Assembly (NCBI GenBank): GCA_963579735.1
Contig: CAUZIB010000014.1
Span: forward strand, 1,552-65,551
DNA from: Vicinamibacteria bacterium
Lineage (GTDB): Bacteria; Acidobacteriota; Vicinamibacteria; Vicinamibacterales; UBA8438
Length of the DNA: 64,000 bases
Direction of reading: 5' to 3'
Position 1 is the stretch's first letter. Each line of letters opens with the position of its first letter. The notes under the pieces were generated by a model. It ran no database searches, was not told where the DNA came from, and saw only the letters and a list, made by a program, of their open reading frames with translations. This document shows positions 1-64,000 of the stretch, in pieces. Both the position numbers and the translations under genes were made by a program.

Positions 1-877
1 CGTAGGACCGTCGGTCGCCGGTGCCCATTTGTTCGTGCCCGTAGGTGACGGTGGGATCGTCGCGTTTGATTTGGCGACCGGCCGCCGTCTCTGGGAAACG
101 CGACTGGGAGGGAGCCCCCAGAGCATTCTTGCGCTCGATCGTCTGTTTGTGGGCGCGACCGACAATCTCATGTACTGCCTGTCACTTGCCGACGGAACGG
201 TGATCTGGAGGTGGCGAACCGGCGCTGATGTCGTCGGCCGTCCTACCGTTGATGAGGAGTTGGTATTTTTTGTGTCGCTTGACAATGTGCTGCGGGCCCT
301 CGACCGGTCGAACGGCGCGCAGCGGTGGCGCCAACCACTCCCGGGACGACCCACCGCTGGGCCGCAACGCGTTGGGGATATCGTGCTGGTATCGGGTATC
401 GCCGCGGATGTGTTGGCATTCGACACGGTTGACGGCACGCCTCATGGCATGCTCACGGCTCCCAGTGAGCTTGCCGCTCCTGCTCGTATTCTGCGACCGC
501 CCTCCGCGTTGGCCCCCGGTGTCGTGCTGACGATGGGTGATGGGCGAATGACGATTCTCCGCGAGGCTGTCGGACCAGGGCGGTTTTCTCTAACGTTCCC
601 ACCGCCGCCGCTGCTCGCGCGCCCGGACATGCTCGCACTGCGCGACGTCTTGCCGTTCGTCGCAATTGACGAGACGTCGGATAGCACCGACCCTGAACGT
701 CCGGGGCCACGTCTGACGCCGCCGGCCGACGTCTTGCCATTCGTCCCACTCGACCCCGACGCCGTCTCGCCAGCCGAAGAGACCGACGACGCGGCTCCAG
801 AGGCCGGACAGACCGACGCCGCCTTCCTCGGGATTGGAGTGCAGGCGGCGTCTTCGTCGCCCCGGACGCCGCGATGA
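1..877 (+). CDS. PQQ-like beta-propeller repeat protein (BamB/YfgL-like), 5' end outside the window
   Basis: Frame is open back to position 2. Repeated blade-like segments (GGIVAFDLATGRRLWE, DGTVIWRW, RSNGAQRWR). Pro/Asp-rich tail with two DVLPFV copies. Stop overlaps the next start (ATGA at 874-877). Confidence 0.6.
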   Translation, partial: VGPSVAGAHLFVPVGDGGIVAFDLATGRRLWETRLGGSPQSILALDRLFVGATDNLMYCLSLADGTVIWRWRTGADVVGRPTVDEELVFFVSLDNVLRALDRSNGAQRWRQPLPGRPTAGPQRVGDIVLVSGIAADVLAFDTVDGTPHGMLTAPSELAAPARILRPPSALAPGVVLTMGDGRMTILREAVGPGRFSLTFPPPPLLARPDMLALRDVLPFVAIDETSDSTDPERPGPRLTPPADVLPFVPLDPDAVSPAEETDDAAPEAGQTDAAFLGIGVQAASSSPRTPR

Positions 878-3800
878 GTCATCGGTTTCCCGACGTTCGC
901 CGACCGGCGTTGGCAGCACTTGTCGGGGCTGGTCTCATCGCCGGGGTCGGGTGGATCGTCGAGATTTGGTGGCTGGGCGTCAGCTCCGACGCGTCTTTCG
1001 CTCGCGTGCAAGAGGCCGTGCACGGCGACTTTCTGACCGCGGAGCAATCCCTGGCCTTGGTTGCCGGTCGTGTCGCGGGACACCCCGAGGTGGCCTCTTC
1101 CTTGGGGCGTGACGACGCGCGTGGCCGACTGTTCGAGATCACCAGAGAACACGTCGCCCGACTTCACGACCCGGCAATCTCGGTCACGGTGTTCGACGCC
1201 GGTCACTCAGCTCGCGCGTGGACTGGACGACCGTCAAATGTCCCGCTCGATCCGATGCCCGCGGACCGGCTGGTGTTTGTCTCCGTGGGGATTCGGGACC
1301 TGCGCCTCGTACACGTCGAGCCGCTGGCGATTATCGAGGTCGGGGACGACCGCCGCCGCCGGGCCGGCGCGGTCGTCGCGGAACGCGTCCTCTCCCGCAC
1401 CCCCCGCATTGTCAGCTCTTCGCTCGGCGGCTTTCAAGTCTCGACGTCCATCGCGGATGTCACCTTGCGACCTCACCAAGATGGCGAGGTGGTCTCAGAA
1501 CCATATCGCTTTGTCCTCAAGACGCCCGCGGGACAGGTCTTGCTTGAGGCAGAAGTGCTGGAGAGCGACCTCAACCAGGCCCGCGCCGACTGGAGACGAG
1601 GCGTGCTGGCGACGGGATTGGTCTTCTTGGCCAGCCTTGTTTTGGTCTCGGCGGGGACGCTCCTCACTCGCCCGCTCGCCGTCGGTCCGGGCCGACAGCG
1701 AGCCGCCGCGACATTGGCCGCCGGAGCCGCCGTTGGGTGTCTGTGCGCGTTCGGCCTGTTGTGGTTGGCTCCAAGCTTGGTGCCGGCTCGTTTCTCGCTC
1801 GTCGACCCGACGACATATCGCTCCGCTTGGTTCGCCGGGATACTCCGCCATCCTGTCGATCTCCTGCTGGGCGGCTTGCTCCTCCTGGGACTCGTGGTCG
1901 TCGCGACATACGCGATCGAGCGAACTCGGTTGGGGGGATACGCGGGACGGCAGCCCCTGCCGCGTGGCCCCACCCGAAGCTTTGTGCTTACACAGCTGTC
2001 GGGCGGCGTCCTGGCGACGGCGGGACTGTGGGGGCTCGATCGGTTGATCGGCGACACATTTCAGAATGCGTCTGTCGACCTGCTCCACACATCGCTCCAG
2101 CCATGGGACTCCGGTCGCGTGACGTTGCTCCTAGGCGTACTGCTCGTGAGCGTGGCGACCTTTTGGGGTGTGACGCTGATCTTTTCTTCGGTCCGTCTAC
2201 CGTGGACCGCCCGTCATCGCTCCCGGCGTGTGGGGCTGCTCATCGGCGCGGTCTGGTGCGCCCCGGGTATGGTGCTCGCTCTCGGTGGTCTGCTCCCCGC
2301 GTTGGCGACGATGCCGCTCTTGCTCACGGCGGCCGCGGCGGCTCTCGCGATGCCAATGATGCGCCCACGCTTCCGACACGGATCGCATGCCGGTCGTCTG
2401 CTGGCCCTCCTAACCACGGTCCTCGTCCCGGCGCTCTTGACGTATCCGTCACTGCTTCATCATGGCGAAGAGACAAAGCGCCGATACGTTGAAACCCAGC
2501 ATGCCATTCGTGCTGCGAGCCATTCAGAAGAGATGCAAGGTGCCTTGAGTGTTGCGCTGGGACAACTCGATGGCATTGTCGCCGGCGACCTGAGTACCCG
2601 ATGGGATGACCCGGTGTTTGGTCCCGGACCCGACCGCGCGTTCGAGCTCTGGCGACAGACGGAGTTGGCGAGCCAGCGGTTGACGTCGTCGGTCGAACTG
2701 TATCGCGTCGGAGGCAATCTCATCAGCCGGTTCAACTTGAATCTTCCCGAATACGGCCGTGTCCCGCTCGGTCGTCAGGTCGTAGGGTGTGAGTGGGATG
2801 TCTTCGGGGAAATCGTTCCGTTTGGCTCTGACGAACGACGGGTGCTTCATGCCGAGCGCGCGCTCTGCGTGTCCTCCGCCGCCAACGCGGCGCGGGAGAA
2901 TCCCGACGGCCAGGCAGTGGGCTCGGTCGTGGTCCACCTGGCGTTTGACTATCAGACGCTGCCGTTTGTTTCACCGGAAAATCCCTACACGGAACTGCTA
3001 GGTCCCGCGCCGCGTCCGCAGTTGCAAGATCCCGCTGGTCAGGATGTAGAGCTGGTGGTCTATGGGTGGGGTCTTCAGCCCGTCTTTTCCTCGAGCCAAG
3101 ATGCCTGGTCAATCGACGAAAGGCTGTTTGATCGAATCTACGCATCACGGACGCCGTTCTGGACCACGCTCACAAAGGGAGCGCAGACCTATAACGTCTT
3201 TGTTGCCAACAACCGCGAAGGTATCTATGTCGTTGGATATCCGACCCTTCGCCCGTTCCAGCATCTCGTCCGGCTGGCCGAGATCACGACGGTGGTTTCG
3301 CTGCTGTTTGTCGCGCTCGTGGCAACGTCTCTGGCGGGAGGGTGGCTGACCCCAGAACGCTATCGGTTCGGACGCGCATTGCTCCGGGAAGTGCGAAGTA
3401 GCTTCTACCGTCGACTCCTGCTGGCTTTTATCGCGGCGACACTGGTGCCACTGCTCGCGCTGGCCTTTGTCATTCGCAACTATGTCACCGCGCAGCTTCG
3501 GGCGGATGTGGAGGCCGGGGCAGCCCAAACGGCGATTGTGGCGCAGCGGGTGATCGAGGAGTCACTGGAACAAGTGGGACAACTGCCCACGGCCGCTCTT
3601 GTCACTGACGATTTGATGGTGTGGATCAACCACGTGCTCAACCAAGAGGTCAATATCTTTCTCGGGTCGCAGCTGGTCGCCACCAGCGAACGCCCACTCT
3701 TCGCCTCCGGGCTCCTCCCTACCCGGACTCCAGACGCCGTCTATACGGCAATCGCGCTCGAGCATTTTCCGACCTTCGTGATGGAGGATTCCGTCGGCTC

Positions 3801-4917
3801 CCTGCAATACGTGGTCGCGGCGGCACCACTGCGCTCCTTGGGTCCAGAAGCCGTGCTGACGGTGCCGATGGCGTCTCGCCAACAACAGATCGAGCGACAG
3901 ATTGACGATCTCGACCGGGGTATCTTGCTCGGCGTCGTCGTCTTTGTGCTGCTTGGCGCTGGCGGAGGCTTGTATTTTGCAGAGCGCATCGCTGACCCGG
4001 TAAAGCGACTTACGGCAGCGACGGCCCGAATCGCCAGTGGCGACTTTGACGCGCATGTGGCAGCGCGTTCCTCCGATGAGCTCCAACAGCTGGTCGTGTC
4101 GTTCAACCGGATGGCGGATGATCTCAAACGCCAGCAGATTCAGCTCGAAAAGACCCATCGGCTGGAAGCCTGGGCCGACATGGCGCGGCAGGTCGCCCAC
4201 GAGATCAAGAACCCCCTGACCCCGGTCCAACTCTCGGCCGAACATTTGCTTCGGGTCCACGCCGACCGCGGCGAACCTCTGGGGCCCGTGGTGAAGAGTT
4301 GCGTGGACTCCATCCTGACTCAGGTGCGACTCCTGCGCCAAATCTCATCCGAGTTCTCGAGCTACGCCACCCAGCCGACAGTCGAGCGACGGCCGACGTC
4401 GCCCCGGGAGCTCGTCGATGCCGTCCTAAAGCCGTATCGGGTGGGTCTGGCAGACCGAATCGCGGTCGCGGTGGATGTGCCCTCATCGCTGCCCGCGCTG
4501 GCTCTCGACCGGACACTGGTGGGTCGCGCCCTGACAAACATCATCGAGAACGCACTGCATGCCATGCCTGCCACCGGTACGCTCGAAGTTGGCGGAACGA
4601 GCGAGGGGAACACCGTCATCTTCACCGTGACCGACACCGGCATCGGTCTCGACCCGGAAACTCTCCAGCGAATTTTTGAGCCATATTTTTCAACGAAGGT
4701 GGCTGGTACGGGGCTGGGGATGGCCATTGCGAAGCGCAACATCGAGCTCAATGGCGGCGATATCGAGGTGGTGAGTCGGAAGGACTACGGTACGAAGGTC
4801 ACGCTGCGTTTCCGCAACGCGGGTCAACGAGCCGCAGGGAATTCCGAGGTCGGGGGGGCAAGGTCCTTTGGCACGTCGTCCGGCGCAGAGACCGACGGGG
4901 ATGTGTCGGAGTCCTGA
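874..4917 (+). CDS. Large multi-TM sensor histidine kinase, NtrY-like transmitter
   Basis: 1347 aa. Many hydrophobic TM-like stretches in the first ~1000 aa. HAMP-like segment (PVKRLTAATARIASGDFD...FNRMADDL). H-box HEIKNPLTPVQLSAEHL. HATPase_c boxes (NIIENALHAM, DTGIGL, GTGLGMAI). Confidence 0.85.
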   Translation: MSHRFPDVRRPALAALVGAGLIAGVGWIVEIWWLGVSSDASFARVQEAVHGDFLTAEQSLALVAGRVAGHPEVASSLGRDDARGRLFEITREHVARLHDPAISVTVFDAGHSARAWTGRPSNVPLDPMPADRLVFVSVGIRDLRLVHVEPLAIIEVGDDRRRRAGAVVAERVLSRTPRIVSSSLGGFQVSTSIADVTLRPHQDGEVVSEPYRFVLKTPAGQVLLEAEVLESDLNQARADWRRGVLATGLVFLASLVLVSAGTLLTRPLAVGPGRQRAAATLAAGAAVGCLCAFGLLWLAPSLVPARFSLVDPTTYRSAWFAGILRHPVDLLLGGLLLLGLVVVATYAIERTRLGGYAGRQPLPRGPTRSFVLTQLSGGVLATAGLWGLDRLIGDTFQNASVDLLHTSLQPWDSGRVTLLLGVLLVSVATFWGVTLIFSSVRLPWTARHRSRRVGLLIGAVWCAPGMVLALGGLLPALATMPLLLTAAAAALAMPMMRPRFRHGSHAGRLLALLTTVLVPALLTYPSLLHHGEETKRRYVETQHAIRAASHSEEMQGALSVALGQLDGIVAGDLSTRWDDPVFGPGPDRAFELWRQTELASQRLTSSVELYRVGGNLISRFNLNLPEYGRVPLGRQVVGCEWDVFGEIVPFGSDERRVLHAERALCVSSAANAARENPDGQAVGSVVVHLAFDYQTLPFVSPENPYTELLGPAPRPQLQDPAGQDVELVVYGWGLQPVFSSSQDAWSIDERLFDRIYASRTPFWTTLTKGAQTYNVFVANNREGIYVVGYPTLRPFQHLVRLAEITTVVSLLFVALVATSLAGGWLTPERYRFGRALLREVRSSFYRRLLLAFIAATLVPLLALAFVIRNYVTAQLRADVEAGAAQTAIVAQRVIEESLEQVGQLPTAALVTDDLMVWINHVLNQEVNIFLGSQLVATSERPLFASGLLPTRTPDAVYTAIALEHFPTFVMEDSVGSLQYVVAAAPLRSLGPEAVLTVPMASRQQQIERQIDDLDRGILLGVVVFVLLGAGGGLYFAERIADPVKRLTAATARIASGDFDAHVAARSSDELQQLVVSFNRMADDLKRQQIQLEKTHRLEAWADMARQVAHEIKNPLTPVQLSAEHLLRVHADRGEPLGPVVKSCVDSILTQVRLLRQISSEFSSYATQPTVERRPTSPRELVDAVLKPYRVGLADRIAVAVDVPSSLPALALDRTLVGRALTNIIENALHAMPATGTLEVGGTSEGNTVIFTVTDTGIGLDPETLQRIFEPYFSTKVAGTGLGMAIAKRNIELNGGDIEVVSRKDYGTKVTLRFRNAGQRAAGNSEVGGARSFGTSSGAETDGDVSES

Positions 4918-5675
4918 GCGGCCGAGCGGCGTCGAATTCGGGTCAATACGAGACCGACTAAACCTGATGTGACATAGGTATAGGCCATCGCGAGCAGCAC
5001 TCCTTGCGGGTGGATGGTGATCCCCGAAATCACGGTGGCGATGACGAATAGCGATTGGAACGAGCGCCGTCCCTCGGGGACGATCGTGCGAATACTTCTG
5101 AAGCGGATCGGGCTGACCATCAGTGCCGCGGGAATGAGCACGACAAACAACGCCACGATGGCCTCGCTTGTCGTGTTGAGTCCCGCCGGATACCAAAAGA
5201 CCGTAGACACCAACACGCCCGCGGCAGGCGGGCTGGGGAGCCCGACGAAATATCGTTTATCGCCGCCCTTGCCTTGCAGATTGAATCGGGCCAATCGCAT
5301 GGCAGTCGCGGTGACGTAGAGGAATCCGGCGGCCCACCCCAACCGTCCCAAAGGCTCGAGGCCCCAGGCGTAGACGAGGGTCGCCGGTGCCACCCCAAAC
5401 GAAATCACATCGGCAAACGAGTCAAACTCACCGCCAAAATCGCTAGTGGAGCCCGTGAGGCGGGCGATCCGACCGTCAAACATGTCCAGCACCATGGCGA
5501 AGCCGATGAGAGGCGCGGCCGTGCCAAAGTCACCCCGCATGGCATACACGACGCAGGCCCAACCACACGCCATGTTGGCGACGGTCATGAGACTAGGCAG
5601 GAGATACACGCCGCGCTGAAAACGCCGTGACCGCTTTGACGGTTGAGGATCGAAGACGGAAATCACAGTCGTCAC
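4824..5675 (-). CDS. pssA: CDP-diacylglycerol--serine O-phosphatidyltransferase
   Basis: CDP-alcohol phosphatidyltransferase motif DMFDGRIARLTGSTSDFGGEFDSFAD. Start placed at GTG 5675, with GGAGGA upstream and a GTGA overlap with the psd stop. The longer ORF to 5990 would overlap psd. Confidence 0.85.
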   Translation of the reverse strand: MTTVISVFDPQPSKRSRRFQRGVYLLPSLMTVANMACGWACVVYAMRGDFGTAAPLIGFAMVLDMFDGRIARLTGSTSDFGGEFDSFADVISFGVAPATLVYAWGLEPLGRLGWAAGFLYVTATAMRLARFNLQGKGGDKRYFVGLPSPPAAGVLVSTVFWYPAGLNTTSEAIVALFVVLIPAALMVSPIRFRSIRTIVPEGRRSFQSLFVIATVISGITIHPQGVLLAMAYTYVTSGLVGLVLTRIRRRSAAQDSDTSPSVSAPDDVPKDLAPPTSEFPAAR

Positions 5676-6391
5676 GACAAATCCTCCTGCTTCCCAGAGG
5701 CTGCCTCTGGGGCCAGCGATGACGTGGTCGTCTCTGACGCCGCCTCGAGGGATGTGCCAAAACGAGCGAGCACTGTTTCGCCGCCCCTCACGACGTCGCC
5801 AACCGTCACTTCGAGCTGTAACCGAGATTCCGCGGGCAGAAAGACATCCATGCGCGAGCCAAACTTCATAATACCCAACCGGTCGCCTTGGTGAATGTCC
5901 ACGCCCGGCGTGACGCGGCAGACAATGCGGCGTGCCAGGAACCCTACGACCTGCCGGCAGACCACAGCCTGTTCCTCGTGTGTGATCCAAATCTCGCTAC
6001 GTTCGTTCTCGCCCGCTGCTTCCCGTCGATAGGCCGCGAGAAACCGTCCCGGTCGATACTCGACGGAGGTGACCCGGCCACTGACCGGTGAGCGGTTCAC
6101 GTGCACGTCCATTGGCGACAGAAAGATACTGACCTGCGTCCATCGACGGTCTCCAATGGGGGCGATGGCCGGGTCCGCGTCGCCCGCGTGCATCACCCGG
6201 CCATCCGCCGGTGCCAAGACAAGCGACGCGTCGTCGGGGACATCGCGGACGGGGTCCCGAAAGAAAAACGTGAAGAATCCGGCAAGCATGCCACACGCGA
6301 CCGCCCCGTAAGGGTGGCCTAGCCACGCCAGCGCGATGGCCGGAACGGTTGCGCCGAGGACGAACGGGACACCCGCCCGATCAATTGTCAT
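5672..6391 (-). CDS. psd: Phosphatidylserine decarboxylase proenzyme (small type)
   Basis: 239 aa. The self-processing region GIMKFGSRMDVFLP contains the G-S site. Located directly upstream of pssA with overlapping stop/start. Confidence 0.85.
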   Translation of the reverse strand: MTIDRAGVPFVLGATVPAIALAWLGHPYGAVACGMLAGFFTFFFRDPVRDVPDDASLVLAPADGRVMHAGDADPAIAPIGDRRWTQVSIFLSPMDVHVNRSPVSGRVTSVEYRPGRFLAAYRREAAGENERSEIWITHEEQAVVCRQVVGFLARRIVCRVTPGVDIHQGDRLGIMKFGSRMDVFLPAESRLQLEVTVGDVVRGGETVLARFGTSLEAASETTTSSLAPEAASGKQEDLS

Positions 6392-6704
6392 GCTGTCACC
6401 ACAAGGACTCGTGGGGTGTCGCCGAGAAACGTCAAGTATTGCTCCGGGCTGCGACGCCGCGCCGGCCAGGCGCGATGACGCATGTTGGGGATATGTGAGC
6501 GAAGAGCAACGCCGTCGACGTGGTGTCCCGGCCGGAGCACGCTGAACGTATCTCTGCGACAGTCCACTCGGTCGCTACGACCAGTCTGAGTAGCAAGGTT
6601 GGCAGAACCCGGGCCCGCGTCACCATCGCAATCTGCTCTGTAGGAGAGACGCGCGGCAGCGAACGTCTCCCGAAACACGCTTCCCAGGCGTCGCCGATAG
6701 TCCA

Positions 6705-6971
6705 CTAGCTCCGAGGATGCGGTTGTAGCGCGGGTGACGGGCTGGCCTCGGAGGCCTCGCGGTATTGCCGAATCATCTCCTCCATACGATCTTTGAGTTG
6801 GAGCTTTCGCTTCTTGAGAATGAGATGTTCCTGCTCTTCATTCGCCGTGTGAGACAACTGACTTGCCAACTCCCGGAGGCGCACATCGAGCTGTTGGTGT
6901 TGCGCCGACAGTCGGCGCAACTCGTCGTCGGTCCCGATCAGGTGCGCTCGCAACGGATCAGACTCGCTCAT
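6705..6971 (-). CDS. DUF465 (YdcH-like) coiled-coil protein
   Basis: 88 aa. The pattern LRRLSAQHQQLDVRLRELAS...EEQEHLILKKRKLQLKDRMEEMI matches my memory of DUF465 proteins. Confidence 0.6.
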   Translation of the reverse strand: MSESDPLRAHLIGTDDELRRLSAQHQQLDVRLRELASQLSHTANEEQEHLILKKRKLQLKDRMEEMIRQYREASEASPSPALQPHPRS

Positions 6972-7234
6972 TCCGCCTCCTACTGACTTGCTGGACGTCT
7001 CTCAGAAAACGTTGTCCTTGCGTCGTCGCCTCTGTTGTCGCACAACAGCGATCCGGTCTCGGCCGCCGCTCAATATGCTCGGTCGCGTGTCTGGCGTCTC
7101 GTCTGGGGTGAGCCCGTGGTCAGGGATTCGAGAGGCCCGACGTTTTGGTGAGATGTGAGTGACGCAGGTCGGATTCAGCAACGACATGCAAGCAAAAACG
7201 TATCACACGGACACAGGTGTTTCAAGCAAGGTTA

Positions 7235-8002
7235 CTAGGTGTGCGCGGGGTCGTGACCAGACTGCCGTCGCTCCCGCGCGAGCTCGGCGTCAGGCCGGCG
7301 TACATACACCGGTCGTATCGCATGTGGGGCAATGCGGTCCGAATCGGCTGCGCCTTCCGCCAGACGGGCGATGACTGGGGCCAGGGGCGGCAGGTGGGAC
7401 AGGATGAGATGTCGCACGTCACCGACCCCATCGAGCAGCGGCTGAGCGTCGCTGACGCCATCCCCCACCAACACGACGGGCCCGGCCTCCAGGGTCGAAG
7501 CCAGGCGGTCGACGACCGCCGTGGACGTGCCCACAAACGGTGCGATTTCCAGCGTCATCCCGCGACCATCGCGCTGAGGGGGCTGAGCCTTGGCCAGATA
7601 CACCGCCGCGAATAGTTCGCCGCGCTGGGCGTTCATCAACGGTATGACCCGCGCGGGTGTGACCGGCGCGGGCGAATTCTTGTCGGACCACCAGCCCGCG
7701 TAGGCAAGGGCTTCCAACGTGGGAATCGTGACGACTGGTCGACCGGTCGCCATGGCTAGCCCTTGTATCGTCGCCAGACCGACCCTGAGACCCGTAAACG
7801 AGCCAGGTCCGGAGCAGACGGCGTAGAGATCGACATCTGCGGGGGCGCGCCCGACTTCGGTCAAGAGTGTCAGGATGTCGTTTGGCAGTCGTTCGCCGTG
7901 CGTACGGTCGGCGTGTCCTTTCCGCGACGTCAAGATCTCGCCGGCTCGGAGGATGGCGACACTGCCCGCGCGGGTCGTTGTATCGAGCGCGACGACGATC
8001 AT
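7235..8002 (-). CDS. tsaB: tRNA t6A biosynthesis protein TsaB (inactive M22 peptidase homologue)
   Basis: MIVVALDTTTRAGSVAIL... and CSGPGSFTGLRVGLATIQG. Start placed at ATG 8002; the longer ORF to 8104 would overlap mutS. Confidence 0.75.
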   Translation of the reverse strand: MIVVALDTTTRAGSVAILRAGEILTSRKGHADRTHGERLPNDILTLLTEVGRAPADVDLYAVCSGPGSFTGLRVGLATIQGLAMATGRPVVTIPTLEALAYAGWWSDKNSPAPVTPARVIPLMNAQRGELFAAVYLAKAQPPQRDGRGMTLEIAPFVGTSTAVVDRLASTLEAGPVVLVGDGVSDAQPLLDGVGDVRHLILSHLPPLAPVIARLAEGAADSDRIAPHAIRPVYVRRPDAELARERRQSGHDPAHT

Positions 8003-8057
8003 CGGATTGTCGGCGTCTTGGGTAAAGGGCACTACGTAGAGTGTATCCTCACGCCTG

Positions 8058-10745
8058 ATGCCCTCTCCGTCCGGCACGCAGACGGCGAGTCGCGCGACCG
8101 CCACGCCCGCGATGCGCCAGTATCTTGATGCGAAACGCCAGCATCAGGACGCCATCGTGTTTTTTCGGATGGGTGACTTCTATGAGATGTTCTATGAGGA
8201 TGCCGTCACGGCGGCGAGGGTTCTCGATCTAGCCCTGACCTCGCGTTCAAAAGACTCCGGTGGAAGCCCGATCCCGATGTGTGGGCTACCGTATCACGCG
8301 GTCGACGGCTATCTTACGCGTCTGGTCGCCCAAGGCTATCGGGTAGCATTCTGCGAGCAAATCGAGGCCGGCCGGCCCGCGGCGGTAGGGAAAGGCGGTG
8401 GCGGGCAGAAGAAGCTCCTCCGACGCGAAGTCGTCCGAGTCGTTTCGCCCGGCACCTTGACGGATGCCGCGTATCTGGATGCAAAAACGCCTGCGCTCCT
8501 GATGGCAACGACCACCGAGGGCGCGACCCATGGCGTCGGACTTATCGACCTCTCGACCGGCGAGTTCACCGCGGCGGAATTTGTCGGCAACGACGGCAAG
8601 GATGCGCTGGTTGAAGATGTGACCGTCCTCGAGCCACGCGAGATCATCGTGCCGGCGGCGGGCACCCCCTGCCCGCTTCCCGAACCCGCCCCGCGAGACC
8701 TGCTGGTGACCACCGTCGACGCAAATACCTTTCGCCTCGACCGGGCCACTCGCACCTTGTGTGACCAACTGCGTGTGGCATCACTGGACGGCTTCGGGCT
8801 CACCGACCACCCCGTGGCCATTCAAGCCGCGGGCGCGCTTATTCAGTATTTGCACGACACGCAAAAAGTTGAGCTAGAGCACGTACGATCAATTCGATAT
8901 CGCTCCCAGGCCGACCACGTATTTCTGGATCCCTCGACATTCACACATCTCGAGGTACTCGAGGGTGCCGAAGGAGGCCGGGCAGGGTCGGTGCTCGCTG
9001 AGATTGATCGTACGGTGACCGCCATGGGCGGGCGGCTACTTCGGGAATGGCTGCAACGGCCCTCCAATGCGCTCGCCCGAATCCAGGAACGACTGGATGC
9101 CGTCGAGGAGTTGGCGTTTCGCACCTCTGACCGCGCGAAAGTACAGGACGTCTTGGGAGGTGTTCACGACCTCGAACGTCTCATCGCACGTGTCGCGCTC
9201 GGACGCGCAGGGCCGCGAGACCTGGTCGGGCTCCAGCTCTCGCTCTCGGTCGTTCCTCGCCTCCTGGCTGTGGCCAACGACCTGACCGCGCCGCTGTTAC
9301 GAAGTGTTCTGGCGTCATTGGATGACCTGGCGGATGTCCGCGCGTGTATCGAAACAACCCTGGTTAGCGAGCCAGCGGCGTTGGTGCGTGAGGGCGGGTA
9401 TGTGCGAGACGGATGTGACGCCGAGATCGACGAACTGCGGTCCATCAGTCGGAATGCCAAGCAACATATCGCCGAGATGGAGTCGCACGAACGCACCCGG
9501 ACAGGCATTTCGTCGCTCAAGATTCGATACAACCGGGTCTTCGGGTACTACATCGAAATATCGAAGCCAAACCTTGCTGCCGTGCCCGACGACTACCATC
9601 GCAAACAAACAGTAGCAACCGGTGAGCGCTTCATCACGCCTGCCCTCAAAGACTACGAACAGAAGGCCCGTGGCGCAGACGATCGCATTCTCGAACGAGA
9701 GCAGATGCTCTTCGAGGAGCTTCGTCGGCAGGTCGCGGCGGAGGCGCCACGGGTGCAAGACACGGCCCGTGCACTGGCGGCCCTGGATGTGCTGGTCGGG
9801 CTCGCCGAAACGGCGACGGTGGCGGACTACACCAAGCCGCAGATCCACGATGGACACGAGCTCCATATCGAGGATGGGCGTCATCCGGTGGTCGAGCGTC
9901 ATTGCCCAGACCAGTTCGTCCCCAACGACACTATCCTCAACGCCGCGACGGATCAGGTCGTCATCCTGACCGGGCCAAATATGGGCGGGAAGTCGACGTT
10001 TTTACGACAGGTGGCCGTCATCACGCTGCTCGCCCATATCGGGTCGTTTGTACCGGCGCGCCGGGCCAAGGTCCCGATCGTCGATCGCGTCTTCGCCCGA
10101 GTGGGCGCCTCCGACAACATCGCCCGCGGACAATCGACGTTTATGGTGGAGATGCAGGAGACCGCTCGCATTCTTCACACCGCGACTTCAGAGAGTCTCG
10201 TGATTCTGGACGAAATCGGTCGTGGGACCGCAACCTATGACGGTCTGGCCATCGCGTGGGCGGTGGCGGAACGTCTGGCAACCGGGCCGCGCCGGCCAAA
10301 GACGTTGTTCGCGACCCACTATCACGAGCTGACCGACCTCGCCGACGCGGTCCCCGGTGTCGTCAATGCCCACGTGATGGCTCGCGAGTGGCAGGACGAT
10401 ATCGTGTTTCTGCGCAAGGTTGAACCGGGTCGGTCCGACCGAAGCTATGGTATCCACGTGGCGCGCTTGGCGGGGTTACCCACCGAGACGGTCCAGCGCG
10501 CCAAACACATCCTCTCGGGATTGGAGCGAGACGAACTGTCACGGGGCGGCCGTCCCTCGTTCAGCGGCATGCCGGATACGGCGGCCGCCGACCACACCGA
10601 GCAGCTCGGTCTTTTTCGTGCACCACCGCCCGGCTATGCCCATCTCGCTGAACGGGTGCACGCCGTCGACCCCGACCAGCTCACTCCGCTGGAGGCGTTG
10701 ACGCTTCTGGCAGAGCTCAAGCACGAACTCGAGACCGAACACTAG
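8058..10745 (+). CDS. mutS: DNA mismatch repair protein MutS
   Basis: TPAMRQYLDAKRQHQDAIVFFRMGDFYEMF. Walker A GPNMGGKST. DEIGRGTATYDG. 895 aa. Confidence 0.95.
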   Translation: MPSPSGTQTASRATATPAMRQYLDAKRQHQDAIVFFRMGDFYEMFYEDAVTAARVLDLALTSRSKDSGGSPIPMCGLPYHAVDGYLTRLVAQGYRVAFCEQIEAGRPAAVGKGGGGQKKLLRREVVRVVSPGTLTDAAYLDAKTPALLMATTTEGATHGVGLIDLSTGEFTAAEFVGNDGKDALVEDVTVLEPREIIVPAAGTPCPLPEPAPRDLLVTTVDANTFRLDRATRTLCDQLRVASLDGFGLTDHPVAIQAAGALIQYLHDTQKVELEHVRSIRYRSQADHVFLDPSTFTHLEVLEGAEGGRAGSVLAEIDRTVTAMGGRLLREWLQRPSNALARIQERLDAVEELAFRTSDRAKVQDVLGGVHDLERLIARVALGRAGPRDLVGLQLSLSVVPRLLAVANDLTAPLLRSVLASLDDLADVRACIETTLVSEPAALVREGGYVRDGCDAEIDELRSISRNAKQHIAEMESHERTRTGISSLKIRYNRVFGYYIEISKPNLAAVPDDYHRKQTVATGERFITPALKDYEQKARGADDRILEREQMLFEELRRQVAAEAPRVQDTARALAALDVLVGLAETATVADYTKPQIHDGHELHIEDGRHPVVERHCPDQFVPNDTILNAATDQVVILTGPNMGGKSTFLRQVAVITLLAHIGSFVPARRAKVPIVDRVFARVGASDNIARGQSTFMVEMQETARILHTATSESLVILDEIGRGTATYDGLAIAWAVAERLATGPRRPKTLFATHYHELTDLADAVPGVVNAHVMAREWQDDIVFLRKVEPGRSDRSYGIHVARLAGLPTETVQRAKHILSGLERDELSRGGRPSFSGMPDTAAADHTEQLGLFRAPPPGYAHLAERVHAVDPDQLTPLEALTLLAELKHELETEH

Positions 10746-11061
10746 GACCGAACACGAGCCCAGCGTTTCTGAAGTTCGAGTCGCGGGAATCGGCTCCTCG
10801 CGCCCGATGTCATCGTTGCGCCTTCGTTGATACATGACCGCTATGCCTGCTTCCGCGAGCCTCGATCGTAAACACGATAGCCTCGAGCCATGCGATTCGG
10901 ACCGAGGAAACGCATACGTCCCCTGGCGAGCCTTCCGCTGGGCATCATCAGTCTCATCCTCCCCCACTTCGCAGATGCAACATCCCCTTGCGCGTGCTTT
11001 GCCAGACGTGCGCCCCCTCGCGACGTATCACAGGAACTGCTGAGACAGAGGACGGGAATTC

Positions 11062-12135
11062 GTGGCGAAGAAATCTGATCTGCTCAAGACACCGGTCGAG
11101 CCATTCGTCGTGGAGCCGGACCTGTCGGCCGACGAACTGCTGCGTCGGATGGAGCGCATCTCGTTCCAAGGACGAAATCTGGCGTCCGCTCGGCGCGTGT
11201 GGCAGCGGATGCTCGAGGACGATGTCTTGATTTTTCTTGGCGTGGCCGGCGCGCTTAGCGCGGGAGGGCTGCGGCTCGTTATTGCCCACCTCATTGCGAA
11301 CAGGTATGTCGACTGCGTTGTGTCGACCGGCGCCAACCTGTATCACGACCTTCACGAGACCAGGGGGCGACGCCATTTCCTTGGTTCGCACCGCGCCGAC
11401 GATGCCGAGCTTCAAGGGCATCACATCGACCGTGTCTACGACACGTTTGTCGATGAGGACGAATTTATCGAGAACGATGAGTGGATCGCCGCGTTTGCGC
11501 GGACGCTGGCCGGTAGACGCTATTCCAGCCGAGAGTTTCTCCACCAGTTGGGCGGTCATCTGTGGCGTGAAACACGGGCGGACGGCATCTTAACCGCGGC
11601 GTATCGCGCCAACGTTCCAATCTTTTGTCCCGCGATTGCCGATTCGTCAATCGGGATGGGGCTGTCGCAAGCGCGAATGCTCACTGCGGATGCCGGTCAG
11701 GTCGACGTGATTGCGGATATCGTCGAATCCGCGAACATCGTGATCCGGCGCCGCCACACCGCGTCCGTCGTGCTCGGCGGCGGCACCCCAAAGAACTTTA
11801 TCAACCAAGCGAGTGTGCAAGCCGATTATTACAGCCCGGGTATCGCCGGCCACCGGTACGCGTTGCAGATTGTTGCCGATGTTCCGCATTTTGGAGGGGC
11901 TTCAGGCTCGACGCTCGATGAGGCGCAGAGCTGGGGGAAGGTCGCCGCTGGTGCGGACCACGTCACCGTTCAGGCAGATGTCACGCTGGCCCTCCCACTC
12001 CTGGTGACCGGTCTTGCCACGAGCGCACGTAGCGCCCGGGAGCACCGCCAGCCGCCTCAGTTTGAGCTGAATCGCCCGGCGCTCGTCGTTGACGGCGTCG
12101 CGCTCCCGGCAACGGGCTACGACACTCGATCCTAG
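11062..12135 (+). CDS. Deoxyhypusine synthase family protein (DHS-like)
   Basis: 357 aa. LLKTPVEPF...FQGRNLASARRVWQRML...IFLGVAGALSAGGLR...VDCVVSTGANLYHDLHE is typical of bacterial DHS-like proteins. GTG start with GAGGA upstream. Confidence 0.85.
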   Translation: MAKKSDLLKTPVEPFVVEPDLSADELLRRMERISFQGRNLASARRVWQRMLEDDVLIFLGVAGALSAGGLRLVIAHLIANRYVDCVVSTGANLYHDLHETRGRRHFLGSHRADDAELQGHHIDRVYDTFVDEDEFIENDEWIAAFARTLAGRRYSSREFLHQLGGHLWRETRADGILTAAYRANVPIFCPAIADSSIGMGLSQARMLTADAGQVDVIADIVESANIVIRRRHTASVVLGGGTPKNFINQASVQADYYSPGIAGHRYALQIVADVPHFGGASGSTLDEAQSWGKVAAGADHVTVQADVTLALPLLVTGLATSARSAREHRQPPQFELNRPALVVDGVALPATGYDTRS

Positions 12136-12345
12136 TGTCCCGGGTCAGTGATTCGTTACATAAGTCGCTGGCGGGGCATCCCGTCTGCCAGAGTTGTTCG
12201 TCGCTTAGAGACCGCTTTGTATGCGCACGTGGAGGCCTGGCCAGCCGGGCCTGCGCTCGGACCATGCATCCCATTCAGCTGTTACAGGCCACTTGTGGGC
12301 TGGCGGACAGACGTCCTGCCGATTGGTCACAGACGTGACAGCTAG
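12132..12345. repeat. Imperfect inverted-repeat intergenic element, copy B
   Basis: Fills the whole gap between the TAG stops of the DHS-like gene and aguA. Positions 12137-12186 match 24190-24239 at 39/50 ungapped positions (hand count). Contains the hairpin CTGGC-N14-GCCAG. Confidence 0.45.
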
Positions 12346-13412
12346 GCATCGGGTTCCTGCTGCGTCAAGCAGTGGATCGTCCCCAGCCCCAGCACAAGAT
12401 CGACGGCGTGGATACCGATGACCTCGCGAGTCGTGAAGACCCTGGCCAATCGGGCGAGGGCGATTCGATCAGCGGGATCGTTGAAGGTTGGCACGAGCAC
12501 GACCCGGTTCGCGATGTAAAAGTTTGTGTAACTGGCCGGGAGTCGCTGCTGCTCGAAGTAGATCGGTCGCGGCATTGGCAGCGGGACGATCGTGAGCTTC
12601 GTACCATCCATTGCCGACATCTTCGCGAGCTTGTTCCGATTGTCTCGCAACGCGGTGTAGTTTTCGTCGGTGGGATCGGTTTCGACCGCCGCGACGACGG
12701 TCGAGGGGGCCACAAACCGCGCGATGTCGTCGACGTGTCCATGCGTATCGTCACCGATAATGCCTCGACCTAGCCACAGCACACGTTTCACACCGAGTGC
12801 CCCCGAGATTACGGTCTCGATGTCGGCCCGCGACACGCCAGGATTGCGCGCCTGGACGCTGCTGAGGAGACACTCTTCCGTGGTGAGGAGGAGCCCGTCA
12901 CCATTAACATCAATGCTGCCTCCCTCGAGCACGAACTGCCCGTGGGGACCGCTGATTTCAAAACGCGGCACATCAAGGCGTTCGGATATGTGTCGAGGGA
13001 GAGCGTTGTCGCGGCGCCAGGCGCGGTATCGCGCCCACCCGTTGAAACGCCAGTCAGTCGCTGCGACACGGTCGCGACGACCCGTCGCCCGGGTGACAAA
13101 AATCGGTCCGCTGTCGCGAATCCACGAGCGGTCGGTCGGGATCCGATGCCACTCGATCTGCGAATCATCGACGTCGCTTTGTGTGAGGCGTCGACGAGCC
13201 CGCCGCTCGACCCGGGCGTCGTGAACGATCAATGCGACGCGCTCGCTGGTGATCAAGTGGCGGATGATCTCTGTGTAGCACCACTCGACGGCGGTTGTCT
13301 TGACTTCAAAATCGGCGCGATTATGCGGCCACACCAGCCATGTCGCCCGATGAGGCTCCCACTCGGCGGGCATGCGATACCCACGGGCGACTCGACCATC
13401 AGACCGCGTCAT
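12342..13412 (-). CDS. aguA: Agmatine deiminase
   Basis: YRMPAEWEPHRATWLVWPH plus the C-terminal GTIHCLTQQ motif. Start placed at ATG 13412 to avoid overlap with aguB. Confidence 0.85.
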   Translation of the reverse strand: MTRSDGRVARGYRMPAEWEPHRATWLVWPHNRADFEVKTTAVEWCYTEIIRHLITSERVALIVHDARVERRARRRLTQSDVDDSQIEWHRIPTDRSWIRDSGPIFVTRATGRRDRVAATDWRFNGWARYRAWRRDNALPRHISERLDVPRFEISGPHGQFVLEGGSIDVNGDGLLLTTEECLLSSVQARNPGVSRADIETVISGALGVKRVLWLGRGIIGDDTHGHVDDIARFVAPSTVVAAVETDPTDENYTALRDNRNKLAKMSAMDGTKLTIVPLPMPRPIYFEQQRLPASYTNFYIANRVVLVPTFNDPADRIALARLARVFTTREVIGIHAVDLVLGLGTIHCLTQQEPDA

Positions 13413-13437
13413 CTGGACCTGCCGTGAAGTGTCGTGC

Positions 13438-14361
13438 TCACGGCCAGGGTGTGTCGAGAAACCTCCGATCGATTCCCGCATAGCTATCGATACGGCGGTC
13501 TCGCAGAAATGGCCACCCACGCCGTTGATTCTCCAAGACCGTCCGATCGCACGTTGCAATCAGGACGTCTCCTGCCGCTGCCGAGGCCTCCACCATCACC
13601 CGTCCCAGTGGATCACACACAAATGAGCGACCCCAGAAGTCCACCCCTGCCGCCGCGGGCCCTTCGTGCCCGACGCGATTTGCCGCGGCCACGTAGACCC
13701 CGTTGGCGATGGCGTGGCTGCGCTGAATCGTTTGCCAGGCATCAAGCTGCGCGAGACCCTCGTCGGGGTTGTTCTTGTCGGCGGCCAGCCACCCGATGGC
13801 AGTCGGATAGAAGACCACCTCCGCGCCCCTCAACGCCGTGAGGCGGGCGGCCTCGGGATACCACTGGTCCCAGCAGATCAAGACCCCAATGCGCGCAAAC
13901 CGGGTCTCGAACGCCTGAAATCCGAGGTCGCCGGGTGTGAAATAGAACTTCTCATAGAAATGCGGATCATCGGGAATGTGCATCTTGCGATACATCCCCA
14001 ATCGCTCCCCCGTAGCATCGAACACCACCGCGGAGTTGTGAAAAAGTCCCGGGGCGCGACGCTCAAAAATAGGGACGACGAGCGCGATGCCGAGCTCTTT
14101 CGCCAAGGCAGACGCGGCTGTTGTTGACCTTCCGGGGACTGGCTCGGCGAGATCGAATAGCGCCGAATCTTCACGTTGGCAGAAGTATTCGGATGTGAAT
14201 AGCTCCTGCAGACACACGATCTGGGCCCCCCGTGACGCCGCCTGACGCACGCCGTCAAACGCGGTCGCGAGGTTGTGTTCCCGATCGGCGACACATGCGG
14301 TCTGGACCAGACCGATCGAGAACGTTTCCTTTTTGCCCGAGACCGATGTCTCGGAAGCCAT
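13438..14361 (-). CDS. aguB: N-carbamoylputrescine amidase (CN hydrolase)
   Basis: FSIGLVQTAC...IVCLQELFTSEYFCQ and ICWDQWYPE (catalytic Cys). Its start overlaps the upstream stop (TGATG). Confidence 0.85.
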   Translation of the reverse strand: MASETSVSGKKETFSIGLVQTACVADREHNLATAFDGVRQAASRGAQIVCLQELFTSEYFCQREDSALFDLAEPVPGRSTTAASALAKELGIALVVPIFERRAPGLFHNSAVVFDATGERLGMYRKMHIPDDPHFYEKFYFTPGDLGFQAFETRFARIGVLICWDQWYPEAARLTALRGAEVVFYPTAIGWLAADKNNPDEGLAQLDAWQTIQRSHAIANGVYVAAANRVGHEGPAAAGVDFWGRSFVCDPLGRVMVEASAAAGDVLIATCDRTVLENQRRGWPFLRDRRIDSYAGIDRRFLDTPWP

Positions 14362-15170
14362 CAGTTGCCGGAGGTGGTGGGGTTCTCTGATTGCAGCGTG
14401 TCGACCTGCCGCTGAGCGTCCGAATAATAGACCGATGTGGGGAATTCTTCGACAACGCGAGTAAAGGCCGACAACGCGTTTCCCGGGGCCCCCGACAAGC
14501 GATGCGCGCGGCCGAGCTGCATCAGCACCGCATCGAGCGGGACCACAGTTTCCACGGCCGCTGTTGCGCCTTCCAGCAGCCGGATGGCCTCTTCGTAGTT
14601 CGCGCTCGCCACATAGGCCTCGGCCAAACCCAAGACGGACAAGGCCCCGTACAAGTCGTCGTCATCGACCGTCTCGATGATCTGCTGATACTGGGCGGCG
14701 GCCTCGGCCGACCGGCCCAACCCCACCAAGACCGTCGCCGCGTGATATCGCGCGGTCACGCCGGGCGCCACGGCTGGAAACGCATCGGCCGCGTCGAGAA
14801 GCAAGGGAAGCGCGGCCTCGAACTTTGTGTTGACCGAGGGGTAGGTGCCAGGGGGTTGCTGGAAGGCGCCGACCGGGGCGGCTGGGGCAGCCGCGTCATC
14901 CGGAGCGAGCGCTTCGTCGTCGGTGTCGGGCGAACCCGGCGGCACGACTTGAGCCTCGAGCACCGCCAACGCTTGTCCCAATCGGTCGCCGGCAGCCTCC
15001 AGTTGCCGCCCTTGCCAGCTCAGGTAACCGGTTGTAGCAACCAGTCCGACTCCGAGGATGACGAGACCAGTGGCGACGGCCCCACCTCGGTCAGAGAGAG
15101 AGGCCGAGAACTCCCCGATCCACACGGCGAGCGGGTTTTCTTTGAGGTGATGACGTTCTTTTCGTCGCAT
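14361..15170 (-). CDS. Membrane-anchored TPR-like protein (YfgM-like architecture)
   Basis: N-terminal cytoplasmic segment, one TM (GAVATGLVILGVGLVATTGYL), then TPR-like helices. First gene of the aguB-aguA operon. Confidence 0.55.
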   Translation of the reverse strand: MRRKERHHLKENPLAVWIGEFSASLSDRGGAVATGLVILGVGLVATTGYLSWQGRQLEAAGDRLGQALAVLEAQVVPPGSPDTDDEALAPDDAAAPAAPVGAFQQPPGTYPSVNTKFEAALPLLLDAADAFPAVAPGVTARYHAATVLVGLGRSAEAAAQYQQIIETVDDDDLYGALSVLGLAEAYVASANYEEAIRLLEGATAAVETVVPLDAVLMQLGRAHRLSGAPGNALSAFTRVVEEFPTSVYYSDAQRQVDTLQSENPTTSGN

Positions 15171-15455
15171 GCTTTACACCATCCACGCAGCACAAACTAC
15201 GAACTCTGAGACACAGACCGACCCGCAATCGACGGAGGCAGCCAAGCCCAAGAGTTTAGCAGAGCTATGCTACGCTAGGGTATCGGCAATCACGTCGCGC
15301 GCAGCATTCTTCGCCCATCACGCCAGCTCGGCCCGTCCCCGCTCAACCGCGCGACACGGTGCGCCGCGCCGGAACCCAGCTCTCGGCGGCGTTTCCTTCA
15401 TCGGGGAAGCGTTGCGGCCGGTGCGCTTGCGACGAGCCTGTCAGGGCTGAGCGGC

Positions 15456-16853
15456 TTGTTTGCGCAAACCTCAGATGAAGAGCTTGCCCTTCATCTTGCC
15501 AACGTTAACGGCGACGGGCATCTCGGCGCGGCCGACGAGCAGCTTGTTCGAAACGCGTTTCTTCGCCGCCGCGGCACCGGACTCAGGCCGGCGCCGGAGT
15601 TCGACCAGCGAGCCGATGTCCTCGGCCGCGGAGTGATCGACGAAGAGACGTTGGCGGCCGTCCGGCAGACGGTACGGTCCCAAAACGGCTCCGTCGCAAT
15701 CCCGCGTCGACCGATCACGGTGGCCTGGCACTACGGATGGTATAACCAGATTGCCAGATCGCCGGGTCTCCAGACAGTGGGTTTCAAGGGCGGGGACTAT
15801 GCGTCATCGGACCCAGAGGTAGAGTCGCTTTTTAACGATCAAAAGAACGAGTTCGGTATCACGGTCGACGCCGTGAGTTGGATTCCACCAGAGTTCAACT
15901 CGAGGATGTTGGACAACTACCGGCGTGGCCTGTTCCGCACCCCCAATCTGGCGACACGGCATTTCGCCTTGCTCTACGAGAGCACGATTTCGCTGCCGCT
16001 TGGGGCTGACAAGCGCACCGACTTTCTCGAGCCGACCGTCGTCAACCGCTTGATCGATCACTTCGGACGGATGGCGCGGTTTCTGCTCGAACTGAGGGAC
16101 CAAGCGGGAGGCCGAATTTTTCGCCTCGATGGCCGACCTGTCATGTTCATCTTTGGCTCTCACACGTGGGGACGGGTGGCTGATCGAGACGTTCAGCTGG
16201 ATGCGGTGGACCGCACGTTCGATCTCGCCCGCAACGCCTTCGAGCGCGAATTTGGTGTCCCCCCGTTTGTGATCGGAGAAGAGATGGCGCTCTCCGCCAC
16301 CGCGGAAGTGTCGATGGACCGCCTACGCCGCAGCGCCGGTTTTGACGGCACGCACGTGTATCACCATGCATCGAGTCTCAAACTGAGCGAGGTGTCTGGA
16401 CTGGGGCACGTCGTATTCCCGTTGACGGAACGCTATACACAGAATCAACTCGGCATCCTCGAGCACACTTACAACGCATTGCGCGACGTCAGGAACAGAC
16501 ACACTGGTCGACCGGTGCTCGTCATTCCGAACCTTGCGCCAGGTTTTGCAAAGCCGGGTCTGCCGACTTTGCTGATGAAGCGCGGGCCGTACGCAGATTT
16601 CATGCGGCAGCTCGAGCGTCTGCACCTCGACCGCTATATCAACGAGATCTGGGCGAATGAGCTCGGGGGGCCGGTGTTGCCAGCGCCCGTGTATATAGTG
16701 GGCTCCTGGAACGAAGAGTTCGAGGGCCACTCCATCTTCCCGGCCGCCTTTAACGAATCCGTCGGCCAATTTCAACAGGGCGGATTCGACCTCGCCATGG
16801 CCATCAAACAGGTCTTCGGGTGGAACCACTACTCGGAGCGGCCCATCCTCTAG
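15456..16853 (+). CDS. Hypothetical exported protein, possibly GH99-like glycoside-hydrolase fold
   Basis: 465 aa from the first canonical start (TTG). Dockerin/EF-hand-like NVNGDGHLGAAD. WHYGWYN...GDYASSDPEV...FGITVDAVSWIP weakly recalls GH99-like families. The frame stays open upstream and encodes a Tat-like signal (see findings). Confidence 0.5.
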   Translation: MFAQTSDEELALHLANVNGDGHLGAADEQLVRNAFLRRRGTGLRPAPEFDQRADVLGRGVIDEETLAAVRQTVRSQNGSVAIPRRPITVAWHYGWYNQIARSPGLQTVGFKGGDYASSDPEVESLFNDQKNEFGITVDAVSWIPPEFNSRMLDNYRRGLFRTPNLATRHFALLYESTISLPLGADKRTDFLEPTVVNRLIDHFGRMARFLLELRDQAGGRIFRLDGRPVMFIFGSHTWGRVADRDVQLDAVDRTFDLARNAFEREFGVPPFVIGEEMALSATAEVSMDRLRRSAGFDGTHVYHHASSLKLSEVSGLGHVVFPLTERYTQNQLGILEHTYNALRDVRNRHTGRPVLVIPNLAPGFAKPGLPTLLMKRGPYADFMRQLERLHLDRYINEIWANELGGPVLPAPVYIVGSWNEEFEGHSIFPAAFNESVGQFQQGGFDLAMAIKQVFGWNHYSERPIL

Positions 16854-17034
16854 CGTAGCCCCCACCGGTCGTCCCCCCGCCCGAACCGCTGCCATCGACA
16901 CCGTTGGGAGTCGCGTCCGCGGACCTGCCGAGGCATCGCGTGCTCCCATGAGAGCCGTCGAGTCCCAAAACTCGCGTCGCACTCAGGAGCCCGGTCAGAT
17001 CCGCGCCACGGAGCGGGGCCGCGAACGGCACACG

Positions 17035-17204
17035 CCTATTGTCGGGCTCAGCGCCCACGCCCTCGTGGGAGATCGCGAGAGCGTGCACTTGACTGTGGAA
17101 TGGATGACTACCTGGCGAAGCCGGTCCGGATCGACGCCCTTCGGACAGCACTCAGTCGGTGGGTCGCTGAGTCGCCCGCGGGGGAATCAGCGGATGGACC
17201 CTAG
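17035..17204 (+). pseudogene. Remnant of a response-regulator receiver domain (C-terminal half, frameshifted)
   Basis: Frame 1 reads TPIVGLSAHALVGDRE. After a shift near 17075-17085, a second frame reads ERALDCGMDDYLAKPVRIDALRTALSRWV and stops at 17202-17204. No start codon and no phospho-acceptor Asp region upstream. Confidence 0.5.
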
Positions 17205-17210
17205 TGGATA

Positions 17211-17287
17211 TGGCGCGCGTGGCAGGATTCGAACCTGCGGCCTACGGCTTAGGAGGCCGTCGCTCTATCCAGCTGAGCTACACGCGC
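17211..17287 (-). tRNA. tRNA-Arg (anticodon CCT)
   Basis: Cloverleaf read by hand: acceptor GCGCGTG/CACGCGC, D arm GCTC/GAGC, anticodon arm ACGGC-CTCCTAA-GCCGT, T arm GCAGG-TTCGAAT-CCTGC, encoded CCA. Confidence 0.95.
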
Positions 17288-17506
17288 TCGGCGAGGTACG
17301 CAGATCCAGTGTATCAGTGACGTCGCGTCCTGGCTCGCGGCGCGATCTGCGCAACGCTGCCCCCTAAGCCTCTCCGCGTCCCCTACGCTTCTTCACACGG
17401 GGGCTGACCCAGCCGAACCTGGCGCGAGGACGCCGGAGACGTGCAACGACGTTCAGGTCGGAGAGAGGGACGGTCGGAAGAGAGCCACCACGTGCGGGGG
17501 CCGTGC

Positions 17507-18262
17507 TCAGCGGTGCTCCGGCGTCAGCTCGAGCCAGATGGCACGGGGTTGCCCGAGCACGTGCTCTTCTTCGTGAGGGATGGCCATCGGGGATGTGCTC
17601 GATATCACCTCGCCTGGACTTCGCGAGAACGGAGGATTCGTGCCATTCTTGTCGATAGTCCTCAAGGCCCCGCCACTGACAAAGACAGCCGCCGTTGGCG
17701 CATAGTGGAGATGATTCGCGATGGGCACGCCGGCTGCCCAGGTCTGGTCCCAGACGCGGATCCCGTTGACCTCGAACAATTTGACCGCCCCCGCCCGGGG
17801 AAATTGCCCGGGTATCCCCTCGGTCATCGGCCACGATGAGGCTGGCAGGGTCTTTATCTGAAAAACGACGGCCCGACTCGGGGTGTCGCCGACCGCGGCG
17901 ATCGAGCGGATCGTGCCACGCGGCTCGAAGCGCACGAAACCGAGCGGCTCGTAATCGATCGCCCACTCGCCGTCGGGTCCGGTGACCTTGACTGCCGCGG
18001 GGGTCAGAGTGACGGACACTTGGTCCATGGTCAGCTCTTCGAGGGGCGCGGTCGCCTCCGATGCGCGCGTTACATCCCAGACGGCGAGGAAGTCGTTCTC
18101 ACGGGCCAATATCGCGCCCTCAGTCGGGAATGCAGGCGGCGAGGTTTGGGCATTAGCCGGACTCGACAAAGAGAGAACGACGATCAACATCGAGCTGAAG
18201 CGCGTTGCGGCTGTTCGTCTGGCGACGTCTAGACTCCTCGTCACGGCGGCGGTGGTCACCAT
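17507..18262 (-). CDS. Hypothetical secreted protein (two similar beta-rich halves)
   Basis: Signal-like N-terminus (RFSSMLIVVLSLSSPANAQ). Starts 3 nt after the aldolase stop. No family recognised. Confidence 0.5.
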   Translation of the reverse strand: MVTTAAVTRSLDVARRTAATRFSSMLIVVLSLSSPANAQTSPPAFPTEGAILARENDFLAVWDVTRASEATAPLEELTMDQVSVTLTPAAVKVTGPDGEWAIDYEPLGFVRFEPRGTIRSIAAVGDTPSRAVVFQIKTLPASSWPMTEGIPGQFPRAGAVKLFEVNGIRVWDQTWAAGVPIANHLHYAPTAAVFVSGGALRTIDKNGTNPPFSRSPGEVISSTSPMAIPHEEEHVLGQPRAIWLELTPEHR

Positions 18263-18265
18263 GTG

Positions 18266-19246
18266 TCAGCGCTCCACCCCAGCCGCGACCACGGCCCGCC
18301 GCGCCGCGTCGTTGCCGGCCGTCAAGCCACCATTCGCGCCTCCAAAATTGAGGATTCGATACCCTTGCTCAATCCGCAGGGCCGCGTTCGCGGGACTGAC
18401 GGTACCCCCGCAAGCGATGTTCCGAGTCTGGCAGACAGCAAGGAGGTGCTCGAAGGCCGCCGCAACTTCTGGGTCATCGACCGTTTCCGCACCGTAGCCC
18501 GCCGTAAGGTCTGCGCCTGCGCCGAGATAAAAGCCCCCAACCCCCGGAATCTGGGCGATCGCATCGGCGTTCTGGACCCCTAACCTTGTCTCGATCATGG
18601 GCCAGAACACCAGATCGCCCTCGGGGTTTAGCGGCCACAGGTCAGCCCGTTTGCGGCACTCGTCCCGAGTGATGCCCCAGAATCCACAAATGACGGTGCC
18701 TCGCAGCCCCGATGGATGCAGAAGTGTCGCGTCACGGCGCGGCATCGGTCGCATGGTGCGCACGATGTTCTCGGCTTGCTCCGGCGTCTCGATGTTGTTG
18801 ATCAGGATACCCATGAGACCGATATCGAGCGCATGCTTGACCATCCAGAGAGTCTGCTCCCGCCCGGACGGCGGAAACCTTGCGAACACGGCCGGGTGGG
18901 CCTGGGTGTGCCCTCGGCGGGCGATACCGGCCTTGTCGCTGGCGACGAGAAACGCCACAAAGCGTTCGAGCTCATCGAACCGGAGCGGGTTGTGTTCCAT
19001 GTCGACGTACACGTAGTCGATTTCTTGACTGGCGGCCAAGGAGCGCGCGTTCTGCAGCGAAAGATCTGAGGTGCTTACGCCAAAGACATGGCTTCCCTGC
19101 GAAAGTTTCTCGACCACTGGGTTCAAGTGGAGATAACTTTCTTGCGCCGAAGGACCCGATACCAGCATGACTACAGCCACGAGACTGACGCCGGTCCCGA
19201 CCCAGCCGAGTCTAGCTGCTTTGGTAGTTGTGCGATTCCCTGTCAC
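18266..19246 (-). CDS. HpcH/HpaI-family aldolase with N-terminal signal/anchor
   Basis: EIDYVYVDMEHNP motif. Start placed at GTG 19246 (AGAGGTG 5 nt upstream), giving an N-terminus of KAARLGWVGTGVSLVAVVMLVSGPSAQE. The 223-codon Arg/Pro-rich extension to 19915 is rejected. Confidence 0.75.
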   Translation of the reverse strand: MTGNRTTTKAARLGWVGTGVSLVAVVMLVSGPSAQESYLHLNPVVEKLSQGSHVFGVSTSDLSLQNARSLAASQEIDYVYVDMEHNPLRFDELERFVAFLVASDKAGIARRGHTQAHPAVFARFPPSGREQTLWMVKHALDIGLMGILINNIETPEQAENIVRTMRPMPRRDATLLHPSGLRGTVICGFWGITRDECRKRADLWPLNPEGDLVFWPMIETRLGVQNADAIAQIPGVGGFYLGAGADLTAGYGAETVDDPEVAAAFEHLLAVCQTRNIACGGTVSPANAALRIEQGYRILNFGGANGGLTAGNDAARRAVVAAGVER

Positions 19247-19431
19247 CTGAGCACCTCTTTCTGTGGGCGTTGGCCCTTCGCCGCGGCACGTCCACCCCAT
19301 TGACCCGAAACGCCTCGGACTTGCGCTAGCGGAGTGTAGGCCACCACGCGAACTTGTGCGTAAAGATGACACAAGCTCGACCAGCGGAGAGACTGGTGAT
19401 AAAAAAGTGGGGGTGTTTCGCGAGGCGCTTC

Positions 19432-19872
19432 CTAGCCGCCGAGCTCGGCCCGCGCCATCCGCGCCGCCTCGTAGCTGGGCGCGAGCTCGAGGGCGCGATC
19501 GAGTGAGATGCGCGCTTCTGACACGAGCCCTTCTCGAGTCTGGGACAGCCCCAGGTGGTAGTCGACAATCGCGTTCTCGGGTGCGAGGTCGAGAACGCGT
19601 TGAAAGAACGGGATCGCGCGCCCGGCCTGCCCCCGCTGATAATAGACCCACCCCATCGTGTCGTTGACGTCGGGGTGGTCGGGCAGTTCGCCCAGCGCCA
19701 GTCGCGCCGCAAAGTCCAGGCTTTGTTGTGTGTCGGCGAGCATGCAGGCCAGGTTGTTGGCAGGCACCGGCGCCTCCGGTTCGACAAGCAGCGCGCGCTC
19801 GAACCACTGTTTGGCCTCGGGCAGCCGGTTCTCCGCCGCACTGGCCCCTTGAAACCGACGAACGCCGCGAGT
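19432..19872 (-). pseudogene. C-terminal fragment of a TPR protein (PrsT-like end)
   Basis: TPR-like sequence (ENRLPEAKQWFERALLVEPEAP VPANNLACMLA...DTMGWVYYQRG...YHLGLS) runs 35 codons upstream of the first start (GTG 19767) to an in-frame TGA at 19873-19875. No continuation in any frame upstream. Confidence 0.45.
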
Positions 19873-20050
19873 TCAGATAGCCCCGCCGACCCACCGGACC
19901 GAGCGAATGGCACAAAGGACCAGCTATGAGGCGGCCGATGTCAGAAATGGCGGTGAGAACGTGAGGGAAGCAGGTGGAAAATGTAAGGCGGAGACCCGGC
20001 TGGGCGACCAGTACCGCCAGGTTTCGGAGGCGCGGGATACCTGGCGAGAC

Positions 20051-21112
20051 CTACGCGAACTCAGTGAGCGAGACGCTGACGGTCCTTGTGCGGTCTGCCC
20101 CGGCGCGCCAGTGGATCAAGATGGGGCTTTGGTATGTGCCTTCGACAATCGCGGGTTGCCCCGTTGAATTTTCATCCGAGATAAGGAGATCTACGGAGCG
20201 TCTGACGCCGAATAGACGCTCTGCCGGTGCCGCCAACGCCCGCGCGACCCATCGCTCGATACGAGACGTGGGAAGACCAAGCACGTCCACAAACTGATTC
20301 AAAGCCTGCACCAAATCGTATCGTGCGTAAGCGCAGGCTTTCAGGGGGACGGCGCGCGGTTCTTTCCAAACGTGGCGGGCCTTTTCGGCTGCGAATCGAA
20401 ACGGTTCTCTCAGCACATCGGTCAGATCGTGGCGCATCAACAGCGTCTCGTACTCGTTGACCGTGAGACAGGCGTGCCGTTCTTCGGGTGCCAGCGTCAG
20501 TGTCAGTCGTCCCTTTCCGGACGCGTGACGGGCAACAAACTCACTCAGTTGTTCCTGCAGACCAAAGCGCGGATCGTTGAGGCTGACCGCATCAATCGGA
20601 TGCGCAGAGATCGGGACGTGGACGGTGGTGTGGGCCACCTCCACCTCGTCGTTGTAGCCCACCAGGACGGTCGTGCGGTTTCTCCGGGTACCGCCGAACG
20701 TACCATCGAGATCTACAAAGTAGACTGGATCGGGTCGCAGGCGATGCGATACGCAGGCTCGAAGCCCACCGAGTATGAATCTCAGATGCGAATCGCCGTT
20801 GAGCGGCTCATTGAGACGCTGCTCCACGGTGAGCTCGGTGCGTTCGCTGAGTTCGTCGTGACGATACCCTCCTCGTTCCGGAAAAAGAGCTCGGTATACG
20901 TCCAAATACGACGTAATGCCTTTCCGAACGCCAACAAGTCGTCGCTGCAGGCTCTGTGGGAGGTATCCGGCGGTCGTGTGCAGAGAGCCGTAAAAACACC
21001 GCGTATACCGGTCGAGCTCGTCGCCGATGGTCGCCGCCGCTCGTTTGCGGACGTCGGTGATTGCGACTCTGCTTGGGGGGGTTATGTCGAGAGCGAACTG
21101 AAGTGGCGCCAT
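20051..21112 (-). CDS. YjbQ/UPF0047-like protein with a long internal insertion
   Basis: N-terminal ALDITPPSRVAITDV...GSLHTTAGYL...NGDSHLRFILGG and C-terminal SVDLLISDE...IVEGTYQSPILIHWR...RTVSVSLTEF resemble the two halves of the YjbQ fold. An alternative GTG start lies at 21169. Confidence 0.55.
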   Translation of the reverse strand: MAPLQFALDITPPSRVAITDVRKRAAATIGDELDRYTRCFYGSLHTTAGYLPQSLQRRLVGVRKGITSYLDVYRALFPERGGYRHDELSERTELTVEQRLNEPLNGDSHLRFILGGLRACVSHRLRPDPVYFVDLDGTFGGTRRNRTTVLVGYNDEVEVAHTTVHVPISAHPIDAVSLNDPRFGLQEQLSEFVARHASGKGRLTLTLAPEERHACLTVNEYETLLMRHDLTDVLREPFRFAAEKARHVWKEPRAVPLKACAYARYDLVQALNQFVDVLGLPTSRIERWVARALAAPAERLFGVRRSVDLLISDENSTGQPAIVEGTYQSPILIHWRAGADRTRTVSVSLTEFA

Positions 21113-21243
21113 CAGGAATTCAACGCGATCAGGCCCGCGCCGCCCGTTGCGATTTGCATACGGTAACACGTCGGTGCCCCGCTACGCGAAGATATCCCGT
21201 TATTGGCTGAGGGGCGGACGTGTGTCCGACGGACCATCGAGCC

Positions 21244-21498
21244 TCAGTCCTGCGACTGACCCGCATCTTTCGACTTGAGCTCACCGTCGTGCTCCATCAG
21301 AAATGTCTGAATATCGTCGGCATTCTCGAGCAAACGCCCCCACTGTTCCTTGTACAGGGTGACCGGGAAGCGACCGAGTCCGTAGACCGATAGCGCACCC
21401 TTCGTGCTCACTTTGAGCTTCAGCGGGCTGGCCTGCTGACGTTTCAGCGCTTCGTTCTCTGCTTTGAGTCGTGCAAGTTCTTCCTGAATGTCGTCCAT
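21244..21498 (-). CDS. Hypothetical 84-aa protein (coiled coil plus small beta domain)
   Basis: MDDIQEELARLKAENEALKRQ...KVSTKGALSVYGLGRFPVTLYKEQWGRLL. Start placed at ATG 21498, just after the HAD gene stop. Confidence 0.5.
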   Translation of the reverse strand: MDDIQEELARLKAENEALKRQQASPLKLKVSTKGALSVYGLGRFPVTLYKEQWGRLLENADDIQTFLMEHDGELKSKDAGQSQD

Positions 21499-21512
21499 GT
21501 TTCGCCCTCGCC

Positions 21513-22319
21513 TTACTGGTGAATGAGAGGTGCCAGGTCGGTAATTGCCGCGACTACGCGATCGGCCGCGAACCCCAGTTCTTCCGGGGGCTCTTGGGCG
21601 TTGCGCTGAATCCAAAACGTGGTCAACCCAGCGGAGGCCGCTCCGTTGATGTCCCACGAATTGGACGACACGAAACCCAGCGCTGTCCGACCGACGTCGA
21701 GCCGCTCCAATCCCAGCTGATACACCCGGGGACTCACTTTGAAAATCTTTATCTCCTCGATGCTAATAATCGTATCGAGCAATGTGTCGATCCCGGCGCT
21801 CGCAGCCGCCGCCTCGAGCATCCGGGGCTCACCGTTCGAAAGAATCGCGAGCTTTACGCCCCGCGTCTTCAACGCCTCCAATCCAGGCCGGACGTCCGGA
21901 AAGGCGGCCAACGTAAGGTAGGCTTCCATGAGCCGCTCGCGCCGCGCGGACGAGAGATCCAGACGTAGGCTCTGGGCCGCGTAACGCAGCGCGTCCTCCG
22001 TCACCAGCCAAAAGTCTCGATGACGACCCATGAGACTGCGAAGCAGACTGTATTGAAGCTGTTTGGCCCGCCAGAGCTGAGCCAGCGGCGTGCCTTGACC
22101 AGGGAATAGCTCTTCGCACAGCGTAGTGACCGAAAATACGTCAAAGAGCGTCCCATACGCATCAAACGCGACAGCGTCGATGTCATCAAAGCGTGAGTCG
22201 GTCTGAGTCGCGGACGAGACCACACCCGCGGCCCCGCTGCCGACAACATACGCCCCGGTGGCGCCACACACTCTGATGAAGTCTCTGCGATGGGCCTGCA
22301 TGTTTCCCGCCTCTCTCAT
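21513..22319 (-). CDS. HAD superfamily hydrolase, haloacid dehalogenase type II-like, with twin-arginine signal
   Basis: MQAHRRDFIRVCGATGAYVVGSGAAG is a Tat-type signal. Motif I is AFDAYGTLFDV. An alternative start lies at 22301. Confidence 0.8.
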   Translation of the reverse strand: MREAGNMQAHRRDFIRVCGATGAYVVGSGAAGVVSSATQTDSRFDDIDAVAFDAYGTLFDVFSVTTLCEELFPGQGTPLAQLWRAKQLQYSLLRSLMGRHRDFWLVTEDALRYAAQSLRLDLSSARRERLMEAYLTLAAFPDVRPGLEALKTRGVKLAILSNGEPRMLEAAAASAGIDTLLDTIISIEEIKIFKVSPRVYQLGLERLDVGRTALGFVSSNSWDINGAASAGLTTFWIQRNAQEPPEELGFAADRVVAAITDLAPLIHQ

Positions 22320-22487
22320 CGGCTGGTTGGCGTCATCCAGACACGTCGGCCGTCTGCAATCGGAATTCTTGAGCGCAGCGTCTCGTTGACTCGCTCACTG
22401 TAACAGTTGCCTCGGCACCGAGATCCGAGGCGCGACGAGGGCGCACAATGGGTATGTCCGACAGAGGAGCAGCGCCGTCGCGGGACA

Positions 22488-24146
22488 CTAATCCGGCAGT
22501 CCGAACACGAAGAGATTGTTACCGGCGGCTGCCGCGACGAACTGGTGTCCGTCGACCGCAAATGACATCGGGCCGTTCGCGATCATCCCCCCCAGCGTTC
22601 TGCGCCACAGCAGCTCACCGCTGGTGGCGTCCAGTGCGTGGAAATAGCCTTCTCGATTGCCGGTAAAGAGGAGGTCGGTCGCGGTCGTGAGAATCCCACT
22701 GCTCGTGACGTCCGTCATGTTAAACCGCCATCGCTCCCCACCAGTCGCCGGGTCGATCGCGACAACCGCACCGGATCCGGCCTCCTCGGTCCAATCGTTG
22801 ATGGGACCGCGTCCCAGCGGGGGAATGACCGGTGCGCCTGGTAGTGGGTTCCCTGGGCGTCCCCCGAGAAAGGCCCGTCCTGGCTGGTACTCCGATTCGT
22901 CGGCAACAAAGATGGAGCTATACCGTTCCCACGCAGAGAGATAAAACAGCTGGGTGCTCGGGCTATAAGACGGAGAGTACCAATTCGTGCCGCCGGCTGG
23001 ACCGGGAAACGTCGGCTCCCCTTCTGGTTGCGGTGTCTCCACTGGTCGACCGTTGTCGTCCAAACTCTCGGCCCAGTTCACAAAAATATACGGGTCGCCG
23101 GAGACGAACTGGCCGTTCTGGCGGTCCAGCACGTAGAAGAACCCATTCCGGTTGCCCCACAACATCAGCTTGACAGTCTGTCCATCCTGCCCAGGGTAAT
23201 CGACCAGAACCTGGACCTGGACGGAGTCATAGTCGTAGTCGTCATTGGGTGTGAACTGGAAATACCAGGCGAGCTCGCCGGTGTCAGCGTCGAGCGCGAC
23301 CACCGAGTCAGAATACAAGTTGTCACCGGGCCGTTGCGCAGGATTCCAGTCGGGGCCCGGGTTCCCAATGCCCCAGTATGTCAAGTTGAGGTCCGGGTCA
23401 TAGGACCCGGTCATCCAGACCGACGCGCCACCGTGCATCCAGGCGTCACCGTCACCCCATGTGGCGTGGCCAGGCTCTCCGGGACCAGGAATAGTGTAGA
23501 AGCGCCACGCCTCGTCGCCGGTATCGGCGTCGTAGGCCGCGATGAACCCGCGCACTCCATACTCACCGCCGGCCACGCCGATGATGACTTTGTCCTTGAT
23601 AATGAGCGGAGCCAGCGTCATGGCATAACCGAGCCTCGCGTCCGCTATCTGCTTGGCCCAACGCGGTTGTCCCGTCGTGGCGTCGATCGCAATGAGCTTG
23701 GCGTCGATCGTGGCCATGAACAGCGTAGTGCCCAAGATCCCCAGCCCGCGGTTGACCCGTCCGCAGCACGGCCGACTCTGGTTAGACGGCGTGTATTCGT
23801 AGCGCCAAAAGACGCGCCCGAGTTTGGCGTCGAGGGCGACGACCGTATTGGGGGCTTCGGTCAGGTACATGATCCCGTCCACAACGAGCGGACTGGTCTG
23901 AAACGCTTGCAGCGATTGCGCCTGAAAGACCCACTTCAGCTCCAGTTGGCCGACATTGGTCGGGTGGATATCGGCCAGCGTGGTGTGGCGTTGACTGTCA
24001 TAGCCGCCAGAGTAGGTCAGCCAGTTGTGTGGCTCGCTCCCGGCGTTGAGAATTCGGTCAAAGGTGACTCCGCTCTCCTGCGCAACGGCCGTCGCGGAGA
24101 TGAGGAGGACGGCGCAGCCAAGGAGTGCGGCAGATCTTGGCATCAT
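22488..24146 (-). CDS. PQQ-dependent alcohol dehydrogenase (methanol/ethanol family), exported
   Basis: Signal peptide MMPRSAALLGCAVLLISATAVAQE. NWLTYSGGYDSQRHTTL. Vicinal Cys pair (PCCG). Propeller W-motifs. DYD at residues 305-307. GGGAGGA RBS 8 nt upstream. Confidence 0.9.
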   Translation of the reverse strand: MMPRSAALLGCAVLLISATAVAQESGVTFDRILNAGSEPHNWLTYSGGYDSQRHTTLADIHPTNVGQLELKWVFQAQSLQAFQTSPLVVDGIMYLTEAPNTVVALDAKLGRVFWRYEYTPSNQSRPCCGRVNRGLGILGTTLFMATIDAKLIAIDATTGQPRWAKQIADARLGYAMTLAPLIIKDKVIIGVAGGEYGVRGFIAAYDADTGDEAWRFYTIPGPGEPGHATWGDGDAWMHGGASVWMTGSYDPDLNLTYWGIGNPGPDWNPAQRPGDNLYSDSVVALDADTGELAWYFQFTPNDDYDYDSVQVQVLVDYPGQDGQTVKLMLWGNRNGFFYVLDRQNGQFVSGDPYIFVNWAESLDDNGRPVETPQPEGEPTFPGPAGGTNWYSPSYSPSTQLFYLSAWERYSSIFVADESEYQPGRAFLGGRPGNPLPGAPVIPPLGRGPINDWTEEAGSGAVVAIDPATGGERWRFNMTDVTSSGILTTATDLLFTGNREGYFHALDATSGELLWRRTLGGMIANGPMSFAVDGHQFVAAAAGNNLFVFGLPD

Positions 24147-24184
24147 CAGTCTCGTCCTCCCTAATTTTCTGTTGCGACGGCCCG

Positions 24185-24349
24185 CTACCGTCCTGCGTCA
24201 CCGATTCCTTACACAAGTCCCGGGCGGCATATCCCGTCTCGCGGCCTGACGCCTCCGTCGAGTATGGCCAATATTCTGCCTCATCGCGCCTTGTCAGCGG
24301 GGTGCCGCGCGCCGCGACTTGTGGAGGGAGTCACTGACACGGACACTAG
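24185..24349. repeat. Imperfect inverted-repeat intergenic element, copy A (about 43-bp terminal inverted repeats)
   Basis: The left end (24185-24227) and the reverse complement of the right end (24349-24307) align at about 31/43 positions. The right end aligns with the left end of copy B (12132-) at about 33/43. Lies between the ygiQ stop and the PQQ-ADH RBS. Confidence 0.45.
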
Positions 24350-26367
24350 ATACCAGCACCCTTCGGCCGATAGCCTGGGCGTGGCGCGTGGCGGGATTGC
24401 TTCTTTGGCCGCTTGAACTGGTCGACGACGGGAACCGTGTGTACATGGTCACCCGCGAATTGCCGGTTCGCGCTCTCTCGGCGGCGCGCGATCGCCTCTC
24501 GTGGCGGCGCGGACGGAATCAGCGCGTCACAACCGTTGCCGATGAGGTCGCCGCGACCGGCCTGGAGCAGAGCTCGCCTGACCTCTACATAGTTCTCCGG
24601 CTTGAAGAACTGCATGAGCGCCCGTTGCAACTTCCGGTCGCGGAGGTGTTTGGCGATAAAGACGGGCTTCTTTGTGAACGGGTCGATACCCGTGTGATAC
24701 ATCGCGGTCGCCACGTCGAACGGAGCGGGGATAAAGTCCTGGACTTGGTCCGGACGATAGCCGCCGCGCTTGAGAAACACCGCCAGGTCAATCATCGCCG
24801 CCAGATCGCTTCCGGGGTGACTCGCGATGAAATAGGGGACGATGTATTGCTGTTTGCCGGCCTGTCGAGATTCGTCCTCGAACGATGCTGCGAATTTCTC
24901 GAAGTCGTCACCCGAGGGTTTCCGCATGCGGGTGAGCACGGTTGGATCCACGTGTTCGGGCGCAACCTTGAGGTGTCCTCCGACGTGATGACGGGTGAGC
25001 TCGCGTATATAGCGTGGGGACCGTCGAGCGAGGTCCATACGGAGGCCGCTGGCGACGAGCACTTTCTTGACGCCCGGGGTCCGGCGTGCCTGCTTCATCA
25101 CATCGATGAGCGGCTCGTGATTGGTGTCGAGGAGCTTGCAGATCGTGGGATGCACGCAGGATTGGCGACGACAGATGGCCTCGACCTCCGGCTTCGAGCA
25201 CTTCATCTCGTACATGTTGGCGGTGGGGCCACCGATATCGCTGACTGTTCCCTTGAACTCGGGGTCAGTCGCCAATTCGCGCACTTCGTCGAGAATCGAC
25301 TGTTTGCTCCGCGATTGAATAATGCGACCCTGATGGGTCGTGATCGAGCAGAAGGTGCACCCGCCAAAACAACCCCGCATGATCGTCACGGAGTCCTTGA
25401 TCATCTCGAAGGCGGGAATCGGCTCGGTATACGCGGGATGTGGTCGCCGCGTGTAGGGTAAGCCGTAGACCATATCCATCGCCGGTTGAGAGATCGGCAA
25501 CGCCGGGCGGTTGCAGACAATGGCCTGGCGGTCGTGGGTTTGGATCAGTCGGCGCGCGTTATAGGGGTTGGTTTCATCATGAATCAACCGTGTCGCCTCG
25601 GCGAACGCGAGCTTGTCGGCTCGAACGGTCTCGAACGAGGGCAACGTCAACACGTCGACCGGGCGGGGCTCGGACGCGCCAAGCGCAAAGGCGACCCCGC
25701 GCATGTCGCGCAAGTCGCGGACGGACTCCCCGGCGGCGAGACGACGAGCAATCTCGACGATGCCTTCCTCGCCCATGCCGTAGACAAGGAGATCGGCTTT
25801 GCAATCCAAAAGAATCGAGCGTCGAACGGTGTCGCTCCAGTAGTCGTAGTGCGCCAGCCGGCGAAGCGAGGCCTCGACACCGCCCGCGATGACCGGGACG
25901 TTCTTATACGCCTGCCGAGCGCGTTGACAATACGCGAGCGTCGCTCGGTCGGGTCGCATACCGATGCGCCCGCCGGGCGAGTACGCGTCGTCGTTGCGCA
26001 CCTTTCGGTTGGCGGTGTAGTGGTTGATCATCGAGTCCATGTTGCCGGCGCTCACGGCAAAAAAAAGCCGCGGCTTGCCAAAGCGCTGCCAATCGGCGAC
26101 GGACTGCCAGTTTGGCTGGGACACGATTCCGACCCGGAACCCGGCCGCCACGAGTATCCGCCCAAGGATCGCCATCGCGAAACTGGGGTGATCGATATAG
26201 GCATCGCCGGTGACAAAGACAACGTCGATTTCGTCCCAGCCACGCTGCCGCATTTCCGCCGCGGACAGTGGGAGAGGTGTCCGGGGAGCGTCGGGTGGCG
26301 GCGCCGGCAACATGGCGAGCACATTCCCGGTCGAGCCCGGGGCGTCAAGGACGCGATGACGAGGCAT
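24346..26367 (-). CDS. ygiQ: YgiQ-family radical SAM protein (UPF0313)
   Basis: [30 protein letters not shown]. Radical-SAM cluster [13 protein letters not shown]. Start uncertain (26367, 26313 or 26451). Confidence 0.85.
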
Positions 26368-26456
26368 GGTCTTTTTTGCGGCCACAGCCGCAGAAGCCAC
26401 GAGACATTCTATCGGTGTACGCCACGAATAGTCGGGTGACACACTCGCCAAGATGG

Positions 26457-26966
26457 TCAGCGCTGCTGAAACTGGACCGGGTGAGTGGTGATCCGAATTC
26501 GGGTCTCCATATACGTGACCGACTCCCCATCGATCACGCGAAACCAGTGCGGCGTGCCCGGTTGCAGCACCAGAACGTCCCCGGCGCTCACAGGACGGGC
26601 CAAGCCGCCGCTGATCCCGTGCTCGCTTCTCATAATGTCCGGATTGTTCGACTCGGCCAGCGGTGATACCAGGAGGCCACCGGTCACGAGTGTCCCGCTC
26701 CCCTCTAGAATCCGGTAGATCTCGATGCTGAATGGATGGAGCACCGCATATTGCGGGACTGAGCTACTGCGACGCCGGACAGAGACCCCGGGGGAGACCC
26801 GAACCGCCCAGCCGCCGGCCGACGCCGATGATGCTGCGGCCGTCTCCAGCGATTCGGTGATGTCAGTGCTACTCCTATAAATACCAGGAGGGGCACCTGG
26901 CTCCTGGGCAAGAACCGGAAGGCCCACCGTCATGACGGTCGAGAGTGCGACGAACGACGTTCTCAT
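26457..26966 (-). CDS. Secreted cupin-domain protein
   Basis: Signal [22 protein letters not shown]. Cupin-like [14 protein letters not shown]. Confidence 0.55.
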
Positions 26967-27066
26967 GCTGACCTCATTTCGCGAATGCGATGCGCTGCTG
27001 ACTCAGGTCCCCGGCCTCCTGCCCTGCGTCTTCCTAATTTGCTGTGACGCGTGAACAGCGGGTCGC

Positions 27067-27618
27067 TCAGTCCCGCTTTCCCACGATCCCACCGACGACC
27101 GCCCCCACGCTCACGCCCCAGACCACTTGGTTCGCGGTCCACGCCCACGCGACCGCGTATGGAAAATCGACAATCACCAGGTTCAGGAAGATGTGGGTCG
27201 GAAAGCCTACGAGTAGTCCGGCATAGAGACCAAAGGTGGCCCCGCCCCGCACGCCCGCCGGAAAACTCGGTCGAACGCGGTCATAGACCCAGACAAATAC
27301 GGCGGCGGCGACAAAATCGGTAACGACAAGCAACCCCGGAGACCCGTCACTCCGAAAGACCTCGGGCAGGCGTGCATAGTACTCGGTCCCGAGCCAATAC
27401 CCGTGGACGGCCAAGTCCAGCGCGTTCGCCACCACTCCGCCCGCCAGCACCGCCAGGACGAGTTGGTTGCGCGTGAGCGATTCGGGCCGCCAGCCCAGGT
27501 CCGCGTGCCACGGTGGTGGCGAAGAGTCATCGCCGGACACCCGCTGTCTCGACCGAAGAAAGATCGGACCAAAGACGATAACCGCGATGACGAGAATAAC
27601 AAGGAGCTCACCCATCAT
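27067..27618 (-). CDS. Integral membrane protein (DUF1761-like)
   Basis: 183 aa with about 5 hydrophobic helices. ATGA overlap with the upstream gene's stop. Confidence 0.5.
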   Translation of the reverse strand: MMGELLVILVIAVIVFGPIFLRSRQRVSGDDSSPPPWHADLGWRPESLTRNQLVLAVLAGGVVANALDLAVHGYWLGTEYYARLPEVFRSDGSPGLLVVTDFVAAAVFVWVYDRVRPSFPAGVRGGATFGLYAGLLVGFPTHIFLNLVIVDFPYAVAWAWTANQVVWGVSVGAVVGGIVGKRD

Positions 27619-28190
27619 GGTCGACTGGTATTCTCGTGTAGGTCGCTCAGTTCCTTACTCACCCGAACAAACTGTTCATAGCGCTCCTGGTAGCGCAGGA
27701 GTTTTTCTTGTTCGATTTCGGCGAGTCTCCCTCTCAGCCGCTGGGCGTCGGCTTGCGTCCCGACGGACAGATTGTGATCGATCTCGCTCGCGCGCCCCTT
27801 GTACTCTGCGTCGTGCTCGCGTTCCCAGGTGAGCCACTCGGACGTCCATCGGGCGCGCACACCCTCGACGAGCCCGGCCGGAAACGGGAACCTGTCTCCA
27901 ATAGCGGCGTCGAGTGACACGAACGCGTGAGGGAATAGCCCGCGGGCCGCGTTTGCCAACTTTGCCCACGAGACCAGCTCCGGCGGCACCTTCTGGACAC
28001 GCGGGATGGCGGCGCCAAAGATCTCGAGCACACGGAGTTGCACATGCTCGCGATGACGCCGCCGGCCGTCTCGGAGCACGAGAAAGACGCTGGCAGCGAG
28101 CGCCGCGATCGTGCTCGTCGTGGCGCCAATCATGACCAGTAGGTATCCGTCCATCAATGACGTCGGGTGCTCCAGGACGAGTGCATGCAA
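27615..28190 (-). CDS. Hypothetical membrane-anchored protein
   Basis: One N-terminal TM (LLVMIGATTSTIAALAASVFLVL) followed by a charged helical region. Translationally coupled to 27067-27618. Confidence 0.45.
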   Translation of the reverse strand: MHALVLEHPTSLMDGYLLVMIGATTSTIAALAASVFLVLRDGRRRHREHVQLRVLEIFGAAIPRVQKVPPELVSWAKLANAARGLFPHAFVSLDAAIGDRFPFPAGLVEGVRARWTSEWLTWEREHDAEYKGRASEIDHNLSVGTQADAQRLRGRLAEIEQEKLLRYQERYEQFVRVSKELSDLHENTSRP

Positions 28191-28196
28191 GCGAGC

Positions 28197-28778
28197 TTAA
28201 TACCGCAAGGCTGCAAAGACGTGCTCACCGTCCAGCTTGGCGCGCCCTTGGAGCGCCTCGAGCTCAATGAGAAAGGCCAGACCCGCCACCACGCCCCCAC
28301 TCTTCTTCACGAGAGTGGTCGTTGCTCGCGCCGTACCTCCGGTCGCGAGCAAATCGTCCACGATCAGTACCCGTTGCCCCGACCCGACGGCGTCTTCGTG
28401 GATTTCGAGGGTATCGACGCCGTATTCGAGCTGGTATGAGGCGCTCACGGTGTTCGATGGAAGTTTTCCGGGTTTGCGGACCGGAACAAACCCGACCCCC
28501 AACCGATCCGCCACGGCGGCGCCGAAAATGAAGCCCCGGCTCTCGATCCCGACAACGATGTCGAGACGTGAGTCGGCGTACGGCGCCGCGACACAATCAA
28601 CGGCCTGGCGGAACCCGGCGGCGTCGCGCAGCAAGGTCGTGATGTCGTAAAACAGGATACCAGGCTTGGGATAGTCGGGGACATGGCGGATCAAGTTCTT
28701 CAAGCCGTCTATCTCGCGAATTGGCTCCGGTCCGGCTTCAGGCATTCGTTCTCCGTGATTCCCCGGGCTACTGGTCAT
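28197..28778 (-). CDS. apt: Adenine phosphoribosyltransferase
   Basis: [16 protein letters not shown] and the PRPP loop [18 protein letters not shown] overlap with the acyP stop. Confidence 0.9.
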
Positions 28779-29047
28779 CGAATACGAAATCCATGAACAG
28801 ATAGATCCGGGACAGTCTCTTCTACGACGACGTCATCGACGCGGGCCAGCGGCGGGCCAGTGCGCATGGACCGTTCGAACCGTGTGAGCGCTTCAGCCTC
28901 ACCGGTGGCGACCACCTCCACTCGCCCGTCCTCAAGGTTTCTGACGTGACCGTCCAGTCGTTCACGCTGACCCGTGTCCTCGGCAAAGACCCGAAACCCG
29001 ACCTGCTGAACTCGTCCCGTCATCACGAAACGTCGCGACAGAATCAT
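28775..29047 (-). CDS. acyP: Acylphosphatase
   Basis: 90 aa. [14 protein letters not shown]...[18 protein letters not shown]. Confidence 0.85.
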
Positions 29048-29204
29048 CTGGAATCGATAGTCGACAGGGATTGTCCCAAAAATTACCGTGGCCGGTGGAT
29101 TATAGCGGACCGCTGATCGGGTCCGGGCTGTGGTACGCTGGCCTCCTCATTTCTTATTGCCCAGCACGGTTGTTTTCGAGAAGTTTCAGTACGGAGGGAA
29201 ACAG

Positions 29205-30779
29205 ATGCACACGATGACTCGAGTTGGTGTCGCGGTTCTGGTCACCTTGAGCCTTGCGATACCCGCTGCGGCGCAGCTGGACTCCTTCGACTCGGTGGGC
29301 TCTCTGGATTTCCCGACCTCGACTGAGTCCGAACGCGCCCAACAACATTTCTTAAGAGGCGTCGCCATACTCCACAGTTTCGGATGGAAACAGGCGATCG
29401 AGCAATTCCACGCCGCGCAGGTGCTCGATTCGGATTTCGCGATGGCGTATTGGGCCGAGACGCTGTCTTATAACCACCCGCTTTTTGGCGGTCCCACCCC
29501 GGATGAAGACAACCCGCGTGCGGTTCTCGAGCGACTTGGTCCCACACGCGAGGCGCGTGTGGCCAAAGCGCCGACCGATCGCGAAAAAGGGTTCCTGAAC
29601 GCCGTGGAAGTACTCTGGGCAGAGAGCGGAACCTATGACGAACGCCGCGTCGCCTACATGGACGCTATGGCCGACTTGTATGAACAGTTTCCCGACGATC
29701 ACGAGGTCGCGACGTTCTACGCGATTTCGACATTGAGCGCCGCCCGCGCCTTGGGCGACAACTCCGGGAGACTTGAGATCCGGGCAGGCACCATTGCCCT
29801 CAAAGCGTTCAACGAAAACCCGAACCATCCCGGTGCGCCGCACTACGCGATCCACTCTTTTGATGATCCGGTCCACGCGCCTCTCGCTTTGGCGTCGGCC
29901 CTGAAATACGCCGAAATCGCTCCCTCGGTCGCTCATGCGCGTCATATGCCCACCCACATCTTTATTCAGCACGGAATGTGGGAGCTGGTGTCCGACCACA
30001 ATCAGCGGGCCTTTGAGGCCGCTCAAGCGTTGTGGCAACCTGGTGACAGCGTCGGCGACTCCGTCCACCCATTGGATTGGGGACAATACGGCGACCTCCA
30101 GCTCGGCGATTACGAAAGGGCCCGCACGTGGATAGAGCGACTGGACACTATCAACGAAGAGAGTGACGGCCAACAACGCGCCGTCAGTTCTATCCCTCTC
30201 CTGAAGGCCCGCTATGTCGTCGAGACCGAGAACTGGGAAACCGCGCCGGTAACCGAGGACTCCTCTGTGCATGAGCTCCTCGCCACCGCGTTGAGCGCGG
30301 TGCGCCTCCGCGACCTGACCGCGGCCAAGGAAGCCGAGGCCGAGCTCGCCCGACGCGCCGAGGGCGATGACAGTAACGCCAGCACGAAGATCTCTCACAA
30401 AGAGGTGGAGGCTCTGGTGCATCTGGCAGAGCGGCGTGGCGATGACGCCATCGCGGCGATGGACGAAGCACTAGAAATCGTGGCGACCCAGCGTCTGCCG
30501 AACGGCGCCGCAAACCCCGTCAAGCCGCCCTATGAGCTGTATGGCGAGATCCTTTTGGAGCTCAATCGTGCGGATGAGGCGGGCGAGAAGTTCGCGATGT
30601 CGCTCCAGCGGATGCCGGGTCGCGTCCGGTCGCTTCTTGGCGCGGCTCGGGCGGCGGCCAAGAGCGGTGACCGGGAAGCGGCCAGCGCGCATTACGCGAC
30701 CCTGCTGAGCTTCTGGAGAGGTCCCACCGACGCGCCAGACATCGAAGAAGCGCGGCGCTTTACGTCTCAGAACCAATAA
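29205..30779 (+). CDS. Secreted helical-repeat (TPR-like) protein
   Basis: Start at ATG 29205 (GGAGGG upstream) gives the signal MHTMTRVGVAVLVTLSLAIPAAAQ. The remainder is helical-repeat rich. No family recognised. Confidence 0.6.
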   Translation: MHTMTRVGVAVLVTLSLAIPAAAQLDSFDSVGSLDFPTSTESERAQQHFLRGVAILHSFGWKQAIEQFHAAQVLDSDFAMAYWAETLSYNHPLFGGPTPDEDNPRAVLERLGPTREARVAKAPTDREKGFLNAVEVLWAESGTYDERRVAYMDAMADLYEQFPDDHEVATFYAISTLSAARALGDNSGRLEIRAGTIALKAFNENPNHPGAPHYAIHSFDDPVHAPLALASALKYAEIAPSVAHARHMPTHIFIQHGMWELVSDHNQRAFEAAQALWQPGDSVGDSVHPLDWGQYGDLQLGDYERARTWIERLDTINEESDGQQRAVSSIPLLKARYVVETENWETAPVTEDSSVHELLATALSAVRLRDLTAAKEAEAELARRAEGDDSNASTKISHKEVEALVHLAERRGDDAIAAMDEALEIVATQRLPNGAANPVKPPYELYGEILLELNRADEAGEKFAMSLQRMPGRVRSLLGAARAAAKSGDREAASAHYATLLSFWRGPTDAPDIEEARRFTSQNQ

Positions 30780-30804
30780 ACAGTGAGATAGCTCCTCGTC
30801 GAAA

Positions 30805-30830
30805 GCTGTGGGCGAGCGCCCGCCCACAGC
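30805..30830. terminator. GC-rich hairpin between convergent genes
   Basis: GCTGTGGGCG-agcgcc-CGCCCACAGC: perfect 10-bp stem, 6-nt loop, 26 nt after the stop at 30779. No T-tract. Confidence 0.5.
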
Positions 30831-30885
30831 GCCTTACCTAGCCCTACCCGTTGGTCCTCTCGCTTGACGGTGGTCGCCACTGCCC

Positions 30886-31674
30886 TCAGCGGCGGACGGA
30901 CAGAGCGCCGTACCAGGTGCTCCTCCCGCGGGACACGATCGGTATGCCGAGTTTCCTCAAGAGTCGCCCGGGGCAGCGATCCTTGACCACGACACGTTTT
31001 TTTGCGATCCGTTGTGCTTCGTCTACGTCCTCACGGGAGGGTGCGCCTGCCACGGCGAGCGTCCGGACCAGATCGATGCCCTGTGCGTGGTCGAGTGTCG
31101 TCTCGAACATGGGGTCGAAATAGACAATGTCGCGCGACGACGGTTGAAGCGAACGCAACAGTGACGCATAGTCTCCGGGTATCATCGTCACTCGTCGCAT
31201 CGCGCGCGCGAGAGCGCCGGAGCCCTTGTTGTACCTCGCGAAACCCGCGCTGACGATATCTGCCAAGAGGGTGGATGCTTCTACGGCTTCCACCTGTCCC
31301 GCCGGTCCCACGACATGGGACGCGACGATGGCGTCGGCGCCAAGACCGCACGTGCAGTCCAGCAGGTGGTCGCCGGGCACGAGTCCTGACGCTGCGACAA
31401 ACCTATCGGTTTGACCGGTTTCGAGATTGGCCACCCGGCGGCTCGCCATGTTCGGGTGAAACTTGTAGTTGCGTCCGTTCCGGACGATCCAAAGTCCGCT
31501 CTCGCCGACAATAAGGGCCGCGCCTCGCGCATTGAGACGCGCAAGGCGCTCGATGCTCTCGTGCCTGCGATTGGCCAAGGGAGCGTTCAGCCGTGCAGCC
31601 AGAGTTTCTGCCCATCTGCGCACCCGGTCGGACGGTGCGCGTTCGGTCGTCACGAAGATGTCGTGGGGCGTCAT
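30886..31674 (-). CDS. RsmJ-like class I SAM-dependent methyltransferase
   Basis: LLDCTCGLGADAIV, IVYFDPMFE and AKKRVVVKDR parallel the E. coli RsmJ motifs (ATAGLGRDAFV, VVYLDPMFPH, ATKRVVVKRP) as I remember them. Confidence 0.7.
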   Translation of the reverse strand: MTPHDIFVTTERAPSDRVRRWAETLAARLNAPLANRRHESIERLARLNARGAALIVGESGLWIVRNGRNYKFHPNMASRRVANLETGQTDRFVAASGLVPGDHLLDCTCGLGADAIVASHVVGPAGQVEAVEASTLLADIVSAGFARYNKGSGALARAMRRVTMIPGDYASLLRSLQPSSRDIVYFDPMFETTLDHAQGIDLVRTLAVAGAPSREDVDEAQRIAKKRVVVKDRCPGRLLRKLGIPIVSRGRSTWYGALSVRR

Positions 31675-31848
31675 GTTGGTGAGAGCGACGATGCGCTTAT
31701 ACGGACGTCGATGGCACCAGCCGGTCTCACACTGTCAGCGTCTCCCACCGGGCGCACCGGTCCCTCTCGCGACAAGTAGTGGCTCGACGACGAAAGCCCG
31801 CCGTCAGGCCCCTCGTTGCAGGATGTAAACGAAAAGGAGGGTGAGAAG

Positions 31849-31925
<77 letters not shown>

Positions 31926-31988
31926 ACAGCTGCCTATTCTACCTTACGGCGACGGGTCTGGTTGGATAACGGCTGCGGTCCACGGCAA

Positions 31989-32783
31989 TCAGCCTCCGCC
32001 CGTTGTCGGAGACACGCCACTTTCGGTCTCGGCGGCGGTGATTCCGTAGGCGCGTGCCCATCTCAACCCGTCGCGCGTCCGCGCTCGGGGCGTGTACTCG
32101 CAACCGACCCACCCGTCAAAAGCCAGATCGTCGATGAGGTCGAACAGATACGGATAGTTAATCTCCTGCCTGTGATCTGGTTCGTGACGGCCCGGGACGC
32201 CACCGACCTGAAAATGGCTAATGATGTCGATGTGCGCCCTCACGGTTTCCGCGAGATGCCCTTCCATGATCTGCATGTGATAGAAGTCGTACTGGAGAAA
32301 GACATTGTCCTCCCCCACTCGGTCGATGATACGGCGCGCTTGGCGGCTTCCCGTAAGAAAGTAACCAGGGTTGTCACGAGTGTTGAGAGGCTCGAGCAGT
32401 AGACGAATTCCGTGCGAACGTGCTTGACAAGACGCCCACCGAAGGTTGGACACGAACGTCGTCTCAGCCTCGGCAGCGCTCGTTCGTCCAGCCAGGCAAT
32501 GCAGCTGCTGGCACCCTGCCTCGTTCGCGTAGGCGAGCGCCAACATCATACCGTCCCTGAATGCGTCTTCCTGGCCGGGAATGGCTCCGAGCGCGGATGG
32601 AAGGTTGAACAACGTCGGTACGAGGTTGTGACGACGCAGACCGTCAGCGATGTCTTCTTTCGAGACGCCATACGGGCCCTGTATCTCTACCCCGTTGAAT
32701 CCGACCATCGCTGCCTGCGAAAAACGGTCCAGCAAGTCGACTTCCGTGAACATCATCGCCACGCTGGCGGCGAGCCTTGGCAT
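31989..32783 (-). CDS. Hydroxypyruvate isomerase family (xylose isomerase-like TIM barrel) protein
   Basis: MPRLAASVAMMFTEVDLLDRF...GFNGVEIQ. Start placed at ATG 32783. Confidence 0.75.
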   Translation of the reverse strand: MPRLAASVAMMFTEVDLLDRFSQAAMVGFNGVEIQGPYGVSKEDIADGLRRHNLVPTLFNLPSALGAIPGQEDAFRDGMMLALAYANEAGCQQLHCLAGRTSAAEAETTFVSNLRWASCQARSHGIRLLLEPLNTRDNPGYFLTGSRQARRIIDRVGEDNVFLQYDFYHMQIMEGHLAETVRAHIDIISHFQVGGVPGRHEPDHRQEINYPYLFDLIDDLAFDGWVGCEYTPRARTRDGLRWARAYGITAAETESGVSPTTGGG

Positions 32784-32841
32784 GGGCGGGATCCTACCAT
32801 CTGACTTGAAGGCATACGCACGTGTGACATGATCGCACCTC

Positions 32842-33852
32842 GTGTCGCGACCTTGTCCATTTGATGCGTTGTTGTTGATCAGTTTTGGCGGCCCCAACGC
32901 GGTCGACGAGATCCGGCCGTTTCTCGCGAACGTGCTGCGCGGCCGACGCATTCCGCCGGCCCGAATCGAGGCGGTAGTCCACCACTACGAGCGTTTTGGC
33001 GGCATTTCCCCGTTGACCGAGATCACCATGCGTCAAGCGGAGGGTCTTCGCGCTCGTCTCGCCTCTGCGCCCCTTCCGGTCTATGTGGGCATGCGCAACT
33101 GGCACCCGTTTCTGGACGACACCCTGCAGGAAATGTCAGCGGCCGGCGTGCGTCGCGCCGTGGGTCTGATTCTGGCTGGCCACCACAGCTATTCAAGTTG
33201 CGGGCAATACAAGCAAAATGTGGCGCAGGCACAGGAGACCCTTCGCGCTTCGGGCGGGCGGGATCTCGCGGTCACCTACGTTCCCGGATGGCATACCGCC
33301 GCAGGATTTATCGAGACGAACGCACGTCATATCGAGACCGCCAGGGGCAATCTACCAAAGCATGTGCGCGACGAAGCGCGCCTCGTTTTTACCGCGCATA
33401 GTATTCCGGTCACGATGGCGCAGGCGTCTCGCTACGAAGCCGATCTCAAAGAAAGCGCGGCCGCGATCGCGCAGCGTCTCGGCTGGGCGAATTGGGCGCT
33501 GGTGTTTCAAAGCCGGAGTGGCAGACCGGGTGACCCCTGGTTGGAGCCGGATATCTGCGACTATCTTCGCGCCGAGAGTCAGCACGGACTCGCGGCAGTT
33601 GTCATCAGCCCGATTGGATTCGTGGCCGATCACGTCGAGGTGCTGTACGACCTGGACCATGAGGCGGCCGAGACGTGCGCGACCGTCGGGATTGCAATGC
33701 AACGAGCCGCCTCTGTCAATGACGACTCGATGTTTCTGAATGCGTTGGCAGAGGCAGTGCTCGCCCAATGTGAGCGATACGTCGGCGGTCGGCCGCTGCC
33801 GCTCATCTCGTCGACACCGCCCCGTATCGAGGCCGCCCCCCCGGCGCGCTGA
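32842..33852 (+). CDS. hemH: Ferrochelatase
   Basis: ALLLISFGGP...IRPFLANV, FTAHSIP, ISPIGFVADHVEVLYDLD. Confidence 0.9.
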   Translation: MSRPCPFDALLLISFGGPNAVDEIRPFLANVLRGRRIPPARIEAVVHHYERFGGISPLTEITMRQAEGLRARLASAPLPVYVGMRNWHPFLDDTLQEMSAAGVRRAVGLILAGHHSYSSCGQYKQNVAQAQETLRASGGRDLAVTYVPGWHTAAGFIETNARHIETARGNLPKHVRDEARLVFTAHSIPVTMAQASRYEADLKESAAAIAQRLGWANWALVFQSRSGRPGDPWLEPDICDYLRAESQHGLAAVVISPIGFVADHVEVLYDLDHEAAETCATVGIAMQRAASVNDDSMFLNALAEAVLAQCERYVGGRPLPLISSTPPRIEAAPPAR

Positions 33853-33984
33853 TCGGCGGCCAGGGCGCGACCTGCCGTCGGAGAATGGCTACCTGGCCCA
33901 CTTTGGCCGTCGAATCAACCGAGTCTTGTTCGACTACAGTCGATCGAGTGCGCGATTCAAACGGAGAATCGTCACCACCGGCTG

Positions 33985-34413
33985 CTAGTTGACGGCGGGC
34001 TGGGCACAGTGCTTTTCAAACGCAGCAGTCAGATTCCGCGCGATACTAGGCGCTTCCTGATTTTCGATCTCGTGCCGCTCCATCATGTATAGCAGTTTGC
34101 CATCTCGCAGCAGTGCGACTGACGGGGAGGACGGCGGATAGCCTGTGAAATACCCTCGAGCTCGCTCGGTGGCCTCGGAGTCGACCCCGGCGAAGACCGA
34201 CGTCACGACGTCTGGCTTCACCTCACCCTGCAGCGCGAGCGCGACACCCGGCCGGGCCTTGCCGGCGGCACATCCGCAGATGGAGTTCACGACCACCATG
34301 ACCGTCCCATCTTGCTTTAGGGTCGAATCGACATGCTCGGGGGTGCGCAGTTCGACCACTCCCAGTCGGGTCAGCTCATCGCGCATTGGCGCGGTTAGAA
34401 ACTCTGGATACAA
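33985..34413 (-). CDS. BrxA/BrxB-family bacilliredoxin (DUF1094)
   Basis: VVVNSICGCAAGKARPG (CGC active site), VFAGVD, PPSSPSVALL and HEIE align well with Bacillus YphP/YqiW from memory. TTG start 34413 with AAGGAGAG upstream. Confidence 0.8.
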   Translation of the reverse strand: MYPEFLTAPMRDELTRLGVVELRTPEHVDSTLKQDGTVMVVVNSICGCAAGKARPGVALALQGEVKPDVVTSVFAGVDSEATERARGYFTGYPPSSPSVALLRDGKLLYMMERHEIENQEAPSIARNLTAAFEKHCAQPAVN

Positions 34414-34473
34414 GACCCTCTCCTTTTGAAAAACAATCTGAAGAGCCAAGAGTAACACACCGCCGCGTGTTCG

Positions 34474-35946
34474 CTACAGCGCTTGCGCCTCGTCGACGTT
34501 CGACCCGGCAGAGGCGAGTCGGTTGTTGAATATGAGGAGAAGTCCGATAGCGACCCCCCATTGCAGAAGACACGTGCCAAGACTGAAGACCCGCGCCGGG
34601 TTCCACCAGGCCTCGGGGTCGTAGACCGTGACTGCCTGAAAGACCCACCAACCGAATACAGCCACGAACTGGACGGGGACGAGATAGACAAGAAGGTAGC
34701 AAAAGACGGTTGCGACGCGGGTTGGTTTGGCTGTCTCAGTCGTCACGGTTAGTTCGTTCCGGAACCGCTCGACACCGAACGCCGCGACCCCTAACGCGAC
34801 AAACAGGCCACTGATCATGAGGGCAAGTCCCCAGACCCAGTCTTGGTTGTCAAAGATGCTCGTGCTGATGGCCGATGGCAGTCCGCCTACACACGTCGCC
34901 GTGCCGACGACACGGACGGCAAGACGTCTCGACAGTCCTTTATCCATCAGTACACGCGTCGCTAGTTCAATCATCGCGATCAAGGACGAGAGCGCCGCAC
35001 AAAATAGCGCGAGAAAGAAGAGCGGGAGGAACAGCGCTCCGAACGGAACCCGCCCGAACAACTGAGGAATCCATACGAAGGTCAGCCCTTTGTTGCCAGC
35101 GGCCATTGCCTCCATGGCCTGGTCGGGAGACAGAATTGCGAACGCGGTCGGGAGAATCGCCATTGCGGCCAGTAGAGAGGCGACGTTGTTTCCGACCCCG
35201 ATCGCGGTCGCATTCAGGACGATGTTTTCGCCGCGACGAACATAGGCAGCATACGTAAGCATGAGCCCCCAACCCGCCCCGGTCGACCACGCCGACTGCG
35301 TGAGGGCTTCAAGCCAGGTTCGGTAATCGGCAAGCGCTGAAAAATCAGGGTCAAAAAGAAACCGAAGACCACGCCCGGCTCCGTCCAAGGTGACCGCGCG
35401 GCCCACCGCGAGGATCAGAAGCCCGAACAACACAGGGATAAGAACGCGGTTCGCACGTTCGATACCGGCGACGATGCCGCGCGACACGATCACCGCTCCC
35501 ATCGCGACCGCCGCCAAATGAAACAGCACCGGTTGCCAAACGGACTCGCTGTATGTCGCCCAGTGACTCGCGGAGTCCTGGGGAATCCCGGTGGTCAGGC
35601 TCGCGACGAAATACTTCAGCGTCCACCCGGTAACGACCGAGTAGTAAAACATGATCATGATGGTGGTCACCGCAAGGAAACCGCCCATCCAGGCGAACCG
35701 CGGTCCGATCGCACTGGCGAAGGTTCCCACGGGGCCTTTTCTCGCGGCCCGGCCTAACCCAAACTCCCCAATGAGCAACGGGAGTGACCACAGGACGAGG
35801 AAGACCATCCAGGGGATGAGGAACGCTGCGCCACCGTTCTGTGCCGCAATACGTGGGAACCGCCACAAGTTGCCGGTCCCGACCGCCATGCCGAGGCCAG
35901 CGATGATCACCGCCCTCCGAGAAGAGAACATTTCGAGTCGTGGCAC
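34474..35946 (-). CDS. Sodium-dependent transporter, neurotransmitter:sodium symporter (SNF) family
   Basis: GLGMAVGTGNLWRFPRIAAQNGGAAFLIPW. About 12 TM helices. Confidence 0.9.
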   Translation of the reverse strand: MPRLEMFSSRRAVIIAGLGMAVGTGNLWRFPRIAAQNGGAAFLIPWMVFLVLWSLPLLIGEFGLGRAARKGPVGTFASAIGPRFAWMGGFLAVTTIMIMFYYSVVTGWTLKYFVASLTTGIPQDSASHWATYSESVWQPVLFHLAAVAMGAVIVSRGIVAGIERANRVLIPVLFGLLILAVGRAVTLDGAGRGLRFLFDPDFSALADYRTWLEALTQSAWSTGAGWGLMLTYAAYVRRGENIVLNATAIGVGNNVASLLAAMAILPTAFAILSPDQAMEAMAAGNKGLTFVWIPQLFGRVPFGALFLPLFFLALFCAALSSLIAMIELATRVLMDKGLSRRLAVRVVGTATCVGGLPSAISTSIFDNQDWVWGLALMISGLFVALGVAAFGVERFRNELTVTTETAKPTRVATVFCYLLVYLVPVQFVAVFGWWVFQAVTVYDPEAWWNPARVFSLGTCLLQWGVAIGLLLIFNNRLASAGSNVDEAQAL

Positions 35947-35990
35947 TATCTGACACTCCCTAGCACGTGGAGTCTATCAGCCGCGCCAAC

Positions 35991-36020
35991 ATTGATACGT
36001 CGTGTATCAAGTGATATACT
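35991..36020 (+). promoter_or_regulatory. Sigma70-type promoter overlapped by a HAIR-like inverted repeat (candidate HspR operator)
   Basis: TTGATA (35992-35997), 17-nt spacer, TATACT (36015-36020). Perfect inverted repeat TTGATAC-N5-GTATCAA (35992-36010), which also reads ATTGATA-N7-TATCAAG. The HAIR consensus is CTTGAGT-N7-ACTCAAG. Confidence 0.5.
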
Positions 36021-36053
36021 CACATCGACGCAACTTAGTGCACAGACTCACTC

Positions 36054-36401
36054 ATGGCATCAGACATATTCTTTATCAGCACAGCTGCCCGCGAGCTGGG
36101 GATGCACCCCCAAACGCTGCGAAAATACGAGCGTCTTGGTCTTGTCCAACCAACGCGCACGATCGGCAGTATGCGTATGTATTCGGCCGACGAAATTCAG
36201 CGCTTGCGAGCGATCAAGCGCTTGGTCGACGAACTGGGCATCAATCTGGCCGGGGTTCAGCAGCTGCTGTCTGTGGCCGAGATTGTCGACCGAATGCGCC
36301 CCTTGATCGAAGACGATGACGACGACACCCCGCGGGACCCGAAGCACCGGCGGGCGCTGAGACGCGAGATGGGTCGTCTCAGACGAGTGGTCGGATTCTA
36401 G
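36054..36401 (+). CDS. hspR: MerR-family heat-shock repressor HspR
   Basis: ISTAARELGMHPQTLRKYERLGLVQPTRT.GSMRMYSADEIQRLRAIKRLV. First gene of the chaperone operon. Confidence 0.8.
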   Translation: MASDIFFISTAARELGMHPQTLRKYERLGLVQPTRTIGSMRMYSADEIQRLRAIKRLVDELGINLAGVQQLLSVAEIVDRMRPLIEDDDDDTPRDPKHRRALRREMGRLRRVVGF

Positions 36402-36408
36402 AGTCGCT

Positions 36409-37347
36409 ATGAAGTTCAAAGACTACTACCAGATACTCGGCGTCGACAAAAGGGCCGATGCACAGGAGATCAAGAAGGCCTACCGCCGGCTTGCTCGCCG
36501 GCATCATCCTGACGTGAACCCGGGCAACGCCGAGGCAGAAGCGACGTTCAAGAATCTCAATGAGGCGCATGAGGTGTTGGGCGACCCCAAAAAGCGCCCA
36601 AAGTACGACAGGCTGGGTGCCAACTGGCGTCAATACGAGAACACCAGCGGTCCGGCCGCGGACCCGTTCGGGGGGGGTGGTCGTTGGTCTGTTAACGTTG
36701 ACGGCGGCCATCGCAGTGGGCGCCCGATCTCGTCTGATGATCTACATGGTGTCTTTGAGAACGAAGGATTCTCCGACTTTTTCCGAACGTTTTTTGAAGG
36801 CCAGACGGCGGCCGCGGCCCCGGACCGCGGGCAAGACCTCGAATACACGCTCGAGCTATCGCTCGAGGATGCGTTCCAAGGTGTCACACGTCGGATTACG
36901 TTACCGGACGATACTTCCCGGACCGTCGAGGTCAAGATCCCGGCTGGTGTCAAAACCGGCTCTCGGGTCCGCGTCACGGGCGAAGGAGTCCGAGGCGACC
37001 ACGGGAGTTCATCAGGCGATCTCTACCTGCGCATCCGTTTGCAGCGGCATCCGATTTTCAACATCAAGGACCGCAACCTCTATGTGACGGTCGAGGTCCC
37101 CGTGACCACGGCCGCTCTTGGCGGTGAAGTGGATGTGCCGACTCCGGACGCGTCCAGCCTGCGTCTCAAGATCCCGGGCGGCACTCAGCCGGCCCAGATG
37201 TTCCGCCTCCGCGGCAAGGGTATGCCCGGTCTGCGGCCGCATATCGCGCGCGGCGACCTGTATGCCACCGCCCGGGTCACGATCCCTCATCCACTCAGCG
37301 CTGAGGCGCGCGCGCTCTATGAGGCGCTCGCGACGCTGTCAGGCTAG
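36409..37347 (+). CDS. cbpA: DnaJ-class co-chaperone without zinc finger (CbpA-like)
   Basis: J domain KDYYQILGV...AYRRLARRHHPDVN. G-rich linker. C-terminal DnaJ_C repeats. No CxxCxGxG. Confidence 0.85.
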   Translation: MKFKDYYQILGVDKRADAQEIKKAYRRLARRHHPDVNPGNAEAEATFKNLNEAHEVLGDPKKRPKYDRLGANWRQYENTSGPAADPFGGGGRWSVNVDGGHRSGRPISSDDLHGVFENEGFSDFFRTFFEGQTAAAAPDRGQDLEYTLELSLEDAFQGVTRRITLPDDTSRTVEVKIPAGVKTGSRVRVTGEGVRGDHGSSSGDLYLRIRLQRHPIFNIKDRNLYVTVEVPVTTAALGGEVDVPTPDASSLRLKIPGGTQPAQMFRLRGKGMPGLRPHIARGDLYATARVTIPHPLSAEARALYEALATLSG

Positions 37348-37365
37348 TTTCACTAGGGGTCGACT

Positions 37366-40005
37366 ATGACTATGAAACAGTTGACAGAAAAAGCGCAGGA
37401 GGCGGTGTTGTCAGCACAGGAATCCGCGACGAATAGCGGTCATCCGCAGGTTGACGTAGAGCATCTTCTGGCGGCGTTGGTTGACCAAGCGGACGGCATT
37501 GTGCCCAGCGTGCTGCGCAAACTCACTGTTCCGCCCTCCGACGTCGCGACCGCGATTCGGCGGGAGTTCGACCGCCTGCCACGAGCGAGCGGTGGCGCCC
37601 GGCCCGGGATTTCTCCACGACTGAGTACGATACTCAGGCGCGGCAAAGCCGCAGCCGATCAGATGACCGACGAGTACACCAGTACGGAACATCTATTGGT
37701 GGCCATCGCGTCCGGGGACGAGGAGAGCCCGGCCACCCGCATCCTGGCCGAGCACGGCGTCACTCGGACACGAGTGCTCGAAGTACTGACGTCGATTCGC
37801 GGTTCGCAGCGTGTGACGACACAGACACCAGAGGGGACCTATCAAGCGCTGGAACAGTATGGGCGTGACCTGACCGACCTTGGTCGTCGCGGCACGCTTG
37901 ACCCGGTCATCGGGCGCGACGAGGAGATCCGTCGGGTCATCCAAGTTCTTTCGCGGCGAACAAAAAATAATCCGGTACTGATCGGCGAGCCCGGCGTCGG
38001 CAAGACCGCAATCGTCGAGGGGTTGGCCCTCCGGATCGTCCGTGGCGACGTGCCGGAAGGCCTGAAACAGAAACGCGTCGTGGCGCTCGATATGGGCGCG
38101 CTTATCGCTGGTGCCAAGTATCGCGGCGAGTTTGAAGAACGCCTCAAAGCCGTCCTGAGAGAAGTCACGGACTCGGCGGGGTTCGTCGTTCTTTTTATCG
38201 ACGAGCTTCACACGGTCGTAGGGGCGGGGGCCGCCGAGGGATCGGTTGATGCGTCAAACATGCTCAAACCCATGCTGGCTCGTGGCGAGCTACACCTCAT
38301 CGGCGCCACCACTCGTGACGAATATCGAAAATACATCGAGAAGGACGCCGCGCTGGAACGACGCTTTCAACCGGTCGTGGTGCCCGAGCCGAGTGTGGAG
38401 GACACGATCAGCATCCTCCGCGGACTCCGCGAACGCTATGAGGTCCATCACGGCGTCGCGTTCAAGGACGCGGCACTCGTCGCTGCGGCAGTCCTCGCTC
38501 ATCGGTATATCAGCGACCGTTTTCTTCCCGACAAGGCGATCGACTTGATCGACGAAGCCGCGGCAAAACTGCGCACGGAGATCGACTCTCTTCCCGTTGA
38601 GCTGGACGAGTCCCAGCGGCGCATAATGCAGCTCGAGATCGAACGAGAGGCCCTTCGCAAAGAGACGGACCGTGCCTCCAAGGACAGGCTGGTCATACTC
38701 GACAAGGAACTCGCCGACCGAAAAGAGTCACGAAATCAGCTGCGAGTGCAATGGGAACAAGAGAAAAGTGCCATCCAGGCCTCGAGCCGCGCCAAGGGAG
38801 AACTTGATGCGCTCCGGCATGAGATCGAGGAGGCGCAACGAGACGGCAACTACGCCCGGGCATCCGAGCTGCAGTACGGCCGACTGCCCCAGCTAGAGCA
38901 ACAGCTTGCCGCTCAGCTCGCCGCTCAGGAGTCGGACCCTGAGCAACCGTCCGACCGGCCACGTCAGACCCGCCTGCTCAAAGAACTCGTTGACGAGGAC
39001 GACATCGCGGACGTCGTCAGCAAGTGGACGCACATTCCAATCACAAAGCTTCTCGAAGGCGAAATCGAGAAACTCGTGCATATGGAAGAACGTCTCCAGC
39101 AACGGGTGGTCGGACAGGACGAGGCGGTCGTGTCGGTCGCCAATACGGTACGGCGAGCCAGAGCGGGTCTACAGGACCCGCATCGACCGCTGGGGAGCTT
39201 TATTTTCTTGGGCCCCACGGGGGTCGGCAAGACAGAGCTGGCGCGCGCGCTGGCAGAGTTTCTCTTTGACGACGAACAGGCGACGATACGCATCGATATG
39301 TCCGAATATCAGGAGAAGCACACGGTGTCACGTCTGCTTGGCGCGCCACCGGGATATGTCGGATACGACGAGGCCGGTCAGTTGACAGAGGCGGTCCGCC
39401 GCCGCCCCTACTCGGTAGTGCTTCTTGACGAGATCGAGAAAGCCCACCCGGACGTTCTCAACGTGATGTTGCAACTCTTGGACGATGGTCGCTTAACGGA
39501 CAGCAAGGGTCGGACGGTGGATTTCAAGAACACGGTTGTGATCATGACCTCCAATCTGGGCAGTCACTACATCGCTGAGCACCGCCCGGTCGATGGAAGG
39601 TCGGGAGATATTGACGACACGGTCCGTCGACAGGTGACAAACGCGCTCCAAGAGCACTTTCGACCCGAGTTCTTGAATCGAGTGGATGAGATCATCTTCT
39701 TCCACGCGTTGGGCCGCGGACACCTTGTTTCGATCGTCGAGATCCAGCTGGAACGCCTCCGTGACCGACTGCAGGAGCGCAAAATGACGCTCGCGCTGAC
39801 AGATAGCGCCAAGGCGGCGCTCATAGACGACGGGCTCGATCCCGCGTATGGCGCGCGGCCTCTCAAGCGAACGATTCAGCGGCGGGTGCTTGATCCCTTG
39901 GCGATGCGGATCCTACAAGGAGAGTTCAAAGACGGCGACCATGTTATGGCGGATATCGCGGAGGGTCACATCCGGTTCTCCAGCCGTGAGACCGTTTCTG
40001 CGTGA
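37366..40005 (+). CDS. clpB: ATP-dependent chaperone ClpB
   Basis: Clp N domain. Two Walker A sites ([16 protein letters not shown]). Long middle coiled coil. 879 aa. Confidence 0.95.
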
Positions 40006-40017
40006 GTCGTCACCCAT

Positions 40018-40041
40018 CACAACGTGGATCGCGTCGTTGTG
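40018..40041. terminator. Hairpin between convergent clpB and the CDGSH gene
   Basis: CACAACG-N10-CGTTGTG, 13 nt after the clpB stop. No T-tract. Confidence 0.35.
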
Positions 40042-40052
40042 GCCGCCCCGAG

Positions 40053-40256
40053 CTACTGACCGGAACGCTCCGCCGCCACAAAATTGGCAGCGTTGTGTGA
40101 GCCGTCGCAGAACGGCTTATTGGCGGACGCCCCGCAGCGGCAGAGGGCCATCGGTCGCCGTGCGATCGGAAACTCGGCGCCGGTCGCGTCACAGACGGTG
40201 ACGGTGTCGCCCTCTACGAGTAGCGGGCCGTGGTCGCGAACAATGATCTTTGTCAA
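40053..40256 (-). CDS. CDGSH iron-sulfur domain protein (67 aa)
   Basis: ALCRCGASANKPFCDGSH motif. TTG start 40256 preceded by GGAGA. The upstream part of the 178-aa ORF looks non-coding. Confidence 0.65.
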   Translation of the reverse strand: MTKIIVRDHGPLLVEGDTVTVCDATGAEFPIARRPMALCRCGASANKPFCDGSHNAANFVAAERSGQ

Positions 40257-40465
40257 GGTAAGTCTCCATGCCCAGGGTCTCGGTCCTGCCCTGAACGGGA
40301 TCCGGAGCGCGGCACCCGGCTGGCAAGGCGCGACGAGACACCTTTTTGAACGTATGTGACCACGGAGCAACACGGACAGACCGGCTGCCGCGCTCGAACA
40401 CGCTCGGGGGAAGACAGAGACGCGGCCGGAGCTCTCCCGAGAAAGGACGTCGCGGCGGTCCGAGA

Positions 40466-41926
40466 TCAACCCATCTTTTGCATCGATGCGAGAAAGTCCG
40501 CGTTCGATTTCGTCTTGCCCATCTTGTCGAGCAACAGCTCCATCGCCTCGACTGGCGACAGCGGATTCAGCACCTTTCTGAGCACCCACACCCGGTTCAG
40601 GTCGTCCCCGCTCAAAAGCAGCTCCTCTTTGCGCGTGCCGCTCTTCTGAATATCGATCGCCGGGAACACCCGTTTGTCCACCAGCTTTCGCTCGAGGTGG
40701 ATCTCCATGTTGCCGGTCCCCTTGAACTCCTCGAAAATGACGTCGTCCATCCTCGACCCGGTGTCGACCAGGGCGGTCGCCATGATCGTCAATGACCCGC
40801 CTTCCTCGATGTTCCGGGCGGCGCCAAAGAATCGTTTTGGTTTCTGCAACGCGTTCGAATCGAGCCCCCCGGAGAGCACTTTACCAGACGGCGGAATTAC
40901 CGTGTTGTAGGCCCGGGCCAGCCGCGTTACCGAGTCGAGCAAGATGACGACATCTTTCCGGTGCTCGACGAGACGCTTCGCCTTTTCGACGACCATCTCC
41001 GCGACTTGCACGTGTCGCTGCGCCGGCTCATCAAACGTCGAAGAGATAACCTCTCCATCGACCGACCGTTGCATGTCAGTGACTTCCTCCGGTCGCTCAT
41101 CGATAAGCAGCACGATGAGATAGACCTCGGGATGGTTCTTGACAATCGACTGCGCGATGTTCTGCAGCAACATCGTCTTGCCTGTCCGTGGCGCCGCGAC
41201 AATCAACCCGCGTTGCCCCTTGCCGATGGGAGTCATCAGATCCATGACCCTGGCGGACAAATTTGGGCCTGTGCTCTCGAGCGTAATGCGCTCTTGTGGA
41301 TAGAGCGGCGTTAGGTTCTCGAAGAAGATCTTGTCACGACCCTGCTCGGGCGCCTCGAAGTTGACGGCCTCGACTTTGATCAGCGCGAAATAGCGTTCCC
41401 CCTCTTTCGGTGGACGGATTTGGCCCGACACCGTATCCCCCGTCTGCAAATCAAACTTACGGATTTGCGACGGTGAGACGTAAATGTCGTCAGGCCCCGG
41501 CAGATAGTTGTAGTCAGGGGCTCGTAGGAAACCAAATCCGTCCGGCAGTACCTCGAGAACGCCCTCGGAGAAGATAAACCCGCTTTGTTCCGTTTGCGCT
41601 TTGAGGATCTGAAAGATCAGCTCCTGCTGGCGCATGCCGCCCGCTCCCGGCACGGCCAAATCTTTCGCGACCTGGGTCAACTTTGCGATGCTCATCTCCT
41701 TGAGTTCGCTGATGTTGAGTCCTGAGTCGCCTCGGCGACCACCCTGTCGGCCGCCTGACTTTTGCTGTGTTGACTTTGGGGCCGGTGACTTCGGTGGCGG
41801 TGACTTCGGTGGCGATGGCTTTGGGGGCTCTTTAACGACCACGGGCGCCGTCGCAGTGGCAGTGGTGGCTGGAGCTTCGGCGCGGGTCGCAGTTGTCCGT
41901 GGCGGACGTTTCTGGTTGCTTGGCAT
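40466..41926 (-). CDS. rho: Transcription termination factor Rho with Pro/Lys/Ser-rich N-terminal extension
   Basis: [21 protein letters not shown] (N-terminal helix bundle). Walker [24 protein letters not shown]. Start placed at ATG 41926. Confidence 0.95.
41769..41813. repeat. 15-nt tandem repeat inside the rho N-terminal extension
   Basis: GGTGACTTCGGTGGC occurs as two perfect copies (41784-41813), preceded by an 11/15 copy. Encodes [14 protein letters not shown] on the minus strand. Confidence 0.6.
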
Positions 41927-42107
41927 AAGGGATGAGTTGTGAAAGCCTTGCGGCGAGAATACGCGGGAACGTCGGCCCGCTGAATGCGTGAATAGAGCGA
42001 TACGAAACGTTTTTTTGGGGAACTTGTTTGGTGCTGTCGAGCTATGAACCTTCGAGGGTTTCAGTTCACGGCTAACAATTTGAGTATATGACTGCCGAAT
42101 CCGTGTG

Positions 42108-42464
42108 TCAACCGCTAGCGAGCGCCACCAAACTGCACGCCACGATGGGGTCGATACCGAGCGCACGGGCGCGCTGGACCACCGCCGGCGTGTCTGTGCC
42201 GGGATTCAACCACACTTCGCGGATTCCTCGCTTCGCCACATCGTCGAGAACGGTCAGACTTACGGTCGGGGTTACATATAAGGAGACCACGTCCACGTCG
42301 TCCGGTATATCGACGATCGAGGGATACACTCGCAGCCCCTCGATTTCCGTCTCGTGAGGATTGACGGGTATTACGCGATACCCTTCCGCGACATACCCGC
42401 GTACCGCTTTGTTTCCGAATTTACGCCGGTCGTTCGACGCGCCGATTACGGCAACCGTTTTCAT
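42108..42464 (-). CDS. CoA-binding domain protein (YccU-like)
   Basis: [22 protein letters not shown]...GYRVIPVNP. Start placed at ATG 42464. Confidence 0.75.
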
Positions 42465-42720
42465 AGGAAAGAGCAGATCAGCAAACGAGCAACGACGACA
42501 GTATAGATCGAGCGTTGGATGTGACCTCCGAGTCCCGAGATGCAGTAGTTCCCGTAATAATCCGGTAACGCATTCGGGCGTGGCGCTGCGGGTCGCCTGC
42601 GCGCGAGAGGAAACATACCGCGAGTCTGGGATTGACGAGTCTGTCACCCGGGGCTCGTTGTGTCTAAACTCTCTTCAGCGGCTCCTCGTGAACTGTTCTT
42701 GGACAATATTTTCGGATGTG

Positions 42721-44172
42721 ATGACAGCCCGGCTCGAGCCTCTACCGGTTGGTTTTCTCGACGCTGTGACCGCGGTCGTCGGAGCGGCGCAGATCCGCAC
42801 CGATGACGCGTCGCGCCAGAGCTATGGTGTCGATGCGCTCGGTCTGGTTCGAGGTATACCGGCCACCGCGATTGTGTTTCCAGGTTCAACCGCAGAGGTC
42901 TCCGCCGTGACCCGCCTTTGTCACGAGCATCATGTCCCCGTCACACCTCGCGGCGCTGGCACCGGCTACACCGGGGGTGCCGTGCCGACTCACGGCGGCG
43001 TGGTTCTCTCGCTCGAGCGACTTAACCGAATACTCGCCATCGACCCGCCAAATCTATTGGCGGTGGTTGAGCCGCATGTCGTGACCGCTGTACTCCAAGA
43101 GGCAGTGGAACGCCGCGGTCTGTTTTATCCGCCGGACCCCGCGAGCTCGCGGCGGTCGGTGATCGGAGGAAACGTCGCCGAGTGCGCCGGAGGCCCGCGC
43201 GCCTTCAAGTACGGTACAACCAAACGTTATGTGCTGGGCCTCGAAGCCGTCTTGCCCACCGGCGAGGTCATCAAGACTGGTGGTCGCACGGTCAAAAACG
43301 TCGTCGGTTACGATCTCACCCAACTGCTCGTCGGATCCGAAGGTACGCTGGCCATCGTCACCAAGATCACCCTTCGGCTAATTCCGCTTCCGCCCGCTCG
43401 GACGACCGTTCGAGCGCTGTTTTCATCGGTTCGCGCCGCCACAGAGGCGGTCGGTCGTCTTGTCTCGGACCGCGTGGTACCAGCGGCGCTCGAACTCATC
43501 GACAAAGAATGTGTCGAGGCCGTTCGACGCCTCTACGACGAACCCTCGGCCGTCGAGAACGGCCCTGCCCGTCAACACCTTGACATTCCTCCAGATACCG
43601 GCGCGATGCTCTTAGTGGAGGTCGACGGCTTCGAGACCTCCGTGAAGGAGGAGTCCGCCAGAGTGACACGCGCCTGTTCTGCCGCCGGGGCAACAGATGT
43701 GCGAACGGCGCTGACCGGCGAAGAACGTGACCGACTCTGGGAGGCACGGCGCGGTCTCTCGCTGGCCTTGCGCTCGCTCGCGCCCCGCAAAATCAACCAC
43801 GACGTGGTTGTGCCAACCGCGGCCATCCCACAGCTCTTTGAGGCAATCTCAGAAATTCGGGCTACCGCACAACTGCCCATGCCGAGCTTTGGTCATGTCG
43901 GTGACGGGAACATCCACGTCAACATCCTCGTGGACCCGGCCGACACCGACGCGATGGAGCGAGCCGCGGCGGCAGAGCGCGCGCTCTTTGAACGTGTGGT
44001 CGCGCTCGGCGGATCGCTCAGCGGTGAACACGGCATCGGTTTCTCGAAAGCCCGTTTTCTCCACCTCGAGCTGTCCGCTTCCACCATCGCGCTGATGCGA
44101 AGACTCAAGCAGGCGTTTGATCCGCACGGTGTCTTGAACCCCGGAAAGATCTTTCCCGACGAAGAGGCGTAG
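42721..44172 (+). CDS. FAD-linked oxidase (GlcD-like glycolate/D-lactate dehydrogenase family)
   Basis: PCMH FAD-binding region VTPRGAGTGYTGGAVP. C-terminal GGSLSGEHGIG. Start placed at ATG 42721. Confidence 0.85.
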   Translation: MTARLEPLPVGFLDAVTAVVGAAQIRTDDASRQSYGVDALGLVRGIPATAIVFPGSTAEVSAVTRLCHEHHVPVTPRGAGTGYTGGAVPTHGGVVLSLERLNRILAIDPPNLLAVVEPHVVTAVLQEAVERRGLFYPPDPASSRRSVIGGNVAECAGGPRAFKYGTTKRYVLGLEAVLPTGEVIKTGGRTVKNVVGYDLTQLLVGSEGTLAIVTKITLRLIPLPPARTTVRALFSSVRAATEAVGRLVSDRVVPAALELIDKECVEAVRRLYDEPSAVENGPARQHLDIPPDTGAMLLVEVDGFETSVKEESARVTRACSAAGATDVRTALTGEERDRLWEARRGLSLALRSLAPRKINHDVVVPTAAIPQLFEAISEIRATAQLPMPSFGHVGDGNIHVNILVDPADTDAMERAAAAERALFERVVALGGSLSGEHGIGFSKARFLHLELSASTIALMRRLKQAFDPHGVLNPGKIFPDEEA

Positions 44173-44200
44173 GACACGTGCCACCGAACGCGGACTCTTC

Positions 44201-44243
44201 GCGGCGATTTCGACTGGTGGAGTTTGCTAGTCGAAATCGCCGC
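44201..44243. terminator. Perfect 14-bp-stem hairpin at a convergent gene junction
   Basis: GCGGCGATTTCGAC-N15-GTCGAAATCGCCGC. The right arm covers the last codons of the aminotransferase gene, and that gene's stop codon sits at the 3' end of the loop. Confidence 0.55.
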
Positions 44244-45468
44244 GCTCCAATCGGCGGACGAATGCGAGTAGCCGATCGATTCCCTCGCGTAGGCGGTCGC
44301 GCGAGGCGGCGTATGACATCCGCAGAAACCCCGGGGCGTCAAACGCTTCACCCGGGGTCACCGCGACGTGACCATGCGCGAGCAGCGCGGTCGCGAAGTC
44401 AGCAGAAGTGCGGATCGTATCTGGAGACAGAAACGCAGAGATGTCGGGAAACAGATAAAACGCACCAGCCGGACAGGTGCACTGCACTCTGGGCTCGGCA
44501 CCGAGCCACTCGAGCACGGCGTCTCGCCGCCCCCTATATTCCTCGCGCATTTCCCGCACGCAACCGTGAGAGCCGTTCAACGCAGCAACCCCCGCTCGCT
44601 GGGTGATTGAAGAGACGTTTGAGGTGCAATGACTCTGGATGCTATTGCAGGCGGCGATGAGCGGGGCTGGTCCAACCGCCCACCCGCATCGCCACCCGGT
44701 CATGGCATAGCTCTTTGACAAACTTCCCACGACGACCCCGTGATTCGGGGCCGCATCCTGTAGCACGCGGGGCAAATTGTGCGAGACGTCATCATAAATG
44801 AGCTGTTCGTAGCACAGATCAATGACGACCCAGATGCTCTTCGCCGCTGCCTCTCGCGCCACGATCTCGAGGTCTGTCTCGTCGATGAGCCCGCCGGTGG
44901 GGTTTCCGGGAGAGTTGATCACGATCGCCGTCGTTCTGGGGGTCACTGCGTCAAGCAGCGTCCGAGCATGGACACGAAACCCGTCCTCGGGGTGGGTGCG
45001 GACCACGACGGGCGTCGCATCCGCGAGCAATACTTGATCGGTAATCGTGGGCCATCCCGGGGCGTGAGTCACGACCTCGTCGCCCGGACTCAGGACCGCC
45101 ATCGCGACGTTGTAGAGCGCCTGCTTGCCACCCGCACTGACGATCGTGTTCGCGGGATCGAAGCGCACGTCATAGGCGTCGGAATAGCGCTGGCAAATGG
45201 CCGCCTTGAGTTCGGGGATCCCGGCGTTTGGCGTGTATTTGGTGAAGTTCTGCTCGATCGCAGCCACACCCGCTTGCTTGATGTGGGCAGGGGTCGGAAA
45301 GTCCGGTTCGCCGGCCCCGAGATCGACCACGTCGATCCCCGCCCGCTTCATACGGTCGGCCTCCTGGGCGACGCGTTGCGTCGCAGATGCGCCGACGCGG
45401 CGACTCCGCGTTGAAAACCGCGGCGTGAGCGCCGCGGTCTCGCCGGCGTTTAAAGAGGGCACAGTCAT
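44227..45468 (-). CDS. Class I pyridoxal-phosphate aminotransferase (aspartate aminotransferase-like)
   Basis: GEPDFPTP. NSPGNPTG. PLP-lysine context SLSKSYAMTGWRCGW. RMSYA. Confidence 0.9.
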   Translation of the reverse strand: MTVPSLNAGETAALTPRFSTRSRRVGASATQRVAQEADRMKRAGIDVVDLGAGEPDFPTPAHIKQAGVAAIEQNFTKYTPNAGIPELKAAICQRYSDAYDVRFDPANTIVSAGGKQALYNVAMAVLSPGDEVVTHAPGWPTITDQVLLADATPVVVRTHPEDGFRVHARTLLDAVTPRTTAIVINSPGNPTGGLIDETDLEIVAREAAAKSIWVVIDLCYEQLIYDDVSHNLPRVLQDAAPNHGVVVGSLSKSYAMTGWRCGWAVGPAPLIAACNSIQSHCTSNVSSITQRAGVAALNGSHGCVREMREEYRGRRDAVLEWLGAEPRVQCTCPAGAFYLFPDISAFLSPDTIRTSADFATALLAHGHVAVTPGEAFDAPGFLRMSYAASRDRLREGIDRLLAFVRRLERGDFD

Positions 45469-45989
45469 GGTTTCGGGCCACCAGCCCGCGCCGCCGCAGC
45501 GCGTGTTTTCGCCCGTAACTGGGTCCCGACAAACGTGGGTACCAAACCGTCGACAGAGCCTCCCAGAGCAGCGATTTCCTTCACGAGGTGCGAGCTGACA
45601 TACGTATACGCCTCGGCTGGCATCATGAAGACCGTTTCGATGTTGACGTCGAGTCGGCGATTCATCAACGCCATCTGCATCTCGTATTCGAAGTCCGAGA
45701 TCGCACGCAACCCACGGACAATCGCGTTGGCGCCACGATGTTTCACATAATCGACCAGGAGTCCCTGAAACGTGTCGATCTCGACATTTGGCCGATCGCG
45801 AAACACCTCTCGTGCGATGGTCACCCGCTCTTCAGCGGAGAACATTGGAGATTTCTTGCGATTGACGAGCACCGCCACGACGATGTGGTCAAAGAGTTTG
45901 GCCCCACGATGAATGATATCGACGTGGCCATTCGTCAGCGGGTCAAACGACCCGGGGTACACCGCTACACAGGGTTTTCGGGGCGGCAC
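45465..45989 (-). CDS. coaD: Pantetheine-phosphate adenylyltransferase
   Basis: VAVYPGSFDPLTNGHVDII. ATGA overlap with the downstream aminotransferase start. Confidence 0.9.
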   Translation of the reverse strand: MPPRKPCVAVYPGSFDPLTNGHVDIIHRGAKLFDHIVVAVLVNRKKSPMFSAEERVTIAREVFRDRPNVEIDTFQGLLVDYVKHRGANAIVRGLRAISDFEYEMQMALMNRRLDVNIETVFMMPAEAYTYVSSHLVKEIAALGGSVDGLVPTFVGTQLRAKTRAAAARAGGPKP

Positions 45990-46579
45990 AGCGAAACCTC
46001 GTCACCGTCTGTCTCTTTGGCAACCGATGATCTTGTATTGCGAGACCGTAGAAAAAAATCCAACGCACTTTCTCCCGACGTCACTGTCTTCACGGCCTCG
46101 AGACCGAGCGGGACAAACTGCGGCCGCCGGATGCTTCGCTCGAACACAAGGAGCCCGTCAGCCTTCAGACGGGCGGCGACCGCCGACAATATCACATCGA
46201 TTCCGTGATCATCATAGGGCGGGTCGAGTAGCACAAGGTCAAATGGCGTCACCATCGCGGGCAGGGCGACGGCGGCCGGGAGGGCGGCCGTCACCACGGT
46301 GCCATGCGAGCTAGCGCCGCAGTGCGCAAGGTTTTTGGTAATCAAGCTGGTCGCCCGCTTGTCGTCGTCGACAAAGATGACATGCGCCGCGCCGCGGCTA
46401 ATGGCTTCGAGCCCGACCGCTCCCGTGCCGGCGCAGGCGTCAAGGACCCGTGCATCGTGCGGGCGGTCGCCGAGTATATTGAACAAGGTTTCCCGGAGCC
46501 GATCCGAGGTCGGGCGTAGTCCGTCCCAGCGTGGAGACCCGAGCCGCCGCCCTTTGAGTCGACCCGCAACGATTCTCAT
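45965..46579 (-). CDS. rsmD: 16S rRNA (guanine966-N2)-methyltransferase RsmD
   Basis: MRIVAGRLKGRRL...RPTSDRLRETLFNIL, DACAGTGAVGLEAISRGA, LLDPPY. Confidence 0.85.
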   Translation of the reverse strand: MRIVAGRLKGRRLGSPRWDGLRPTSDRLRETLFNILGDRPHDARVLDACAGTGAVGLEAISRGAAHVIFVDDDKRATSLITKNLAHCGASSHGTVVTAALPAAVALPAMVTPFDLVLLDPPYDDHGIDVILSAVAARLKADGLLVFERSIRRPQFVPLGLEAVKTVTSGESALDFFLRSRNTRSSVAKETDGDEVSLCRPENPV

Positions 46580-46584
46580 GCAGC

Positions 46585-48705
46585 CTAGCCCACTCCAACG
46601 AGTCCGAAGCGGTTCGGCCACGTCGCTCGTATTTTCTCGATGGCGGCATCGGTGGCGCTTCCCCCGGCCAGCCAGGCCAACGCAGCGCGACGCGCATCTA
46701 CCATGATGGCGTGATCACGGACGAGCTGGCCCACGCGAAGCTCCGGCAGGCCGGATTGCCGTGTGCCAAAGAAGTCGCCAGGCCCACGCAGCTCGAGGTC
46801 CCGCTCGGCCAAAACGAATCCATCGGTCGTACTCGCGATCGCGTCTAGCCGGGCTCGGGCAATATCAGACAGTGGGTCCCGGTAGAGCAACAGGCAACAT
46901 GACTCATGTCGCCCCCGCCCCACCCGCCCGCGCAACTGATGAAGTTGGGCGAGACCGAACCGTTCCGCGTGCTCAACCACCATGACCGATGCGTTCGGTA
47001 CATCGACCCCCACCTCGACCACGGTCGTGGCGACCAGCACGTCCACCCGCCCGGCGACAAACGCGTGCATTATGGCGTCACGCTCAGCGGGTTTCAGCCG
47101 ACCGTGCACGAGCGCGACGCGGTGATCACCAAACGGGTGAACCGCGAGCTGCTTGGCCATCTCTGTGGCGGCCTTGAGGTCGACCTTCTCAGACTCCTCG
47201 ACCAGGGGATAGACGATATAGGCCTGACGCCCTTTCACCACGTCTCTCAGCACACACCGATGCACCTCGTCTCGACCGGCGTCGCGAGTCACTCTGGTTG
47301 TTACCGGTTGCCGCCCGGGGGGTAACTCGCGAATGACTGACGTATCGAGGTCGCCATACGCGGTCATCGCAAGGGTCCGCGGAATCGGCGTCGCCGTCAT
47401 GACGAGAACATCCGGATCTTGCCCCCGCGCTCTTCCTTTTTCCCGCAGGGTTTCGCGTTGCACCACTCCAAACCGGTGCTGTTCGTCAATAATGATGAGT
47501 TGAAGGGCCTTGAAAGCAACCGCCGCCTGCACCAAAGCATGCGTCCCCACGACCAGCCGCGCCCGTCCGGTGGCCAACGCGTCGGCAACGTCTCGACGTT
47601 CTGCGGCCCCAAGCCGGCCCGTCAGCAACACCGGTGTAAAGCGAGACGGCTCGAGGAGGGTGGACAACGTCACGAAATGCTGCTCTGCCAACAGTTCCGT
47701 CGGCGACATCACGGCAACTTGCAACCCGTTCTCCATGACAACCAGCGCCGCGAGCAACGCGACGATGGTCTTGCCCGAGCCAACGTCTCCCTGCAGTAAC
47801 CGGTTCATTGACCGGCTACTGCACAGATCATCGACGATCTCTTTGAGTGCGTGTTTCTGCGACCCCGTGAGCCGAAAGGGAAGGATCTCGAGGGCCACCC
47901 GTCGAATCCTGTCGTCCACGCGTATCGTGCACGGCTTCTGTCTCGCATTCGTCTCTCGACGCTTGACCGCCAGACCCAGTTGAAACGTAAAGAACTCCTC
48001 AAAGATAAGACGCCGCTGGGCGGGTGTCCGGAACTGATTCAACTTTTCGATCGAGCTGCCCCGTGGGGGGAAATGGCTGTCGATCAGCGCAGTTCGTCGG
48101 TCTGGGAGTCCGGCCTCCGCCAAGAGAGACGATGGGAGCGGCTCGTCAAGCAGTGCAGGGATTCGTCCCAGCGCGGCATGCAGAATGCGCCGCATCATCT
48201 TTGAGGTGACCGACCCTACGCGTTCGTAGACGGGGACGAGGCGACCGGTGTGAATCGATTCCGATTCGTCATGACTGCCCGCGTCTTGCCCAACGAGCTC
48301 GTATTGGGGGTTTGTCAGTTGGAGCGCGCCGGAAGGACCTCGGTCTACGGTGCCATACAGCACGACGCGCCGGTGCACCGCCAACACCTCTTTGAGAAAC
48401 GACTGGTTGAAGAAAACGGCGCGGATCTGCCCGGACTGGTCTCGCAGGAGCAGCTCGAAGATCGAGAGGCCTCGACGCCGCGTTGGTCGTACACCGGAGC
48501 TCAAGACCTCTCCCGCGACGGAGATCGTCTCTCCCGGCTGTACTCCGCCGATTGGCTGAAAGCGTGACCGGTCCTCGTAGCGGACTGGCAGTCGCAGCAG
48601 CAGGTCCTCGAGCTCTTCCAGCCCGGCTGCTTTTAGCTCGCTGGCCCGCCGCGGACCGATGCCCTTGATGAACTGCAGCGGCGTATGGAGTGTGTCGGCT
48701 GACAT
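46585..48705 (-). CDS. recG: ATP-dependent DNA helicase RecG
   Basis: Wedge domain. Helicase motifs GDVGSGKT, DEQHRFG and QLHQLRGRVGRG. Confidence 0.95.
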   Translation of the reverse strand: MSADTLHTPLQFIKGIGPRRASELKAAGLEELEDLLLRLPVRYEDRSRFQPIGGVQPGETISVAGEVLSSGVRPTRRRGLSIFELLLRDQSGQIRAVFFNQSFLKEVLAVHRRVVLYGTVDRGPSGALQLTNPQYELVGQDAGSHDESESIHTGRLVPVYERVGSVTSKMMRRILHAALGRIPALLDEPLPSSLLAEAGLPDRRTALIDSHFPPRGSSIEKLNQFRTPAQRRLIFEEFFTFQLGLAVKRRETNARQKPCTIRVDDRIRRVALEILPFRLTGSQKHALKEIVDDLCSSRSMNRLLQGDVGSGKTIVALLAALVVMENGLQVAVMSPTELLAEQHFVTLSTLLEPSRFTPVLLTGRLGAAERRDVADALATGRARLVVGTHALVQAAVAFKALQLIIIDEQHRFGVVQRETLREKGRARGQDPDVLVMTATPIPRTLAMTAYGDLDTSVIRELPPGRQPVTTRVTRDAGRDEVHRCVLRDVVKGRQAYIVYPLVEESEKVDLKAATEMAKQLAVHPFGDHRVALVHGRLKPAERDAIMHAFVAGRVDVLVATTVVEVGVDVPNASVMVVEHAERFGLAQLHQLRGRVGRGRHESCCLLLYRDPLSDIARARLDAIASTTDGFVLAERDLELRGPGDFFGTRQSGLPELRVGQLVRDHAIMVDARRAALAWLAGGSATDAAIEKIRATWPNRFGLVGVG

Positions 48706-48740
48706 ACCGCAGACACGTTGTGAGGGGTTGATGGATAGGC

Positions 48741-49328
48741 CTACTGTATGACGATCGCGTGTCCCCGATCGATCGTGACGGAGGTCAAGCCGTATGGCAG
48801 CGGGAACGGTCGATTCACGTCGAAGCCATCCGGCAACGTCTCGGTACGCGAGTAGCTGGCCACCAACTCTCTGAGGACGGACAGTGGCACGGGTATTCCT
48901 CCCACGGAGACCGACTCCACGTTGAGTTGCCCTAGCCCGTTCTGGGCGTCGAACGTTCCCATGGCGACAACTGGCACCACCCCTCGCAAGTATCGCATCG
49001 GGTCAAACGGTCCTCGCGGAGTGGCGGCGCTGACTACGCCGAGGTCCACATCTGATTGAATTGTGATCTGCCCACCGTCGTCGAGCTGGACATGGGGCTG
49101 TGTCACCCCAACCGGTAACAGTGGAGCCGCCTGAAACTGAAGATACGCGTTGATCTCGTGCTCTTCGAGGACAACCGGCGTGTTGTCCTGGCGCTGACGC
49201 TGGTCGTTTGCTACCAGGGTCGCGATCTTCGCCTCTAGCGCCGATCCATCGGCAGGGCTCAGGTCAGACCCTGGCTGAGCTGTCGTCATCGCCACCACGA
49301 ATACGGCCACCGCTGCGTAGAGAGCCAC
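48741..49328 (-). CDS. Hypothetical membrane-anchored/secreted protein
   Basis: GTG start followed by ALYAAVAVFVVAMTTAQ. No family recognised. See the finding on the region upstream. Confidence 0.5.
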   Translation of the reverse strand: MALYAAVAVFVVAMTTAQPGSDLSPADGSALEAKIATLVANDQRQRQDNTPVVLEEHEINAYLQFQAAPLLPVGVTQPHVQLDDGGQITIQSDVDLGVVSAATPRGPFDPMRYLRGVVPVVAMGTFDAQNGLGQLNVESVSVGGIPVPLSVLRELVASYSRTETLPDGFDVNRPFPLPYGLTSVTIDRGHAIVIQ

Positions 49329-49700
49329 ACGGCGAGTGTAACGCGCGCGCCTGTCTCCCGCCCAGCACGCACGCTGGTGTCCGAGACGTCGGATGACGTT
49401 AGCCTCCCGATGTCCGTGGCGCGCGCGTCCTCTTCGGTCGGGTCAGTGCGCACGTAGAAACGCGGTGACGTCGTCGGAGGTCGGGAGCCCGTCCTGTCCC
49501 CCGAGCATTCGACACTTGAGCGAAGCCACAGCGTTGGCATAGCGCCGCACTGCTGATCCACAGGGCCCGACCGACGTTTCCGAAACGGGCGGACGGCACC
49601 GTTTTTCGGATTGCCCCACTGGTCGTCCAACGAGAAACCGCCCGACGGGCCGCCCCACGACCACCCAGCATCGGCGGTGTGTGTCGGCGCTATGAGGATA

Positions 49701-49729
49701 TTGATGTTCGCTTTTTGTTTGCATACAAT
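49701..49729 (+). promoter_or_regulatory. Candidate lexA promoter with embedded direct repeat (possible LexA operator)
   Basis: TTGATG (49701-49706), 17-nt spacer, TACAAT (49724-49729). The spacer holds GTTCGC-N5-GTTTGC (49706-49722), which is GTTC-N7-GTTT. TGCAT-ACA-ATGCA palindrome at the -10. Confidence 0.45.
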
Positions 49730-49748
49730 GCATGCGTAGCCCGGCTCG

Positions 49749-50384
49749 GTGCCGGGCATGACGTCCACGGGAGGGTCGTTGCAACCACTCACCAAGCGGC
49801 AACGGGAGATTCTGGACTTCCTCAACGAGTTCATCCAAAAACGCGGGTATGCTCCGAGCTTGGAGGAGATCGGACGACGATTCGGCCTATCGTCCCTCGC
49901 CACGGTTCACAAGCACCTCACAAACCTCCAGGAAAAGGGGTGTATCAAACGCGCCTGGAACCGAAGCCGCTCGGTCGAGCTCGTGACAACGCGCAGCGGC
50001 ACCCGGGCGGTCGATCTGCCGATGCTGGGGAACGTGGCGGCCGGCTCCCCGATTGAAGCCGTCGTGAGCGATGAGACGGTGGCCGTCCCCGAAGACTTAG
50101 TCGGCAAGCAGGATACCTACGCGCTGCGGGTGTGTGGCGATTCAATGATCGACGAACAGATCAGGGATGGCGACCTGGTGATCGTCGAAGACCGCAAGAC
50201 CGCCCAAGACGGAGAGATGGTCATCGCGCTGCTGGGTGGCACGGACGTCACGCTCAAGAAGTTCTACCGAGACAACGGCCGCATTCGCCTCCAGCCAGCC
50301 AACCAGGCCCTCCAGCCGTTGATCGTGGACGCCGCCACGGTCCGAATCCAAGGGGTTGTCGTCGGCATCGTCCGCCGATACTGA
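49749..50384 (+). CDS. lexA: LexA repressor
   Basis: LTKRQREILDFLNEFIQKRGYAPSLEEIG...ATVHKHL (wHTH). Cleavage/catalytic region VCGDSMI...TLKKF. Start is GTG 49749 or ATG 49758. Confidence 0.9.
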   Translation: MPGMTSTGGSLQPLTKRQREILDFLNEFIQKRGYAPSLEEIGRRFGLSSLATVHKHLTNLQEKGCIKRAWNRSRSVELVTTRSGTRAVDLPMLGNVAAGSPIEAVVSDETVAVPEDLVGKQDTYALRVCGDSMIDEQIRDGDLVIVEDRKTAQDGEMVIALLGGTDVTLKKFYRDNGRIRLQPANQALQPLIVDAATVRIQGVVVGIVRRY

Positions 50385-50415
50385 GCGGCCATACCCCGCC
50401 GCGCACCGCCGGGAC

Positions 50416-50482
50416 TCACACGCGCTGATTGACGCGGCTGGAGGCAACAGGAAAACTCTGTCACCGCGGCCAGCGCGTGTGA
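50416..50482. terminator. Long hairpin downstream of lexA
   Basis: TCACACGCGCTG...CAGCGCGTGTGA forms a perfect 12-bp outer stem. An inner CGCGG/CCGCG stem is also present. Starts 32 nt after the lexA stop. No T-tract. Confidence 0.4.
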
Positions 50483-50579
50483 CCGCACACCATCGATGCT
50501 GTAACGTAGGGCGGATGGTCGGCGGATTCCCGCGGCCGTATCGACGTGGAGATTCACGAGCACGAAGGGCCACCAGTAG

Positions 50580-50927
50580 ATGAACGAACGAAAACAGGTC
50601 AACTTCACGATCGTGCCGGATGAGACCGGCGATGCGTCTCGCACATACGCAAATTTTTGCGCCATCTCTCATACGCCGTTCGATTTCACCCTGACATTCT
50701 GCGAAGTCCTACCGCCCTCTGAGAAAGACGTCCGGGAGGCCGAGGGCACGCGTGTGCTGGAGGCCCCGGTGAGGGCACGTATCGTCGTTCCCATGCAATT
50801 TGTGCCCAACCTCATCACAGCGCTTGAGGAACATCTGCGGGCGTTTAGTGATCAAGCAGGGAAAGTCGCGGTCAAAGCCGGCGCGGCGCCAACGCCATCG
50901 GACGGTGGGACACCGCCTGTCCACTAG
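50580..50927 (+). CDS. DUF3467-like protein
   Basis: YANFCAISHTPFDFTLTFCEV...RIVVPMQFVPNLITALEEHL matches my recollection of DUF3467. Confidence 0.6.
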   Translation: MNERKQVNFTIVPDETGDASRTYANFCAISHTPFDFTLTFCEVLPPSEKDVREAEGTRVLEAPVRARIVVPMQFVPNLITALEEHLRAFSDQAGKVAVKAGAAPTPSDGGTPPVH

Positions 50928-50933
50928 CAACCC

Positions 50934-51593
50934 GTGGGCGGACGGCATCGCATGCAGATCGGGGGCTCTGCGAAGTCGCCGAGCACCGTTCGTAGAATCC
51001 TGGCGACCCTCCAAGAACAGCATCCAAACGCGTCTACAGAGCTGACCTTCGCGAACGCGTTTGAGCTATTGGTCGCCACTATTCTCTCCGCACAGTGCAC
51101 TGATGCCAGAGTCAATGCGGTAACGCCTGCCCTCTTCGCCCGCTATCCCGACGCGCGGGCGCTCGCGAGCGCTCGGCGAGACACGATTGAATCCCTGATC
51201 CGTTCCACCGGATTCTTTCGCTCTAAAGCCAAGTCGTTGCAGGCGATGGCATCCGTGCTGGTGAATCGGCACCACGGAGCGGTGCCGGCGGATATGGCCG
51301 ACTTGGCCAAGCTGCCCGGGGTCGGCCGCAAGACGGCCAACGTCGTGCTTGGTCACGCCATGGGCGTCGCCGGATTACCGGTCGACAGGCACGTGCTCCG
51401 AGTGGCGAATCGACTGGGACTCGCACTCGGGAGCGACCCCGTCGCCGTAGAGCACCAACTGTGTACGGCGCTGCCGGAGACGTCATGGGTCGTGGCGTCG
51501 GACACGCTGATCTTGCACGGTCGACGCGTATGCAAGCCAAGGCCTCTTTGTGACGACTGTGCGACACGGAAGACGTGCCCGTCGCGTATCTGA
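50934..51593 (+). CDS. nth: Endonuclease III
   Basis: FELLVATILSAQCTD. HhH LPGVGRKTANVVL. [4Fe-4S] CKPRPLCDDCATRKTC. An alternative ATG lies at 50952. Confidence 0.9.
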   Translation: MGGRHRMQIGGSAKSPSTVRRILATLQEQHPNASTELTFANAFELLVATILSAQCTDARVNAVTPALFARYPDARALASARRDTIESLIRSTGFFRSKAKSLQAMASVLVNRHHGAVPADMADLAKLPGVGRKTANVVLGHAMGVAGLPVDRHVLRVANRLGLALGSDPVAVEHQLCTALPETSWVVASDTLILHGRRVCKPRPLCDDCATRKTCPSRI

Positions 51594-51612
51594 CTCACCC
51601 GGGTCAAAACCG

Positions 51613-52458
51613 ATGAAGGTCGCTCAGGCCAAACGCGGTCTGGGGCAGCACTTCCTCGAATCAGCCTGGGTGCGCCGCCTTGTCCAGGTCATCGCCCCGG
51701 CGCCGGACGACACCTTCCTCGAGGTCGGGCCCGGTCGCGGCGTTTTGACGTGTGCCCTGGCGGACGCGGGCGCGCGCGTGGTGGCCGTCGAACTCGACCG
51801 CGACCTCGTCGAGCACCTCGAGGCGAAGGTCCCAGCGCGAGTCACCGTCGTCCACGCAGACTTTCTGAACACACGGATAGAAGACCTGCCCGGATTCTCA
51901 GATCTACCTCCAGGGGGACTACGAGTCGCCGGGAACCTCCCCTACAACGTCGGATCGGCGATTCTCGTCAAGCTTCTGCGTTTTAGTCGCCACCACCCGT
52001 GCGCGCGGGACGCGGTGGTTATGCTCCAGCGAGAGGTCGCGGAACGCGTTACGGCTGATCCAGGCAGCCGTGACTGGGGTGCACTGGCGGTCGTCACGAG
52101 TCTCCACGCCGAAGCGCGAATGGCGATGACCGTCCCGGCCGGGGCATTCCGACCCATGCCAAAAGTGACGTCCGCCGTGGTGAACCTTCGCTTTAGGCCC
52201 TCCCCGATTGTCATCCGAGACCAGGAGATGTTCGACCGGCTTGTCCGGACGATCTTCACTCAGCGTCGAAAGACCGCCCTCAACGCCGCCCGTCGTTTTG
52301 TGACCGACGTGACCGTCGTGTCTCCCGAAGTCGTCTTTGCGCGGGCCGCGGTCGATCCGATGGTTCGCCCCGCCAAGCTCGGATTGCCGGAACTTGCGGC
52401 GTTGTCTGACGTTATCAGCTCCTCTCCGCGGCGCCGAGCGCCAGGGGCCGTGCTATGA
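51613..52458 (+). CDS. rsmA: 16S rRNA (adenine1518/1519-N6)-dimethyltransferase
   Basis: KRGLGQHFL, EVGPGRGVLT, GNLPYNV. Confidence 0.9.
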   Translation: MKVAQAKRGLGQHFLESAWVRRLVQVIAPAPDDTFLEVGPGRGVLTCALADAGARVVAVELDRDLVEHLEAKVPARVTVVHADFLNTRIEDLPGFSDLPPGGLRVAGNLPYNVGSAILVKLLRFSRHHPCARDAVVMLQREVAERVTADPGSRDWGALAVVTSLHAEARMAMTVPAGAFRPMPKVTSAVVNLRFRPSPIVIRDQEMFDRLVRTIFTQRRKTALNAARRFVTDVTVVSPEVVFARAAVDPMVRPAKLGLPELAALSDVISSSPRRRAPGAVL

Positions 52459-52563
52459 TTTATCGATCTTCCTCCCTTGCGGGCGTTTTCCGCCGCTCGC
52501 CGACTCAGCCGGGTCACAACGAATGACTCTGAGACACCGCCACCGTTCGGCACGTCGCTTCAG

Positions 52564-54246
52564 ATGAACGCCGAGAAGACTCGACGCCCGACGCTTTCCG
52601 TCGTGCCGTTGGGCGGGCTCGGCGAGTTCGGGATGAACACGATGCTGGTGACCGCTGAATCGACATCGATCGTGATCGACGCGGGTGGCCTGTTTCCGGA
52701 CCAGAGCGGATTTGGAGTGGACCTGCTTGTCCCGGACTTGACAGACATACGAGACAACGGGACGCGCGTCTCTGCACTCGTCCTCACTCACGGGCACGAA
52801 GACCATATCGGCGGAGTGCCATATCTGTGGGACCTGCTCGATGGTCCAGTGTATGGCACTCCGATGACTCTCGGCTTGCTCGAGCCAAAGCTCGCGGAAC
52901 ACGGCATCGATCCGGGTGCCCGACTCACGCCGATTGCCCCTGGCGACACCGTTCGGGTCGACAGTCTTGACGTCGAGTTCATCCATGTCACGCACAATCT
53001 GCCCGGCTGTGTTGCCATCGCCATCCATAGTGCCATCGGCACCGTGGTGCACACCGGTGACTACAAGTTTGACCCGATGCCACAAGGCGGTCGGCCGATC
53101 GATAGCCGTCGGTTGGGGGAGCTGGGGCGGGCAGGCGTCCTTGCCTTGTTTGGTGATTCTACGAATAGCGATCGCAGGGGCGTCACCGGGTCCGAGCAAG
53201 ATGTCGCCCCAGCGTTTGAGAAAATATTCGCGCGCACCCGTGGCAAGATTCTCGTGACGACTTTCGCGTCAAGCCTCTACCGGATCCAACTGTTGGTGGA
53301 CCTAGCGGTTAAGTCTGGGCGAAAGATCGCGGTCGTCGGCCGTGGACTGACTCAAAATACCGCCATCGCCGAACGCCTGGGCCATCTGACGATTCCTCCA
53401 CACCTGAGGGTCGCGGAGGCGGATGTCGCCACCCTCGATCCGCGCACAATTCTCTGTCTTGTCACCGGTTCACAAGGTGAGCCGCGTGCGGCACTTTCCC
53501 GTATCGCCACTGACCAACATCGTCATATTCGCCTCGAGTCTGGGGATGTTGTGGTGTTTTCGGCGAGGGTCATTCCCGGGAACCAGCGGGCGATCGGGGC
53601 CCTGATGGACAATGCGACCCGTCGGGGCGCCGAAGTCGTCCACGAGGGCGACTCTCTTGTCCACGTCTCGGGTCACGCGAGCAGCGAAGAGCTCAAGCTG
53701 ATGCTTTCCTTGATCAGGCCACGGCACTTCGTGCCGATACACGGAGAGTACCGCTGTCTCGCGCAGCATGCGCGCCTCGCCACCACTGCGATGCGAGGAC
53801 ACACAGAGGTGTTTTTACTGGAGAACGGCCATCCCCTGTGTTTTGATGCGGAGGGGGCGTGGCGAGGGGAGCCCGTGCGCACCGGGCGCGTTCCGATTGA
53901 CCGGGACGGGATGGAAAAGGTTGCGAAACCCGTATTGCGGGACCGTCGTCGTCTCGCCTTGCATGGCGTTGTATTCGTTGTCATACCGGTGCAGTGCGTG
54001 GACGGAGTTCACAGAATGGTCAGAGATCCCGAAGTGGTGACCCGCGGGTTTACCGCTGACGCCAAACTCGACGCGATCCTCGAGGACCTGCCCGGAATCG
54101 TGCATACCGTTGTGGAAAAGAGCCGACCGATCCATCCTGCGGATCTCGCCACCATCGAAGAACGACTCCGAGCCGAAATCCAAGGGTTTCTCCGCCGGCG
54201 CTCCGGGCAGCGCCCGCTGGTGGTACCAGTCATCACGGAGGTGTGA
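52564..54246 (+). CDS. rnj: Ribonuclease J
   Basis: VVPLGGLGEFGMN, LTHGHEDHIGG, beta-CASP region, HVSGHAS. Confidence 0.9.
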   Translation: MNAEKTRRPTLSVVPLGGLGEFGMNTMLVTAESTSIVIDAGGLFPDQSGFGVDLLVPDLTDIRDNGTRVSALVLTHGHEDHIGGVPYLWDLLDGPVYGTPMTLGLLEPKLAEHGIDPGARLTPIAPGDTVRVDSLDVEFIHVTHNLPGCVAIAIHSAIGTVVHTGDYKFDPMPQGGRPIDSRRLGELGRAGVLALFGDSTNSDRRGVTGSEQDVAPAFEKIFARTRGKILVTTFASSLYRIQLLVDLAVKSGRKIAVVGRGLTQNTAIAERLGHLTIPPHLRVAEADVATLDPRTILCLVTGSQGEPRAALSRIATDQHRHIRLESGDVVVFSARVIPGNQRAIGALMDNATRRGAEVVHEGDSLVHVSGHASSEELKLMLSLIRPRHFVPIHGEYRCLAQHARLATTAMRGHTEVFLLENGHPLCFDAEGAWRGEPVRTGRVPIDRDGMEKVAKPVLRDRRRLALHGVVFVVIPVQCVDGVHRMVRDPEVVTRGFTADAKLDAILEDLPGIVHTVVEKSRPIHPADLATIEERLRAEIQGFLRRRSGQRPLVVPVITEV

Positions 54247-56595
54247 GTGTCAGGAGCGACCGTGTCCCGTCGGGTGAGTGAGTTTTCGGGCGTTGCACTC
54301 TTCGCGGTGGCACTCGTGTGGCTGATCGCGCTTGCGACATACGACCCAGCGGATGCCGTGTGGTACTTCAACACGGGAGGATATGCGCCGCCGGCGAACT
54401 TCGTGGGACCGGTTGGAGCATTTCTCGCCGAGGCCTCCTTTCAAGTGTCCGGCTATGCGTCCTATCTATTTCCAGTCCTCCTCGTCGTGCTGGGCTGGCA
54501 CTGTTTTTGGTGCCTTCGTATCGACGCCGCGTATACAAAAGTCGTCGGACTGTTCTTGCTTTTTACCTGCGTCGCGATGTTCATGAGCCTCGCGCTTGGC
54601 GAATTCGACGGCAACGAGTCGACGTTCCGTGCGGGCGGATATCTTGGACAGTGGCTGGCGGGAACACTGGCCGCATATCTCAATCGGACGGGTTCGATCA
54701 TCGTCATTCTGACGGTGCTTTTCTTGTCCGTGATTCTGTCGACCCAGTTTTCATTTGGCCGACTGTTCGAACAGCTTGGCCAACACGCGGATCGAGGGGC
54801 GCGCAGCGGCGTCGAGCGGTCGCGAAAGTGGTGGTCAGAATGGCGTAGGGAGCGACAACGTCAGGGAGTCCTTAAAAAGCATCTCGCACGCACCGGCGCC
54901 TCCAGCGCGCGCACTGAAGTCTTAGCCCGGAGCCATATCCCGGCGAGCGCGAGGAAAGCCAGCGTCGGACGAAAACCTCCCAACGCCGACGGCGCCGACC
55001 ACGCTGGCTCGGCCGACGTACGCCCCCCACGCGCTGCCAGTTTCGAGCCGGTGCTGCCCTTGCCGGATCCAGCAGACAAGCCACCGGCAGCGCGTCGCAC
55101 CGGGGCGTTCACGCTACCGCCGGCGGCCCTTCTGGACTCGCCAAAGCCGAGCCACAAGGTTAACGAACGCGTTGTGATGGAGAACGCAAAGACACTCGAG
55201 GCAAAATGCTCGGAGTTTTCGGTCGAAGGCTCGGTGGTGCAGATTCATCCGGGTCCGGTCGTCACGACGTTCGAGTTCAAGCCCGAGGCCGGTGTCAAAT
55301 ACAGCAAAGTGACGGGGCTCTCGGACGATCTCTGTCTCGCGATGCGCGCCGAATCGGTACTCATCGAGCGGATCCCCGGTAAGTCAACGGTTGGCATCCA
55401 GATCCCAAATAAGAATCGCGACGAGATTTCGCTGCGGGAGCTCCTCGGGTCCGAGACCTACCAACGTTCGGCGTCAAAGCTCACATTGGCGCTGGGCAGG
55501 ACGATTCACGGCGAGCCACTCGTGGCGGACCTTGCCAAGATGCCCCATCTCCTCATCGCTGGCTCCACCGGCACCGGTAAATCGGTGGGTATGAACGCGA
55601 TGCTGACGAGCATCCTGTATCGGGCGACGCCAGACGATGTGCGCCTCATTATGATCGACCCCAAACGCTTAGAGCTGGGAATGTATGAAGAGATTCCACA
55701 TCTCCTTACCCCGGTCGTCGTCGAACCGCGAAAAGCTGCCAACGCACTGAAGTGGGCGGTTCGCGAAATGGAAGACCGTTACAAGCGGCTGGCGGCCGAG
55801 GGCGTCCGGAACATCGACCAGTTCAATCGAAATGTGGGTCTCAAGCTGCAAGAGGAGGCCGCATCGGGCAAGAAACCCAGGTCGAAGGCACCCTCCGACC
55901 CGGCGGAGGAGGACGGCGAGGAGCTGCGACCGCTCCCGCACGTGGTGCTCGCCATCGATGAGCTGGCCGATCTGATGATGGTCGCCCGCAACGAGGTCGA
56001 ACAGTCGATCGCGCGTCTTGCACAGATGGCCCGGGCGGTTGGCATTCATCTGATACTGGCAACCCAGCGACCGTCTGTCGACGTCATTACCGGCCTTATC
56101 AAGGCGAATTTGCCATCACGCATCGCGTTTCGGGTTTCTTCGAAGGTAGATTCGCGGACGATTCTTGACGCGAATGGGGCCGAGCAGCTGCTTGGAAAAG
56201 GGGACATGCTCTACTTGCCTCCGGCCTCCGCGCGCTGTATTCGGCTTCACGGTCCATATATCTCTGAGCAGGAAACAGCCCGTTTGGCCAGTTTTCTCCG
56301 GAAACAAGGAAAGCCGGGCTACGACGACACAATCACCGCTGACGAGAAAAGCGTCGACGCCGTCGAGTTCGAACGGGACGATCTGTATGACCAGGCCGCT
56401 CGGATTGTCGTCGGTAACGGACAGGCCTCGATCTCCTACCTGCAGCGACGTCTACGCATAGGCTTTAGCCGTGCGGCACGACTTGTCGATATGATGGAGG
56501 CCGATGGTTTGGTCTCGGCAGGCGCGACCGGTAAACCGCGTGAGGTCCTGGTCAAGCCCGACTACTTCGAAGAGGTCGACCTCCAACCGCGTTAA
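54247..56595 (+). CDS. ftsK: DNA translocase FtsK
   Basis: N-terminal TM helices. Pro/Ala-rich linker. Walker A GSTGTGKSV. IDELADLMM. Gamma domain ISYLQRRLRIGFSRAARLVDMME. Confidence 0.9.
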   Translation: MSGATVSRRVSEFSGVALFAVALVWLIALATYDPADAVWYFNTGGYAPPANFVGPVGAFLAEASFQVSGYASYLFPVLLVVLGWHCFWCLRIDAAYTKVVGLFLLFTCVAMFMSLALGEFDGNESTFRAGGYLGQWLAGTLAAYLNRTGSIIVILTVLFLSVILSTQFSFGRLFEQLGQHADRGARSGVERSRKWWSEWRRERQRQGVLKKHLARTGASSARTEVLARSHIPASARKASVGRKPPNADGADHAGSADVRPPRAASFEPVLPLPDPADKPPAARRTGAFTLPPAALLDSPKPSHKVNERVVMENAKTLEAKCSEFSVEGSVVQIHPGPVVTTFEFKPEAGVKYSKVTGLSDDLCLAMRAESVLIERIPGKSTVGIQIPNKNRDEISLRELLGSETYQRSASKLTLALGRTIHGEPLVADLAKMPHLLIAGSTGTGKSVGMNAMLTSILYRATPDDVRLIMIDPKRLELGMYEEIPHLLTPVVVEPRKAANALKWAVREMEDRYKRLAAEGVRNIDQFNRNVGLKLQEEAASGKKPRSKAPSDPAEEDGEELRPLPHVVLAIDELADLMMVARNEVEQSIARLAQMARAVGIHLILATQRPSVDVITGLIKANLPSRIAFRVSSKVDSRTILDANGAEQLLGKGDMLYLPPASARCIRLHGPYISEQETARLASFLRKQGKPGYDDTITADEKSVDAVEFERDDLYDQAARIVVGNGQASISYLQRRLRIGFSRAARLVDMMEADGLVSAGATGKPREVLVKPDYFEEVDLQPR

Positions 56596-56694
56596 AGTCC
56601 ACAACGCAACCGGCCGATATAAGTAACGCGACGTTTGCGATATGCAGACGGCCTGAAGAACTCTTGACTCAACAACCCATGTATCAATCTGTAG

Positions 56695-58410
56695 GTGTCT
56701 GTGCCTAGCGCGACCGGAGCTTCCACCGTGGGTTCGTCCGTGCGTATCCTCGCCATCGCAACTCTGGTTCTGACGGGTCCCTCTGCACCATGGGAGGCGT
56801 GGGGTGCCGCCGATACGGCCGAGCGTCTCTATGCCACCGCATTGGCCGATGAGCGGCGGCTACGTCAGCCCGGCAGTCAACCCGGTCTGCTCACCCTCCG
56901 TGCCACCGTCTCCGACTATGAAACGGTTGTCACACGGTTTCCCGCCAGCGCGTTCGCCGAGCACGCGCTTTGGCAGGCGGCTGGGCTGGCGATGTACGCC
57001 TACGACCTGTATCGCGAGCTGCCTGACCAAGACACTACGCGCCGGTTTCTCACGAGTCTGGGCGCGAACTATCCCGAGGGCAGATTTTCGTCTCGCGTTA
57101 CCGAGGAGCTCCGTCAGCTCGATATCTTGGCGGATGTGGCGTTGGTCAAGACGGTCCAGAGAGAAGCCGACGGAGATGCCGCCCGGGTCACGATCACACT
57201 TGATCGTGAGGTGAGTTTTGACGCGCATGAGCTGGCAGACCCGGCGGTCTTCTACATTGACCTGCACTGGACGCATCCATCCGTCTCACTGCGAGATACG
57301 TCGCTCGACTTCGGAGACGATTTTGTCGTTCCGTCCATTCGGACGGGACGGTACCCGGGACATCTCACCCGGGTGGTGCTCGATACCGCCGAGGCTGACG
57401 AATGTCTGGTCGACCACGCCGACGAGCCATTTCGCATCTTGATCGAGTGCGATGCTTCTCGGGTGGTCCGGGACCGAACTGATACGCCATCGGACGGACG
57501 GCCACGCGCGACGGCGCGGTTTGTGGGCGCGGCCTTTGGGGCAGCGGTTGCGCCGCCTGCACCCGCCGACGGGGCGACGCTGACGGTCGCGGAGCCGTCG
57601 CTCACGACGCCCACGCGACTGCGCCCTATTCCCGGGCGCGCTGGCGGTCCAGAGCCGACTCGGGCGAGACGTTATTCGCTCGCCCGTCAGCTGGGGTTGG
57701 GCGTGTCGCGGGTTGTGATCGACCCTGGTCATGGCGGGCGCGATCCGGGCGCCCGGGCTGCCACGCTGAAGGAGTCCGACGTCGTGCTCGATATCGCAAA
57801 GCGTCTAGAGCGACGACTCCGCAATCTCGACCCACCTATCGATGTCGTCTTGACACGCCGGGACGATACATACATACCGCTCGAAGCACGTGCGATGGTG
57901 GCGAACCGGGCGGACGCTGACCTGTTTGTGTCAATCCACGCAAACGCCAGCGACAAGCCCTCGGTGCGAGGGATCGCAACCTATTTACTGAATTTTACGA
58001 CCGACACGCAGGCCGAAGCGACGGCCTCTCGGGAGAACGTTTCGGGACGGCGCACCATGGCAAATCTGGATGAACTGCTCGAGGCCATCGCAGTGGACAG
58101 CAAGGTGGACGAATCCCGCGCCCTCGCCCGCACCGTGCAGACAGCGATGGTGCGCTCGTTGCGGGTGGCCGACCCTGACATTCCGGACCTTGGTGTCAAG
58201 GAAGCCCCTTTTATCGTGTTGATCGGGGCTCGCATGCCGAGTATTTTGACGGAAGTATCATTCCTGACGAACGGCCAGGACGCGGCGTTGCTCGAGACCA
58301 ACACGTATCGCGAACGGATTGCGGGCGCCCTCTTCGAAGGCATCTGGCGTTACCGTCGGGAACTGAGTGGATCCAGGAGCCCGCTCGTGGCCGAGGCCGG
58401 CGGGTTTTGA
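56695..58410 (+). CDS. N-acetylmuramoyl-L-alanine amidase (AmiC-like) with YbgF/TPR-like and AMIN-like N-terminal regions
   Basis: Amidase_3 motifs VVIDPGHGGRDPGA, VSIHANA and EVSFLTN. Confidence 0.85.
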   Translation: MSVPSATGASTVGSSVRILAIATLVLTGPSAPWEAWGAADTAERLYATALADERRLRQPGSQPGLLTLRATVSDYETVVTRFPASAFAEHALWQAAGLAMYAYDLYRELPDQDTTRRFLTSLGANYPEGRFSSRVTEELRQLDILADVALVKTVQREADGDAARVTITLDREVSFDAHELADPAVFYIDLHWTHPSVSLRDTSLDFGDDFVVPSIRTGRYPGHLTRVVLDTAEADECLVDHADEPFRILIECDASRVVRDRTDTPSDGRPRATARFVGAAFGAAVAPPAPADGATLTVAEPSLTTPTRLRPIPGRAGGPEPTRARRYSLARQLGLGVSRVVIDPGHGGRDPGARAATLKESDVVLDIAKRLERRLRNLDPPIDVVLTRRDDTYIPLEARAMVANRADADLFVSIHANASDKPSVRGIATYLLNFTTDTQAEATASRENVSGRRTMANLDELLEAIAVDSKVDESRALARTVQTAMVRSLRVADPDIPDLGVKEAPFIVLIGARMPSILTEVSFLTNGQDAALLETNTYRERIAGALFEGIWRYRRELSGSRSPLVAEAGGF

Positions 58411-58455
58411 GCGTTCGGCAGAGTCCAAGCAAGCAACACCGGACCATCGGGTGAC

Positions 58456-58692
58456 TCAGAGTCCAAGCCGCGTCGCGTCGGTCGTATTCTCTGCAGACTG
58501 AGCACCGCGCCGCAATCGTCGCACGCCGATGAGGACACCGGCGAGAGCCACCCCGCAGACCACCGCCACCGCCGCCACACCCAGTACAACCGATCCGGCC
58601 CCGAGCAGCACGTCCGCAGTTGTCGTTTGTGCGGAGAGCTCACCTACCGTCTCGTAGATGGTAATGGGCTGGTTCGTAGATTGTGCGATCAC
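58456..58692 (-). CDS. Hypothetical small membrane protein
   Basis: 78 aa with one TM (LLGAGSVVLGVAAVAVVCGVALAGVLIGV) followed by RRLRR. Starts 4 nt after the pepA stop. Confidence 0.35.
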   Translation of the reverse strand: MIAQSTNQPITIYETVGELSAQTTTADVLLGAGSVVLGVAAVAVVCGVALAGVLIGVRRLRRGAQSAENTTDATRLGL

Positions 58693-58696
58693 GCGT

Positions 58697-60247
58697 TCAC
58701 CCTTCCATCTTGACCCACCCGCCGACGTCGGAGCACGCGAGCTCCGTCAACGTGCGCACCATCACGCCGGTTGCTCCTTTGGCGTGGTCGCGGCCAGTTT
58801 TCTCCGCCCATGCGGTCCCGGCGATGTCCAGGTGAGCCCACGGGATGTCACCAGTGAACGCTTGCAGAAAGGACGCCGCCGTACTTGCGCCCGCGGGTCG
58901 CCCCCCCACGTTCGCCAGGTCCGCGGTCTCCGATTTGAGTTGCTCGCGATATTCGTCATACAGAGGCAATGGCCACAGACGCTCACCGGTGCGAGCGCCC
59001 GCGGCTCGTACTGATTCCACCCACGGGTCTGGTGTGCCAAACAACCCGCTGGCGGCATTACCGAGCGCGACGACGCAGCTGCCCGTGAGCGTGGCCACAT
59101 CGACCAGGTGGGTGGCCCCTTGCTTGCGGGCGTACCAAAGCGCGTCTGCCAGAATCAGACGCCCTTCCGCGTCGGTGTTGAGCACTTCGACGGTGGTTCC
59201 AGCCGCGCTTGTGAGAACGTCGCCAGGCCGGGTGGCTCGTCCGCCGGGCATATTCTCGACCATCGGCACGACCCCTAGACACCGCACCGGTGGCCGGAGC
59301 TGTCCAATCGCCCCCATGGCACCCACCACGGCCGCGCCGCCGGCCATGTCGTGTTTCATTCGCGCCATTCCGTCGTTGGGTTTGATCGAAATCCCTCCGC
59401 TGTCAAACGTGACACCCTTCCCCACCAGACCGAGGACCGGCCCGGCTTGGGGTGCGTCAGGTGTGTACTCCATGACGAGCAGTTGAGCCGGCTGCGGACT
59501 CCCCTGTGAAACGCCAAGAATGAGCCCCATTCCTAACTCTCTAATCTCGTCCTCGCCCAGAATGGAAACCCCGACGCCATATTCTCGGACCAGCGACGCC
59601 GACTGTTCCGCAAACGCCACTGGACCCAGTGTGTTGGCGGGGTCGTTGGCGAGCTCACGCGCCAGGTTGGCGGCCGTGCCGATCACCGCGCCTTTGTCTG
59701 CCGCCCTTGTGGCTGTCTCGGTGTGAGCAGACTCGACACAGAGGTGACAGGACTCGAGCAGCGGTGTGTCCGACGCGCCGGAGTGGTCGGTCTTGTAACG
59801 GCGATCCTCAAAGCCACCAAACAGCGTACCTTCCACCACCGCTTGGCAAGTCTCGGCGAGCGGTAGGCCTCCCTCCGTGGGCCGGATCATCACCGCAATG
59901 TGACGGACTCGCCGTCGCCGAACGGCGACGGCCATCGTCGCGAACGCTGTTCGAAGCCGGCCGGAGGATTGATCAGTGGCGGCGCCCACGCCGACTAGAG
60001 CCACCCGGGACGGCCGCCACTCCGCGTTCAACGGCGTGATAAACAATTCGCCGGGGTCTGGCTTGAACTCGCCCCGGTTTCGCGCGTCCGCGATCTGGCC
60101 TCCTGTGGCGGCGTCGAGTTCGGGCAGGTCTGAGAGATCGTCGCCGACAGCCACCGGCACAACCAGAAGGTCCGTGGATATGTCAGACGGTCGGTCCGAA
60201 ATCACACGGACGGTAGGCTCGATACGTGTCGGCGTCATGGGCGGCAT
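58697..60247 (-). CDS. pepA: Leucyl aminopeptidase (M17)
   Basis: VGKGVTFDSGGISIKP, NTDAEGRL. Confidence 0.9.
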   Translation of the reverse strand: MPPMTPTRIEPTVRVISDRPSDISTDLLVVPVAVGDDLSDLPELDAATGGQIADARNRGEFKPDPGELFITPLNAEWRPSRVALVGVGAATDQSSGRLRTAFATMAVAVRRRRVRHIAVMIRPTEGGLPLAETCQAVVEGTLFGGFEDRRYKTDHSGASDTPLLESCHLCVESAHTETATRAADKGAVIGTAANLARELANDPANTLGPVAFAEQSASLVREYGVGVSILGEDEIRELGMGLILGVSQGSPQPAQLLVMEYTPDAPQAGPVLGLVGKGVTFDSGGISIKPNDGMARMKHDMAGGAAVVGAMGAIGQLRPPVRCLGVVPMVENMPGGRATRPGDVLTSAAGTTVEVLNTDAEGRLILADALWYARKQGATHLVDVATLTGSCVVALGNAASGLFGTPDPWVESVRAAGARTGERLWPLPLYDEYREQLKSETADLANVGGRPAGASTAASFLQAFTGDIPWAHLDIAGTAWAEKTGRDHAKGATGVMVRTLTELACSDVGGWVKMEG

Positions 60248-60356
60248 TATACGTGGGGTCGGACTCGGGGTTGTCGGTATCGGGTGCGGTTCGGCACGCT
60301 GCCGCGGGGAAGACGGCTGCTACAATTGAAGCTGGCAAGAGCAAGGACAAACTACG

Positions 60357-60818
60357 ATGATGATGATGACAATAAAGACGATCAGGATGGCTCACCATAC
60401 TCGACCCCTTGGGGCAACGCTTGGCCTTGCGCTCCTCGTGATACTCCTAAACTCGGGCGACATCGCAGGCCGTGCCCCTGAAGAACCCGACCTGCGCCTC
60501 CGGTCAACCCCCAGGGTCGCATTTGCGCCGGCCGAAGTGCTCTTCGTGGCTGAGCTCCGCGGTGGCGACGATGATTATCGCGACCTATATTGCGTGACGG
60601 TCGAATGGGACTGGGACGATGAAACGCATTCAGAATCCACGCCCGACTGTGATCCATACGAGCCCGGTGTTAGCAAAATCAGGCGCCGCTACTCCACGCG
60701 TCACAGATTCGACTATGGGGGTCGGTATCAGGTGCGGATTCACCTCAAACAGAGAGACGACGTGGTCGCGTCCGCGAGCACGTCCGTCGAAATTCGCGGC
60801 AACGCGTTTCGCCGCTAG
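60357..60818 (+). CDS. Hypothetical secreted protein
   Basis: Signal-like LGATLGLALLVILLNSG. The ORF opens with four tandem ATG codons, and an alternative ATG lies at 60387. No family recognised. Confidence 0.45.
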   Translation: MMMMTIKTIRMAHHTRPLGATLGLALLVILLNSGDIAGRAPEEPDLRLRSTPRVAFAPAEVLFVAELRGGDDDYRDLYCVTVEWDWDDETHSESTPDCDPYEPGVSKIRRRYSTRHRFDYGGRYQVRIHLKQRDDVVASASTSVEIRGNAFRR

Positions 60819-60918
60819 CAGCCCGTAAATGGACTCCTCCCTACGTTCTAGGCCGATGACCGGTTAGCCATCTGGCTGGCCTTCATTCAGTCGAGGGGCG
60901 TGAGTTCTTCGACCTGCC

Positions 60919-61380
60919 TCACCTCGGTCGACGCCCCAGTGTCGCCTCGGCAACAGCCAGTTCGACTCGGGTCACGCCGGCTCGGCAAAAACGGTATGCG
61001 CCAAACCAGTCGGATAGCGAGCCGGCCATCGTCGTGCGGCTTGGCGTCACGATTACGCAAAGATCATCTCCCGGCCCTGCCTCCGCAATATCGATCGATG
61101 ACGGCATGGGGGCTGTGGTCGGGTGCGAATGATAGGCGCCAACGACGCGTCTGCCGACCGCGCGGGCAGAACGGATCGCGGCAAAGTGCGCAATCGGGTC
61201 AACCTGAAACCGCGTCGGGCTCGCCTTGAGATTCCGCGCGGCGAACGCGGACTCGATCCGATGCTCGGACCCGATCAACAGTCCGCAACATTCGTTGGGG
61301 AGGGTTGTTTGCGCGTGACACAGGATAACGTCGATCGTTGCCCGCCCGATCCAAACGACACCTGCCTCGGTCGCATCCAC
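60919..61380 (-). CDS. JAMM/MPN+ family metalloprotease
   Basis: PNECCGLLIG (E-x-x-G) and AYHSHPTTAPMPSSIDI (H-x-H...S..D). Confidence 0.75.
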   Translation of the reverse strand: MDATEAGVVWIGRATIDVILCHAQTTLPNECCGLLIGSEHRIESAFAARNLKASPTRFQVDPIAHFAAIRSARAVGRRVVGAYHSHPTTAPMPSSIDIAEAGPGDDLCVIVTPSRTTMAGSLSDWFGAYRFCRAGVTRVELAVAEATLGRRPR

Positions 61381-61404
61381 GGCTCGCTACGAGTGAACTG
61401 TCCA

Positions 61405-62334
61405 CTACTCCTTCGGCCGTCTCGGAACGTATTCCGAGAGGACAGCACGCCAGCCAGCCGCAGAGTCAAAAACCCGATCGATGGCCTCGTCTCCGCCGAG
61501 GCCATCGCGCAAGAGCTCGAGCTCTTCGATTAAACGGTTCAGCGCCGCGTGGATCTCTTGGGTGTTCGTGGCGCAGATGTCTCGCCAGATCGTCGCCGGG
61601 CTCGACGCAAGACGTGTAGTATCCGCCAATCCACGGCCGCTGAGAGCGAGACCGGACGCCCCCACGGCTTCCCCCACCACGTGCATCAGCGCCGACGCGG
61701 CGAGCTGCGGCATGTGCGACAGGAAGGCCAGCTGTCTATCGTGCTCGCCCGCGGTCATCACGTGAGGTATTGCGCCGAGACGGGTCACAAATGTGTGCAG
61801 CCTACCGAGGGCGTCTCCCGTCGAATCGTCCGCGGGCGTAAAAATCCACGGACGACCTTGAAAAAGATCCGGGCGCGCGTGCTCGATCCCCCCCCGTGGC
61901 GCGCCGCCGAGCGGATGACCGCCCACAAAGGTTAGCCGCGGCGGCAGCTGTCGCGCGCGCTCGACAACCGCTCGTTTCGTGCTCCCGACATCGGTCACCA
62001 CGGCCGTGCCGACAACGGAATCTTCGAGTTTCACCAACAGACGAAGGTTCTCCTCTACCGGCGCGGCCAGAATCACCAGATCGGCTTCTGCCATCACGAC
62101 CGGATCGTCAGCGGCCACATCGATCGCGTGAAGCACCATGGCCCGCTCGAGTACGTCCTTGTCGTCGACGCCTATCACCAGGCTGGACGGCCATATCTGG
62201 CGGACAGCCAACGCGATGGAGCCGCCGATCAGACCGAGCCCAACGATTCCCACCTTGTCGAAGATCGGAGGGGAGTCATCACCCTGGCCTGGCTGGATGA
62301 CCGGAAGTTGCCGCCCCCCTACTGGGTCCGACAC
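61405..62334 (-). CDS. tyrA: Prephenate dehydrogenase
   Basis: KVGIVGLGLIGGSIALA. GSTK. HPLGG. Start placed at GTG 62334 (GGGGGAG upstream), 4 nt after the DAHP synthase stop. Confidence 0.85.
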   Translation of the reverse strand: MSDPVGGRQLPVIQPGQGDDSPPIFDKVGIVGLGLIGGSIALAVRQIWPSSLVIGVDDKDVLERAMVLHAIDVAADDPVVMAEADLVILAAPVEENLRLLVKLEDSVVGTAVVTDVGSTKRAVVERARQLPPRLTFVGGHPLGGAPRGGIEHARPDLFQGRPWIFTPADDSTGDALGRLHTFVTRLGAIPHVMTAGEHDRQLAFLSHMPQLAASALMHVVGEAVGASGLALSGRGLADTTRLASSPATIWRDICATNTQEIHAALNRLIEELELLRDGLGGDEAIDRVFDSAAGWRAVLSEYVPRRPKE

Positions 62335-62338
62335 GACA

Positions 62339-63388
62339 CTAGCTCCCCCAAGCGCGGCGCGGCATGGTATCCACACATACGCTTCGTCCGATCGCCGGCG
62401 CGATAATGCGAATCTCGGACATCAGCCGTGCGAACTGCTCCGGGAAGAGTGACTGTGCCCCATCGCTCAGCGCATGGTCGGGGTCGGGATGAACCTCGAT
62501 GGCCAACCCATCGGCCCCGGCCGCGACCGCGGCTCTGGCCATCGGCGCGACTTTGTCGCGGATTCCGATTCCATGACTCGGGTCGCCAATAATCGGGAGG
62601 TGACTCAGCTTGTGAATGACCGGAATCGCCGAGATGTCCATTGTGTTTCGGGTATACGTTTCAAAAGTGCGGATCCCACGCTCGCACAGGACGACATTGC
62701 TGTTGCCACCCGAGAGGATGTACTCCGCCGACAACAACCATTCCTCGATCGTGGCGGAGATGCCGCGCTTCAGAAGAATCGGAGTGCGAATGGTCCCAAG
62801 CTCACGCAACAGCGTGTAGTTCTGCATGTTCCGGGCGCCGACTTGGAGCATGTCGGCGTATGTGTCCAACAGAGCAATCTGACTACCATCCATCACCTCG
62901 GAGACGACCTGCAGATGATGTCGATCCGCCGCCGCGCGCATGAAGCGCAGACCATCCTCGCCGAGTCCCTGGAAGCTATACGGAGAGCTCCGTGGCTTGA
63001 ACGCGCCACCCCGGAGGATCTTTGCGCCGGATTGGCTCACCGCGGCGGCTGCCGCTTCGATCTGCTCTTCGGTCTCCACCGAACACGGTCCGGCGATGAC
63101 AACGACTTCATCACCGCCGATACGGACGTCTCCGACTGAGACGATCGTCTTTTCCGGCTTGTACGTGCGACTCGCGAGCTTGTAGGGCTCGGTGATTCTC
63201 AGCACTTCGTGCACGCCGTCCATGACTTCCAGTAATCGGGTGTCAAACCCGCGCTGACCACCTACGGCGCCCAGCACCGTCTTGAGTGCCCCTGTCGACC
63301 GGTGCACATCGAAGCCCTTGGTATCCAACGTCGCGATGACGTGCTGGATCTGGTCCTCCGATGCCCGCTCTTCCATCACCACCACCAT
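62339..63388 (-). CDS. aroF: 3-deoxy-7-phosphoheptulonate (DAHP) synthase, type I-beta with N-terminal regulatory domain
   Basis: MVVVMEERASEDQIQHVI... parallels the Thermotoga-type N-terminal domain. LRGGAFKPRSSPYSFQGLG. ERGIRTFE. DPSH. Confidence 0.9.
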   Translation of the reverse strand: MVVVMEERASEDQIQHVIATLDTKGFDVHRSTGALKTVLGAVGGQRGFDTRLLEVMDGVHEVLRITEPYKLASRTYKPEKTIVSVGDVRIGGDEVVVIAGPCSVETEEQIEAAAAAVSQSGAKILRGGAFKPRSSPYSFQGLGEDGLRFMRAAADRHHLQVVSEVMDGSQIALLDTYADMLQVGARNMQNYTLLRELGTIRTPILLKRGISATIEEWLLSAEYILSGGNSNVVLCERGIRTFETYTRNTMDISAIPVIHKLSHLPIIGDPSHGIGIRDKVAPMARAAVAAGADGLAIEVHPDPDHALSDGAQSLFPEQFARLMSEIRIIAPAIGRSVCVDTMPRRAWGS

Positions 63389-63477
63389 GGCCTGCTGCCT
63401 CCATCGTCCCGAGGTCGTCTGACCTCGTCCCGAGCCCCGCTTCTGCCCACTATGCCAATGCCCACCCGCAACGGTGC

Positions 63478-63801
63478 TCACTTTTCGGCGAACCGTTCCA
63501 GACGCCGATTCTCGTCGATGATTCGCTCGAACAACCGGGTAATAGCGGCCGCTTCCAGGGGGCCATCATTCGCCTGCCTGGCATGTTCGAGCACCTCGAC
63601 CTCCCGACCCGGCTGATAGGTCTCCAGCCCCACACTGTCTTTGAGCCGGCCTATCCCCAATGCGCACGTCGCCCGTTGGTTCAGCAAAAGGACAATCTGG
63701 ATGTCAAGCGAATCGATTTCATCGCGTAGCGCCTTCATCCGTTCGCCCACGTCGACCGGTATCTGCTCTCCGCCGGCTGCTCTATTTGTGGATTTGCTCA
63801 T
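63478..63801 (-). CDS. Chorismate mutase (AroQ class)
   Basis: LRDEIDSLDIQIVLLLNQRA...YQPGREVEVLE...RLFERIIDENRRLE. ATGA overlap with the trpA stop. Confidence 0.8.
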   Translation of the reverse strand: MSKSTNRAAGGEQIPVDVGERMKALRDEIDSLDIQIVLLLNQRATCALGIGRLKDSVGLETYQPGREVEVLEHARQANDGPLEAAAITRLFERIIDENRRLERFAEK

Positions 63802-64000
63802 GGGTCTAGGTCAGAGCCACTCTCGCCCTTCAGCCAGTGAACATACCGAGTCACGTCGCCAGCGAGGTCGGCACTGTCGGCGGCCCGGGCGACGGTGTTG
63901 ACCAGAGCGCTCCCAACCACCACGGCGTCCGCCCACCGACCAACCTCGGCGACGTGCTCCGGCCGAGAGATCCCGAATCCCAAAGCGATTGGCAATGAGG
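63798..64000 (-). CDS. trpA: Tryptophan synthase alpha chain, C-terminal part (5' end outside the window)
   Basis: PIALGFGISRPEHV...ADAVVVGSALV. The frame is open to the window edge. Confidence 0.8.
   Translation of the reverse strand, partial: SLPIALGFGISRPEHVAEVGRWADAVVVGSALVNTVARAADSADLAGDVTRYVHWLKGESGSDLDP

Follow-up and report, generated by a model that had tools for sequence, protein, structure and literature searches.

The 64,000-nt stretch of DNA analysed here (the window) carries, in the spacer between ygiQ and a PQQ alcohol-dehydrogenase (PQQ-ADH) gene, a 165-nt inverted repeat, which raises the question of whether this segment is a mobile element, a functional RNA or an accident of sequence. 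Comparison with related copies indicates that the segment, referred to as copy A, is very probably an old, fixed and partly decayed member of a non-autonomous, palindromic family of about 166 nt, MITE-like in a broad sense and similar in kind to the Correia and ERIC repeats, whose members lie at CTAG or YTAR. The coordinates and anatomy proposed for it in the initial annotation were upheld: positions 24185-24349 form an imperfect palindrome within the ygiQ-PQQ-ADH spacer, with the minus strand as the sense strand. The parts of the locus are listed below.

24185 to 24349, minus strand: copy A, a degraded 165-nt member of the palindromic repeat family; minus is also the strand of ygiQ and PQQ-ADH
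24346 to 24349: proximal CTAG, element tip or target together with the ygiQ stop codon (read as TAG on the minus strand, CTA on the plus)
24299 to 24349, minus strand: 5' arm (formerly the right end), placed by the family alignment and consensus fold
24276 to 24298, minus strand: 5' half of the purine-rich centre (GCTGACAAGGCGCGATGAGGCAG), the best-conserved block of the family
24261 to 24275, minus strand: small central hairpin, degraded in copy A (AATAT-TGGCC-ATACT)
24238 to 24260, minus strand: 3' half of the centre, degraded in copy A (family consensus TGAnCGAGGAGCAACGCC)
24185 to 24237, minus strand: 3' arm (formerly the left end), placed by the family alignment and consensus fold
24185 to 24188: distal flanking tetranucleotide, degenerate, CTAC on the plus strand and GTAG on the minus strand
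24147 to 24184, minus strand: 38-nt spacer from copy A to the PQQ-ADH start codon, outside the hairpin

The ygiQ reading frame spans 24346-26451 and its stop codon sits within the proximal CTAG, while the PQQ-ADH start codon lies at 24146 with a Shine-Dalgarno sequence, GGGAGGA, at 24155-24161. Against the family covariance model (R1), copy A scores 124.9 bits (E 8e-26) over the full length 1-166, and it forms 44 Watson-Crick and six G·U pairs out of 63 consensus pairs. Terminal inverted repeats of about 43 bp had been described. The complementarity itself beats both shuffled sequence and genomic controls: gapped local alignment of the 60-nt ends scores 20, a value that none of 5000 mononucleotide shuffles reached (8.0 ± 1.6) and that 3 of 5000 genomic controls of the same geometry did, and a gap-free core of 27 nt (24197-24223 against 24312-24338) is 78% complementary. 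It is not, however, confined to the ends but continues nearly to the centre, and the whole element is therefore an imperfect palindrome. The previously noticed match to the start of copy B at 12132 holds for both ends of copy A (55 nt, 76%, E 7e-8; 53 nt, 79%, E 5e-5), and the arm motif GTCAGTGAYTCNNTNCACAAGTC occurs three times against 0.00 expected. Within the centre, the 5' half of copy A is 87% identical to copy C over 38 nt, and the column identity of this block across 11 copies is 88%.

A profile HMM was built from seven copies outside the window, thus avoiding circularity in the search of the window itself. Where two copies (A and B) had been recognised, this external profile alone finds five, A to E, with E-values of 4e-15 for A, 1e-14 for C, 4e-14 for B, 1e-12 for D and 2e-7 for E; beyond these, the window gave no match below E 0.09. 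The further copies, together with a possible sixth, are as follows.

12132 to 12345, minus strand: copy B, between the convergent deoxyhypusine synthase and agmatine deiminase genes
40273 to 40425, plus strand: copy C, covariance model 66.5 bits, E 1e-12
6408 to 6570, plus strand: copy D, covariance model 84.5 bits, E 1e-16
22379 to 22490, plus strand: copy E, truncated, nhmmer E 2e-8 to 2e-7, covariance-model match to the centre at 22426-22477
10930 to 11050, minus strand: possible sixth copy between the deoxyhypusine synthase and MutS genes, very degraded

The five copies lie at unrelated loci within 64 kb and in both orientations. Copy B is bracketed by deoxyhypusine synthase (11062-12135, plus strand) and agmatine deiminase (12342-13559, minus strand), and both of its terminal CTAGs contain the stop codons of these neighbours. 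From Pfam assignments, copy C has rho (40466-42166, minus strand) on one side and a CDGSH gene on the other, copy D separates a DUF465 gene from a phosphatidylserine decarboxylase gene, and each is antisense to both of its neighbours. The 3' tip of copy E (CGGGACACTAA on the plus strand, TTAGTGTCCCG on the minus strand) contains the TAG stop codon of PQQ-ADH; the copy is missing from the relative L014, which has about 13 nt at this point against about 172 in the window. The possible sixth copy gave weak matches in the orthologous loci L134 (E 0.012) and L137 (E 0.003) only, and no significant match in the window sequence itself.

Outside the window, full-length homologues scoring up to 189 bits were found in unrelated soil and marine metagenome contigs. 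The intact copies L121, L034, L075 and L050 are 165-166 nt long, are non-coding with stop codons in all frames, and have perfect inverted ends of 20-21 nt, the arms of L034 being perfectly complementary across 20 nt. The flanks are CTAG and CTAG in L121 and L034, TTAG and CTAG in L050, and CTAG and CCAG in L075. A metagenome scan with the pattern CGGCACCN{8,9}AGGCGCGAYGAG returned at least 117 loci, with six true members among the matches listed, this pattern being too permissive. The family is hosted by uncultured bacteria of soil and marine habitats, probably Acidobacteriota. The palindromic mobile repeat family (about 166 bp) is previously uncatalogued, although the kind of element is itself familiar. 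Copy A is thus neither one of just two syntenic loci nor the product of a non-significant alignment, the two observations that would have spoken against the initial proposal: there are five copies and outside homologues, and the arm alignment passed the shuffle and control tests. The MITE-like architecture is likewise borne out by dispersed non-coding copies with inverted arms, by CTAG on both sides and by one presence/absence difference between strains.

That difference lies beside copy B. The window and the strain contig L137 are collinear and 97.7-97.9% identical, and where the window has a single CTAG (12342-12345), L137 has CTAG, 157 nt and a second CTAG. The inserted 157-nt member (B2) has perfect inverted ends of 21 nt and the family centre, and a third strain, L134, carries a different family member at the same point. 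In more distant relatives, the same gene pair is separated by a remnant (L133) or by a copy in the opposite orientation (L138). The family has therefore moved recently, as one precise insertion or excision difference between strains. Members insert at CTAG or, more loosely, at YTAR, and the same tetranucleotide ends up on both sides. CTAG is depleted in this genome (50 occurrences against 82.7 expected) and contains TAG on both strands, so that many of the surviving target sites are stop codons; this accounts for copy A starting at the ygiQ stop, copy B being bracketed by two stops and copy E adjoining the PQQ-ADH stop. Tips overlap stop codons at both ends of copy B and of L050, at a single end of L121, and in copies A and E. 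Given that CTAG is a palindrome, the flanking CTAGs fit a target duplication (of 0, 2 or 4 bp), a part of the inverted repeat or a cleavage tag equally well.

Copy A itself is old, degraded and fixed in all related contigs and strains examined. Its spacing is identical across all related contigs compared; in strains that are 96-98.5% identical to the window in this region it is present with four substitutions, and no presence/absence polymorphism was seen among the strains examined. It retains 50 of 63 pairs, compared with 61-62 in intact copies, and its distal repeat has degenerated to GTAG. This GTAG is shared by L144 and L145, in which the preceding bases of the 3' arm are nearer to the family consensus than in the window. 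L014 was considered as an empty site, given that there, too, the ygiQ stop coincides with CTAG and CGGG comes next, matching the window sequence past the element. This candidate was rejected: a deletion runs from just past the ygiQ stop into PQQ-ADH, leaving an agreement of 4 nt (TAG|CGGG). PQQ-ADH homologues were also rejected as synteny anchors; the closest lie in cytochrome c-PQQ operons, in unrelated contexts, and are therefore useless for finding an empty site.

The consensus structure of the family (RNAalifold) is a single rod of 63 pairs, and in 47 of these both sides have changed in a compensatory manner across 12 independent copies. In this sample of about 12 independent copies, whose alignment was fitted to the model, canonical pairs make up 87.5% of cells, compared with 64.5 ± 1.3% when partners are shuffled between sequences (0 of 2000 shuffles reach the observed value) and 32-39% when partners are slid by 1-3 columns. 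Three zones can be distinguished: arms that are variable yet mutually complementary, a conserved inner stem, and a conserved, asymmetric, purine-rich centre with a small co-varying hairpin, the 5-6-bp stem of which appears as AATAC/GTATT, CAAAT/ATTTG, CAGAT/ATCTG and GATAC/GTATC. Column identity is 66% at the tips, 55% in the arms and 81-88% in the centre, and the tips diverge between subfamilies (TGTCCCGG, CAGCCCGTGG, CCATCCTGG, TGCAGCG). The centre is thus more conserved than the tips, the reverse of the usual MITE pattern, in which a DDE transposase should recognise the tips. The two strands also differ. G·U(T) oppositions outnumber A·C by 53 to 20 in the 12 copies and by 17 to 2 in independent intact copies, counts to be read with the mild bias of a covariance-model alignment toward G·U over A·C, and the sense fold is the stabler by 5-18 kcal/mol in 10 of 12 copies. 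The G·U asymmetry hints at a single-stranded form, either RNA or ssDNA.

No autonomous element with matching ends was found in the window, in about 1.1 Mb of loci, among PLSDB plasmids or among IMG/VR viral contigs, and a tblastn search with nine transposase and integrase types from related loci gave no match in the window, in agreement with the initial statement that it holds no transposase. A scan of a genome collection with the arm motif gave five scattered matches against a rough chance estimate of about 17. One of them, a 31-nt, 90% match in a Gemmatimonadaceae MAG, lies inside an HNH-like gene with no family centre nearby and was treated as unexplained or due to chance. Rfam 15 gave no match at the gathering score for the window or the intact copies, the sub-threshold matches being to generic long-hairpin models of plant miRNA precursors only, and a literature search with family consensus strings returned unrelated primers only. 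Several insertion sequences are close at hand: pieces resembling IS5, IS630 and IS110 adjoin family copies, and an IS5-family IS occupies the terminal CTAG of the L075 copy. A Y1 transposase near copy B in L134 was considered as a RAYT and proved to be an ordinary IS200 fragment.

For the expression of the two flanking genes, the arrangement implies that PQQ-ADH transcripts would have to start inside copy A or read through it, as was first proposed, and this reasoning is logically sound. The sense strand of copy A would form part of any ygiQ read-through transcript, in which it is predicted to form a hairpin of about -80 kcal/mol that lies 38 nt ahead of the PQQ-ADH start codon and does not include the Shine-Dalgarno sequence. 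Such a hairpin could act as a processing, stability or partial termination element. Copy A may also supply a weak outward promoter, the candidate for which is a consensus match only.

24270 to 24297, minus strand: sigma-70-like match CTGACA-16-AATATT, 9 of 12 positions, facing PQQ-ADH

One such match was found where shuffled sequence would give 0.1, a weak enrichment, and given that its '-10' is half of the co-varying hairpin, the match is probably fortuitous. The conserved centre was also rejected as a promoter across the family: with the '-10' in a co-varying stem and the 'spacer' the most conserved part, promoter function cannot account for the conservation. The PQQ-ADH gene has features of its own, in that it has lost its usual cytochrome c partner and is undergoing inactivation by insertion sequences in sister strains.

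How the family moves, and what its structure is for, can be framed in several ways. For the MITE-like family proposed here, mobilisation would take place in trans, by an enzyme encoded elsewhere, the simplest candidate being a DDE transposase of IS630 type (a TA duplication within CTAG) or of IS5 type (a 4-bp YTAR duplication); a structure-specific, single-strand mechanism could also serve. The last of these can be taken further, into an element of REPIN/RAYT or IS200/IS605 kind in which an HUH tyrosine transposase or another structure-specific enzyme cuts the one-strand hairpin and CTAG, with the centre as recognition module. This is consistent with a conserved centre on arms and tips that differ between subfamilies and stay complementary, with the strand asymmetry described above (53 to 20 oppositions; the sense fold stabler in 10 of 12 copies), with insertion 3' of a target tetranucleotide, which would leave the same four bases on both sides with no duplication, and with the activity of IS200-type elements in this population. 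It is unlikely, given that the tag is CTAG, whereas GTAG or CGTC defines the REP families (PMC3733652), that the Y1 transposase genes seen have unrelated hairpin ends of their own with no family members flanking them, and that the G·T asymmetry is equally compatible with RNA and is mildly favoured by the alignment method. Another reading is that the repeat is foremost a functional structured RNA, either a small RNA or a hairpin acting in cis in 3' UTRs or between cistrons, whose purine-rich internal loops and G-rich hairpin loop would bind protein or another RNA, with dispersal secondary. Soil and marine copies share a conserved centre, with co-varying stems and several conserved G·U pairs, and the sense strand gives the stabler fold; furthermore, each of the four well-preserved copies between co-directional genes (L034, L121, L015 and L075), like copy A, follows a gene in the sense orientation, and MITEs are known sources of sRNAs and RNase targets (PMC5896051, PMC10969869). 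Against these points, copies C, D and E, three of the five in the window, run antisense to the genes on either side, no conserved promoter or terminator stands at the element boundaries, the neighbouring genes have no functional relation, no Rfam family matches, and the precise CTAG-to-CTAG indel needs a DNA mobility mechanism in any case. As a primary explanation it is somewhat improbable. A further reading, offered tentatively as the less probable course, sees in the family a mobile structured module in place of an ordinary MITE defined by transposase ends. In this module the conserved asymmetric centre, made up of purine-rich internal loops and a hairpin with a G-rich loop, would be the functional determinant, carried on a base-paired rod of free sequence bounded by CTAG, and would act as ssDNA for a structure-specific mobilising enzyme or as a cellular RNA.

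The remaining two explanations concern the origin of the repeat. In L134 an IS110-like ORF has its SD-ATG about 90 nt downstream of a family member, and its first 35 or so codons resemble the IS110 N-terminus (Pfam DEDD_Tnp_IS110, E 0.022), and IS110 elements are active in these strains; the family could on this evidence descend from the non-coding end of an IS110/IS1111 element, for example as an orphan bridge-RNA or seekRNA module. The evidence is one mosaic case with a weak Pfam match, the start of the ORF being fused to a C-terminal IS630 DDE_3 fragment, and the better-folding strand of the family is antisense to the ORF. The conserved loops contain no complement of CTAG, and the flanks past CTAG differ at every site, which leaves no RNA-guided target; the bridge-RNA reading was rejected for want of any guide-target logic. 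The three intact IS110 elements seen (L135, L144 and L145) lack the family module, and IS1111-type elements insert into palindromic repeats (QMITE2, PMC5896051), which accounts for the L134 adjacency more simply. Such an origin is very doubtful. That copy A became an inverted repeat by chance, or is left over from a segmental duplication common to locus B only, might be suggested by the similarity of just 75-79% between arms in the window and by the modest z-score of the copy A fold (-2.08). This is almost certainly wrong: it is rejected by the shuffle and genomic-control tests and was already refuted by the five dispersed copies in the window and by the full-length homologues elsewhere.

Identification of copy A as a member of the MITE-like family has several consequences. 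Three genes of the window end in TAG with TGTCC directly behind it, the cause of which is a repeat that targets or carries CTAG and not a regulatory signal, and a strong predicted hairpin stands directly upstream of a PQQ alcohol-dehydrogenase gene. An uncatalogued repeat family is defined in uncultured, probably acidobacterial, lineages; it can mislead the prediction of RNA motifs and gene boundaries, and it is usable as a strain marker. With its conserved centre and freely varying paired arms, the family is also a convenient case in which to ask whether some MITEs act as RNAs or are recognised through their structure. If the structured-module reading were true, the family would represent a new class of hairpin element in bacteria from soil to the deep sea.

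Among known systems, IS630/Tc1-mariner elements and their MITEs are compatible with the flanks, which fit C-TA-[element]-TA-G, and IS630 prefers TA within CTAG (Tenzen & Ohtsubo 1991, as cited in PMC2170065). An IS630-type DDE_3 fragment occurs at the same CTAG hot spot in L134, and the first bases of its end, TA-GTGTAGTGG, are also those of the main-subfamily tip, TA-GTGTCCCGG. Nevertheless, this only DDE_3 fragment seen differs in its end overall, no IS630 gene bounded by family arms was found, and the tips of the family vary between subfamilies, unlike those of IS630/Tc1-mariner MITEs; a duplication and a palindromic tip look alike here. IS5-type YTAR flanks fit CTAG, TTAG (L050) and CTAA (copy E). 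The ends of IS5-family elements usually start with GG or GA, and the sole IS5-family IS seen (L075) has ends unrelated to those of the repeat (GAACCTATCTCAAAAAT). MITEPsy1 of Pseudomonas syringae, an IS5-family MITE, is similarly small and non-coding with inverted ends, and duplicates CTAG or YTAA (PMC3189936).

REP/REPIN-RAYT systems are alike in being extragenic, often downstream of genes, in forming long hairpins kept by compensatory changes, and in having a conserved tetranucleotide tag at the hairpin foot and a long persistence in the lineage (PMC3733652). They differ in that the tag of the present family is CTAG and in that its 166 nt contain a conserved non-palindromic centre in place of two REPs of 20-40 nt; no RAYT gene flanked by family copies was found, the Y1_Tnp genes of L134 and L137 being of IS200 type with hairpin ends of their own. 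QMITE2 resembles the family in its length (150-190 bp), in its 3'-UTR or intergenic position and in having other ISs inserted at or in it (PMC5896051), but has direct repeats of 7-11 nt and a GTAG REP, and its sequence is unrelated. The Correia/NEMIS repeats of Neisseria and the ERIC/YPAL repeats of enterobacteria are also non-coding, imperfect palindromes over nearly their whole length of 100-200 bp, with a TA-containing target and intergenic or 3'-UTR sites. When co-transcribed with adjacent genes they give long RNA hairpins that are targets of RNase III or RNase E, and some have outward promoters (PMC10969869, PMC3733652); in the CTAG family both features are putative. The CTAG family shares no sequence similarity with Correia or ERIC, and is set apart from them by a flank of CTAG or YTAR, not plain TA, and by a centre that is conserved above the tips.

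The 199-nt spacer between ygiQ and the PQQ-ADH gene houses a 165-nt palindromic element, copy A, whose ends lie where the initial annotation placed them: on the right in a terminal CTAG, the CTA of which is the stop codon of ygiQ, and on the left 38 nt from the PQQ-ADH ATG.

Features of the window (G+C 62%)
6408-6570, plus strand: copy D
12132-12345, minus strand: copy B
17214-17287, minus strand: tRNA gene (Rfam)
22379-22490, plus strand: copy E
22488-24146, minus strand: PQQ-ADH ORF
24155-24161: PQQ-ADH SD, GGGAGGA
24185-24349, minus strand: copy A
24346, minus strand: end of the ygiQ ORF
31852-31925, minus strand: tRNA gene (Rfam)
40273-40425, plus strand: copy C

The inverted repeat of copy A is real, with an ungapped core of 27 nt at 78%, and the arm alignment is significant (gapped score 20, against 8.0 +/- 1.6 for shuffled sequence, 0/5000); only 3 of 5000 genomic controls of matching geometry attained this score. 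The minus-strand RNA forms a single long imperfect hairpin (-90.8 kcal/mol over 221 nt, z = -2.1). Both arms match the start of copy B at 12132, as had been proposed for the right one, and the interior (24277-24314) matches 40303-40340 at 87% and, more weakly, 6451-6482 and 22428-22480. Searched with an HMM of the shared core, the window yields exactly five copies, and a second HMM, built solely from seven copies external to the window, recovers the same five and nothing else (E-values: A 4e-15, C 1e-14, B 4e-14, D 1e-12, E 2e-7), which disposes of the possibility that only two loci exist. The copies lie in both orientations in unrelated spacers (ygiQ/PQQ-ADH, PQQ-ADH/HAD, deoxyhypusine synthase/agmatine deiminase, rho/CDGSH and DUF465/PS decarboxylase). 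The initial observation on copy A is correct, as is the MITE-like reading, which is borne out by the dispersed family, the CTAG-bounded hairpin and precise gain or loss between strains.

A pattern scan of metagenomes returned mostly noise, with at least six true members among the matches listed, and additional members were drawn from the loci of relatives. Four intact copies (L121, L034, L075 and L050) are 165-166 nt long, have CTAG, or TTAG or CCAG, at both sides and are perfectly complementary over up to 20 nt at their ends; RNAalifold folds them into one rod of 63 pairs. The covariance model recovers full-length matches, scoring 125 bits for copy A, 96 for B2 (an extra member beside copy B in strain L137), 95 for L015, 84.5 for D and 66.5 for C. 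Two-sided changes occur in 47 of the 63 pairs among 12 independent sense copies, and in a subset of 11 copies canonical pairs fill 87.5% of cells, against 64.5 +/- 1.3% with partners shuffled among sequences (0/2000) and 32-39% with slid partners. Across 11 copies the most conserved zone is the asymmetric centre, in which GGCAAGGCGCGACGAG-n-GAG and TGA-n-CGAGGAGCAACGCC flank a hairpin of 5-6 bp, with column identities of 88% in its 5' half and 81% in its 3' half, against 66% in the tips and 55% in the arms; this pattern, with the centre more conserved than the tips, is unusual.

The family is non-coding, hairpin-shaped and CTAG-bounded, and has been gained or lost precisely and recently among strains. 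The spacer containing copy B is an insertion hot spot.

State of the copy B site (identity to the window in brackets)
Window: GATGC, CTAG, copy B, CTAG
L137 (97.7-97.9%, collinear): CTAG, 157-nt member with 21-nt perfect inverted ends, CTAG, copy B, CTAG
L134 (97-98.2%): a different member at the same point as that of L137, joined to an IS630 DDE_3/IS110-like mosaic
L133 (about 81%): two CTAG stop codons 26 nt apart and a tip-like remnant
L138 (about 70%): a short copy in reversed orientation

At this site L137 differs from the window solely by the element and one CTAG, at 12342-12345, and its member is about 88% identical to that of L134, with differing tips. Elsewhere, a pair of convergent genes in L050 has an intact copy between them, where L147, with flanks 89% identical, has 12 nt left that resemble tip remnants. 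When L050 1640-1700 is set against L147 10490-10540, the L050 copy's left arm, TGCAGCGTCCGGGTCGTTAGGAC, is more like the 3' end of the coding sequence of the adjacent 174-aa gene in L147 than like that of L050's own gene. The L134 mosaic (11073-11887, orthologous to window 12342-12345) is an 812-bp insertion at CTAG. Its IS630-type DDE_3 transposase part comprises 144 codons of the C-terminus and is fused, frame-shifted, to some 35 codons that look like the N-terminus of an IS110-family protein and have an SD of their own; the family member follows directly, with no CTAG between. An IS200-type element with a Y1 transposase and its own hairpin ends, CTACCGCCTAAAGGCGGTAG (L137 5424-6047, window about 11026-11030; L134 2586-2930), is inserted in one strain within the deoxyhypusine synthase-MutS spacer, which may itself contain a sixth, heavily degraded copy of the family.

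Copy A itself is old, fixed and decaying, given that 44 of its 63 pairs survive as Watson-Crick and 6 as G·U, where intact copies keep 61-62, that its distal CTAG has become GTAG, and that it occupies the identical place in every contig recovered for the window's population and is present in strains 96-98.5% identical, with 4 substitutions, about the genomic rate. In L014, the nearest more distant relative (ygiQ protein 91% identical), CTAG at the ygiQ stop is followed by CGGG, like the window past the element; a deletion there takes out the remaining region, and no clean empty site for copy A was found. Copy E is missing from L014, with about 13 nt against about 172 nt in the window.

PQQ-ADH appears to be being lost in the window's lineage: unlike its closest homologues (L012, L013), it has no cytochrome c gene immediately upstream, is cut down to its last 377 nt in L014 (12044-12420), and is broken in sister strains (96-98.5% identical) by two different IS110-family elements at two different positions (L144 8168-11452; L145 8168-11164). 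Two further strain-level changes were seen: an ISL3-family transposase insertion, absent in the window, between a 183-aa gene and a cupin gene in sister strains L145 and L146 (3813-5423, window about 26879-26881), and, near copy E in some same-population contigs (L006, L142, L143), a 238-aa minus-strand gene replacing the window's 353-aa gene downstream of an 84-aa gene (window about 21240). The window derives from marine metagenome assemblies. Named ygiQ homologues (78-79% identity) are planctomycetal, those of PQQ-ADH (73%) and agmatine deiminase (64-65%) include Acidobacteria, and the protein of the gene adjoining soil copy L034 clusters with a Vicinamibacterales protein at at least 90% identity; by homology the host more likely belongs to Acidobacteriota.

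As the initial annotation stated, the window holds no transposase homologue. An enzyme encoded elsewhere may mobilise the family in trans; DDE transposases using TA or CTAG targets would be the simplest candidates. Given that the centre is conserved, the tips vary and the strands are asymmetric, a structure-specific single-strand mechanism or an RNA-level function may instead apply. G·U oppositions outnumber A·C by 53 to 20 overall and by 17 to 2 in independent intact copies, and in 10 of 12 copies the antisense RNA is less stable than the sense by 5-18 kcal/mol; these counts come from few copies and an alignment fitted to the model. Bridge RNA was rejected, since flanks past the CTAG differ at each site and intact IS110 copies are without the module. 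At the locus the mRNA strand is the sense strand of copy A, and any ygiQ read-through transcript would carry the hairpin upstream of a free PQQ-ADH SD. The one sigma-70-like match directed at PQQ-ADH, CTGACA-16-AATATT, shares sequence with the structural hairpin and is probably due to chance.

Tips fall on stop codons in A, B (both ends), E, L050 (both ends) and L121 (one end). CTAG is scarce in the window: it occurs 50 times, where dinucleotide-preserving shuffles predict 82.7 +/- 9. On a rough gene map, some 14 of these 50 sites fall at the ends of ORFs, so that a CTAG-seeking element would often land on stop codons. In L075 an IS5-family IS (173-1015, roughly 840 bp, DUF4096 ORF, inverted ends GAACCTATCTCAAAAAT, CTAG at both sides) occupies exactly the tip CTAG of an intact family copy, a precedent within the data for CTAG targeting.

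Rfam held no family matching the element, its sole matches in the window being the two tRNA genes, and plasmids and viral contigs gave no match to the family. In a Gemmatimonadaceae MAG, a cysteine-rich HNH-like ORF contains a 31-nt, 90% match to the copy B arm (L007 597-627), which runs 8 nt past the search pattern, has no family centre nearby and may be due to chance. The kind of element is already known; the family is new. CTAG targeting has precedents in IS630 (as cited in PMC2170065) and in the IS5-derived MITEPsy1 (PMC3189936), and by analogy with Correia and ERIC elements (PMC10969869) the copy A hairpin could modulate termination, processing or stability. A REP identity was rejected: REP elements are defined by GTAG/CGTC (PMC3733652), whereas the present family is bounded by CTAG.
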